From Mobula hypostoma (taxonomy: Eukaryota): 64,000 nt of DNA. A program made the translations under genes and the position numbers. The DNA lies in assembly GCF_963921235.1 (NCBI RefSeq), contig NC_086097.1, positions 80,602,001-80,666,000 on the forward strand, in the 5' to 3' direction. Each line of letters opens with the position of its first letter. Within the stretch, counting starts at the first letter, position 1. Shown here piece after piece: positions 1 to 64,000 of this stretch. Below the pieces are notes generated by a model. The model was given only the letters and a program-made list of their open reading frames with translations, was not told the DNA's origin and did not search any database.

Positions 1-422
1 TTTAAACAGGACATCTTATATCAAGATTGTATCAAGGTGACCATGGTGGTACTCCCGCCTTCTCCATTTCCACCTCAAATTATGAACACGGAATAATGCT
101 GTATTCAGGCATAGCTAACAAGTAATTAAACTAGGTCATTTATTTTGCAGTTCATGTTTTGGAAATGTTGTTGAGAGTGCCACAAAATGACCAGGATGCA
201 ATTTAATATTGATACATCTTGGACAAAAAGCACTTCAAAATTGATATCTTTGTCAGAGTGGCAGTTAAATTATTAAGGTAAACTGAAGATAGTAAAGCTA
301 AGCATCAAGGAAAGACTCTCCCACCAATTGTTGCACATAGTCACTTAGATCCATTGTGACTAAATTTTATATACAGTACTGTGCAAAAGTCTTAGGCACC
401 TAGATTATTTATATGGTTTCAC

Positions 423-638
423 ATGGTATGGCCTCCAAAGAGCCCTGATCTCAACATTATTGAGGCTGTCTGGGATTACCTGGAGAGAAAGAAGCAAGTA
501 ACACAGCTAAAGTCTTCAGAAGAACAGTGGCAAGTTCTCCAAGACCTACAAGCTGATTTTCTTATAAAACTGCATGGCAGTGTACCTAAAAGAATTGATG
601 CAGTTTCAAAAGCAAAGGGTAGTCACACCAAATATTGA
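423..638 (+). pseudogene. Tc1 transposase C-terminal fragment
   Basis: ORF contains WPPKSPDLNIIEAVWDYL, the Tc1 WPxxSPDLNPIE motif carrying the catalytic E, and ends AKGSHTKY as Tc1 transposases typically do. Confidence 0.9.
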
Positions 639-736
639 TTTGATTTAGAAATTTACTGTTTACTGCTCTTCATAGTAATTTTTTAGATACTTAGGGACTT
701 CTAATTTCATTATTTTTGAACGTATATTTGCTTTAC

Positions 737-830
737 TGAGCAACACACACAAAATACCAAAGGAACTCAGCAGGTCAGGCAGCATCAATGGAAATAAATT
801 AGCAGCTGACGTTTCGGGCTGAGACATTTC
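737..830 (-). mobile_element. Penelope-like element 3'-terminal (pLTR) fragment inserted into the Tc1 derivative
   Basis: Reverse complement resembles the PLE 3' end at about 26910-27000 (CAACACACACAAAA...GGAACTCAGCAGGTCAGGCAGCATC...GACGTTTCGGGCTGAGAC); possible TTAC duplication at 733-736 and 831-834. Confidence 0.75.
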
Positions 831-1999
831 TTACAGAATTTTTTTTACATACGCCCAAGACTTTTGCACAGTACTGTATAATATGCCACTGTGTTGTATT
901 TATAGCCTGGTAAGTGAATGCAAACTACTTAAAAATTAAATGCGATGAGAAAATTCATAAAGAGGAAACCACAGAGGTTCATTTTACTTTGTAGTTTCTT
1001 TTGAACTCTGCTGTTATATTTCTTTTCCCCATTATTAATTACATCTACTTGGGGCTGGATTTGACAAGTAAGTCAAGGACAATATGTTAATTCCGAAAAT
1101 TCAGCAAGATCATCTGCCATCCACAGAATTGCTGGTGAAGCAGTATTAGTTACACTTAATTTAGCGGTGCAGTGATTTAACAAAGCAGCACTTCAAAAAT
1201 TCTTTAAAGCCCTTGAATTCTCTTGTCTTTGGACCTGCATCATCAAGATACCTTAGAGGTACTTCCAACCCCGGGGCAGGGGAAATGGTTTGCTTCTCAA
1301 CAGTTCTAAAAAATTCTAAAGTTGTCATCAGGACTGTCTTTTTTCCTCTCCCCACTACTTCTCCCCCCCCCCTCCCCATGCCTCTCTTCGCATTTTAACA
1401 TTTTTATATTAAAAGCATGTCCAGGATTTTTTAAAATGTAATGTCAACAATGGACAGCAACTTCATGTTTATTGCACAAACATGGAAGTTATGAGGTAGA
1501 TGTTCTTCACTAGAAATTGTTCAACTACAATGCAGCCTTGGACTGCTGGATCTGAAAACCCCATGCTATTATTCCTGCCTTTCTATTTCTAATGGCAATT
1601 ATTTCTTTTTATGATCTTGCCCTCTTGGACTTGAACTCTGGCAGATTTGCTACTTCTCTCCTTTGCTCTGTTCATGGCTATGCTTTCAGCTACTGGGATT
1701 ATGTATGGCAGAGCACCCTATATGGGTTCTTCGTGCTCTCTTTCTGCAGGCACCTCCACAAACCTGTACCTTTGGACTTTGGAACCAATGGTTAATTAGC
1801 AATAGTTTTGATTCTGCTTTTATGAAGCAACAAAACTAAACCACCAAACCTTCACTGTGAATATTGCTAATCCTTCAATCATACAACCTTACTAAGAGCT
1901 ACAACACAACTTAATAAGGTCATCCTGATTGGTCGGAGTATATAGCTATCACCTTCAGAATCCTCCCAGAACCTGTCCTTTGCCTATCCTCGAAATTGC

Positions 2000-2500
2000 T
2001 TCAAAGTTCAATAAATTTATTATCAAAGTATGCACATGTCACCATATACTATCATGCAATTCATTTTCTTGCGGGCATTCACAGTAGAACAAAGAAATAT
2101 AATAGAATCATGAAAATCTACACACAAAGACTGGCAACCACCAATGCGCAAAAGAAGACAAACTGTGCCACTACAAAAAAAACAACAAAAAATAGTAAAC
2201 AAATAATACTGTGAACATGAGCTATGGAGCACTTGAAAGTGAGTCCACAGGTTGTGGAATCAGTTCAGTGTTGAGATGTGTGAAGTTATCCATGCTGGTT
2301 CAAGAACCTGATGGTTGAAGAGTAATAGCTCTTCCTGAACCTGGTGGTGTGGGATCTAAGGCTCCTGTACCTCTTCCCCAATGGTAAGAGCAAGACGAGA
2401 GCATGGCCTGGATGGTAGGTGGAGGGGGCTGGGGTTCCTTGATGGTGGATGCTGCCTTCTGGTTTGGAAGCTGTCTAACAATGGCATCATTTACAGAGAC
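2000..2500 (-). mobile_element. Decayed LINE 3' end (Rex1/L2-type)
   Basis: Reverse complement resembles the 3' part of the LINE at 21430-23232 (GAACCTGATGGTTGAAG...TTCCTGAACCTGGTGGTGTGGGATC; (TTGAAC)-type tail). Confidence 0.55.
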
Positions 2501-3844
2501 TTTGTTGACTTCTACATGTGTACTATTAATGTTCAATTCTGTCTCGAGGTCAGACTCCCCATCTCATTTCAAATCAATTGAGAAGTCAAACTATATGGAC
2601 CCTCAAAATTTATTTTCACCCAGTTACCCTAACACCACATTTTATTCCCTGGGGCCATGCTCAGCTTGCTTGTGGGATTGAATTATGTTCTCATCATCAT
2701 TATGGATTAGTCTATTTATTTTAAATCACTTACCATTGGCGATAAACAAAAAACTTAGACTATCCCACTGATCCTCTTATTAGACACCTTTCTAGAATCC
2801 TTTCTCAATAACTTGAAATAATTCTGTTAATAGCCATTACATTCCTTCCAATCTCTAACCCACCCTATGCATCCAATTAGTTGCAACACCTTCTGGACCT
2901 CGTTAGCTTAATTCTTCCAGAAGATGACCTCAAGTACATTTAGTGTTTGAATGAAAATTAAAGTTCCTTTGCTGTACTTGTCTGCCATGCTAGATATCAT
3001 ATTTGGCGCAGTCTATTATTTTGTTTTCTTCCAGATTTTGTTTTATAAAACTCAAATTATAATTTCAGAAACATGCGATGATTTTTAAAAAAATTTGACA
3101 CACAGATATATAAGAAGAATCCTGAGAAGAGATACAAGTTTCTGAGGTTTAGCTAATAAAAGTTATAAGCAAAATAGGTTAATTTTGCTGCTCTGACAGA
3201 TAAAGCCAGCCTTGATTCTTACCTTGAAGTAATTTTAAAGTGCATCTACTACACAAACAACTGTCCCTTGGGGGCTGTCTGATTTCATATCTGAAATGCA
3301 TTTTAAATGCTGTCATTTTCTGTCCCAAGTCATTATACATACAGAGGTGATGGTGTTGTTTCTCTCAGCATGAAGAACTTTATTTTTAAAATGCTGAGAA
3401 TAGTACAACAATGTTCACCTGACAAGAACTGAATGCAATTTGACATCACCAACAATTTATCTGTTTAATAAGCAGAGAAGCAAAACAAAAACACCTGAAT
3501 TTTTATACATAATCGCTCTTGAAGTGACAGGTTGTTTTTTCGTGGTTTATTTTTCAAGTACTGGCTAATTTATTTTCTGATGACACTTATTTATTGTTCA
3601 CACCTCATATCCCACAAGAAGATGGTGGTGAGTGGCTGCCTTGAACAGCTGTAGTCCTGGTGAAGCTGCTTCCATGGTTTTATTGGGGGTTGAGTTCCGG
3701 GATTTAGTCCATCGGATGACGAAGGATCAGCAATAATACTTCTAAGTCAGAACTCAGAGGGAGGCATGCAGGTACTTGAGTGTGCATCTTGGTGATAGAC
3801 ATCACAGGTTTGAGAAGGGCTGTTGGAGTAGTCTGGTTTGGAGT

Positions 3845-4055
3845 AGGAGGGTAACGCAATGGGAAAAATGCATATAATTCACAACCACCAACACTGAGTT
3901 GGGGTTTCACTTTAAGAGGCCGGTCTGACGTGATGATGTTAATAGATAAAGGTTTTCAGTGTGCTTTTGTGCTTAGGTTTTGGAGTTCAATAGAAATGTG
4001 CTGCGGGTTTCATTGAACATAAAACACCTCACTTTGTTTTACTTGTGGAAACTCT
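3845..4055 (+). repeat. 5' LTR of the Gypsy element
   Basis: Aligns with 6629-6839 (e.g. GTTTCACTTTAAGRGGCYGGTCTGACGTGATGATGTT, TTAGGTTTTGGAGTTCAA); termini degraded. Confidence 0.85.
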
Positions 4056-6628
4056 TGGACAATTCCAGAGTTATTGAACATGTCAGCCTACGCAGTCTCT
4101 TTGAAACTGATGGAGTTTTGGGGGCAAAATTCCATCAGTTAGCTTATACAAGCTTCTCATCAATAGGCGATGCTGGCAGCACACTCACTTGAGCATCCGT
4201 GTCGCCCAGGTAATGTTGCCCTGAAAGGCGTCTGTAATGAACAGAAGATGTCCCTGATCCCTAAATCTGATGGTGGTTGCTGACCACGTGCTGATTACCA
4301 ACATCTTAACAGGCCACCAGTCCCACACATCCAGGACTTTTCCGTACATTTACCCGGAAAGTTAACTGTTTTCCAGAGTTAAGGGCTACCTACAGGTGCC
4401 TGTGTGCCCCGAGAACATTCCCAGAATGGTTATGATAACCGTGTTTGGCCGAGTTTCTGCGCATGTATTTGGGCTGAAAAATGCAGCACAGACTTTCCAA
4501 TGGCTAATGGATCCCATATTAAAAGACATGGTTTTTTCTTTTTTTCACCTGGATGACATACTTGTCACCAGTGCATCCAAATCTGAACACGAGCCTCATC
4601 TCTGCACACTTTTTGAGTGCTTAAGCCAACACGGATTGACTATTAACCCTGCTAAATGACAGTTTGGTTTGTCAACCATTGACTATCTCGGCCATTGCAG
4701 CTATGCCGAAAGCGTGAAACTCTTTGCATTAAAAGTAGCTGCCATTATGGATTTCCCACCACCCTGCATCACAAAAAACTACAGGAGTTTTTAGGTATGG
4801 AAAATTTTTATCACCATGATTTTGCTGAATTTATGCTCCCCCTGTATAGTGTGCTTAAAGGCAACACCCCTAATCATGTGCTTGACTGGTCAGTGGACAT
4901 GACCAGGGCATTTAATGATACCAAACAAGACCCTACTGGCGCCCCCACTCCCCAACGCACCTATAGGCAAAACTACTAACATCTCAGACTATGCTATGGG
5001 TGCTGTGCATGAACAATTGGTTGGAGACTTGTGGTAGCTGCTTGCCTTCTTCAGCCGGCAGCTCCATCCCCCCCAAAAGGAATTACGGCATGTTTGATCG
5101 CGAGCTTCTCTGTCTCTCTCTGGCTGTCCACCATTTTCTTTTTCTTCCAGAGGGTCGCCATTTCACAACGTTCGTTGACCACAAACCCTTCATGCACATG
5201 ATGGCCACAATATCAGGCCCTTGGTCTGCATGGCAGTAACGCCAATTGGCCTACATATCTGAGTTCATAATGGATATACAATATATCAAGGGGGAAAACA
5301 ATGCCGTGGCCGATTGCCTCTCATAGCCAGCCATTGAGGCTGTACACATAGGGGTTAACTATGCCGGTATGGCAGCTGACCAAGTTACTGAATCAGAGAT
5401 TCAGGCTTACCGAACAGCAGTCATGAACCAGCAGCTGGTTAACATTAAATCCGGGGCAGTTGGGGCTTTTCTCCCGTGTGATGTCTCAACCAGTTGCTCT
5501 TTCCCCATCGTGCCCACATACTGGAGATGGATTGTTTTCAACTCCATACATGGCCTCCCGCATGCAGGCCAGAAGGCCTTACAGAAACTGGTTGCACCAA
5601 AGTTTGTTTGGCAAGGCCTCAGAAAGGACATACATGATCGAACTGCAGCCTCTGCGGAGTGCCTGCTGGCAAAAATTAACCGTCATGTACAGATGCCACT
5701 GGCACCTTATGAGGTCCCTGAGCGACGGTTTGACCATGTCAATGTGGACCTTGTTGGCCCTCTTCGCTCCTCCCACAGTTTCACACACCATCTTACCATG
5801 GTGCACTGTACCACCAGGTGGCCAGAGGTCATCCCTCTAGCATCAATGACGTCCACAGACGTGACTCAGGCACTTATTTGTAGCTGGTATTTCCTCTGAC
5901 TGCAGTTCCCAATTCATTTCAGACCTCTGGGCTGTGATGGCCCAGAACTTCGGTGTTAGGCTACATCACACCAAAGCGTATCAACCCCGGTACAATGGCC
6001 TCTGCGAGCGGTTTCACCACTCAAAGGCTGCTCTGAGGGCTTCCTTGACGGACCAGTGTTGGCATGATCATCTCCCATGGGTCCTGCTGGGGCTCAGAAT
6101 TGCTCCTAAAGAGAACCTGCAGTTGTCCGTGGCAGAGTTGGTACACGGGCAGCAATTACGAGTGCCAGGGATTTCATTCCTGATGCCATGACCACCTGGT
6201 TGGCCTCTCAACAGTGTTCCACCTTCCTCAGTAAATTCAACTCCTTTTCACCTATTCCTACCTCCCATCAATGTGAACAGTACTCTTGGGTACCTGTTGA
6301 CCTACATTCTGCTTTGTTTGTTTTCATCTGCCATGATGCACACCAATATCCCCTTAGGAACCCTTGCAATGGCCTGTTTCTTGTTTTGGAATGGAGAGAA
6401 AAGACTTTTTTATCATAGGTAAGAGGGGTAAACCTGAACATTATTTCCAGTAGATTGCTTTAAGCTGGCCCACCAAGATTCAGAGTATTCCACTGCCATG
6501 CCCCTGGCATCACAACATGACCATGAGTGTGTCAACACACCACTGGACAAGCTAGAGGCACTGGCTGTTCCTCCACCCATGGAACACAGGCTCACAATGC
6601 TAGTTATAGTGAATTCTGAGGGGGCCCG

Positions 6629-6839
6629 TGTAGGGTAATGTAATTGGGATAAATGTACATAATTCACAATCACTGACATTGAGTTGGAGTTTCACTTTAA
6701 GGGGCTGGTCTGACGTGATGATGTTGTTACGTAGAGATTTTTAGCATGCTTTTGTGTTTAGGTTTTGGAGTTCAACAAAATGTGCGATGAGTTTCATTAA
6801 ACAAAACGTCTCACTTCATTTCATTTGTGAAAACCTACA
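6629..6839 (+). repeat. 3' LTR of the Gypsy element
   Basis: TGTAGG...CCTACA inverted termini, immediately after GAATTCTGAGGGGGCCCG (PPT-like). Confidence 0.9.
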
Positions 6840-7202
6840 GGTGAGTTGCTGCTGTTGGTACTGTACCTTGTGCATGGTGTTGGGATACTAACAAAGTGGG
6901 CTGCTTTGCTTTGAGGATGTCAAACTTCATGAGAATTGTAAAAACTATACTTGCCCAAACAAGTGGAGAATATCGATCATTCGTATGAACGTGTGCCTTA
7001 CGCATTGTGGAAAGTCACTTACCACATGAAACCCAGCTTCAGACCAGTTCTTGTAGCTATGGTATTTATGTGGCTTTATATTATTCAAGTTTCCTTCTCC
7101 TGTTAGCTGCTTCATGGACCACCAGCCTTTCACAACCTCCTATTCTACTCTGCTCTACTCCCTGTACGCTCACAACTGCATGGCCAGATTCTGCTCTAAC
7201 TC

Positions 7203-7423
7203 CATAGAGTAACAGAGTCATCTAATACTACAGCACAGAAACAGGCCCTTCAGCCCATCTAGTCCATGCTGAACTATTAATTTGCCTACTTCCGTTGACG
7301 TGCACCCAGACCATAGCCCTCCATACCCTTCCAATCTGTGTACCTATCCAAATTTCTCTACAATGTTAAAATTGAACTCATATCTACCACTTCCACTGGC
7401 AGCTTGTTCGACACTCTCACTAC
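7203..7423 (-). mobile_element. CR1-type LINE 3' end (left part; continues at 12173-12505)
   Basis: CATAGAG...CAGCACAGAAACAGGCCCTTCAGCCCA tail as in other CR1 copies; CACTCTCACTAC joins seamlessly to ACCACCCTCTGAGTGAAGAAG at 12173. Confidence 0.8.
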
Positions 7424-10400
7424 TGTTCTGCTCACTCACCTATTACTAACCGATAAGACCCTGGGCCAAGAGACAGAACAAAGCCAGAACACAAAATAAA
7501 CCTTTATTCAGTAAAACCACGCAGCCAAATAAAAACTTACCAGTGCATCTGGAGCACGACTATTTAAATGGTTGACTAAGAACATTCGAGACATGTTAGC
7601 GACAGTGACCAATCAGAGAAAATCAGGACTGGGATTGGTTGTCAGTTGACCAATAGGCATTGACTGTGCACTTGACCATCTGCTGTCTCAGATGTTGGAT
7701 GCTGTGATGCACCGCATCAAACAATGTGCACAGTTTCCTTCCCTCAAGACCTGGAGGTGGAGCAGAAATAGGTTGAGAGCCTTAGCCGATGCTCCTTCTT
7801 CTCTTGATTTCAGAAGCGACCGTCTGAAAGTATTGAAATGCCTTTCTGCCTGGCTGTTGGACTGTAGATGATACACGGATGAGTGGATAATTCCACTGTT
7901 CTGGAAGAATGTAGCAAAGTAATTCTGGCCATTTGGAATAAGTGTCAAGCAGGATGAGATAGATGTACCCATTGATTGGGCCAGCAAGGTCAATACGTAC
8001 TCAATTCCAAGGTCTGGTAGCCTGAGGCTCTACTTGGATTCTTTGCTGCCATACAGCACTGAGTTCACTGCTTGCATATGGATGTGATGTCTTCATCTAT
8101 GCCTGGTGTTAGGGAAATAAATTTGCTAAGAAAATTTGCTTAAAGTCGGTTGCTAATAAATTGGGCACGGATTTTGAAGTGACTAGAGAATACCTTTATT
8201 CATGAATATGGGAAGAATGACTCACTAAATGATCATCCAGTCTTCCAAAGAACAATAGTCATAGCCTTTTTATACTGTACATGCACACAGAAAGTAAATT
8301 CCCTCAGTCAGTTAAAAAAGTCAATCGTCTGTGTTTTATCAATTCCCACGAAAATGTCAGACAGTCTCTTTTCTGCCCACAACACACAGAGCTAGGTTGT
8401 CAGAACATCCTTGAAACTAAGATAGATTATTGCAAGCATCCTGAGAACCCAGGCTGAATGGTGTGTCTTTATTTATGATATAACGAAGGTTCATTAAATC
8501 CTGAGATCCAGTAAGTCACTGAAGTACAGAAGTATAATTTGTTTTTATATGTTACTACCAAACAGGTGAAGGAAAACCATATACACTGTTTAATTGTCAG
8601 AAACTTGACAGCCCACAGGGTGCAACCTACAATTTACAACCTTCACTGACTCCATCTTGTTTACACTGCTGTGTTATGCACTAAGATCAGCACTAGGCAT
8701 ATTGTTAATTAAAGGAAGGTGCAGGATGTTACAACTCAGATATTTTGACTTTTTATTCAGAATTTTCTTCCACAATTAAGTCATGTAGCCTTGTGGTGTA
8801 CAGCAGTAGGCTAAAGAGCAGCACCACAATTCTCTGCTGATCTAGGCATTAAGCAATATAGACATGCAATTCTATAGTCTCGCAAAGGTACTTATCCGAC
8901 CCAGTTGGCCAAAATCCTCCACACCTGGCTAGTGCACAAAACTTCTTTCCAGGCCCTTCATTCAATTGGCTCCTGGGTGACCACAGTGGAATTGTTTCAG
9001 TACTTTTGGTTGAAGTGCTTGTGGAATCACTATTCTTTCTCTAAACATTAGGCAGGAGTCTACAGTTGAGAGCAAAGTCGGTAGAAGGGTACGACATCTT
9101 CCTCAACTTTGTCTGGTCATCCATCAATGAGGTATCTGGAGATACACTGATGAAGTCGATCTGCAGTCTTTTCTGCTCAGATCTGGACTGGAAGATCTTC
9201 AGCAGAATCCAAAACAACCCGGTGGACTTCCCAGTCAACTGAAACCGCAGCCATGACTCTATCTTCATTTTCTGTAAACTACTGATTCATAACTCTGGAG
9301 AGGACATTTACCTGATCAAGTTCATGGGTTGATGTGTACTTGATTTCAAAAACATAGGCTAATAGCATCAGTACCCACCGTTATAGGTGGTTAGCTGTAT
9401 ACACCTGGATGCCCATCTTAGGACCGAAGATGAACAACAGTGGCTTGTGATCAGTAAGGAGGGTGAAACATCTGCTATAAAGCGTTTTGCTCACAGAATT
9501 TCTTCACATCAAAGATGATTCCCAAAGTTTCCTTCTCAATTTGTCCATAGTTCCTTTCTGCTGTGGTCAATGATCTGGCTGCATACATGACAGCTTTTTT
9601 AGAACCACCAGTGAAGATATAGGATATGACAGCACCCACCGCATAGTTGGATCCATCTGTCGCAATGATGATTGGAAGTTCTGGGTTGAAGTGCGTCAAG
9701 AGAAGGCTGGACAATGGCATGTTTTTCACCTGATCAAAAGCCTCTTGGCATTGTTTGGACAATTTCCTCGTGGCATCTTTGTTGTGCAGAGCATTGAACA
9801 TCTCCCTCTGCTGGTGTGTAGCTGGGAGGAATGCTGAATAATGACTGATCATGCCCAAAAATGATTGTAAGGGTCTGACATCTGACGGAGGTAACATTTA
9901 AACAGTGATGCTTTGGGGATCTGGCCGATGACCGTGCTCAATCCCAGATACTTGATTGAAGACATCAAGAGGCTGCATTTTTGTGCACAAAATCAGAGTC
10001 CAAAGTCTTGTAGTTGGTTCAAAACATGGTCTGGGAATTGGCATAGTTCTGTCTGATCCATACCCATCACAATGGTGTGAGGGAGGTAAGCGACAACGCC
10101 ATCAAAACTACTCCACCTGGTATCCATAGGCAGTTGAAAAATTGAAGGTGCTGCCTTTCCTCCGAAAGACAGACAGAGGAAGGAAAACAACCCTTTATGT
10201 GTTGTAATGGTGAGAAGCTCCTGTGAATTTTCTGCCACTTCTACCTGGACGTAGGCTTCAGCCAAGTCCAACTTTGCAAAGTAGTGACCACTGTTCAATT
10301 TTGCAAAGAGATCTGCAGATACCAGTAATGGGTACTGGTGTGTCTCCAGAGCTGCAATGAGAGCAGATGAGAAATCTGCACAGAACCTCACTGGCTTTCT

Positions 10401-12172
10401 TGATGGTGACTGCTTGAGCTGCCCAATGTGAGCAGTTGACAGCTTTGATCACACCAGTTTGTTGCAGGTGATCTAGTTCTTGCTCCATGATAGGTAAGGC
10501 TGCACATGGTACCAGTCTTCTGCATCGGAAGACTGGCTTTGTGTCTGAATGGAGACGGAGTTCTGCTTGCAGTTTGATGTGATGACCTAATCCATCTTGA
10601 CACAATGCTGCATAATGCCATAGCAGTTACTTTTGTATGACCTCAGATATGATGGTGGTATGGCGTTGACTGACATGATTTGAACAGCCGACGTGTTCGT
10701 ACAGAGATCAAGCTTACCTGTCCAGAAAATGCTAAGGACATTCAGATCTGGCTGGTCTGTTAGGTAACACACGCTGTTGACTTTGTAACCATTCAAATTC
10801 ACCACACAGTGCAGTTCGCCAATCAGCCGGAGGGTTCCACCCGGTGCACTGCAGTGGAAGTGATGAGTTGATTTGACTGATGGGGACCCAAGTGCCCATC
10901 ACATGCGTTTGGAGATCATGGTGATGACTGATATATCGAGCTGTAGCTTCATCAACTGATTGTTGATGTAGCATTTCCTGTGGTGAAGTCAACTTCGATA
11001 GTGACCGTTAAACTCCTTGCAGATTTTGTTGGCTTTTGAAACTTCTTGCCCTTGTGATTCACTGGCTTGGAAGACAGTGAAGGATGGCAAAAGCCTTCTT
11101 TGTGACCACTTCATTGGCATTTGGAGCAAATATGTTTCTTATGTTGGCATTTGCTTGTGGAATGCCATGCACCACAGTTCCATCAAGCTGTGATTGGCCA
11201 CTAGGAGACCTGCTGAGTGACCATGCCTGTACCACTGGAATCTGCATTAACATGGTTCTGTTTCACCAGGTTTGAATCCTGTTTCAAATTGATCAAACAC
11301 TGACATTCTTGAGTGACGGCTTATAGAGTCATATCAGGGTCTTGCTCCTGTATGGCCAGGAGCCATTTGCAAATGTCTGCATCACCAATCCAAAAGTGAA
11401 AATCAGACGGTTGTGTGACTGTGATTCAGTACTGTTACCAGCTTAAACTTTTCACATTTGTGATTGAGGGCATTGGCATATATGATGAAGTCATCAGCAT
11501 CATGTAAGGTAGAGAACACTGAAGAGATTTGACTGCTCTCCAAAAATGCTTGTTAACTGTAGGACAGTTTTGTCAACCATTAGGCAGGATAAAGTTGAAG
11601 TTTTCAGCAGTTCCCAACTTACAGGTCAGGGTTGTCTTTACTGGAAAACCTGACCCTGAGAATACCTTCATAGCATTTGAACCAGGATTCAAATATAACT
11701 CCCGAAGTGACATCAAACTGGAAGTTGGCAATGGAAGCAACAGCTGACACACATGAGTTCTGTTGAGTGTTTGACACAGATGTCATTGGACTCACTGATA
11801 ATCTGCTGGTCAAGGTTTCAATTAACTTCAGATGGACCTCTTCAAATTGAGCTTATTGTTGTTGTAGGATTACATATAAGTCTTCCGCTGAAATTTGCCA
11901 TGTTGATATAATATAGCACTTTGTTGCCAATTTGTTTTGCTTGTTTCCCTATAATTACTGATAGAACCCTAAGCCAGGAATAGAACAAAGCTGGAACAGG
12001 AGAGAAACCGTTATTCAATAAAACCACACAGCCAAAAACTCAACAGTGCATCCAGAGCATGACTATCTAAATGGCTTACCAATAATATTTAAGACACCAT
12101 TAAGAACAATGAACAATCAGTGAAAGTTAGCGTGGGATTAGTTGTCAGCTGTCCAGTCGGCTCACCATAACA
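7424..12172 (-). mobile_element. Gypsy/Ty3 LTR retrotransposon (K02A2.6/Mag-like), decayed
   Basis: TGTT...AACA termini; diverged direct repeats 7424-~7659 and 11933-12172; TSD ACTAC/ACCAC; PBS-like TGGCAACAAAG just inside the minus-strand 5' LTR; minus-strand gag, RT (FAKLDLAEAYVQV), RNase H (ATDGSNYAVGAVI, NYGQIEKE) and integrase (YHLQSNSQAER) fragments. Confidence 0.92.
8107..8923. mobile_element. Solo-LTR-like insertion (817 bp) inside the Gypsy integrase
   Basis: TG...CA termini with perfect 5-bp TSD CCTGG (8102-8106, 8924-8928). Removing it restores the host integrase Zn-domain stretch FVH*PGIDEDI (cf. YVWWPGIDxDI) on the minus strand. No coding remnant recognised. Confidence 0.8.
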
Positions 12173-12505
12173 ACCACCCTCTGAGTGAAGAAGTTCCCCC
12201 TTAAACATTTTCACATATCAGCCTAACCCATGACCTCTAGTCCTACTCAACCTCAGTGAAAAATGTCTGCTTGCACTTACCCTAAACACGAGAGATTCTG
12301 TAAATGCTTGATTACCCTATCTATATCCCCAATCATTTTGTATACCTCTATCAAATCTTCCCTCTTTCTCCTACACTCTAGCAAATAATGTTCTAATCTA
12401 TTCAACCTTTCCCTATAACTCAGGTCCTCGAATCCTGGCAACATCTTTGTAATTTTTCTTTTCACTCTTTCAATCTTATTGATATCATTTCTGTAGGTAG
12501 GTGAC
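12173..12505 (-). mobile_element. CR1-type LINE 3' region (right part)
   Basis: ORF 12277-12465 (TKMLPGFEDLSYRERLNRL...DLIEVYKMI) is CR1 ORF2 C-terminus. Confidence 0.85.
12285..12311 (-). mobile_element. 27-bp PLE terminal micro-insertion
   Basis: AACACGAGAGATTCTGTAAATGCTTGA resembles the reverse-complemented extreme PLE 3' end; flanked by 8-bp TSD TTACCCTA (12277-12284, 12312-12319). Confidence 0.65.
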
Positions 12506-12574
12506 TGTCAGGCTCACCTGCCTATCACTTTTCCTGTTATCCTTAGAGCCTTGCTTAATCTCATTGAGCCTTAT

Positions 12575-12924
12575 CAATTTTTATCTATGTACCATAGAAA
12601 GTGTCCTATCTGGATGCAAAATGGCTTGGTATGGCAACTGCTCTATATAGGATTGCATGAAGCTGCAGAGAGCTGTGGACATACCTCAGCACATCACAGA
12701 AACCACCCTCCCCTCCATGGACTCCACCTATGCTTCTTGGTGTCTCAATAAAGCAGCCAGCATAATCAGAAACTCCACTCACTCCATACATTCTCTCTTG
12801 TCCCCTGTGTGACACTGCACTTTCTTTGTAGTTGTTACACTTCATTCTATATCCTGCTGTTGTTTTACCTTGTTCTACCTCAATACACTGCACAATGATT
12901 TGATTTGTATGAACAGTATGCAAA
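12575..12924 (+). mobile_element. Rex1/L2-type LINE 3' relic
   Basis: GGCTTGGTATGGCAACTGCTC...GCTGCAGAGAGCTGTGGAC...AAAGCAGCCAGCATAATC matches the C-terminal region of similar relics in the window (e.g. 62395-62870). Confidence 0.6.
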
Positions 12925-13270
12925 GCCTAGATAGAATGGAAATGGGGAGGATGTTTTCGGTAGTGCAGGAGTTTACAATCAGAGGGGTCTAGTGTCAGAT
13001 GGAAGGACCTCCCTTTAGAAGTGAGATGAGGATGAATTTCTTTAGCCAGAGGGTGATGAATCTGTGGAATTCCTAGCCACAGACAGCTCTGGAAGTCAAA
13101 TCATTGGGTATATTTAAAGTGTAGGATGGATGGTTCTTGATTAGTAAGGGCAATAAAAGTTATGGCAGAAAATTTGGGTCGAGAGAGATAATAAATCAGC
13201 CATGATGGAATGACAGAGCAGACTCGATGAGCCAAATAGCCTAAATCTGCTCCTATATGTTATGGCCCTA
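12925..13270 (+). mobile_element. CR1-type LINE 3' end
   Basis: GAGATGAGGATGAATTTCTTTAGCCAGAGGGTGATGAATCTGTGGAATTC...CTGCTCCTATATGTTATGG, as at 52500-52780. Confidence 0.8.
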
Positions 13271-14429
13271 TGGACAAATGTTTACTCTATCTCTGTACAT
13301 GTGACAATAATAAATCTATTTGCCAATTTGCCAGATATTGTCCATCATTGGGTCTGGCATTTATAACTTTCCGCTGTGTTATAAAACTAACTCTAATTCC
13401 ATTAAATTTGGATAATAGTATCAATTTTGAGGCTTGTTACAGCTTTAGCTGCACTGTTACCGCTGGTATGGTAGCACACCAGACACTGCATCACGTTATC
13501 AGAAAGCTGCAGATTGTGGTGGTGTACAATTTTCTTGCTGCCAGCTTTGGGTTACCAGATCTATTCTGAGATTGTGTTATCTAGCACAATTCTCATCTAC
13601 ATGATGGAAGCCGTGCTTGTTATGAACACAGAACTTTGTTTCAAGAAGTATGCACTTCTATCAGATCTATCCTGGTTCACTGGCCACAGCTGGACTGGTG
13701 ATGTCAAGTAAGTTAATCTCACTTGATTTACCTCTCTCACTACCCGGTACAGCCTCAATCAGGCATCTATGTCTCATTCATTCATCTCCAGCCTGTATGA
13801 TGCTTCCAAGCCACTCTTGGTGATTTGCAGTGAAGACACCGGCCATACATTCTGGGCCCTCGCTGTCTGTCTACTTTTTCCAAGTGTTGCACCACATGAA
13901 GGAGCACTGATTCATCAGCTGACAGAGGATGGAAATATTTCCAAGCTGATGATGTCTGGAGCTGGCTTCTTTACTCATGCTTAGCCTTGTTATCAGCTAT
14001 ATTTTATAGTTAACCTACTTGTTCAAAGGAAGAGATCTTGCTATGATCTGCTATCATAGTGAATGCTACTGTGTTAGTTCAGGTCACACTATTTCTAGAA
14101 CCTTAGTTAAATTTTTCATTTCAATAACAGAATGATCACCCTTTCATCTGATTCATTTCTGAATAAAATTAGCCAATGTAAAGTAAGTAAAACCCCAGTT
14201 TTGCTGCTAATTGGAGACTTCTGTTGATTTTACTCTTTAAATAAATTATGGGGGACTAACAATGAACTTGATTTGCTTTAGATGGCATGAATGGAAGCAA
14301 AGGCAAACCTGATTGAATGCACTGATCAGCAGCATTATTTTAATAACTTTACATAATGCATGTACTTTTAAGACATTAATTAAGGAGGTCACAGGATTAA
14401 TATAGAATAGAAGGAACAATAATTTGAAT

Positions 14430-14730
14430 TAGAATTGGTTTATTATTGTCATATGTACCAAAATATAGTGAAAAGCTTGTCTTGTATACTGTTCATACAG
14501 ACCAGATCATTACACGGTGCATTGAGTTTGAACAAGGTAAAACAACGACAATGCAAAATAAAGGATAACACCTACAAAAAAGTGTATTGCAGGTAAACAC
14601 AAGCTCATAGCAAGGTAGACTGTGAGGTCAAGAATACATCTGATCATACTGGGATACCACTTAATAGAATATAACAATGGGGGACATTGGGGCTGGTGGT
14701 ACAAACGTACATGCTTTCAGGGTTTTGTAA
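14430..14730 (-). mobile_element. LINE 3'-end relic (Rex1/L2-type)
   Basis: Reverse complement resembles the 3' UTRs at 12810-12924 and 62600-62870. Confidence 0.5.
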
Positions 14731-15454
14731 CATTGTGAAGTTGCAAAAATGAAACAAAACACAATTCCTTTGCATGTCTCTCACCTTCACAGGGCCACAC
14801 AGAAAATCTCAGCAATGAACTTTTCCATGCTCTTTAGAAGTTGAGCACCATGGACAAGGTGCTTTTATGATACACGAGAAGAGCACAATGGCATCTGCAG
14901 CCTGCTGCTCATATCTAACCACTCTCCCTTTCTACACCCTTCCCACTCCTTCCTTAACAACCCTACTGCATCAAAAACTTCAATAAGTAATCAGCCTGAG
15001 AATTAGCAAAATTGTCACAAAGAAGGAACAGTGGATTTCAGTTTCAGATACATGATTCCTGAATAAGAATAAAGGTACAACAGTTTGAACAATTGTAATA
15101 CCCTACAGCATAAATCTAAGAGTGGCATACTAAATCAAATTCCTTACCCATCGCTAATGTTAGTCCAATGTCAAAATTATGTCATGAGGCTTCATACAAA
15201 AAGTCCTGCAGGCAATTATAGAAATGCAAGCTGCAGATTTCTGCTGTCAAAAGTGCCAACATGAAAAATTCTGACAGAGATGATCTTCAGGGTGACAGGC
15301 AAGTCTGCTGACTGGTCGCCTATAACTCACAACTACAGTCAAGTTTCTTTTAAAACTTTTAAGAGAGAATTTCTCAAGAGATGTTGGCATCACTGGCAAT
15401 TCCATCAAAGACTGCCGATTTCTAACTTCACTTGAATTGGAAACTGCTCAGGTA

Positions 15455-16280
15455 AGATGGCGGCATACATGGTTGTAGTGGCCTCTCTGGGTCCAACCAA
15501 AGGTGTAATTGTTTGTCCTTTATATCTTTTCTATGATCGCAAGACACTGGACCGCCAGGTACTACAGGTCCACCCCATCAGTGAGTTGCTCGATAGTGGA
15601 GTAGTTGGACTTGTTGCATACCACGTAACCACATGCCTCAGGTAGGTGTCAGAGTCGGTGCGCAGAGGTGGTGTGAGATCCATAAAACAATGCCTGTGAT
15701 TGCCTTAGATGCTTCTCTTGTGATCACAAGACCCTGATGGACATCGGTAATGTGTAATGCTGCAAGTCTGATTCACTGATTTATTGGAGAGATTGATGGC
15801 GGGGGAGTTGTGTGGCCTTGGTTGTAGTGGGGACTAGGCACTCCTGCCACGGGGTTGTCTCTTACAGCCGCACAGGGGAGGAAATGCCGGAGGCGGTGTG
15901 TCACAGTGGGGGTCCATGCAGGGTCAGGGGCTAGCCTCTCTTGCTGGTGCTGCCCCCCAGTGTTTGCTTGGTGGAAGACAAGCTGGATTGTGTTCGTCTG
16001 TGGCTGCACTAGTGTGTGATGATTGGATTGCTGCAGGCTTGTTCTTGATGTCAATATCCCATGAACCATCAATCTATAGGATATAACATTTGGGCTATAT
16101 TATTACTTTTTTGTGTGACTGTATGTTTACTGCTTATATGTGCCTTATGTTACTTGTGCTGTGTATGTGCTGTGTATGACTGTTGGCACTATGTTTTGCA
16201 CCATGGAACACTATTTTGTTTGGCTGTAGTCATGGGTATTCATACATGGTTGAATAACAATTAAACTTGAATTTGAACTT
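15455..16280 (+). repeat. Interspersed non-coding repeat with (TTGAAY)n tail, probably a non-autonomous non-LTR element
   Basis: GC-rich body starting AAGATGGCGGC; the 3' end (TTTGGCTG...TATTCATACATGGTTGAATAACAATTAAACTTGAA) is related to the reverse complement of 42798-42880. Confidence 0.55.
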
Positions 16281-17454
16281 TCTATCAACTTGGTGGGCTG
16301 AGGTTCATATGTCAGCCAGAACAGGCAACAGTGCCACTTTCTCTTACTTGAAGAACGTTAGCAAACTATATTAAACAAATGAAAAATTTCAAGTCTGTTA
16401 TTATGATATTTGCCTTTTGATACCAGTTGTAAATACTTGAATTTAATCCTTCAACTATCTGCTTCTGCTTCACAAGGTCCTCTTTACTTCATATGATCTC
16501 CATGATACCCAATGAAATCACTTAGTTGCTTAGAGCCTGAGTAAACTAATTTTTATCCTGCTCATTTGTCACTGCAAAGCTTATTGTTCAAAATTTTCTC
16601 TATTCATTATAGCTTGCTAACTCTCTGTCAAAAATGATGAAAAATATTGACTGTTCAATTTGACTGTGCAGCTGCTGTCTGCATTAATTAATGACCTAAG
16701 CAGAACCAAAATAAGCATTAGTTCTTTCTTGTTTAAAAACTACCAGAGTAGGATTGAAGTTGGACAGACATTTACCCTACTGGCATTTTATTCATCAGAG
16801 AGTACATCACAGTTTATAAGATGTCTGTTAGTGAAAAAAAGGTAGAAAATGACCTTTGATAATGAATAAAGTAGTAGAATGCCTGGTATGTTGTCATACC
16901 AAGGGAAAATAGTGCAGCTTAAACTGAAACAAATGCCACAATCGATACTGTCAGCCAAATCTAATGGAATTACATTTAATTTTACAACATTGCAACAAGC
17001 TACTAACACTATCTACAACAATGGACAATATCTATGCTTCACATAACTCTTCTCATCATCTCACTCAATACTATGTTCTGCATTCTGTTTTTCTTTTTGC
17101 TACCTCACTGCTCCTATGTATGGCATGATCTGCCTAAATGGCATGAAAATAAAAGCTTCTCACTGTACTCATAACAATAATAAGCTAATACCAATAATAG
17201 CATTATTTCACCTAATCCTATCAGTTTAACTTCCCACTGGTTTCTCAATTTTTTTTTCTTGAATGCATCCGTACCATTTACCAGAATAACATATCAAGTT
17301 GAAAAAAAACCACTATATCTCGATAAAGGTGATTCCACTGAATTCCTTATTGGATTCATTTCTTAACTTTTGTTTATGTTTCCTAGTCTGGGGCTTGCTC
17401 ACAAGGGGAAACATTGTGTTGATTTTAGTTTTGAACAGGAGAGTGCAAGTCAGT

Positions 17455-17745
17455 CAAGTTAAACCTCACAAGCAATATTCAGTATTTGTGGACTGTTGTG
17501 TTGATGGATCAAGGTCTCTTTGGGGCTCTGGGGCTCCTTCTTTTGCTTAAATGGTGATGGGGTGGGGGGTGGTGCTTCTGCAGGTGAGGTCACAGTGGGA
17601 GGCGTTGCTTTAGCTGCTGCTTGGGTGAAGGGAGTGGAAGGGGGGCTTTGATGATTCTCTGCGGTGTCTTGTTTTGTGGATGTCTGTGAAGAGTACGAAT
17701 TCCAGGTTGTATGCTGTATTCATATTAAGATGAACCTTTGAACAA
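17455..17745 (+). repeat. Interspersed repeat relic related to 48800-49120
   Basis: Shared GGGGGGCTTTGA...TTTTGTGGATG...GTGAAGA...ACCTTTGAA 3' end. Confidence 0.5.
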
Positions 17746-18249
17746 TTGACTATTCAGCGAGGCATCAAATATATATATACTGTATACAATACTTTCACCA
17801 AAATTCTACGCAATGCACCATTTGAATCCTATAAACCAAAATGGGATATAATGTGTTGTGAACAACTATTTGCTCTTTAGCAATAAATTATACTAATTGT
17901 AATGAATGGAAATTCCATAGAAAATGGAAAAGAGCTCCTTAGAATGAAGGTCATGAAAAATCTGTAAGAAGATATCTTATAATCTCAGAATAAGCCAAAG
18001 AATTCTGTATCTAATGAAGCACTGGCATGATTACAGTTATCATTCCGAGCAGTTAAGCTGTTTATAGAGCAGATTCCATTGCAATGCTAATATAGGGCAT
18101 TGATTTGCCTGCTCTTTGAGAAAGTCTCAGTCTTGTTTTTCAGTCCTTTGCTCACCAGTGAGCCGCAAAATGATCTGATTATTATTGTTTGTAATCAGAT
18201 CGCTTTCATTTTGCAAATTGTGAAGCTGAAATGTCCTTTTGATTCTGAA

Positions 18250-19085
18250 TAATCAGATTCAGAATCAAGTTTAATATCACTGGCATATGTTATAAAATTT
18301 ACAGCAGCAGTACATTGCAATATATAATGATAAAAAGCTATGAATTACAACGAGAAATATATATAAAAATTAAATTAAACAACTGGCGCAAAAGGAGAGC
18401 AAAAAAAAAAGAATATATATATAGTTAGGTAGTGTTGGTTGTTCATTCAGAAATCTGGTGAAGCCTGTTACTAGCTTGAAGAGTGTGTGTTTTCAGGCTG
18501 CTGTGCCTCCTCCGTGATGGTAGCAGGGAGAAGAGAGCATGTCCTGAGGGAGAGGGTCCATAATGTTGGATCCCACCTTTTTGAGGCATTGCCTTTTGAA
18601 GATGTCATTGATGTTGGGGGGGGGCTCATGCCCATGATAGGGCTTGCAGAGTCTGCAGCCTTCTGCAGCTCCATACCATCTGGTATTGCAACCAGGTCGA
18701 ATGCTCTACACTGTACACCTGTAGAAGTTCACGGGAGTCTTTGGTGACAAATCAAGTCTCTTCAAACTCCTAATGAAATATAGCTGCTGTCAAGCCTTCT
18801 TTGTAATTGCATCAATATGGTGGCCTAGGATAGATCTTCAAGATGATGCGACCCAGGAACTTGAAACTGCTCGTCCTTTCCACTGCTGTTCCCTTGACTT
18901 CCCCTTCCTGAAGTCCACAACCAATTCCTTGGTCTTACTGATGCTGAGTACAAAGTTGTTGTTGCAATGTCACTCAACCAATTGATCTATCTCCCGCCTC
19001 CTCATCACCATGTAATACTGTGTCATTGTTGAATTTATAGATAGCATTTGAGCTCTGCCTAGCCACACAGTCGTGGGTGTGAATT
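18250..19085 (-). mobile_element. Rex1/L2-type LINE 3' portion, decayed
   Basis: (GATTCT)-type tail at 18250-18270; reverse complement resembles 53190-53945 and 20600-20940. Confidence 0.7.
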
Positions 19086-20939
19086 AAGTTCCTATTAAAA
19101 TGTGAGAACACACTGCAATCATGCTGGTCTTAAAAGATTCTGAAGTGTTGTTTAATCAGAGTGAGGATCAATCACAATCAATAAACCTTCCAAGCAAGGT
19201 ATTTTTCAATTAATTCACTATGGCCTGTGTTCACAAATGTATCTTGTTAGCATTGATTGTTAACTGGAACTTAATATCATTGTAGGAATTATTTTGAAGA
19301 GCTGTTTAGATTTCATTGAATGATTGGCACAAAAAGAAAAAGAGATTTCCCAACACTTTCATGCAATCACAGAGAGTAAATTAAAACATGTAGGCCATCA
19401 TCGTCTGACCGGTGCTGGAGGATTTCTAGAATGAGATATCTGAAACAGGAACACCTGTGTACTGATGCAAAAAGAAATCTTGTAGCAACATGGGCTACCT
19501 ACTATTAGGGTTAGTTCTGAAAAGGCATTCAAAATGTATTTTGCATCAATTACATAGAATATGATGAATCCTATTAGCTGTGATTGTGACAGTTATTGGT
19601 TCTCACTCAGATTCAGCAACACTTCAGAATCTTTGCATGCAGCAGAATTACGGTCTGTGTACTCAATGGGAATTTAATTCCTGATTACCAGGTAACTCTT
19701 CAGGATGCATCAAGCAAAAGACATTGCTCGGATGAGCTCAATGCCTTTTATGCTTGCTTTGCCCACTGACAAGACGTGGAGGCACCTTCATGAATTCCCA
19801 GAGCCCCCGAAGACCCTGAGATTTCTGTCTCTGAGGCCAACTTGAGAGCATCTTTCAGGAGGGTGAACCCACGAAAAACATCAGGCCCAGATGGTGTACC
19901 TGGCCAAGTACTAAAGAACTGTGCTAATGAACTGGCTGGAGTGTTCACCGAGATCTTTAACCTCTCGCTTTGTCAGTCTTACGTACCCACCTGCTTCAAG
20001 CAGGCTTCAATCATACCCGTGCCGAAGAAAGATTTGGAAAACTGCCTCAATGGCTATCGTCCAGTAGCAATTACAATCAATGTGATGAAGAGCTTTGAGA
20101 GATTGGTCATTAAGTATATCACCTCCTCACTGAGGAGTGATTTGGATTCGCTCTAATTTGCCTACTGTCACAACAGGTTAGCAGCAGATGCCATTTCATT
20201 GGCTCTTCACTCAGCTCTGGAATACCTAGACAGTGAAGATGCATACATCAGGATCCTCTTCATTGACTACAGTTCTGCATTTCACACTACCATTCCCTCA
20301 AAACTAATCAATAAGCTCCAAGACCCAGGCCTCAATACCTCCTTATGTATCTGGATCCTGGATTTCCTCACCTGCAGACTCCAGTCAGTTCAGATTGGCA
20401 ACAACATCTCCACAATGACCATCCATCAGCACAGGTACATCACAAGTCTGTGTGCTTAGCCCCTTGCTCCATTCACTGTATACTTATGACTGTGAGGCTA
20501 AGTACAACTCCAATGCCATATTTAAGTTTGCTGGTGGTACTTCTGCTGTTGAATCAAAGGTAGTAATGAATTGGGATATAGGAAGGGACAGCAAAAATCT
20601 GGTTGAGAGGTGCCACAACAACAACTTCTCACTGAACATCAGAAAAAGCAAAGAGCTGATATTGACTACAGGAGGAATAAATTGGAGAGCCATGAGCCAG
20701 TGCTCATTAGGGGAGCAGTGTGGAGAGGGTCAGTAGCTTTAAATTTGTTGGCGTTATCCTATCAGAGGATCTGTCCTGGGACCAGCACGAAAATGCCATA
20801 TCAAAGACAGCGCAGCAGCATCTCTCCTTTTTTAGAGGTTTCTGCAGTTTTGGCATGTCATCAAAAACTTTAACGAACTTTTACAAAGAGCAGAATCCAT
20901 CATTAAGGACCCCACGATCCAAGCCACGCTCTCTTACAG

Positions 20940-21420
20940 TCATAGAGTCATAGAAAAGTACAGCACGGAAACAGGCCCATTTTTCCAGCTGAAGCAGATC
21001 CCTCTGGAAGCCATGATAACCTTCCTTGCTGTCTACTACACCCCCAGTCTTGGTGTCATCTACAAATTTGCTGAACCAGTTAACCACATTATCGTCAAGA
21101 TTGTTAATATAGATGACAAACAACAATGGACCCAGCACAGATCCCTGCGGCATTCCACTAGTCACAGGCCTCCAGTCAGAGAGGTAATCATCTACTACCA
21201 CTCTCTGGCTTCTCCCACAAAGCCAATGTCTAATCCAATTTATTACCTCATCTTGAATGTCGAGCAACTGAATCTTCTTGACGAACCTCCCACGTGAGAT
21301 CTTGTCAAATGCCTTGCTGAAGTCCATTAGGCAACATCCACTGCCTTACCTTCATCCATTTTCCTAGTAACTTCCTCGAAAAACCCTATAAGATTGGTTA
21401 GACATGACCTACCATACTCG
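20940..21420 (-). mobile_element. CR1-type LINE fragment with internal deletion (3' tail joined directly to RT core)
   Basis: ORF 20881-21327 has [48 protein letters not shown] tail at ~20941. Confidence 0.88.
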
Positions 21421-21492
21421 ATCGATGTTACCTTCAGGAAGGAGGTCTTAGATTCCATACCACTAGCTTCAGGAACACTTCAACCATCAGGC

Positions 21493-22965
21493 TGTCACAA
21501 TGGCGGGGCATTGGGAGCAAGGGTGGACCCAAATGCAAGACACATCTTGTGAGGTTACTTAGATTTAGTTTATTGTTTGATATCAGGAGAGCAAGGCAGG
21601 AGCAGGAGTAGCGAACTGGACAAGGACTGAGGACTATGACTAGGTTGGGACAAAGGGTCTGGGCTAGGACTTGGAATCGGCTCCCAGAACTAGAGGAGAC
21701 ATGAAGAGGCTAGGGTATGGACTCCGAGCCAGAGACTGGGCAAGGACCCGGTACCTGGGTCTTGCCTCGGGCTTGGACCCCAGAACCAGGCAAGGACATG
21801 ACATGGGCTAGGGAGAGGAGGAACATGGAACACAGAGCCTCGGTCTCGGGAGAGCAGGTACATGGAACCATGGACACATACACACATACACAGAACACAG
21901 AGTCGGGACCCCTCCTTGGGTACAGGACATAGGGCCGGGACTCGCACACAGAACAGAGAGCTGGGACCCCTCCTTGGGTACAGGACATAGGGCCGGGACT
22001 CATGACGCGGGGCAACGGCAAGACGGCCTGACTTACCCCACGGAGGCAAGGACAAGACAAGACAAGACACGACTCCCCGAGGGGCAACGGCAAGATGGCC
22101 TGACTTACCCCATGGAGGCGAGGAAAAGACAAGACAAGACCAACACGAATGAACACCAGACAGTACCTATCTAGCTCCGGTGATTGAACTAGACCGAAGT
22201 GCAGGCAGGGGCTGCAGACAAGGGCTAGAGGCGAGAGGGACAGAGAAGGGATTCAGACAGGGGGTAGGACAAGAATCACAGACCACCAGGGCCAGGACTT
22301 GACTCGGAACTGGGAAGCCGCCAGGACTAGGACTTGACATGGTACTTGAATGCCGCCGGGCCAGGACTTGGACGTGGTACTTGAGTGTCGCCAGGGCCAG
22401 GACTTGGACGTGGTACTTGAATGCCACCAGGGCCAGGACTTGGACGTGGTACTTGAATGCCGCTAGGGACAGGTCTTGGACGTGGTACTTGGATGCCACC
22501 AGAGCCAGGATGTGGACGTGGTACTCAGATGCCGCTGGAGCCAGGACGTGGTGCTTGGAACCTCCGGGTAGTGCCGAGCTCTCGACTTGGCTCGGGAACA
22601 GTAGACTGCGGCTCTTGATTCTCTCCGGCAGGTTAACTGATGGACCCACCTTGATGAGGAAACTTTGCAGGCTCGCTTTGGCGAGGTAACTGGACAGGGT
22701 TGCTCCAGTGAGGAGAGGCGAATTACCGGCACTCGCTTCGGGCGGAGACTAGGCTTGCTCCGGCCAGATGTCATTGGCACGCCGTACCTTTGCAGACACT
22801 CCCGCCCTGAACGGCTGAAAGCCGGAGACTATAAACTACCGATTCAGCTGAGTGTTAATTGCCTCTAATCACCAAAGTTGAGGGACACGGGAAACAGGGA
22901 ATCAACGGTCCGGATCGCAACATAAATAAGCTAAATTTAAAGGGACCCCGATCTGGACCATGACA
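21493..22965 (-). mobile_element. Solo-LTR-like or non-coding LTR derivative (1473 bp) rich in internal tandem repeats
   Basis: TGTCA...TGACA termini; perfect 5-bp TSD CAGGC (21488-21492, 22966-22970); AATAAA on the minus strand near 21570; no RT/integrase motifs. Confidence 0.8.
22285..22560. repeat. 36-bp minisatellite, about 6-7 copies
   Basis: Unit ~GGTACTTGAATGCCRCCAGGGCCAGGACTTGGACGT; GGTAC at 22341, 22376, 22412, 22448, 22484, 22520. Other 2-copy 50-60-bp repeats at ~21885-22140. Confidence 0.9.
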
Positions 22966-25139
22966 CAGGCTCTTGAACCAGCATGGACATCTTCACTCAC
23001 TGGAACACTGAACACAACCTATGGACTCACTGTCAAGGACTGACAACTCATGTCCTCAGTATTATTTATTTATTATTACTTGTTTCTTTTTTGTTTGCAC
23101 AATTTGTCAGTCTTTGTGTGTGGTTTTTAAAATGAGTTCGGTGTATTTTTTCTACTATGAATGCAACCAAGAAAATCTCAGGATAGCATTTGGTGACATA
23201 CACTTTTGATAATAAGTTTACTTTGAACTTTGCAAAATGGAAGAGAAAAGATTACAAATAATAACAATCAGTCAATTCAGAGAAAACAAGCATGTGACAT
23301 AATGAGATCATTTATGACTCTTGATTCCAATTTTCATCTAGCTCTTGACACACTTTCTTTCTCCAGTATATGTCTATCCAGCATCACCCTATCTGTATCT
23401 CTGCTATTCATTGGAACCGTCCCTGTGCCAGCAGCTTCAAACTTTTTCCCACATGCTGAGTGATGATATTCTACCTGAGTTCTTTATTCCTTTCAAGCAC
23501 TCAGCAGTGAAAGAAGGCTATATTCTACTCAAGAATCGCAAAATGTATGAACTGCACTTTTGCAGCCATTATTCAGAAACAGTCTGAACTGATTAAGAGA
23601 CTACAGACATGAGAGGGAAATCCATCAGTTGAAACTGTGGATAGTCCCTATTCAGCAAATTTTCTTCAAAACAATCCACCTCATTCCTCAAGAGAAATTA
23701 TGGAAGACATACATATTAATACGCACACAGTCACTTGTATTAAATTATTTTACTTACGATATTTACATAAGTACAATGTATTATTTGCTCAGTTTGAGCT
23801 TTAAAACAAACATGCACACGATATCTTGAAATGAAAATGCTAATGCTTAAATCTTGCTATAAGTATATTAAATAAAGCTCATGCCGTTGCCATATTATGT
23901 GACATTTTAAGAGGAAATCTGTTTGCTTGAAATACAGTTTCTTTGAGTTATTAACCGTTACTGTGACAAAATCAAATGCATGCCTCAGAATTTAGCTCAG
24001 AATGCCCATGATGGGTTCTGTAGAGATCTTTGGCATCCTCAAAACACGTCATTATTTGTACATTTACTAGGACTAGCATTAGATTATTGATTCAGGTTAT
24101 TGCTCAGGAAATTGATTATCCCCACTTTAGACTGGTAAATCCATGAATTAAGATCATTACAATAGTGCAAAATTATAGTTGTGTTTTATTTGAGAAACAT
24201 CTCCATGATTAAGAAGCAAAGATAATAATGTTTGCTCTGTAAATTTAACCAGCTACTGCAATGATCTGTGCTGTTACAATGATTAAAGCTTTTAAAGGAA
24301 CACACCCCATAGCTGTCCAGAAGCATCTATGGCACTAAGCTTGTTTTGAAGAGAGGTTCAGTGGGGATTAGGATATTCTGGTCAGGAAATACATGCCAGA
24401 AGGAGGAATTTTGCACTCTCAGGGTCAGGAAGCTGTCTAAGACTACCATCAGGGGAAGGTGACAGGAATCAGTGGAAATTCTGAGCTCTACGAGTGATGC
24501 CTTTCACCTTCACAGGGAGTTCCTCAGGATTGAGGATGACTTAGTTCCATTCAAATGTATTATTCATAAGGAAAAGGTTGAAGCTGATATGTTTCTACCA
24601 AACATGGGGCAGGAAGTGCCCAATCAAATGGGTATCATTTTCCTTGTGCCTTCCACTACTTATACAGAGATTCATTGTACTCCTAAGGTATGGATTTGAA
24701 TTTCTCAGTACCCATTCCAAATGTCTTTCTCCAACCGGAGAACCAGGTCAGTAAGTGAAGGATTGGACCATAAGGTAGATTGGACCATAAGGAAAGCATT
24801 GAAAGGCAAAATCAAAATCATAGGTATAATGGGTTGAATAGTTTGAAGTGCGTGTATTTTAGTGCTAGAAATATTGTGGGTAAACATGATGAGCTTAGAG
24901 CATGGATCAGTGCATGGAACTACGATATTGTGGCCATGACTGAAACTTGGTCGTGAAAGGGGCAGGAATGGGTGATTAACGTACCAGGTTTGTGAAGTTT
25001 TAGAAAAGTTAGAAAAGGAGGTGAAAGTGGTGGGGTTGGGAAGAGTATCACAGCTCGACTCAGGGGAGACATACTGGAGGGTTCTGACGCTGAATCAATT
25101 TGGGTAGAACCCAGGAACAGGAAGGGTGTAATTACACTG

Positions 25140-26603
25140 ATGGTATTGTGCTACAACACCCCCACCCCACCCCAGCCCAGTAGCCACTGGGACATTGAGG
25201 AACAGATATGTAACCAGATGAAGGAAATTAGTAAAATTAATAGGGTTGCTGTCATGGGGGATTTCAACATCCTTAATATAAACTGGGACCTTCTTAAAGT
25301 AAGGGGTTTGGATTCCAGACCTAATCAGTTCCCCTCTACCACCACTCTGCTCCGTCTAGCGGAATTAGTCCTTACTCTTAATAATTTCTCCTTTGGCTCC
25401 TCCCACTTCCTCCAAACTAAAGGTGTAGCTATGGGCACCCGTATGGGTCCTAGCTATGCCTGCCTTTTTGTTGGGTTTGTGGAACAATCTATGTTCCGTG
25501 CCTATTCTGGTATCTGTCCCCCACTTTTCCTTCGCTACATCGACGACTGCATTGGCGCTGCTTCCTGCACGCATGCAGAACTCATTGACTTTATTAACTT
25601 TGCCTCCAACTTTCACCCTGCCCTCAAGTTTACCTGGTCCATTTCCGACACCTCCCTCCCCTTTCTAGATCTTTCTGTCTCTGTCTCTGGAGACAGCTTA
25701 TCCACTGATGTCTACTATAAGCCTACTGACTCTCACAGCTATCTGGACTATTCCTCTTCTCACCCTGTCTCTTGCAAAAACCCCATCCCCTTCTCGCAAT
25801 TCCTCAGTCTCCGCCGCATCTGCTCTCAGGATGAGGTTTTTCATTCTGGGACGAGGGAGATATCTTCCTTTTTTAAAGAAAGGGGCTTCCCTTCCTCCAC
25901 TATCAACTCTGCTCTTAAACGCATCTCCCACATTTCACGTACATCTGCTCTCACTCCATCCTCCCACCACCCCACTAAGAATAGGGTTCCCCTGGTCCTC
26001 ACCTACCACCCCACCAGCCTCCGGGTCCAACATATTATTCTCCGTAACTTCCGCCACCTCCAACGGGATCCCACCACTAAGCACATCTTTCCCTCCCCTC
26101 CTCTCTCTGCATTCCGCAGGGATCACTCCCTACACGACTCCCTTGTCCATTCGTCCCCCCCATCCCTCCCCACTGATCTCCCTCCTGGCACTTATCCGTG
26201 TAAGCGGAACAAGTGCTACACATGCCCTTACACTTCCTCCCTTACCACCATTCAGGGCCCCAAACAGTCCTTCCAGGTGAGGCATCACTTCACCTGTGAG
26301 TCGACTGGGGTGATATACTGTGTCCGGTGCTCCCGATGTGGCCTTTTATATATTGGCAAGACCCGACGCAGACTGGGAGACCGCTTTGCTGAACATCTAT
26401 GCTCTGTCCGCCAGAGAAAGCAGGATCTCCCAGTGGCCACACATTTTAATTCCACATCCCATTCCCATTCTGACATGTCTATCCACAGCCTCCTCTACTG
26501 TAAAGATGAAGCCACACTCAGGTTGGAGGAACAACATCTTATATTCTGTCTGGGTAGCCTCCAACCTGATGGCATGAACATCGACTTCTCTAACTTCCAC
26601 TAA
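25140..26603 (+). CDS. Chimeric ORF: ~58 aa of CR1 APE endonuclease fused in frame to PLE reverse transcriptase-GIY-YIG endonuclease (expression unknown)
   Basis: 487-aa ORF; the N-terminus (...VAVMGDFNILNINWDLLKVRGLD) is CR1 EN and the sequence switches at the TSD to PLE (SRPNQFPSTTTLLRLAELVL...). The confidence refers to the sequence identity, not to function. Confidence 0.7.
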   Translation: MVLCYNTPTPPQPSSHWDIEEQICNQMKEISKINRVAVMGDFNILNINWDLLKVRGLDSRPNQFPSTTTLLRLAELVLTLNNFSFGSSHFLQTKGVAMGTRMGPSYACLFVGFVEQSMFRAYSGICPPLFLRYIDDCIGAASCTHAELIDFINFASNFHPALKFTWSISDTSLPFLDLSVSVSGDSLSTDVYYKPTDSHSYLDYSSSHPVSCKNPIPFSQFLSLRRICSQDEVFHSGTREISSFFKERGFPSSTINSALKRISHISRTSALTPSSHHPTKNRVPLVLTYHPTSLRVQHIILRNFRHLQRDPTTKHIFPSPPLSAFRRDHSLHDSLVHSSPPSLPTDLPPGTYPCKRNKCYTCPYTSSLTTIQGPKQSFQVRHHFTCESTGVIYCVRCSRCGLLYIGKTRRRLGDRFAEHLCSVRQRKQDLPVATHFNSTSHSHSDMSIHSLLYCKDEATLRLEEQHLIFCLGSLQPDGMNIDFSNFH

Positions 26604-27033
26604 GGCCCCACCTCCCCCTCGTACCCCATCTGTTACTCATTTTTATGCACACATTCTTTCTCTCACTCTCCTTTTCCTCCCTCTGTCCCTCTGAATATAC
26701 CTCTTGCCCATCCTCTGGGTCACCCCCCCCCCTTGTCTTTCTTCCCGGACCTCCTGTCCCATGATCCTCTCGTATCCCCTTTTGCCTATCACCTGTCCAG
26801 CTCTCGGCTCTATCCCTCCCCCTCCTGTCTTCTCCTATCATTTTGGATCTCCCCCTCCCCCTCCAACTTTCAAATCCCTTACTCACTCTTCCTTCAGTTA
26901 GTCCTGACGAAGGGTCTCGGCCTGAAACGTCGACTGCACCTCTTCCTACAGATGCTGCTTGGCCTGCTGCGTTCACCAGCAACTTTGATGTATGTTGCTT
27001 GAATTTCCAGCATCTGCAGAATTCCTGTTGTTT
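25314..27033 (+). mobile_element. Penelope-like element (Neptune-like), 5'-truncated, young
   Basis: Perfect 10-bp TSD GGGTTTGGAT (25304-25313, 27034-27043); uninterrupted RT (GVAMGTRMGPSYA, RYIDD), Cys-rich linker (CKRNKCYTC) and GIY-YIG (GVIYCVRCSRCGLLYIGKTRRRLGDRFAEH); hammerhead motif in the 3' region. Confidence 0.95.
26899..26936 (+). ncRNA. Minimal type-I hammerhead ribozyme in PLE 3' end
   Basis: TAGTC-CTGACGA-AGGGTCTCGGCCT-GAAA-CGTC^GACTG: stem I TAGTC/GACTG, CUGANGA and GAAA cores, short stem II, loop-less palindromic stem III (ACGU), GUC cleavage triplet ending at 26931. Confidence 0.82.
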
Positions 27034-28878
27034 GGGTTTGGATGGGGCAGGATTTGTTAAGTGTATCCAGGCGGGTTTTTTAATCAATATGTAGTCAGTC
27101 CAACAAGAGGAGGGGCTGTACTGGACCTGGTAATGAGTAATGAGCCTGGCCAGATGACTGACCTTTCAGAAGGTGAACAGTGACCACAAGTACTTAACTT
27201 TCAGGATAGCTATAGGTAAGGATAGGTATGGTCCTTGCGGGAGAGTTCTAAATTGGAGTGGGGCAAATTATTAGGGCATTAGGCAGGAACTGAGAAGTGT
27301 TAATTGGGAACACCTTTTCTCTGACAAGACCACATCAGACATGTGGAGGGTGTTTAAAGATCAATTGCACAGAGTACAGGAAAGGTGTGTTCCTGTTCGA
27401 AGGAAGGACAAGGATGAAAGATAAGAGAACCTTACATGTCCAGAGAGGTGATGAATTTAGTCAAGAAGGAAAAGAAGAAGTTTGTAAATCTTTTGAAGTT
27501 AGGATCAAATGAAGCACGTGAGGAGTATAAAGAAGGCAGAAAAGAGCAAACGAAGGGAATCAGGAAAGCCAGGAGGGGCCATGAGAGCCCTTGGCAAACA
27601 GGACTGAGGTGAATCCCAAGGCATTCTATACATAAATCAAGAGCAAAAGGATAACTAGGGAGAGGGTAAAAGCACTCAAAGATAAAGGGGGTAACATTTG
27701 CTTGGATGCGGATAATGTGAGTGAGGTTATTCATGAGTACTTTGCCTCAGTATTTATCAAGGTAAAGGATATGAAGGACCAGGAGATCATTGCTGAGCGT
27801 ATAAATATGTTAGAGCATTTAGAGGTCAAGGAGGAGGAAGTGTTGAGGCTCCTAATGAGTATTAAGGTGGATAAGTCCCCAGGGCCTGATGGAATTTACC
27901 ACATTATTGAAGGGGGCAAGAGATGAGATTGCTGAGGCCTTGACCAGTACCTTTGTGTCCTTTTAAAGCAAAGGCAAAGTCCCAGAGGACTGGTGAGTAG
28001 CTAATGCTGTACCTCTATTTAAAAAGGGAACAAGGGAAAATCTTGGAAACTATAGGCCCATGAGTCTCACATCAGTTGTAGGGAAATTGCTGGAGAAAAT
28101 TGTTAGCGATTGGATATATGAACATTTGGAAACCCATGGCCTAATTAGGGAGAGGCAGCATGGCTTTGAGTGGGGTAGGTCATGTCTTACTAACTTGAGT
28201 TAGTGTTTTGACAAGGCGATGAGAGAGATTGGATTGATGAGGGTAGAACAGTGGATGTTGTCTTCATGGATTTTAGAAAAGTATTTGACAAAGTCCCTCA
28301 TGGGAGGCTAATGCAGAAGATTGAGATACATGCAGTGAATTGGCCAGAACAGGCTTGTGAATAGAAGACAGAGGGTAGTGGTTGAAGGGAAGTATTTGAG
28401 TTGGAGATCTGTAATCAGTGGAGTTCCACAGGGATCTGTGCTAGGAGCTCTGCTGTTTGTGATGTATATAAATGACCCGGATGAAAATGTAGATGGGTGG
28501 GTTAGTAAGTTTGTGGCTGATACCAAAATTGGTGGAGTTGTGGATAGTGTAGAAGACTGGTAAAGAATACAGTATCAATCAGTTGCAGATATAGGCAGAG
28601 AAATGGCAGATGGAGTTTAAATGTAAGGTGTTGAGCCTTGGTAGGGAAAATTCAAAGAGACAGTACACAGTTAAGGGCAAGATCCTTAACAGTGTGGCTG
28701 AGCAGAGGGATCTTGGGAATCCAAGTTCATAGCTCCTTGAAAGTGACTACACAGATCAATAGGGTGGTTAAGAAGACTTAAGGAATGCTTGCTTTTATTA
28801 GTTGAGACATTGAATTCAAAAGTCAAGAGGTGATGTTGCAACTTTATAAAACTCTGGTTAGGCCTTACCTGGAGTATT

Positions 28879-29015
28879 GCAATCACAAGCAAGACAAAAT
28901 TTGCAGATGCTGGAAATCCAAGCGACACACACAAAATGCTGGAGGAACTCAGCAGGCCAGGCAGCATCTATGGAAAAGAGTACAGTCGACGTTTCAGGCC
29001 AAGACCCTTCAGCAG
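28879..29015 (-). mobile_element. PLE terminal fragment with partial hammerhead (CUGCUGA core)
   Basis: GCAGATGCTGGAAATCCAAGCGACACACACAAAATGCTGGAGGAACTCAGCAGGCCAGGCAGCATC...CAGTCGACGTTTCAGGCCAAGACCCTTCAGCAG; replaces part of the host CR1. Confidence 0.85.
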
Positions 29016-30484
29016 AGCTCATGAGAGTGTGGACAAACTGGAGTTGTTTTCTCTGGAGTAGCAGAGGTGGGGGGTGGGGGAGATCTGGTCGAGGTTTATA
29101 AGATTATGGGAAGCATAGATAGAGTAGACTGGGAGTACTTGTTTCCCAGGGTAGAGATGTCTGATACCAGAAGGCATGCATTGAAGGTGAGAGGGGGTAG
29201 GTTCAAAGGGACTGTGAGATGTAATTCTCTTACTCAGAGACTGATAGGTATCTTAAGTGCGCTGGCTGGTATGGTAGTAGAGGCAAATACATTAGAGGGT
29301 TTTAAGATATGTTTAGATAGCCACATAAATGTGAGGAAGATGGAGGGATCTGGACATTGTGTACGGAGGAGTTGATTTTTGTGTGTGTTTTGATTTACTT
29401 TTTAGGTGTTTCGCCACAACATTGTGGGTCAAAGGGCCTGTTTCTGTACTGTATTGTTCTATGTTCTATGTTCTGTGTATAGTGGATTATCCAGCCATCA
29501 AGAAAAGTTTGTACTTTTGAGACAAAATCCTTTCAGTTTTGGAACCGGACCAGGCAATTCCTTCAGTACATTTATGAATCCAGCTAAAAATACAGTACTT
29601 GATGGCCAGAGCCAATGTAGCAGCTTCCATTACAGCAAGAGAGAATGAAACAGAGGGAAAGTGAGCTCCCCTAGAACAGTATCCATCAGTAACCATCCCT
29701 GCTCGATGATGGATTTCAAACTGGAATCGGTTGTAAATAATTTAAACTGGAAAGGTCTTAATACATTAAAGTTCATACCTACAATGACCTTGCAACCCCT
29801 GGGTATGTGATTGTGGATGCTGAGCCTATTGGAATATTCAAGATGGATATCTTTTTTTTTGCTGTATAGTGATAACAAGCGACAAGCAAAATGGATGGGA
29901 GAATAAAACATATCGTTCCTAAGGGGCTGAAGAGTTTCTCAAATAATTTTTGGAATATTGTTCCAGTATTCCACTGATCTGAGAAATAGAAATTTTCTGA
30001 AAAATAGGGAATTGACTGTTTTGTTTATGATTCTCAGCACTTCAAGTGAAAGTGTATGGACTGGGAGTTTGATAGTACCACCTCTGCTCCTTGTTCCCTT
30101 GCCTTCTAGGTCCACATTGACCTTGGGTTATCATTTACATGAACAAAGTTCACCCACATCCATGGTTTGACAGCTGAAAAAATCTCCCCTTCACTCCAAA
30201 TGTCTACATTATTAGTGTTTTAAAAACTGACAATATCTCTGATATTCAAAAGTAATTATTGCCTTAATGTTACTTAAAAGCATTAAACATTAAAAAACCT
30301 TTCAAACTAAACTAACATAATTCTATTTATTTGTTAATAGCATCATTAATTCAAGAAATTGTAAATGAACTGAGACTCACCATCTCTCCCATAACTTATT
30401 CTCTCCATAGAAATGAATTAAGTAGCTGAAATTGTACCAACTATTCTGGTGCTAGTTCAGTGGGCAGACTTCCCATTATGACTG

Positions 30485-31405
30485 CAAACACAAGGAAATC
30501 TGCAGATGCTGGAATTTCAAGCAACACACATAGAAGTTGCTGGTGAATGCAGCAGGCCAGGCCCACCGATCTCCCTGCTGGCACTTATCCTTGTAAGCAG
30601 AACAAGTGCTATACATGCCCTTACACTTCCTTCCTTACCACCATTCAGGGCCCCAGACAGTCTTTCCAGGTGAGGCGACACTTCACCTGTAAGTCAGCTG
30701 GGGTGATATACTGCGTCTGGGTCTCCTGATGTGGCCTTCTATATATTGGCGAGACCCGACACAGACTGCGAGATCATTTCACTGAACACCTACGCTCTGT
30801 CCACCAGAGAAAGCAGGATCTCCCAGTGGCCACACATTTCAATTCCACGTCCCATTCCCATTCTGATATGTCTATCCATGGCCTCCTCTACTGTAAAGAT
30901 GAAGCCACACTCAAGTTGGAGGAGCAACACCTTATATTCCGTCTGGATAGCCTCCAACCTGATGGCATGAACATCGACTTCTCTAACTTCTGCTAATGCC
31001 CCACCTCCCCCTCGTACCCCATCCATTATTTATTTATTTATATACTGTACACACATTCTTTTTCTCTCTCTCCTTTTTCTCCCTCTGTCCCTCTCACTAT
31101 ACCCCTTGCCCATCCTCTGGGCTCCCCCCTCCCCCTTTTCTTTCTCCCTAGGCCTCCTGTCCCATGATCCTCTCATATCCCTTTTGCCAATCAACTGTCC
31201 CGCTCTTGTCTCCATCCCTCCCTCTCCTGTCTTCTCCTATCGTTCTGGATCTCCCCCTCCCCCTCCCCCTCCCCCTTTCAAATCTCTTTCTAGCTCTTCT
31301 TTCAGTTAGTCCTGACGAAGGGTCTCGGCCCGAAACATCGACTGTACCTCTTCCTATAGATGCTGCCTGGCCTGCTGCGTTCACCAGTAACTTTTATGTG
31401 TGTTG
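30485..31405 (+). mobile_element. 5'-truncated PLE with an inverted terminal copy at its 5' end
   Basis: 16-bp TSD CTTCCCATTAYGACTG (30469-30484, 31406-31421); 30485-~30562 is the reverse complement of the PLE 3' terminus; ~30563-31405 matches ~26170-26998 (linker, GIY-YIG, 3' region). Confidence 0.93.
31307..31344 (+). ncRNA. Minimal hammerhead ribozyme copy (stem III mutated)
   Basis: TAGTC-CTGACGA-AGGGTCTCGGCCC-GAAA-CATC-GACTG; a G>A change at a CpG breaks the ACGU palindrome. Confidence 0.7.
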
Positions 31406-32824
31406 CTTCCCATTACGACTGTAGGATGAGTTGCAGAAACTTGAGGTCTTTGCTACTGGGCTCCATGCAAAATCCAACATGGGAGCAAAATGAGAGATTG
31501 TTGACGAGCACCTTGCAGGAGACTCGGCACTGGTGTTCATACATGCTTCTTTTCTGCAGTCTGTTTCTTGATGTATGGTTCCATATGGATTTGCCCACTT
31601 CTGCAGATAATCTTGACCAGTGTATAAACATAAATAAAGGCTAAAAAACGTCCACTGTTATTTTTGTTTTGCATCTCATTTTGCTTGCATTGACAAGAGA
31701 AATTATAAGAGCTCAGATTTTTTTCTTCACAGTTCAAGCAAGCTGGCTTCATCTGCCACAAGCAATTTGGAACAAGTCCTTTAAATGGTTCAGATAATGG
31801 ATGAAATAATGAACTGATCAATAACCTACAGCTGCAGTTGTTTGAACATAATTTATTATTTTGATGATAGGGTTAAAATATTCTGCCAGTTGCTTATAAA
31901 TTACTTCTTATGCTATATGGCAGTCTACAATAATGACAAATCATATCTATCATCATTTCATTAAAAGTCCTCTACTTCTTTTTTACCGGATGCCCCAGCT
32001 GCTCAATATATTTTGAATGACCTTCACTTACATAATCACCTAACTTCCCTCAATTAATTAGTTGTCCGTGATTGCATCGAATGTGCAGTACTAATCATCC
32101 CTTGTTCATTTAAATTCGATTACTGACATCTAGTTCTGAAAATACCTAATTTACAAGCAGTGGATAATTTTGGTTAAGGCTGAATGACACAAAAGAAAAA
32201 CAAATTTCAGAGAATCATGTAGTTCCACAAGGTAATAAGAGATTCCAAATGAATGACGTTAACTTTGTTGTGTTGGTAGTACTTTAAGCATAAAGTTTCT
32301 CACTGAGCTCTCTCTAACTTATATGGCTAGATTGACTTCTTCAATCTAAAAGCTCTGCTTAACACAGCTAAGGTGCTGCTGGATAATTCCTAAACAATTT
32401 CTCAGACCCTTCATGGGTGCATTGGTTAAGGACTGCTTAGGTAGAATGCTTTGATTTGATGCTTTAATGAATGTAGAGAAAGATGTTACTGATCATAATG
32501 CCTGTATACATTAGTTATGAATAACGTGAATTTTTAAAATAAGTACTCAACAGACTAATTGGTTTCCTGCCCTAACTTTGTGAATTGTGGAGATGATATC
32601 GAGTGGAGAACTGGGTGAAGTGAATTTAATTCTGATAATTAGTCAAAATGCAAAAACAGCTTGGCAAAATTCTGACTGCAAAAAAAAATTCCCATGAATA
32701 TTCAAATAATTTGGGGTCAATGGAGATAGCTTACTCTTCATTTAGACGTTCATGCAAATTGCATGGTAGGAAATTAATTCTGGAGTTTCTCTTACTTAAT
32801 ATAATTGCCTCCATTTATAGAAAA

Positions 32825-33503
32825 TTAGAACATAGAACAGTACAGCATTTGACAGACCATTTGGCTCACGGTGTTGTGACAACTTTGAAGCCAATTGATA
32901 CTAAATGTCGTCTTCCTGCATATCATCCATATCCCACCATTTCCTTCATATTCATGTGTCTATCTAAAAGCCTTTTTAAGCTCCATCAAACTGCCTGCTT
33001 ACACTATCACCCCTTAAATTCTATACTAGGCACCGACCAGTCTGTGAGTAAAAAAAACCTGCTCCTCACATTGTCTTTAAACCTTCTACTCACACCTTCA
33101 CCCCTGAACCTTAAAAAGCATGTCCTCTGGTGTTTGACGTTTGTACTCTGGGGAGATGATGAGAAGATTGGAATCATCCCTAAGTATCTCAACGTTATTA
33201 AGTGGCCTATCATTAACTGTATACTTTCTCCTTTCATTTGACCTCCCAAAGTGCAACAGCTCATACATGCCCTGGTTAAACTCCATCTGCCACTTCTTTG
33301 TCCATATCTGTAATTTATCTATTTCTTGGTCTATTCTTTTATATTCCTTGATGTTGTGCACAACTCCACCAATCTCAGTGTAATCCACAAAGTACATTTC
33401 TAGCCAGGTCATTCATGCATATCCCAAACAACAGAGGTCCCAGCACCAATCCTCATGGCACATGACTGCCCATCGACCTCTAACCAGAATAATAACCTTC
33501 CAT
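32825..33503 (-). mobile_element. Older CR1 fragment (continues at 37620-37835)
   Basis: ORF 33098-33412 (KWQMEFNQGMYELLHFGRSN); TAGAACATAGAAC tail at ~32826; RT resumes after 37620 (QFSKALNKVFHG). Confidence 0.8.
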
Positions 33504-36500
33504 AGAACATAGAACATAGAACATATAATAGTACAGCACAGTACAGGCCCTTTGGCCCACAATGTTGTGCTGACCCTGAAACCCTGCCTCACATATAACC
33601 CCCCCCACCTTAAATTCCTCCATATACCTGTCTAGTAGTCTCTTAAACTTCACTAACGTATCTGCCTCCACCACTGACTCAGGCAGTGCATTCCACACAC
33701 CAACCACTCTCTGAGTAAAAAACCTTCCTCTAATATCCCCCTTGAACTTCTCACCCCTTACCTTAAAGCCATGTCCTCTTGTATTGAGCAGTGGTGCCCT
33801 GGGGAAGAGGCGCTGGCTATCCACTCTATCTATTCCTCTTATTATCTTGTACACCTCTATCATGTCTCCTCTCATTCTCCTTCTCTCCAAAGAGTAAAGC
33901 CCTAGCTCCCTTAATCTCTGATCATAATGCATGCACTCCAAACCAGGCAGCATCCTGGTAAATCTCCTCTGTACCCTTTCCAATGCTTCCACATCCTTCC
34001 TATAGAGAGGTGACCAGAACTGGACACAGTACTCCAATTGTGGCCTAACCAGAGTTTTATAGAGTTGCATCATTACCTCGCGACTCTTAAACCCTATCCC
34101 TCGACTTATGAAAGCTAACACTCCATGAGCTTTCTTAACCACCCTATCTACCTGTGAGGCAACTTTCAGGGTTCTATGGACATTTACCCCCAGATATCTC
34201 TGCTCATCCACACTACCAAGTGTCCTGCCATTTACTTTGTACTCTGCCTTGGAGTTTGTCCTTCCAAAATGTACCACCTCACACTTCTCCGGGTTGAACT
34301 CCATCTGCCAGGGGGTCAGTGTGGACATGGTGGAGGATTAGAAATACCCGGGGATACGAATTGACAATAAACTGGACTGGTCTAAGAACATTGAGGCTGT
34401 CTACAAGAAGGGTCAGAGCCGTCTCTATTTCCTGAGGAGACAGAGGTCCTTTAACATCTGCCGGATGATGCTGAGGATGTTCTACAAATCTGTGGTGGCC
34501 AGTGCTATCATATTTGCTGTTGTGTGCTGGGGCAGCAGGCTGAGGATAGCAGACACCAATAGAATCAACAAACTCATTCGTAAGGCCAGTGATGTTGTAG
34601 GGATGGAACTGGACTCTCTCACGGTGGTGTCTGAAAAGAGGATGCCGTCTAAGTTGCATGCCATCTTGGTCAATGTCTCCCATCCACTACATAATGTACT
34701 GGGTGGGCACAGGAGTACATTCAGCCAGAGACTCATTCCTCCGAGATGCAGCACAGAGCGTCATAGGAAGTCATTCCTGCCTGTGGCCATCAAACTTTAC
34801 AACTCCTCCCTTGGAGGGTCAGACACCCTGAGCCGATAAGCTGGTCCTGGACTTATTTCATAATTTACTGGCATAATCTACATATTACTATTTAACTATT
34901 TATGGTTCTATTACTAGTTATTATTTATGGTGCAACTGTAACGAAAACCAATTTACCCCAGGATCAATAAAGTATGACTATGACTATGACTATGACTTCT
35001 CAGCCCACTTCTGCATCCTATCAATGTCTCTCTGCAATCTTCGACAATCCTCTACACTATCTACAACACCACCAACCTTGGTGTCGTCTGCAAACTTGCC
35101 AACCCACCCTTCTACCCCTACATCCAGGTCGTTAACAAAAATCATGAAAAGTAGAGGTCCCAGAACAGATCCTTGTGGGACACCACTAGTCACAATCCTC
35201 CAATCTGAATGTACTCCCTCCACCACGACCCTCTGCCTTCTGCAGGCAAGCCAATTCTGAATCCACCTGGCCAAACTTCCCTGGATCCCATGCCTTCTGA
35301 CTTTCTGAATAAGCCTACCGTGTGGAACCCTATCAAATGCCTTATTAAAATCCATATAGATCACATCCACTGCACTACCCTCATCTATATGCCTGGTCAC
35401 CTCCTCAAAGAACTCTACCTGGCTTTTTAGACACGATCAGCCCTTCACAAAGCCATGCTGACTGTCCTTGATCAGTCCATGATTCTTTAAATGCCCATAG
35501 ATCCCATCTCTAAGAATCTTTTTCAACAGCTTTCCCACCACAGACGTAAGGCTCACTGGTCTATAATTACGCGGATTATCCCTACTACCTTTTTTGAATA
35601 AGGGGACAACATTCGCCTCCCTCCAATCCTCCAGTACCATGCCCGTGGACAACGAGGACCTAAAGATCCTAACCAGAGGCTCAGCAATGTCTTCCCTCGC
35701 CTCGTGGAGCAGCCTGGGGAATATTCTGTCAGGCCTCGGGGACTTATCCGTCCTAATGTATTTTAACAACTCCTCTCCCTTAATATCAACATGCTCCAGA
35801 ACATCAACCTTACTCATATTGTCCTCACCAACATCAAGTTCCCTCTCATTGGTGAATACCGAAGAGAAGTATTCCTTGAGGACCTCGCTGACTTCCATAG
35901 CCTCCAGGCACATCTACCCACCTTTATCTCTAATCAGTACTACCTTCACTCCTGTCATCCTTTTGTTCTTCACATAATTGGAGAATGCCTTGGGGTTTTC
36001 CTTTACCCTACTCACCAAGGCCTTCTCATGCCCCCTTCTTGCTCTTCTCAGCCCCTTCTTAAGCTCCTTTCTTGCTACCCTATATTCCTCAATAGACCCA
36101 TCTGATCCTTGTTTCCTAAACCCCATGTATGCTGCCTTCTTCCACCTGACTAGATTTTCCACCTCACTTGTCACCCATGGTTCCTTCACCCTACCATTCT
36201 TTATCTTCCTCACCGGGACAAATTTATCCCTAACATCCTGCAAAAGATCTCTAAACATCGACCACATGTCCATAGTACATTTCCCTGCAAAAACATCACC
36301 CCAATTCACATCCACAAGTTCTCGCCTTACAGCCTCATAATTTGCCTTTCCCCAATTAAAAATTTTCCTGTCCTCTCTGATTCTATCCTTTTCCATGATA
36401 ATGCTAAAGGCCAGGGAGCGGTGGTCACTGTACCCCAGATGCTCACCCACTGAGAGATCTGTGACCTGTCCCAGTTCATTACCTAGTACTAGATCTAATA

Positions 36501-37619
36501 TGGCATTCCCCCTGGTCAGCCTGTCAACATACTGTGACAGGAATCCGTCCTGGACACACTTAACAAACTCTGCCCCGTCTAAACCCTTGGAACTAATCAG
36601 GTGCCAATCAATATTAGGGAAGTTAAAGTCATCCATGATAACATCCTTGTTATTTTTGCACCTTTCCAAAATCTGCCTCCAAATCTGCTCCTCTGTATTT
36701 CTGCTGCTGCCAGGGGGCCTATGGAATACCCCCAATAGAGTAACTGCACCCTTCCCGTTCCTGACTTCCACCCATACTGACTCAAAGGAGGATCCTGCTA
36801 CATTACCCACCCTTTCTGTAGCTGTAATAGTATCCCTGACCAGTAATGCCACCTCTCCTCCCCTTTCTCCCCCCCTCTTTCCCCTTTAAAGCACTGAAAT
36901 CCGGGAATATTGAGAATCCATTCCTGCCCTGGTGCCAGCCAAGTCTCTGTAATGGCCACTACATCATAACTCCATGTATGTATCCAAGCTCTCAGTTCAT
37001 CACCTTTGTTTCTGATGCTTCTTGCATTGAGGTACACACATTTCAGCCCTTCTACCTTACTACCTTTACACCATTTATTCTGCTTCTCTTTCCTCAAATC
37101 CTCTCTATATGTTAGATCTGGCTTTACTCCATGCACTTCTTTCACTGCTCTATCGCTCCGGGTCCCATCCCCGTTGCAAATTAGTTTCAACCCTCCCAAA
37201 CCATGCCAGCAAACCTACCTTCAAGGATATTGCTCCCCCTCGGGTTCAGGTGCAACCCATCCAATCTGTACAGGTCCCACCTTCCCCAGAAGAGATCCCA
37301 ATGATCCATAAATCTAAAATCCTGCTCCCTGTGCCAACTCCTCAGCCACACATTCAACTGCCATCTCCTCCAATTCTTATCATCACTGTCACGTAGCACT
37401 GGCAGCAATCCTGAGAACGCCATCCTTGAGGTCCTGTTCTTCAGCCTTCTGCCTAGTTCCCGAAACTCACACTTCAGGACTTCATCCCTCTTCCTGCCTA
37501 TGTCGTTGGTACCAACATGTATCACGACTTCTGGCTGCTTTCCCTCTCATACCAGGATGTCACGCACCCGGTCACAGACATCCCGGACCCTGGCACCCGG
37601 AGGCAACAAACCATGCAGG
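33504..37619 (-). mobile_element. CR1-type LINE: ORF1 esterase C-terminus, nearly complete ORF2 and 3' tail
   Basis: ORF1 IHVGTNDI...SGLLPV...DGLHLN (SGNH hydrolase); ORF2 [40 protein letters not shown]; (ATAGAAC)n tail; possible TSD TTCCAT (33498-33503, 37620-37625). Confidence 0.93.
34311..34995 (+). mobile_element. Rex1-like LINE 3' end inserted in the CR1
   Basis: ORF MLRMFYKSVVASAIIFAVVCWG...RKSFLPVAIKLYN; AATAAA then (TATGAC)4 tail; host CCATCTGCCA|CTTCTCAGCC rejoins with no TSD. Confidence 0.88.
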
Positions 37620-37917
37620 TTCCATTCCTACTCTCTGTATTCTATGGGCAAGCCAGTTCTGAATCCAAACTTGCAATTCACCCTGGATTCCATGCAACAT
37701 TTTCTTCTGAATCAAGATACCATGAAAAACCTTATTCAATGCCTTACTAAATTGCATGTAATAACATCCACTGCCGAACCCTCAACAAGCTCCTTTCTCA
37801 TCACCTTGGAAAACTGCACCAAGTTTGTAAAGCATAAACTGTCAAAGTTCAATGTTCAAAGTTCAAAGTAAAATTTATTAACAGAGTACATACATGTCAC
37901 CCCATACAACCACAACA

Positions 37918-40900
37918 CTATAAGACCATAAGATACAGGAGCAGAAGTAGACCATTTGGCCCATCGAGTCTGCTCCGCCAATCAATCACGGGCTAATCCA
38001 ATTCTTCCAGTCAACCCCACAGCCTCAGCTTTCACCCCATACCCTTTGATGCCCTGGCTAATCAAGAACCTATCTATCTCTGCCTTAAATACACCCAATG
38101 ACTTGGCCTCCACAGCCGCTTGCGGCAACAAATTACACAGATTTACCACTCTCTGACTAAAGCAATTTCTCCACATCTCAGTTCTAAACGGACGTCCTTC
38201 AATCCTGAAGTTGTGCCCTCTTGTCCTAGAGTCCCCTACCATGGGAGATAACTTTGCCATATCTAATCTGTTCAGGCCTTTTAACATTCGGAAAGTTTCT
38301 ATGAGATCCCCCCTCATTCTCCTGAACTCCAGGGAGTATAGCCCAAGAGCTTCCAGACATACCTCAAACGGTAACCCTTTTATTCCTGGAATCATTCTTG
38401 TGAATCTTCTCCCAACCCTCTTCAATGTCAGTATATACTTTCTAAAATAAGGAGCCCAAAACTACACACAATACTCCAAATGTAGTCTCACGAGTGCCTT
38501 ATAGAGCCTCAGCATCACATCCCTGCTCTTATATTCTATACCTCTAGATATAAATGCCAACATTGCATTCACCTTCTTCACAACCGACTCAACCTGGAGG
38601 CTAACCTTTAGGGTATCTTGCACAAGGACTCCCAAGTCCCTTTGCATCTCTGCATTTTGAATTGTCTCCCCATCTAAATAATAGTCTGCCCGTTTAGTTC
38701 TTCCACCAAAGTGCATGGCCATACACTTTCCAACATTGTATTTTATTTGCCACTTCTCTGCCCATTCCCCTAAACTATCTAAGTCTCTCTGCAGGCTCTC
38801 TGTTTCCTCAACACTACCCACTCCACCTATCTTTGTATCATTGGCAAATTTAGCCACAAATCCATTGAGATCGTAGTCCAAATCATTGACATACATTGTA
38901 AAAAGCAGTGGTCCCTACACTGCCCCCTGTGAAACTCCACTGGTAACTGGCAGCCAGCCAGAGTAGGATTCCTTTATTCCCACTCTCTGTTTTCTGCTGA
39001 CCAGCCAGTGCTCCACCCACGCTAGTAACTTCCCTATGATTCCATGAGCTCTTAACTTGCTAAGCAGCCTCATGTGCGGCACCTTGTCAAAGGCCTTCTG
39101 AAAATCCAAGTACACCACATCTACTACATCTCCTTTGTTTACCCTACCTGTAATTTCCTCAAAGAATTGCAGTAGGTTTGTCAGGCAGGATTTTCCCTTC
39201 TGGAAACCATGCTGGCTTTGGCCTATCTTATCATGTGCCTCCAGGTACTTCGTAATCTCATCCCTAACAATTGATTCCAACAACTTCCCAACCACTGATG
39301 TCAGGCTAACAGGTCTATAGTTTCCTTTCTGCTGTCTCCCACCCTTCTTAAATAGCAGAGTAACATTTGCAATTTTCCAGTCATCTGGTACAATGCCAGA
39401 ATCTAATGATTCTTGAAAGATCATCGTTAATGCCTCCGCAATCTCTCCAGCTACTTAGTTCAGAACCCAGGGGTGCATTCCATCAGGTCCAGGAGATTTA
39501 TCCACCCTCAGACCGTTAAGCTTCCTGAGCACCTTCTCAGTTGTAATTTTCACTGCACAAGCTTCACTTCCTTGACAGTCTTGTATGTCCAGTATACTGC
39601 AGACATCTTCCACTGTGAAGATTGATGCAAAATACGCATTCAGTTCCTTTGCCATTTCTGCATCTCTCATTACAATATCTCCAGCATCATTTTCTATTGG
39701 TCCTATATCTACCCTCAATTCTCTTTTACCCTTCATATACTTAAAAAAGCTTTTAGCATCTTCTTTGATATTAGTCACCAGCTTCCTCTCATAATTCATC
39801 TTTTCCTTCCGAATGACCTTAGTTTTCTTCTGCAAGTTTTTAAAAGCTCCCCACCTCTATCTTTCCACTAGCTTTGGCTTCCTTGTATGCCCTCTCTTTT
39901 GCTTTTACTTTGGGTCTGACTTTATTTGTCAACCACAGTAGTGTCTTTCTTCCCTTTGAAAATTTCTTCTTATTTGGAATATATCTGTCTTGCACTTCCC
40001 TCACTTTTTGCAGAAACTCCAGCCATTGCTGCTCTGCTGTCTTTCCAGCAAATATCCCTTTCCAGTCGACTTCGGCCAGTTCCCCTCGCATGCAATTGTA
40101 ATTTCCTTTATTCCACTGAAATACCAACACATTGGATTTTATTTTTTTCCCTCTCAAATTTCAGTGTGAACTCGATCATATTGTGATCACTGTTCCCTCA
40201 GGCTTCCTTAATGTTAAGCTCTCTTATCACCTTCGGATCATTGCACAATGCCCAATCCAGCATAGCCAATCTCCTAGTGGGTCCAACAACAAGCTGTTCT
40301 AAAAAGCCATCCCTTAGATATTCTACAAATTCCCTCACTTGAGGTCCAGTACTGACCTGGTTTTCCCAATCGACTTTCATGTTAAAATCCCCAAAGATGA
40401 TCATGACATTGCCTTTCTGACATGCTTTTTCTATCTCCTGCTATAATTTGTAATCCACATCCTGGCTGCTGTTTGGAGGCCTGTATACAATTGCCATTAG
40501 GGTCCTTTTACCCTTGTCATTTCGTAACTAAACCCATTGAGACCCTACACCTTCCAATCCTATGTCATCTGTTTCCAATGATTTAATATTATTTCTTATA
40601 CACAGAGCCACACCACCCCCTCTGCCTCCTAACCTATCTTTCTGATATACCGTATATCCTTGGACGTTGAGCTCCCAACGGCAGCCATGCTTTGGCCAAG
40701 TTTCAGAGATGGCCATAACATCATATTTGCCAACCTGTAGCTGAATTTCAAGATCGTCCATTTCATTCCTTATGCTGTATGCATTCAAATACAACACTCT
40801 CAGTCCAGTATTTGTTGCTTTCTGTTCTAACTGCACCACGCCTCTATAGCCCTGTAACTCATGCCACTGGCTTTGATTAAGCCTCATCTCCTGCCTGTTT

Positions 40901-41168
40901 CTTCTATAATCTCTGTTGCACGCTATTTTTGATTTATTTCTGTTTTCCCTTTGCTCAGCCCTATCACACTGGTTCCCATCCTCCTGCCAAATTCATTTAA
41001 ACCCTCCCTGACAGCTCGATAAATGTGCCCGCTGGGATATTGGACTTCTTTGGGTTCAGGTGTAAGCAGTCCTTTTTGTACAGGTCGTACTTCCCCCAGA
41101 AGTGGCCCTAATGATTCAGGAATCTGAACGCCTGCCCCCTACACCAGTCTCTCAGCCACACATTAATA
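37918..41168 (-). mobile_element. CR1-type LINE (second subfamily): ORF1 end, ORF2 and tail, frameshifted
   Basis: LYLNAYSIRN, ISETW, GDFNM, KSPGPDG, LDFQKAFDKVPH, KFANDTK; ATAAGACCATAAGA tail. Confidence 0.92.
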
Positions 41169-42527
41169 CACCATCAGGAACTGTTAGCTGTAAACAAATT
41201 GCAAATGCAGATATAAATAAATATCTAAACTGTCCTGCACAAAGTCATACTGACTGTCTTTATGCAGGCCATGCCTTTCCAAATGCATATAAATCCTATC
41301 CGTTAATGCAATATTGAGTACATATTGAAGACGTGGCTTCAATTTTATGAATTCAATATTTGAGTATTTCAGGGATGGCTCCATTCATTAACCACAAGCA
41401 GAGGAATTTATTTAGAAGGGCACTGGCAGATGAAATTCCACTTCTGGAGAATAGAAAAGTGCGTAATTCAGAACAGACAGGGGTGGCAAGTGCATTTTCC
41501 TGAAGAATATTACTGATACAGTTCTCCCGAGAAAAGAACAGCTCATACCGTATATTTTGCTCGTTGCTAGCACACAATTATCAAACTGAATTTTGCTACT
41601 CTCCCATTCGAATGATGTTTGTGTAACCTCTGGCATGCAGGCACAATACCATGACTGTTAAGTTATCTCAGTCTGATATTTTTGTCAGCATAATCAAATG
41701 GTGGAATTGCAGACTGTATATTCTTTACTAAGGTTGTAGAAATCTGCTCTGAAGAAACCAATCAAATGCTCTGAGTTTCTGAGCAATTCTATACTTTTTC
41801 ATTTGTTTACAAGACTGAAGTTATCAAACGTGACATAGAGCGCTGAAGTTTTCTGAAAACCACCAAATTTTCAATAGAAGTAGTTCTGTTCTGGAGGAAA
41901 GTGTGAAATTCAAAGACATTCTGATGGAAATATTTAGGACTTGATCTTTTCTGGAGTGCAATTTCCATTGTAGGTTGGGGTGAGTTAGCAGAAGACATAC
42001 CAGTCACAATTGATGTGAAGGGCATGTGTAGTTCAACAGTATGTCCAAATGAGAGACAAGGTGTTCTGTTGATACAAGTTAATATCTGTTGCTGGAAGGA
42101 AACATTCCTGATTATTGGCCCTCCTGAAGTGCTGCAAAAGCATGTCCATTTTGCAAGCAGCCATTCTTTTATCCTTTTCATGATGTAATTCCTTTTCAAG
42201 CAATGAATCCTAGTTCATAGAACTGCACTGAAAAATGTGATACTCAGTTTCCTCCCAATTCTTACCTGCCTTACATCTGTGACCTTTTGTTAACAACTTT
42301 TAACAGAAATATTTTTTCCATAGTTTGTCAAAGCCCCTCAGGTTTTTGTGCACCATTATTAAGTTTCCTCTTTATATTCTCTTTTTTTTAAAAAAAAAGA
42401 TCTCCAATTCCAGTCTCTCAATGTACATGAAGCATTTACAAACTTGTTGCCATTATATACATTTACGCCCTTTGTAGATAGCAACTGGAAAATCAGACTA
42501 CAAAGCCTCAGTATCAATGAAAGGACT

Positions 42528-42625
42528 AAACACAAGAGATCCTGAGATGCTGGAAATCCAAGGTAACACACACAAAATATAGAAGCCTGACTTGCTGAGT
42601 TCCTTCAGCAGTTTGTGTGTGTTAC
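42528..42625. mobile_element. Miniature PLE remnant made of two oppositely oriented terminal pieces
   Basis: AAACACAAGAGATCCTGAGATGCTGGAAATCCAAGGTAACACACACAAA followed by GCCTGACTTGCTGAGTTCCTTCAGCAGTTTGTGTGTGTTAC; inverted repeat GTAACACACACAAA/TTTGTGTGTGTTAC. Confidence 0.7.
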
Positions 42626-42797
42626 ATATATTAGAATGAAAAGACTTGTCAGTTTGCTATTTTACGCAGAGGTTTGACAGATAATGTGCTGTTCTTTGAA
42701 AGTGAGTTTCAAGTGAAATTCAGTTAATTCTATAAAAGAATAGTGATTAAATAATTTGGAAAGAAACATCTTAAGTAACTGCAGAATGGTCTGCCAA

Positions 42798-43205
42798 ATT
42801 CAAGTTTAAGTTTAATTTAATTATCATTTAACCATACATGAATACTGCCAAATGAAACAGCGTTCTTCCTGGCCAAGGTGCAAAGCACAGTACCATATAA
42901 TTACAATAGCAGAAGAACAGAAAAATAATATATCTCGTCCCTGAGTGGCATGGCTTGTAGGTTGTTGGTGCATCAGATGTTGTCCTGGTCAAGCTTGTCT
43001 TACACTAAACGAACACTGGAGGGCAGCAATAAGAGGAGGGCCAGTTCCCCACCCAGGACAGATTCCAGCGCACACGCAGTGGCCTCTGCTCTCTCTCACA
43101 CTGCCTTGGCGTCTCCTCTCCTGGGTGGCTGCAACGGGTGACACCATGGCATGAGGGCCTAGTCCATGCAGCAACTGAGGCAACACAGCTACCCCGCTGT
43201 CAGTC
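42798..43205 (-). repeat. Interspersed repeat, same tail family as 15455-16280
   Basis: TTCAAGTTTAAGTTTAATT...AACCATACATGAATAC..GCCAAATGAAACAGCGTTC. Confidence 0.55.
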
Positions 43206-44498
43206 CTTTATTCACCCTTGACGACATTGGCAATGGGTTTCAAAGGAAGTTTATTCATGAAGCACCTCACAAAGTGAGATGGCATCTCTACTGTTTCTTC
43301 TTTTTTAACAGTGTCCTTCTGGGACTTCCTATTCCCAAGCACTGTGGAAACACTAGAAACAAATGATTGTATTGAAACACCCATAAGGAAAACCATATTA
43401 AAAGCACAAGCACAGAACATGGATCAATGTGATGTATAGCATTATTATTATTACTATGACATTTTGTAAACAAGTAAAAGTGAAAAGTATATATAAAACA
43501 GGACCTTCCATTTCCTGTTCCTGAAATCTGGCCATTTTCTGAAAACACTGCCATCCTTAAGCTGCGTGCTAGTACTTCCAGAGGTAAACCTCAAAGTATC
43601 ACTTCAGGTCATTCAGAATTAATGATCTCAATTAATAAAAGAGTTTTTCAAACGCTTGCTGTTCACACCTCGCTGTTATGGGCATGCACTACCCACTCCT
43701 TAAAGCCGGATGGAATTAATGTTTGGTGTCAGCTTAGCTAGCTTCCTGAATTCTGACTCCTTCATTTCTTGAACAGAAAATATGCATCAGAGGGTTTTTG
43801 CTCTGCAGGGATATAACCAGAGCATTGGGAATCTGGTAAGATCATAACCATCAATTCTTCGTCTCTAGAGCCACTTCTTTTCAAACACTTGCAAGCCTTT
43901 GATCTTATTAATTTGCTTAATATGTTTTCTCTTCAGTACTAATTGAACAGTTAGTGGAGAGATTGTGGAGGCAGAGATTGGTAAAACCTCAGAAAAAGTT
44001 TGGAATCAAAAGGTTGAGCATGGTGCGGGTAGTATCCTGAGCTGCATATACTGTATTTCAATGCAAGAAGTATCGCAGGAAATGCGGATAATAGTATTCA
44101 AAATGACATACACAGGCAATGTGTAGAGCGGAGAGGCTGTTGATAGGGCAAAATTGTAGCCAACCAGAATTGATTGGAGAACTTAAGGTAAAAGAACTCT
44201 TAGGAGCAAGTAATCATAATATGATTGAATTCACCCTGAAACTGGGGAGGGAGAAGCTAAAATCAGATGTATCAGTATAACAGTGGAATAAAGGGAATTA
44301 CAGAGGCATAACAGAGGAGTTGACCAGAATTGATTGGAAAAGAACACTGGCAGGGATGACGGCAGAGCAGCAATGGCTGGAATTTATGGAAACAGCTCCA
44401 AAGGCTCAGGATATATACATCCCAAAGTGGAAGAAGTATTCTAAAGGAAAGATGGCACAACAGTGGCTAACAAGAGAAGTTAAAGCCAAAGGGAGTGC

Positions 44499-47400
44499 AT
44501 AGAAACATAGAAAACCTACAGTACCCTACAGGCCCTTTGGCCCACAAAGTTGTGCTGAACATGTCTCTACCTTAGAAATTACTAGACTTACCAATAGCCC
44601 TCTATTTTTCTAAGTTCCATGTACCTATCCAAAAGTCTCTTAAAAGACCCTATCGTATCCGCCTCTACCACCATTGCCAGCAGCCCATTCCATGCACTCA
44701 CAACTCGCTGAGTGAAAAACTTACCCCTGACATCTCCTCTGTACCTACTCCCCAGCACCTTAAACCTGTGTCCTCTTGCGGCAACCATTTCAGCCCCGGG
44801 CAAAAGCCTCTGACTATCCACATGATCAAAGCCTCTTATCATCTTATACACCTCGCATCCTCTGTCACTCCAAAGAGAAAAGGCCGAGTTCACTCAACCT
44901 ATTCTCATAAGGCATGCTCCCCAATCCAGGCAATATCCTTGTAAATCTCTTCTGCACCTATGGGATGGCTTCCACATCCTTCTTTGAGTGTCCTATGGAC
45001 TTGGACCCCAAGATCTCTCTGATCCTCCACAGTGGCAAGAGTCTTACCATTAATACTATATTCTGTCATCATATTTGACCTACCAAAATGAACCACTTCA
45101 CACTTATCTGGGTTGAACTCCATCTGCCACTTCTCAGCCCAGTTTTGCACCCTATCACTGTCCCGTTGTGACCTCTGACAGCCCTCCACACTATCCACAA
45201 TACCTCCAAACTTTGTGTCATCAGCAAACTTACTAACCCATCCCTCCACTTCCTCATCCAGGTCATTTATAAAAATCACAAAGAGTAAGGGTCCCAGAAC
45301 AGATCCCTGAGGCACACCACTGGTCACCAAACGCCATGCAGAAAATGACCCGTCTATAATCACACTTTGCCTTCTGTGGGCAAGCCAGTTCTGGATCCAC
45401 AAAGCAATGTCCCCTTGGATACCATGCCTTCTTACTTTCTCAAAAATCCTTGCTTGGGTTACCTTATCAAATCCCTTGCTGAAATCCATATACACTACAT
45501 CTACTGCTCTTCCTTCACCAATGTGTTTAGTCACATCCTCAAATAATTCAATCAGGCTCATAAGGCACGACCTGCCCTTGACAAAGCCATGCTGACTATT
45601 CCTAATCATATTATACCTCTACAAATGTTCATAAATCCTGCCTCTCAGGATCTTCTCCATCAACTTACCAACCACTGGAGTAAGACTCACTGGTCTATAA
45701 TTTCCTGGGCTATCTTTACTCCCTTTCTTGAATAAAGGAACAACATCCGCAACCCTCCAACCCTCCAGAACCTCTCCCGTCTCCATTGATGATGCAAAAA
45801 TCATCGCCAGAGGCTCAGCAATCTCCTTCCTCACCTCCCACAGTAACCTGGAGTACATCTCATCCGGTTCCTGCAACTTTTCCAACTTGATGCTTTCCAA
45901 AAGCTCCAGCATATCCTCTTTCTTAGTATCTACATGCCCAAACTTTTCAGTCTGCTGCAAGTCATCCCTACAATCACCAAGATCCATTTCCATAGCGATT
46001 ACTGAAGTAAAGTATTCATTAAGTACCTCTGCTATTTCCTTTGGTTCCATACACACTTTCCCACTGTCACACTTGATCGGTCCTATTCTTTCATGTTTTA
46101 TCCTCTTGCTCTTCACACACTTGTAGAGTGCCTTGGGGTTTTCCTTAATCCTGCCCACCAAGGCCTTCTCATGGCCCCTTCTGGCTCTCCTAATTCCCTT
46201 CTTAAACTCCTTCCTGTTAGCCTTATAATGTTCTAGATCTCTAACATTACCTAGCTCTCTGGACCTTTTGTAAACTTTTCTTTTCTTCTTGGCCAGACTT
46301 ATTACAGTCTTTGTACACCACAGTTCCTGTACCCTAACATAACTTCCCTGTCTCATTGGAACGTACCTATGCAGAACTCCACACCAATATCCCCTGAACA
46401 TTTGCCACATTTCTTCCATACTTTTCCCTGTGAACATCTGTTCCCAGTTTGAGCTTCTAATTTCCTGCCTGATAGCCTCATAATTCCCCTTACTCCAATT
46501 AAACGCTTTTCTAACTTGTCTGTTCCTATCTCTCTCCAATGCTATTGTAAAGGAGATAGAATTGTGATCACTATCTCCAAAATGCTCTCCCACTGAGAGA
46601 TCTGACACCTGCCAGTTTCATTTCCCAATACCAGATCAAGTACAGCCTCTCCTCTTGTAGGCTTATCTACATACTGTGTCAAGAATCCTTCCTGAACACA
46701 CCTAACAAACTCCACCCCATCTAAACCCCTCGCTCTAGGGAGATGCCAATCGATATTTGGGAAATCAAAGTTTCCCATCACGACAACTTTGTTATTATTA
46801 CACCTTTCCAGGATCTGTTTCCCTCTCTGCTCCTCAATATTCCTGTTACTATTGGGCGGCCTATAAAAAACACCCAGTAATGTTATTGACCCTTTCCTGT
46901 TCCTAACCTCCACCCACAGAGACTCAGTAGACTATCTCTCCATGACGACCACCTTTTCTGCAGCTGTTACACTATCTCTGATCAACAGTGCCACGCCCCC
47001 ACCTCTTTTGCCTCCCTCCCTGTCCCTTCTGAAACATCTAAAACCCGGCACTTGAAGTAGCCATTCCTGTCTCTGAGCCATCCAAGTCTCTGTAATGGCC
47101 ACCACATCATATCTCCAAGTACTGATCCATGCTCTAAGCTCATCCGCTTTGTTCACAATGCTCCTTGCATTAAAATAGACACACCTCAAACCATAGTTTT
47201 GAGCGTGTCCCTTCTCTATCACCTGCCTATCCCCCCTCTCGCACTGTCTACAAGCTTTCTGTGAGCCAACCGCTCTTCCCCAATCTCCTCAGTTCAGTTC
47301 CCACTCCACCAACAATTCTAGTTTAAACTCTTCCCAGTAGCCTTAGCAAACCTCCCCGCCAGGATATTGGTCCCCCTGGGATTCAAGTGCAACCCGTCCT

Positions 47401-48353
47401 TTTTGTACAGGTCACACCTGCCCCAAAAGAGGTCCCAATGATCCAGAAATCTGAATCCCTGCACCCTGCTCCAATCCCTCAGCCACGCATTTACCTTCCA
47501 CCTCATTCTATTCCTATACTCACTGTCACGTGGCACAGGCAGTAATCCCGAGATTACTACCTTTGTGGTCCTGCTTCTCAACTTCCTTCCTAACTCCCTG
47601 TAGTCTTTTTTCAGACCTCTTCCCTTGTCCTACCTGTTATTGGTACCAAAATGTACCACCACCTCTGGCTGTTCTCCCTCCCACTGCAGGATATCTTGGA
47701 CACAATCTGAAACATCCCAGACCCTGGCACCTGGGAGGCAAACTACCATCTGAGTTTCTTTCCTGCATCCACAGTATTGCCTGTCTGACCCCCTAACTAT
47801 AGAGTCGCCTATCACTACTGCCTTCCTCTTCCTTTCCCTACCCGTCTGAGCCACAGAGCCAGACTCTGCGCCAGAAGCACGACCACTGTTGCTTCCCCCA
47901 GGTAGGCTGTCCACCGCACCCCCGCCACAACAGTACTCAGACAGGAGTACTTTGTCAAGGGGTACAGCCGCAGAGGTACTCTCTAGTACCTGACTCTTCC
48001 TCTTCCTCTTCCTGACTGTGACTCACTTGTCTGTCTCCTGTGGCTGCAGTGTGACCATCTGCCTGTAACTCCTTTTTATCACCTCCTTGCTCTTCCTGAC
48101 CAGACGAAGGTCATTGAGTTGCATCTCCAGTTCCATAACTCGATCCCTAAGGAGCTGCAACTCGACACACCGGTTGCAGATATGGCCGTCCGGGAGGCTG
48201 GGAGACTCCAGGACCTCCCACATCTGACACCGAGCACAGAAAACCCTAACCCTCACACACATACTACTTTCTTTCCACAAATAACACAAGTAAACCTACC
48301 TCGCCTCGTTACCGTCACCGCCTAAGGCCATTGAACCAAAGCCCTAGTACTCT
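44499..48353 (-). mobile_element. Near full-length CR1 LINE (ORF1 Zn-finger/coiled-coil/SGNH esterase + ORF2), frameshifted
   Basis: ORF1 CARCQMW...HICNRCVELQLLRDRVMELEMQL, VIGDSIVRG, HFGTNN, DGLHLN; ORF2 [33 protein letters not shown]; (ATAGAAAC) tail. Confidence 0.94.
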
Positions 48354-48355
48354 GC

Positions 48356-49120
48356 ATATTCGGAAACAGCTCTATTTTCATCTTTAATATCTCTATTTTT
48401 GCCTTTTAGGATTCTTTTGAAGACCCTGACCTGGAGTTACATGCTGACTACGGTTCCTTGCCAGAATGGAACCTGCTCTCGGAGTTTTACGACTGGCCTT
48501 TGTTTGGCATGCCAAGGGCTCGGCCTGAGGACTCCACTTGCCTTCGGAGGACCAAGTTTTCGTGGCTGTGGAGACGGGGGGTTCAGGGGTCGTTGTCTGA
48601 GCAGAAGACTGGTGTGTCATGGGAGAAGGAAGATCTAAGGCTGTGTGCCCAGAGACCCGAGGTCTTTGGGCAAGAGCTTGGAAAAAGGGATGCAATGGAC
48701 TTTTAACATCGTAAACCAGTGAGTTGTTTGTTATGTCTCCCCTCTCACTGTGAAACGGAGACACCTCTTTCTCCCTTATTAGGGAGAGAGAGAGAGCCTG
48801 TGGTATATTGAATGCTGGGTGAACAAGCAGTCTTTGGAGTACAGTAAGTCTCTGTCTTTGCTGTTACCTCGCAAATGCTTGAGTGCTCGGTGGTGGGTGC
48901 TGATGTTTTGTTTTGCTGGTGGGGGAGGGGGGATCGTTGCTTGCTGCCACTTACGTGTGGGAGGGAGGGGAGCTGGGGGGGACTTTGAGGTTCTAACATT
49001 TAACTGTCGTTCATTCTTTGGGGGCACTCTGTTTTCGTGGATGGTTGTGAAGAAAAAGCATTTCAGAATGTGTATTGCATACATTTTTCTGACATTAAAT
49101 ATACCTTTGAAACCTTTGAA
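48356..49120 (+). repeat. Non-coding interspersed repeat with (AACCTTTG)n-type tail
   Basis: Lies between the CR1 5' end and the resumption of the host CR1; ends TACCTTTGAAACCTTTGAA; 3' part related to 17455-17745. Confidence 0.6.
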
Positions 49121-49247
49121 TATAATAGAACAAAAATTATTGGCAAGTTAGAGGATTGGGAAGCTTTTAAAAACCAAAAGAAGGCAACTAAAAAAATTCA
49201 TTGAGAAATTAAAGATGGAACAAGAAAGTAAGCTAGCCAATAATATT

Positions 49248-49581
49248 CTTCTCAATATTTTTATTGATACTATATAAATTGCACGAATACAAATACAAAA
49301 TTCATAAGGATACAAGTAAATAATATGAGTTACATTTTTTTTTACCAACCAGCTCATTTTGGTGGTGGGGGTAGATTTTTTAAAAATAAAATACAATTAT
49401 TTTATTTTATTTCATTTCATAATTCAATCTTTTTTTCTAGATGATTGATTTGGAATATGGGATACTGTGATCATATTACTGTGATTTAAATGTAATGTAA
49501 TTCATATTATTTACTTGTACCCTTATGAATTTTGTATTTGTATTCATGCAATTTATATAATATCAATAAAATATTGAAAAG
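49248..49581. mobile_element. Fold-back/MITE-like insertion with ~88-bp inverted arms and 9-bp TSD
   Basis: Arms 49248-~49336 and ~49494-49581 are reverse complements with few mismatches; AATAATATT duplicated at 49239-49247 and 49582-49590; host CR1 rejoins as GCTAGCCAATAATATTAAAGAGG. Confidence 0.85.
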
Positions 49582-51098
49582 AATAATATTAAAGAGGATA
49601 CCTGAAGTTTCTTCAAATACATGAAATGTAAAAGAGAGGCAGGAGTAGATATTGGACCACCGGAAAACGATGCTGGAGAGGTAGTAATGGGGGAATAATG
49701 AAATGGCAGATGCACTGATTAAGTATTTTGCATCATTCTTTACTGTGGAAGACACTAGCAGTATTGTGGAAGTTCCAGGTGTCAGGGATTATGAAGTGTG
49801 TGAAGTTACCATAACTAGAGATAAAGTTATTGGGAAATTGGAAGGTCTGAGGGCAGATAAGTCACCTGGACCAGATGGTGTACACCCCTGGGTTCTGAAG
49901 GAGGTGGCAGAAGAGATTGTGGAAGCATTAGTAACGATCTTTTGGGAATATCTAAATTCTGGAATGATTCCAGAAGACTGGAAAATTGCAAATGTCACTC
50001 TACTCTTCAAGAAGGGAGAGAGGCAGAAGAAAGGAAATCATAAGCCAATTAGTCTGACCTCAGTGGTTGGAAAGATGTTGGAGTTGATTATTAAGGGTGA
50101 AGTCTCAGGGTACTTGGAGGCACATGATAAAGTAGACCATAGTCAGCACTATTTCCTCAAGAGAAAGTCTTGCCTGACAAATCTGTTGGAATTCTTTGAA
50201 GAAATAACAAGCCGGATAGACAGTTGATGTTGTGCAGAAGGCCTTTGACAAAGTGCTACACACGAGGCTGCTTAAGAAGCTATGAATGAGCCCATGGTAT
50301 TAAAGGAAAGATTCTAGCATGGATAAAGCAGTGGCTGATTAGCAGGAGGCAAAGAATGGGAATAAAGGGAACCTAATCAATATCTTAACTAGAGTTGTTA
50401 AGCCCTTGTATTTTCAGTTTAATCTTGTCAAGTTCTTTGTAGTTGGTACATATTTCCCACATTCTAAGATTATTTAAAGAGGACTCTCATTAAGTGCCTT
50501 ACAGAGAGAATGAATTGTCTCTTAGTGTGGCTCTCACTCTTCTGAGGCTCTGTTGCATTGTGTTGGAGAGGATGAATTGCCTTGTGGTGTTCAGTTGCTC
50601 CTCCAAGGCTCTGATTCCAATGCTTAACCTTTTGTTTCTGTCTCTTCCCGGGAATCCTGCTGATCCTCCACACCTGGGTCCAGTCCTTCATGACAGCATC
50701 AAGACAAGATATGACAGTAGGTGGAGGGCAGGTAGTTTTGAGGAAGTAGAGATGCTACAGAAGGACTTAGACAGATTAGGAGAATGGGCAAAGAGATGGC
50801 AGACGGAATATTGTGTTGGGAAGTGTATGGTCCTGCACTTTGGTAGAAGAAATGAAAAGGTTGACTATTATCTGAAAAAAGAGAAAATACAAAAAACGAA
50901 GGTGTAAAGGGGCTTGGAGTTATTGTGCAGGATTCCCTAAAGGTTAATTTGCTGGTTGAGTCTGTGGTAAGGGAGGCAAATGCAATGTTAGCGTACATTT
51001 CAAGAGGACAGAATATAAAAGCAAGTATATAATGTTGAGACTTTATAAAGCACTGGTGAGGCCTCATTTGGAGTATTATGAGAAGCTTAGGGCAATTA

Positions 51099-52277
51099 TA
51101 GAAACATAGAAACATAGAAAATAGGTGCAGGAGTAGGCCATTCGGCCCTTCGAGCCTGCACCGCCATTTATTATGATCATGGCTGATCATCCAACTCAGA
51201 ACCCAGCCTTCCCTCCATACCCCCTGACCCTTGTAGCCACAAGGGCCATATCTAACTCCCTCTTAAACATAGCCAATGAACTGGCCTCAACAGTTTGCTG
51301 TGGCAGAGAATTCCACAGATTCACCACTCTCTGTGTGAAGAAGTTTTTTCTAATCTCGGTCCTAAAAGGCTTCCCCTCTATCCTCAAACTGTGACCCCTC
51401 GTTCTGGACCTCCCCAACATCGGGAACAATCTTCCCGCATCTAGCCTGTCCAATCCCTTTAGGATCTTATACGTTTCAATCAGATCCCCCCTCAATCTTC
51501 TAAATTCCAACGAGTACAAGCCCAGTTCATCCAGTCTTTCTTCATATGAAAGTCCTGCCATCCCAGGAATCAATCTGGTGAACCTTCTTTGTACTCCCTC
51601 TATGGCAAAGATGTCTTTCCTCAGATTAGGGGACCAAAACTGCACACAATACTCCAGGTGTGGTCTCACCAAGGCCTTGTACAACTGCAGTAGTACCTCC
51701 CTGCTCCCGTACTCGAATCCTTTCGCTATAAATGCCAGCATACCGTTCGCCTTTTTCACCGCCTGCTGTACCTGCATGCCCACTTTCAATGACTGGTGTA
51801 TAAGGACACCTAGGTCTCGTTGCACCTCCCCTTTTCCTAATCGGCCACCATTCAGATAATAATCTGTTTTCCTATTTTTGCCACCAAAGTGGATAACTTC
51901 ACATTTATCCACATTAAATTGCATCTGCCATGAGTTTGCCCACTCACCCAACCTATCCAAGTCACCCTGCATCCTCTTAGCATCCTCCTCACTGCTAACA
52001 CTGCCACCCAGCTTCGTGTCATCCGCAAACTTGGAGATGCTGCATTTAATTCCCTCATCCAAGTCATTAATATATATTGTAAACAACTGGGGTCCCAGCA
52101 CTGAGCCTTGCGGTACCCCACTAGTCACCGCCTGCCATTCTGAAAAGGTCCCATTTATTCCCACTCTTTGCTTCCTGTCTGCTAACCAATTCTCCACCCA
52201 CACCAATACCTTACCGCCAATACCATGTGCTTTAAGTTTGCACGCTAATCTCCTGTGTGGGACCTTGTCAAAAGCCT
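51099..52277 (-). mobile_element. Young 5'-truncated CR1 (HER1-like) with uninterrupted RT C-terminal frame
   Basis: Stop-free frame from KAFDKVPHRRL through PQGSVLGP and FADD to the ORF2 end (ORF 51196-52383, whose first ~35 aa come from the antisense host); (ATAGAAAC)n tail. Confidence 0.93.
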
Positions 52278-52914
52278 TAGAAAGGATGTGCTCAAACTGG
52301 ATAGGGTTCAAAGGAGGTTCACGAAACAAGATTGAATGGTGTGTCATATGAAGAGCGTTTGGTGCCACTGGACCTGCATTCACTAGAATTGAGGGGTAAC
52401 CTCATTGAAACCCATTAAATGGTGAAAGGTCTTGATAGTGAATATGGAGAGGATGCCTCCTCTGGTTGGAGAATCTAAGACCAGAAGACACAACCTCAGA
52501 ATCGAGGGACGTCCTTTTAGAATGGAGATGAGGAGGAATGTATTTAGCCAGTGGTGAAACAGTGGAATTCTTTGCCACAGGCAGTTGTGGAGGCCAAGTC
52601 TTTATGTTTATTTAAGGCAGAGATTAATAAATTCTTGATTGGTCAGGGCATGAAGGGATACATGGAGAAGGCAGGAGACTAGGGCTGAGAGGAAAATTGG
52701 ATCAGCCATGATGAAATGGTGGAGGAGACAAAATGGGCCAAAATGGCCGAATCCTACTCCTATGTCTTATGGTCTTATGGTAATAATTGTTTTAATTTCA
52801 CCTTCCTTTTTTTGTTCATAATTTTCACCTAGGTTTGGGAGCTTTTTGTGCTTTCTATTGTGAAGACAGTTATCTTTTTCATTGCCTCAGATATATACCC
52901 ACCTCCCTTCCCAC

Positions 52915-53050
52915 AGTGGAGCCAAAAGAGGCTACAGATACTGGAATTTGGAGCCAAAAAAAAAAGTTCAATTGGAGGACCTAGCAGGTTGGGCAGCACC
53001 TGTGGAGGTAAATGGACAGTTGATATTTTAGGTCGCGAGCCTTCATATGG
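52915..53050 (-). mobile_element. Degenerate PLE terminal fragment
   Basis: CAGATACTGGAATTTGGAGC...TGGAGGACCTAGCAGGTTGGGCAGCACCTGTGGA...GGACAGTTGATATTTTAGGTCG resembles other pLTR copies. Confidence 0.6.
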
Positions 53051-53189
53051 ATTGATTCTTGACAATAAATACCAGCTGTTTATCTTTTTGGATAGATACC
53101 ACCTGACCAGCTTAGGACACCTGGCAGATTGTTTTGCAGTGTATATCCCCCAAAGTTGTTCTGTAAGGGAGTGAGATGGATTAGCTGGT

Positions 53190-53945
53190 TGAGTGGTATC
53201 ACAACAAGAACTTTGCATTCAATATTAGTACAATCAAGGAATTAACTGTGGACTTCAGAAAGGGGAAGTTAAGAGAGCACATCCTAGTCCTCATCAAAGG
53301 GCCAGCAGTGGAGAGGGTGAGCAGTTTCAAGTTTCTGAGTGTCAACATCTCAGGTGATCTATCCTGGGCCAAACAAATGGATGCAATCATGAAGAAAGCA
53401 CACCAATGGTTATACTTGTTTGGAGATTAAAAAGATTCAGTATGTCACCAAAGACACTAGCAAATTTCTACAGATTAACCGTGGAGAGCATTTTGACTGC
53501 ATCATTACCTGGTACGGAGGTTCCAATGCACAGAATCCAAAAAAAAAGCTGCTAAGGGTTTTAGACTTAACCAGCTTCATCATTGGCACTAACGTCCTTA
53601 CTTTCAACGACATCTTTAAATGCTGATGCCTCAATCCTTCATTAAGGACCCCCACCAAGGACATGCCCTCTTCTCTTTTCTACCGTGAGGGAGGAAGGAC
53701 AGAAGCCTGAACACCTTCAGTGCTTAGGAACAGTTTCTTCCTTTCTGCCAACAGGTTTCTGAAATGACCATGAACACTACCTCAGTATATTGCTCTATTC
53801 TTACACTATTTATTTATTCTTTTATATTTCTTACTGTATCTTACAGTATTTTTAATGTATTGCACTACACTGCTGCTGTAAAACTACAAATTTCGTGACC
53901 TATGTCATGTTAATTATAATAAACCTGATTCAGATTCTGGTTCTC
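53190..53945 (+). mobile_element. Rex1/L2-type LINE 3' portion
   Basis: DFRKG...VERVSSFKFLSVNISGDLSW; AATAAACCTGATTCAGATTCTG tail. Confidence 0.8.
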
Positions 53946-54489
53946 ACTAAAGCTACTCTTGTTTCTTGGTATACTTGGAGAAAGTTGAACTTTGTGCAAT
54001 TATACTTTTTGCTAGATTATTCACATAACCTACCTTCTCCCTTTTTAATATTTCTTTTGCTATCACTCGCCGATTTCTATGTTTTCTCAACGTTTTAGCC
54101 CATTACTAATCTTCGCAACACTTTATTTTTGAATGACATCATTCTTAACCAGCCATCAAAGGATTATTCTTCTCAATCTTTCCTTCTCAAGGCAAAATGT
54201 ATTTATTATGAAATATTTTCCTTTATATCTGCCACTACTTTCCCTTTTAGTTATTTCCCTGTCTTTTTTTTAGCCAAATTTGCCTTCATAACAGTTTTTA
54301 CTTACACTTGACGAACTAATTTTAGACTTTTGTTTCTTAGCTTCAGACTGAATATTAAATTGTAATGGACACTTTTCCTCAGTGGACTCTTTACAAAGAA
54401 ATAATTCTTTAATGGTATTTCATCTACATGTTCATCATACAGAACCTAATTTGTGACAGCCTGTTCCTTCCTAGAAAACATGTTCTCTC

Positions 54490-54870
54490 CAAGCAGCACA
54501 CACAAAATGCTGGAGGACCTTTCAGGCCTGGCAATATCTATGGAAAAGAGTGACCAGGCAATGTTTCAGTTCAAGACCCTTCATCAGGACTGGAAAAAAA
54601 TGAGAAGTCAGAGTCAGCAGGTGAGTGAAGGGGATGAGAAGGTACAAGGTGGTAGGTGATAGGTGAAGCCAGGAGAGAGATGGGTGAAGTAAAGAGCTGG
54701 GAAGTTGATTGGTGAAAGATATAAAGGGCTGGAGATAGGAGAGGGTAGAAGTGGGAGGAGCACCAAAGGGAGGTGATGGGCAGGTAAGGAGGTATAGTGA
54801 GAGAGGGAAATGGGAATGGGGAATGGTAAAGGAGAGGGTTGAGGGGCAATTACTGGAAGTTTGAGAAATC
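54490..54870 (-). mobile_element. PLE 3' fragment with degenerate hammerhead (54555-54592)
   Basis: Minus strand reads CAGTC-CTGATGA-AGGGTCTTGAACT-GAAA-CATTGCCTG; includes the end of the GIY-YIG ORF (DFSNFQ). Confidence 0.85.
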
Positions 54871-55169
54871 CCGAAAACAATAATTAAATCACCGCTTAAT
54901 CTAATTTTGGACATGCACTTGCAATTTGTATAATTTTTTTTGCATCAATCCTTGCAGCCTAGGTTTTGTTCTATTCATGATGTTATTTCTCTATGACCAG
55001 TTCTTATCTGGAGTATAAAACACAGCAGAATGTTCCAAATAGGGGTTAAAATGAGCATGTTACAGCTGTAACTAACCATTGTATTTAAAATCCCCTGTGG
55101 CGTCTTTAATTACAGGATTCCATTCAAAGTTGATAGCCTCATATTTGAGCAACAAATACTCATCAGAAT

Positions 55170-55685
55170 GGAGAGAGAGGATTTTGAGTGGAAAGTGGAG
55201 AGGGGGTGTGGAAAGATAGGTGCCAATCAGTAACTGGTGGTCCGAGGAGGGGTGAAGAAGATGGGCAGATGAACCAGGTGGTGGATTGCGAAGGTTAGAA
55301 TTGGGAAACAGAGACAGGTGTATGAAGGCAGATAAGGAACAGTATAAACTAATGAACACATGGAGGAAGGGAGGGGAAGGGTGAAGGTGGAGAAATCTGC
55401 TAGGGGATGATAAATGGGAACACAACACCTACCTTTGTTGGAATCTGATAAGTAAGGGAGCCATTAGGGAAGAGATGAAGGGCGGATGGAACCAGATGGG
55501 GGAGAAGATCCATTGGGTGTAATGTGTAGATAGTAGTTTAATAATGGGAACAAAAAATGGATGATGGGGACTGTGGGAAAGGGGACAAAAAAATGGAAGA
55601 CCAAAGGTGGGTCGTGTCATAATACTGGGTTGTAGACTACCCAGGCGGAATATGAGATGTTGTTCCTTTAGTTTGTGTTAGACAA
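55170..55685 (-). mobile_element. Old PLE 3' relic
   Basis: Purine-rich block followed by ACTGGGTTGTAGACTACCCAGGCGGAATATGAGATGTTGTTCC, homologous to the PLE C-terminus (EQHLIFRLGSLQP). Confidence 0.6.
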
Positions 55686-56264
55686 AGTCACACTTGTCTC
55701 TACGGCAAACCCATTGGCACAGAGAGGGCTGAAGTACCAATGCTTCTTCTTTGCTTCAGCTTCAGGTACTGATGCAAAGTTATTAATCAAACTGAGACAT
55801 GTTGAATTTCCCAGCGGTTAAATTGTTAATAAGAGTAATTCAATCTTCATATTAAATTCTTATGGGATACCATTTGGCACGTTTTTCCAATTTGAGTTTC
55901 TGTCCACTACCATCACCCTCTGTTTACTGCAGCCCAAAAAAATCCCTTATCAGGTCAATAACTTATCTCCACTGTGATGTGGTTCTATTTTACCTAACAG
56001 TCCTTTATAGAGTTTCAAACAATTTCATCTAATTAGTTCATAAAAATAACACCCATGAACATTAGTGACCAAGACTTTTAAAGTCCTTTTATCAGAGCAA
56101 ACAGCCTCTGCAAAGACAAGTGTTTGCTGGGTCTCTCTCTGACCTGTTGGACATTTTGAAGGCAATTAGTAGCCCGATCCTTTAATTATGGAGGTAGTAA
56201 TTTCTGAACAAGTTTGCATGCTAACTGGCCAATAAACCTGTGCTACCTTTATCTCACTTATGTT

Positions 56265-56893
56265 GGAACATAGGACAGTGCAGACTATTCAGCCCACAAA
56301 GTTGTGCTATATAAACCTACTCCACTATTAATCTAGTCTTTCTCTTCTTGTGTTGGGCACGTGGCCAAGCGGGTAAGGCATTCGTCTAGTTATCTCACGG
56401 TTGCTAGTTCGAGCCTCAGCTGTGGCAGCGTGTTTGTAGCCTTGAGTAAGGCACTTAATCACACATTGCTCTAGTGTCTGTGCAAGGAGTGGCGCCCCAC
56501 ACAGACTTCCAATCTGCACCTTGTAAGGCATGAAAATGCCCAATGCAGGCCTCTCATGGTCTGAGTCGACGTCCCCCCCGCCTTCTCTTCTACACAGCCC
56601 TTAACTCTCCATTTTCTCTACATCCATGTGGTCTATCTAAGAATTGATTAAATGTTCCTGCTGTACAACCCCTGGCAGTGTGTTCCAGCTACCTACTGCT
56701 CTCTGTGTAAAAGAAAAAAAAAACTACCTCTGATGTCTCCCCTGAACTTTCCTCCACTTACCTTAAATAGATGTCCTCAGGTATTGGCCATTGTTACTCT
56801 GGGGAGAAAGGTGCTGGCTGTCCATACTGTCTAAGCCTCTCATAATCTAATGCATCTATGTCCAGTCAGTTCTCATTCTCCTTCACACCAAAG
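56265..56893 (-). mobile_element. Old CR1 3' end, interrupted by a SINE
   Basis: GAACATAGGACAGTGCAG..TTCAGCCCACAAAGTTGTGCT tail; ...AAACTACCTCTGATGTCTCCCCTGAACTTTCCTCC body. Confidence 0.75.
56349..56582 (+). mobile_element. tRNA-derived SINE with CORE-like body and RTE-like tail
   Basis: Pol III A box TGGCCAAGCGG (56362-56372), B box GTTCGAGCC (56407-56415), CCTTGAGTAAGGCACTTAA core-like segment, 9-bp TSD TTCTCTTCT (56340-56348, 56583-56591). Confidence 0.85.
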
Positions 56894-56968
56894 TTGAATT
56901 TTAAACTGCAGAATTTTGTAAGGTAGCATTTAAGATCCCTGAAGTATACCCAAATTCCTTTTGAAAAT
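56782..56968 (+). repeat. Local duplication, copy 1
   Basis: Near-identical to 58547-58769 apart from one internal indel of about 36 bp. Confidence 0.92.
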
Positions 56969-56984
56969 CTGCATAGAGTCTCCT

Positions 56985-58530
56985 ATAAGAACGTAGGGCA
57001 TTTAGCCCCTCAAGTCTGCCCTGCCATTATTTTGATCGCAGTTTACCCGCAACAGGCTGTATATCCCTTCTGTGCCAGATCCCAACATTATTGATCTTCC
57101 AAAAATTTAGCTAGTGATTGAGCCTCCAAAAGCTTCCAGGCTACTGGTTTGAGAGATTCATTGCCCTCTACGAGAAGCTCGTAAATCTTCCCACTTGTAG
57201 AAATATCTTTACATTTACCCTGGCATACTGTCTGAGCATCTTACATTTTTTATGAAGATATCTTGGTAAATTCCAAAGAATGCAGGTCTAATTTATTTAG
57301 TCATTCATCACAGGAAAATCCTCTTATCCCAGGAATTAGTGTAGTTAATCTCTTTTGGGCTATGTTTATTCCAGTACATCCTCTATTAAATAATATGACT
57401 AAAACTACGCTCCGAGTGTGACTTCATCAGTTCCCTGTACTATTGCCAGAAAACTTGCCTATATCCAAACTCCAACACTCTTGTAATAAACGCTATTAAT
57501 TTGCCTTACTAATGAAGGGATGGGATGGAAACAATTTGATTCTGAGTATTTATCATTCATCAGTAACATGATTGCTTTTATTTTGCTTATATTATTTTCA
57601 GTGAGATCCTGTCCCTGACTGACCTTCAGTTCCCTCGTTGTGCAAAGTGCAGTTTATTTTCTCTGTTTTTAATGCCAATACAAAATAATTGACAGCTACA
57701 TCACTTCTTTATTATCATTATTTCTATCATCATGATTAGTGATTTTGAATGCACTCGCATTACCCTCAGGTATTGTATTTTCCTATTACTATTGTAAAAA
57801 TATCAGGTTGACTTTGCTATGCCTTTCAAATTTCTTTTCATGTTCCCTGCTTGTAGCTATCTGTTTTGTTGTGTTCTGTTGTTCTTTTTATTTCTCTTAG
57901 CAAGCATCTCTAGACTATGTTTTGCACATTTTCTTCACCCTCATCCCTTTTACCATTTGCTTTTGCAACTTTTGTGATATGTTGCATTCTCCCCCTCCCC
58001 CAATTATATTCCATTGAATTGTCCATTAACAACTTACAGCAGCTAACTTCAGCAGTTTCTGACTCACCCTGTTCATGTCGGCCATATCTAATTCTAAATT
58101 CCTGGCGGGTATTTTCTCCATTCTCCTTTTCAAATACAATACTGAACAAATTCTGAAAGTTAAATACTGATTGCATTTGGCTTCATTGCTCATTATCAAA
58201 TCTAATTATCTCGTTACTCTATTGGTTTTAGAACATATTGTTGCAGAAGCTTATCCTTTGAACCAATCCAAAATATTTCCTAGCTTCCTGACATGACCTT
58301 GTCTGCTAAATCCAATTTGTATAAAAGTCAAAATCCCTCATTAAAACTCTTTACTTCACTACAACAGTATCAGAGCTCTGCATTTATCCATGTTGCCAGT
58401 CTACAGCTGCTTTCCAGGAGGCTCTGCACAACTGACACAGATGTCATATGTCCTTTCCCATCTCCTAATTCCATCTATTTAGGCTCCACTACCTGCTTAC
58501 TTCATCCTATTTCCTTTCTTATCAATGTAG
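56985..58530 (-). mobile_element. Highly decayed CR1 relic
   Basis: Tail-like ATAAGAACGTAGGGCATTTAGCCCCTCAAGTCTGCC; scattered similarity to CR1 ORF2 (ATCCCAGGAATTAGT, TTTCCAGGAGGCTCTGCACAAC). Confidence 0.5.
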
Positions 58531-58546
58531 TAATATCATCCTCAAT

Positions 58547-58769
58547 TATTGGCCATTGTTACTCTGGGGAGAAAGGTGCTGGCTGTCCGTACTGTCTAAG
58601 CCTCTCATAATCTATGCATCTATATCAAGTCAGTTCTCATTCTCCTTCACTCCAAAGTTAAATTTTAAACTACATTATTTTCCGATACAAGGAAATACTT
58701 CTTGAAACAAGAAATTTTGTAAGGTAGCATTTAAGATCCCTGAAGTATACCCAAATTCCTTTTGAAAAT
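58547..58769 (+). repeat. Local duplication, copy 2
   Basis: TATTGGCCATTGTTACTCTGGGGAGAAAGG...CCCAAATTCCTTTTGAAAAT as at 56782-56968. Confidence 0.92.
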
Positions 58770-59502
58770 TGGAATTGTGTCTGTTGCCTTTTCCCATTTG
58801 CGTAATCCCCCAGACCACCTCCCTTGCCTCCCACATTCCAATTTTCCAGGTTTATAGTACTTGATATTTCCTAGTTAGTTCTTTCTGATAAGGTTCTGGA
58901 TCACAAGGTTCTGGATCACAGCCCAATTGACATGGACTCTATCCCAATATTTCTTCCCGAACACATACAATATGGATCCAGCACTTTCCATGCCTCTATT
59001 GTTCATATTGTCCATTTACCATTTGTTAAAATCAAGAGAATATAACCATGAATGTTCTTCCAATTTATTTCTTATATCCTGGGACAGGTTCTATTATTCA
59101 CTCTCTGTTATGTCATCTCTAGTATCCTGTCAAAGCAATTTGATATGTTCTTCTTGTTGCTCAATGATGAATCCTCTCCATTTCCCTAAATCTTAAATTG
59201 CCTACAAATACCACAGAGCACTACACCATTTACGGAGCTTCCTTCCCCAAGCTGCCTAGTTTAACACTTAGGATAAACTTGGAAATATATCATCTTTATG
59301 CAGGTAGTAGAGTACCTTGTGCTCATCGGATCAGATCTATTCTTTCAGGTCCTTGCTCATGTTCTGAATACTATTGGTTGTACAAGGTTCTTATCGTTCA
59401 TTAATCTGCAAATTTGATCACGTCTTGAGCAAGTTGTCCAGATACCATTAGCCTTCTTTTATTTATATTTTATTTATTTAGCGATATTTTATTTATTTAG
59501 CG

Positions 59503-60030
59503 CTGGTGTGGAGGGCTATGAACGATATGAAGGAAATCTGGAAGTCAAACCTGACCGGAGGGCTTAAAAAGAGGATTCTCATAGCAGTCATGGAGTCCAT
59601 TCTCACGTACGGATGCGAGACGTGGACACTCACCAAGGCTATGCGAAAGTCTCTAGATGGTTTCTGTACACCAATGCTCCAGATGGCTCTTGACGTGAGT
59701 TGGCAACAGCACATGACAAACGTCGAGCTCTATAACGACCTACCAATGCTCACCACTAAAATCGAGGCGAGAAGACTGCAACTAGCAGGGCACTGTTTAC
59801 GCCACCCCGAGCTACCTGCCAGCCTAGTCATCATATGGGAGGCCAAGCACGGGAGGATGAACCCTGGGCGCCTTCCTAAGACTACGGTCAACACGCTCCT
59901 AGAAGACAGCAGCGCAGCTAATGTAGATGAACTGAACACACTGATGAGGGAGAGGGAGAAGTGGAGAGTCCGTCATTGTGCCCAACACCGGCCCCCTAGG
60001 CCTGAGTTGACGTAGTGATAGTAGTAGTAG
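59503..60030 (+). mobile_element. RTE-clade LINE 3' end, 5'-truncated
   Basis: Open frame with LTYGCETWTL, RRLQLAGHCLRH, PGRLPKT (RTE C-terminus); (TAG)n tail; TSD TATTTAGCG/TATTTAACG (59494-59502, 60031-60039). Confidence 0.9.
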
Positions 60031-60270
60031 TATTTAACGATACAGCATGGTTACAGGCCTTAATGGCCCAACGAGCCTATGCCACCCAATTACACCCACG
60101 TGATTAATTAACCTAGCAATCTGTACATCTTTTCAATGTGGAAGGAAAGCAGAGTGCCCAGAGGAAACCCACGCAGTCTCGGAAAGAACATACAAACTCC
60201 TTACAGATGGCGATGGGAATTAAACCAGGGCTGCTGACATTGTATAGTGTTACGCTACTGTGCCACTGCA
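60031..60270 (-). mobile_element. V-domain SINE (HE1-like)
   Basis: Minus strand has a tRNA-like head (GGTTTAATTCC B-box), V domain GGAGTTTGTATGTTCT...CTGCGTGGGTTTCCTCTGGGCACTC and CR1-like tail GGGCC..AAGGCCTGT; its AT-rich tail lies left of the RTE insertion. Confidence 0.82.
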
Positions 60271-60279
60271 TGTTTATTC

Positions 60280-60888
60280 ATCAGTACCTCAGTGTATCTC
60301 TCTGGGACTGTGAGTCCCAGGCTGGACACCCTGCTCGCTTAAGGAAGGTGAAGCGTCTCCCATAGTCTCTCCTTTCCAGGTGTAGTGATCACCACAGGAC
60401 CACTGTTTGGCTGGCCATACAGGAGGTCACTCCCATATGGCCTCTCCTACACCACTGCGGCCATAGCAATGCCTTCATTTGGTGTCCCTGTTCTTACAGA
60501 GTTTGCTATGGCATGGCACGACAGAGTGTCCAGCAGTATAACTGGGCGGACAAGCTGGGCTCATTAGCCTTGGCTGGCGGCCACTCTAGGAGAAGGACAG
60601 CTCTGATTCCAAACCAGGGTAGATGGGACTCATTAACCTTGCTAGGAAGTCTGTCTAGGAGAAGGAAACCTCCGATATTCAACCTACAGCCTTGTGGTTG
60701 CTGCAGTTTTTATAGCTCACTGTGCCATTGTGGAATGTCTCCCAGCCTGAAGAGTGGAATTGGTCCAGGCACACCGATCCTCACTATAAATTTATGTAGT
60801 GCAGGTGGAAGAAAAGTCCTACAGCAATGGAATTCCCTCCTAGTCTTTGCCTGCAAAGAACCAACCATCATCATCATACTTCTGCCTT
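60280..60888 (+). repeat. Probable non-autonomous RTE-associated retroposon
   Basis: Two copies of TCTAGGAGAAGGA.A.CTC.GA motif (~60585, ~60654), which I recall from RTE-type 5' UTRs; ends in (CAT)n. Family call is from recollection. Confidence 0.4.
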
Positions 60889-62394
60889 GCACTCCCATTC
60901 AATAACTGATCTGCAGACATTATCATTCAGACCCAGAGTTCATTCAGTCTCTCATGAATTGCAACGTATTTCATAGGACTCGCAAGCTTCATCAGCACAA
61001 ACAAATCCTTCACAGTTTAGAGAACATGAGAATACTTGGCCTGGGATTTTCAATTGTAGCGCAGAAAATACAATTTAAGTAAACTGTGAATGCTATTTTA
61101 AATCTTTGAAATTATTAAAGATTATTCAGAATGTTTATTACAATGGTTCAACAGCTCTGCATTCCAGAAATTATTTTGTATCTAGATCTAAAGATGCCTG
61201 TACAAGTGAATCACGCTGAACGATTCTTCACTACAAATATCTCAATGAATCCTAATTTGCTTACCTACAACAGATCAATCACCGTTTTTCCTGACAGAAC
61301 CTATACAATGGTTTATCATAGACTATTGAATTCCTAACAATTATTGTCAAAATCAACATTTTACACATTATTCTCATTTAAATTATCAAGGCCATGAAAT
61401 TACTTGACAGATATTACATAATTAATGCTTTTTTTTGCAGACAGTTTTGTGGAACATTTTCATTTAATGTTGCAGTACAACATCTAAAGTCAAAGGTGTT
61501 TCAATACAGTGTGAAATGTGTAATTATATATGTATGAATAATCAATTTGTTGTCCTAAATGAAAGATAAAATGGCCTCATTGTAACATGATGTTTCCCTG
61601 GCATTTGAAGTTGACTGATAGCAGTAACTGTTGTGCCTTGTTAGTCATCGATTCTCTCATCAACTGCTGCATGCAGAGAAAACAAAATCATTAATGCTTG
61701 ATCTGCTTGGCATGGTTCCTGGATAAACGTTTAAAATATGACTCTCCTTGTAACAATCTCACTCCTTATCTCTCACTTCTTAACTCTTTGTCGCAATGTA
61801 GTTACGTTCCTAGACTATGAATCTAAAAGCCTGGAATATAGAGAAAAAATTTAAATTCCAATTCAGCAGCTAAGGATTTTAAATTCAACGAACTAGGTAA
61901 TTATGGAATTTAAAGCTAACGACCACAAAGCTACTGGATTGTCATTAAAACCTCAGTTAGTGTGACAGTTAGTCATTACAACTACAAACTCACACTAATG
62001 TCCTTTGGGGAAAGGAATATGCCAACTTCAACTAGTTTGGTCAATGGGTGGCTCATAACTGCTTCGGAATTTATTCAACAAGGTTTTCTGCAGAAAGAAA
62101 GCTGGCTTACCCGAGGTTACCCAGTCCTGTGTATGAATAACTGAAGTATCTCTGCTTTTCACCTTCAGTCTGCTGCTCTCCCTCTACCTCTGCTCCATGC
62201 GATCCTGTTCTCCCTTTTGATTTCCCTCTCTTCCTTTTGGTATATTCTAATTTTCCTTCCCTATAAGATTCTGTGTCTGGCTTTTATTTTTGTCTCAGAG
62301 TTCTATTGTTGCTAAGAATTTGGCTGATCTTCTACTTGGTCCAGACCTGAATAACTACACCATCTGAGTTTCTGAAATCTATCACAGCCATGTG

Positions 62395-62870
62395 TTGTTG
62401 GGCTTTGCAGCCAGATTGTTGAGAACACAGCCCTACCTATCATGAAAACCAGCCTCACCTCCATTGACTCTATTTGTACTTCCTGCTGCCTCAGGAAAGC
62501 AGCCAAGAGAATCAAGGGACCATCCTAGCCCATTCTGTTGTCCTCCCCTCCCATTGGGCAAAAGAGGCAAAACTTGAGAACACATATCACCAGACTCAAG
62601 GACAACTTCTAACCTGCTGTTATAAAACTCTTGAATGGATTTCTTATGGTATAAAGATGAACTTTTGATCTTTCAGTCTGCCTTGTCTTGGCTGCTGAAC
62701 TTTGTCTATCCGCGCCGCACTTTCTTTGTAACAGCAGCATGATATTCTGCATTCCATCCTTCTTTTCTTTTGTATTACTTTGATATATTGATGTGTGGAA
62801 TAACCTGCCTGGATGGCACGCAGACAAAAGTTTTTCATTGTATCCTGGTTTAGCTGACAATAATAAACCA
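62395..62870 (+). mobile_element. Rex1/L2-type LINE 3' relic
   Basis: TGCAGCCAGATTGTTGAGAACACAGC...GCTGCCTCAGGAAAGCAGCCA...CCAGACTCAAGGACAACTTC...GACAATAATAAACCA. Confidence 0.65.
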
Positions 62871-62875
62871 AGCCC

Positions 62876-63970
62876 AAACAAGAGAAAATATGCAGTTGCT
62901 GGAAATCCGAGCAATACACACAAAATGCTGGAGGAATTCAGCAGGCCAGGCAGCATTTATGGAAAAAAGCACAGTCGATTCTTCAGACTGAGACCCTTCA
63001 GCAGGACTGGGGAGAATAAAGATGAGGAGTCAGAAGGAAAGTGGGGGGGAGGGAAAGAAGAACCACAAGGTGATAGGTGAACCCTGGAGGGGTGAAGTAA
63101 AGAGCTGGAAAGTTGTTTTTGTGAAAAAGATACAGGGCTGGAGAAGGACGAGTCTGATAGAGGACAGAAGGCCATGGAAAAAAAGAAAAGGGGGAGGAAC
63201 ACCAAAGGGAGGTGGTAGGCAGACAAGGACATAAGGTGAGAGAAGGAAATGGGAATGGCAATGATGAAGGGGGGGGCATTATCAGAAGTTTGAGAAATTG
63301 ATGTTCATGCCATCAGGTTGGAGGCTACACAGATGGAATACAAAGTGTGGCTCCTCCGGCCTGATTGTGGCCTCATCGCAACAGTAGAAGAGGCCGTGGA
63401 TGGATATGTTGGAATGGGAATGGGAAGTGGAATTAAAATGGGTGGCCATTGGGAGATCCCTCTTTTCAGATGGACAGATAGAGAGTAGATGCCCGGCAAA
63501 GTGGTATCCCAATCTGCGTTGGGTCTCATCGATATACAGGAGGCCACACCAGGAGCACTGGATACAGTATATGACTCCAACAGACCTCACTTGGAAGGAC
63601 TGTTTGCGGCCCTGAATGGTAGTGAGGGAGGAAGTGTAGGGGCAGGTGTAGCACTTGTTTCACTTGCAAGGATAAGTGCCAGGAGGGAGATCAGAAGAGA
63701 AGGATAAATAGACAAGCGAGTTGTGTAGGGAGCAATCCCTGCAGAAGGCAGCAAGTGGGGCAGTGGGGGGAGAGAAAGATGTGCTTGGTGGTGGAATCCT
63801 GCTGGAGATGGCAGAAATTATGGAGAATTATGTGCTGGATATGGAGGCTGGTGGGGTGGTACATGAGGACAAGAGGAACTCTCTATCCCTGGTGGGATGG
63901 CAGGAGGATGGGGTGAGTGCAGGTGTGCGCAAGATAGAAGAGATGCGGTTGAAGGCAGCTTTGATGGTGC
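62876..63970 (-). mobile_element. PLE, 5'-truncated (RT thumb, GIY-YIG and 3' end with degenerate hammerhead at 62972-63009)
   Basis: ORF 63282-63590 GVIYCIQCSWCGLLYIDETQRRLG...LQPDGMNINFSNF; colinear with ~25900-27033. Confidence 0.92.
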
Positions 63971-64000
63971 AATGAACCATCTGCAGAAATGTTGAGTGCA

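Follow-up and report, generated by a model that had tools for sequence, protein, structure and literature searches.

The window, the 64-kb stretch of Mobula hypostoma DNA analyzed here, contains a 5'-truncated and likely Neptune-type Penelope-like element (PLE), c1, whose 3' terminal repeat quite probably carries a loop-less minimal hammerhead ribozyme (min-HHR) that likely cleaves only when paired within a tandem transcript of the parent element, likely aided by protein, the c1 copy itself likely being a passive relic. The 38-nt motif lies on the forward strand (Table 1), and its bases are exactly those quoted in the original prediction; the full hammerhead core, 5-bp stem I, GUC triplet, and loop-less ACGU stem III claimed there were each confirmed base by base. 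The core elements CUGANGA, GAAA, and UH are all present with type-I topology. In hammerhead numbering, positions C3 to A9 correspond to 26904 to 26910, and an extra, unpaired A (26911) sits between positions 9 and 10.1, as the same extra base does in 12 of 12 strict matches among the related loci described below. Stem II consists of four pairs (26912 to 26915 with 26920 to 26923) and is followed by G12 (26924) to A15.1 (26927), C15.2 (26928), G16.2 (26929), U16.1 (26930), and C17 (26931). The outermost of the five stem I pairs is U-G, and helix III is reduced to the ACGU palindrome, with loop 3 absent. The motif is located in the pLTR, 301 nt 3' of the RT-GIY-YIG open reading frame (ORF) and 102 nt before the element end. 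A point missed in the original prediction is that stem II of c1 opens with a G-U wobble at 10.1-11.1, a site that is G-C in all 11 aligned relatives; across copies of the family, G-U is present in c1 and in most of the depth of a DNA run (C in 19%), and G-C is present in copy c2. The G10.1-C11.1 pair is described as typical rather than absolute, and rows with G-U occur in the published min-HHR set (PMC4209133).

Table 1. Features of c1, its host LINE, and the other copies of the family in the window
Feature	Position	Strand	Remark
Decayed LINE hosting c1: endonuclease and RT remnants	24860..29400 (approximate limits)	+	
Left 10-bp target-site duplication of c1	25304..25313	+	
c1, 5'-truncated PLE with second half of RT, Cys linker, GIY-YIG, and 3' terminal repeat	25314..27033	+	
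Open ORF remnant of c1	25314..26603	+	No internal stop; 5' part missing; stop at 26601-26603
Minimal type-I hammerhead motif of c1	26899..26936	+	Predicted cleavage after C26931
Palindromic loop-less helix III (positions 15.1, 15.2, 16.2, 16.1)	26927..26930	+	Same four bases in 11/12 strict matches among related loci
~100-nt tail 3' of predicted cut site	26932..27033	+	Family 3' end maps to 27033/27034 (loose contig ends)
Right 10-bp target-site duplication of c1	27034..27043	+	
c2: independent shorter insertion, same family	30485..31405	+	88% identical to c1
c2 hammerhead motif	31307..31344	+	G16.2-to-A (CpG transition) at 31337; G-C at 10.1-11.1
c3: short 3'-end copy, related subfamily, antisense, between c1 and c2	28884..29022	-	Core position 6 is C; 5' strand of stem I missing
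c4: older copy, 71% identical	62868..63969	-	Broken ORF, decayed core, C at position 6
c5: decayed 3'-end copy	54491..54595	-	
c6: decayed 3'-end copy without 5' half of core	739..825	-	
c7: strongly decayed copy	52972..53055	-	

That the motif sits in the 3' terminal repeat of a PLE of the Neptune type, as had also been predicted, is supported by the reverse transcriptase (RT), the Cys linker, the GIY-YIG domain, and the position of the motif behind the ORF. The ORF remnant contains RT motifs at 25413 and 25533, a CX2-5CxxC linker between RT and endonuclease (EN) at 26199, and the GIY-YIG domain at 26307. With RT followed by a C-terminal GIY-YIG within one ORF, c1 is an EN+ PLE, and because it lacks the 5' half of RT it is not autonomous. 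Searches with the c1 protein gave 789 relatives, the best of which were from rays (93% identity in Mobula hypostoma and 75 to 85% in Hypanus sabinus), followed by sharks at 56 to 70% and then by many sequences at approximately 50%. The element inserted into a decayed LINE, which we take to be of the CR1 type, and comparison to a further LINE copy, near 46.7 kb, shows that the c1 flanks rejoin without a seam. The long frame at 24996-26603 is thus chimeric: its first third is the LINE endonuclease remnant, and the PLE begins at 25314. The insertion put the two remnants, LINE endonuclease and Penelope RT-GIY-YIG, in frame with one another over 535 open codons, a fusion that is likely accidental. 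A candidate UnaL2 LINE 3' stem-loop at 26977-27030 (E = 3.9) was treated as chance, as it was not repeated on copy c3. The CX2-5CxxC linker between RT and EN is described as a Neptune trait that is common to Nematis and Naiad (PMC8557442), and Neptune and Poseidon are the PLE groups reported in vertebrates in a 2026 preprint. This linker, together with an Acropora Neptune motif found in a related locus (below), makes it likely on sequence grounds that c1 is of the Neptune type.

We asked how readily such a motif could be found by chance. The bare core pattern matched four times in the window compared to 1.04 expected, a number reached in 2 of 100 shuffles, and by itself is modest evidence. When stems were required, as in the motif-descriptor search that had been proposed as a check, 26899-26936 was the sole match on both strands of the window. 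The Rfam search also proposed as a check gave no match to any hammerhead family at gathering score across the window and none in 26700-27100 even at E ≤ 10. These missed matches, a folding z-score of only -1.24 for the isolated 38-mer, and a bare pattern expected once per 64 kb would all suit a chance look-alike with no hammerhead ancestry, a reading to which we assign practically no probability and which was ruled out by what lies downstream of related ORFs and by the covarying stems found there. Of 546 related loci, 80 were retrieved from metagenome contigs, and 41 of these include the ORF end followed by 300 nt or more of sequence. A strict descriptor of the loop-less min-HHR matched 84 to 130 nt behind the ORF in 12 of the 41 loci, with the ACGU palindrome in 11 of the 12 matches (loci L001 and L002 are near duplicates); the same descriptor matched none of the 41 opposite strands and none of 50 shuffles per locus. 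A model built from 11 strict matches plus c1, and hence circular for its training rows, found downstream motifs, by our reading of its output, in 21 of the 41 loci at E ≤ 0.1 and inverted motifs upstream of several related ORFs; 20 of the 41 loci were without any downstream motif even by this model. The motif in one locus, L014, is identical to that published for the Acropora digitifera Neptune element in the 2014 supplement, and the protein encoded at this locus is related to that of the window (43% identity).

When the 12 distinct motifs were aligned, the core was invariant and the flanks were unrelated. Eight of the 11 pairs vary on both sides, 89% of cells pair, and covariation was 0.617 compared to 0.205 after shuffling and at most 0.098 after sliding, figures that are inflated in part by construction since the rows were preselected by a descriptor that demands stems. 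The ray element and distant elements agree in their catalytic positions and in the palindrome even though their proteins are only approximately 50% identical (49% for L003 and 51% for L054). Taken together, these comparisons of sequence argue that the c1 motif belongs to a real minimal type-I hammerhead lineage, and conservation of core and palindrome amid unrelated flanks is what would be expected under selection for catalysis. More distant relatives (L051, L053, L058, L064, L067, L069, L070, and L074; approximately 33% identity) have a different hammerhead-like core 250 to 420 nt behind the ORF.

The prediction that this copy cannot fold as a monomer and needs a partner was borne out insofar as its helix III, judged from its bases, would be unable to close within one strand, so that the catalytic form would need a second copy. 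By analogy with known dimers, two copies would exchange the strands of stem I and join their ACGU palindromes in a 4-bp intermolecular helix III, forming two active sites that would each cut after C17 and thereby release unit-length element RNA. The likely working setting, we infer, would be a tandem transcript of the parent element bound by the element's own protein. PLE hammerhead dimers have reportedly been described by Lunse et al. For a Schistosoma min-HHR, the monomer is described as inactive and dimers and trimers as weakly active, and the hammerhead ribozyme (HHR) of Anolis carolinensis Poseidon is reported to cut only with the element's protein (PMC11167929). In the isolated c1 38-mer, stems I and II fold and the core is filled by other pairs. 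When the natural flanks were included, the pairing probability of stems I and II was approximately 0, and a competing hairpin at 26917-26933, which covers the cut site, had a probability of 0.5 to 0.98. In a nearest-neighbor model, which leaves out the tertiary contacts of the hammerhead core, the c1-c1 double hammerhead had an energy of -11.5 kcal/mol compared to -22.0 kcal/mol for two c1 monomers and -30.3 kcal/mol for the cofold minimum. The competing folds and weak double-hammerhead energy fit the published weak-dimer behavior in Schistosoma and protein dependence in Anolis.

Six further copies of the c1 3' end (c2 to c7) are present in the window. The second sense-strand copy that had been predicted, with its mutated stem III, was confirmed in c2. 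The 5' end of this copy is an inverted 3' tail of 78 nt, and a stop codon interrupts its ORF remnant; its own 16-bp target duplication (one mismatch), its inverted tail, and its 88% identity to c1 show that it is a separate insertion and not the second pLTR of one element. No tandem copy of the element was found in the 64-kb window, and the only arrangement traits seen were the c2 inverted tail and the inverted upstream motifs of related loci. The copies are dispersed, with no short head-to-tail non-coding repeats, and c1 has an ORF remnant, which sets them apart from non-LTR retrozymes. A C at core position 6 is shared by the two related-subfamily copies (28981-29022 and 62968-63009, both on the minus strand) and could be a subfamily trait, to judge from these two sequences. 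It was seen in under 3% of family contigs, a count that is insensitive so near the edge of homology, and when a frame spanning the motif was translated and searched at the protein level to count position-6 variants, no candidate emerged. In other hammerheads, this C is a natural variant that favors Mn2+ over Mg2+ and slows cleavage in Mg2+ (PMC7151607). Among other features of the window are a tandem array with a 36-nt period at 22322-22551, an inverted repeat at 49259-49571 (78-nt arms, 95% complementary and 157 nt apart) that is possibly a miniature transposon, and a frame at 5327-5899 with an integrase zinc-binding domain that is likely an LTR retrotransposon remnant.

The original prediction had further suggested that read-through RNA could pair c1 with c2, 4,408 nt away, and be cleaved at the c1 locus. 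Both copies are on the sense strand and have identical stem I sequences, three of the four helix III pairs are left and the two next to the c1 cut site are intact, the family appears in probable RNA runs, and a Latimeria family row of the 2014 supplement shares the CAUC ending of c2 (PMC4209133). We nevertheless consider such pairing very improbable. Each inserted separately, with a target duplication of its own, and the mixed double hammerhead of the two, in which one C-A mismatch falls in the partner helix III, had an energy of -8.3 kcal/mol, 3.2 kcal/mol weaker than the homodimer. In addition, the hairpin over the cut site competes with it, four AATAAA/ATTAAA sites and the antisense copy c3 lie in between, c3 could pair with c1 or c2 over approximately 70 nt, a 5'-truncated copy is not expected to have a promoter, and no host gene was found among the 23 window frames scanned (a scan that short exons escape).

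The wider family was examined by placing contigs on 26790-27040 (251 nt), with 105,755 from one DNA run that may share its source with the window, 8,238 and 5,891 from a pair of probable RNA runs, and none from a fourth run, of raw reads. Variant counts from these contigs are depth weighted, carry reference bias, and leave some differences uncounted. Among the variants listed, only two in the motif exceeded the CpG level, at position 7 (C to T, 15%) and at 11.1 (T to C, 19%), and both fit the fold. None of the 13 core and helix III positions varied at 12% or more. Across the motif, 2 of 38 positions had variants at or above 12% compared to 12 of 107 in the flanks, a difference that was not significant (Fisher p = 0.36); the excess conservation over flanks anticipated in the original prediction was thus not significant within the family but present across families, where the core is invariant, the stems covary, and the flanks are unrelated. 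In the DNA contigs, CpG transitions at G8, 15.2, 16.2, 17, and 1.1 were at 5.9 to 9.3% compared to 8.3 to 11.2% in loop II and the flanks, and each core CpG position was intact in more than 90% of contig depth. Since core CpGs decay about as fast as those of the loop and flanks, the copies look approximately neutral, and the G16.2-to-A change of c2 is one such event. Viral contigs, metagenome contigs, and prokaryote genomes, scanned with DNA patterns for additional ray copies, yielded none.

Differences of A to G at 26837, 26872-26874, 26881, 26948, 26950, and 26978 reached 2 to 14% in the two probable RNA runs compared to 0 to 2% in the DNA run, with no extra T-to-C differences in the probable RNA runs beside them. 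This excess possibly reflects edited sense transcripts of the family, not of the c1 locus specifically, and the samples differ. Three DNA contigs and one probable RNA contig have a 35- to 37-nt hammerhead unit duplicated head to tail (from 26934 back to 26900) and so represent rare natural tandem pairs. A pyrimidine tract and two AG sites at 26878-26901 lie just before or inside stem I, resembling Drosophila virilis Penelope, in which the intron end is reported to abut helix I. No splice joint ending at these AG sites was present among the joints listed, for which a donor may lie outside the 251-nt stretch.

The abundance of the family raises the question of whether its copies dimerize in trans, or between neighboring insertions, often enough to cut host transcripts. 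The large contig numbers from all three runs and the core CpGs intact in over 90% of depth speak for this, and the four intermolecular helix III pairs, the competing folds, and the low activity reported even for cis dimers in Schistosoma speak against it, leaving it in our estimate highly unlikely. As a broader conjecture, dispersed, mostly core-intact, and apparently sense-transcribed copies might furnish ray transcripts with cut sites that are activated by pairing and form a network across the genome, and a position-6 C subfamily, if there is one, might have escaped cleavage that depends on Mg2+; we hold this to be improbable. If dispersed copies did cut host RNA in pairs, this would be a new cost, or a new use, of retroelement relics.

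Loose contig ends clustered at 26900/26901, 26936, and 27033/27034. Those at the 5' edge of stem I (590 and 223 contigs) occurred in DNA and probable RNA contigs alike, and the sequence before them shows low agreement, as expected for mixed subfamilies and for short copies that start at the stem I edge; those behind 26936 run on into the tail of a related subfamily. No pile-up of loose ends was present at the predicted cut site among the rows listed, for either DNA or probable RNA contigs. Ends gathered at the stem I edge and not at the cut site would suit a motif kept for a role other than essential cleavage, such as protein docking, a reverse-transcription boundary, or that of a passenger, with cutting dispensable. 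In the same direction, Anolis Poseidon HHR mutants are reported to insert normally in vitro, with no reads ending at the cut site (PMC11167929), Naiad elements are described as thriving without canonical HHRs, with the suggestion that HHRs may parasitize PLEs (PMC8557442), and position-6 C occurs in two window copies and the 10.1-11.1 wobble in c1. However, at approximately 50% protein identity and amid unrelated flanks, every catalytic position persists along with the palindrome, and the relatives that have been tested do cleave, if weakly, so that we regard a dispensable role as unlikely. We therefore retain cleavage by paired copies in the parent transcript as the probable function of the motif. 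The c1 copy is likely a passive relic, as indicated by the separate target duplications, the neutral-looking CpG decay, and the near-zero pairing of stems I and II when the flanks are included. What PLE hammerheads do in vivo is described as still open (PMC8557442), and an abundant ray family offers many copies for end mapping and subfamily comparison.

The architecture had been thought possibly uncharacterized in the original prediction. In fact, Cervera and De la Peña (2014) argued that the motif can dispense with both helix III and loop 3, the basis on which they defined the min-HHR (PMC4209133). Their set comprises 56 motifs, of which we counted 41 as loop-less and 29 as carrying the ACGU palindrome; the core and CG-UC ending of c1 recur in 13 (PMC4209133), those of fugu, lamprey, Xenopus, a snake, and an Acropora Neptune element among them. 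The zero-loop ACGU helix III is therefore already described and is not new; what is new is the addition of a ray family to the known min-HHR class. No chondrichthyan min-HHR family was found in the published literature searched or in the 56-row 2014 table, a scope outside which Lunse et al. and the preprint supplements fall; the 2026 preprint samples one chondrichthyan for retrozymes. Like the min-HHRs of metazoan PLE pLTRs, the c1 motif has type-I topology, an intact core, an extra base between positions 9 and 10.1, a short stem I, palindromic positions 15-16 without a loop 3, and a location behind the ORF of a truncated copy (PMC4209133). It differs from that set in that the 56 rows are without cartilaginous fish, its 4-bp stem II is at the short end, and its 10.1-11.1 pair is G-U rather than the typical G-C, as it also is in Xenopus and cichlid rows (PMC4209133).

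The Acropora digitifera Neptune HHR shares with c1 the same 5' core, including the C at position 7, the GGG with which stem II begins, and the loop-less core (PMC4209133, Table S1 and Fig. S3), whereas its stem I, loop II, and flanks differ, and motifs of the Acropora type lie approximately 100 nt behind the ORF compared to 301 nt in c1. In Anolis carolinensis Poseidon, as in c1, the HHR lies in the pLTR and genomic copies end approximately 100 nt beyond it (Frangieh et al. 2024, PMC11167929), an end that has been explained by internal initiation of reverse transcription. Poseidon, however, belongs to the Penelope/Poseidon clade without the Cys linker, and its ORF starts inside the HHR (PMC11167929). 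The dimeric hammerheads of newt and axolotl retrozymes likewise have a weak palindromic helix III and are active as dimers (PMC7229834). These retrozymes, unlike c1, are short non-coding units repeated in tandem, with a small loop 3 as well as contacts between loop 1 and loop 2 (PMC7229834), whereas the copies in the window are dispersed.
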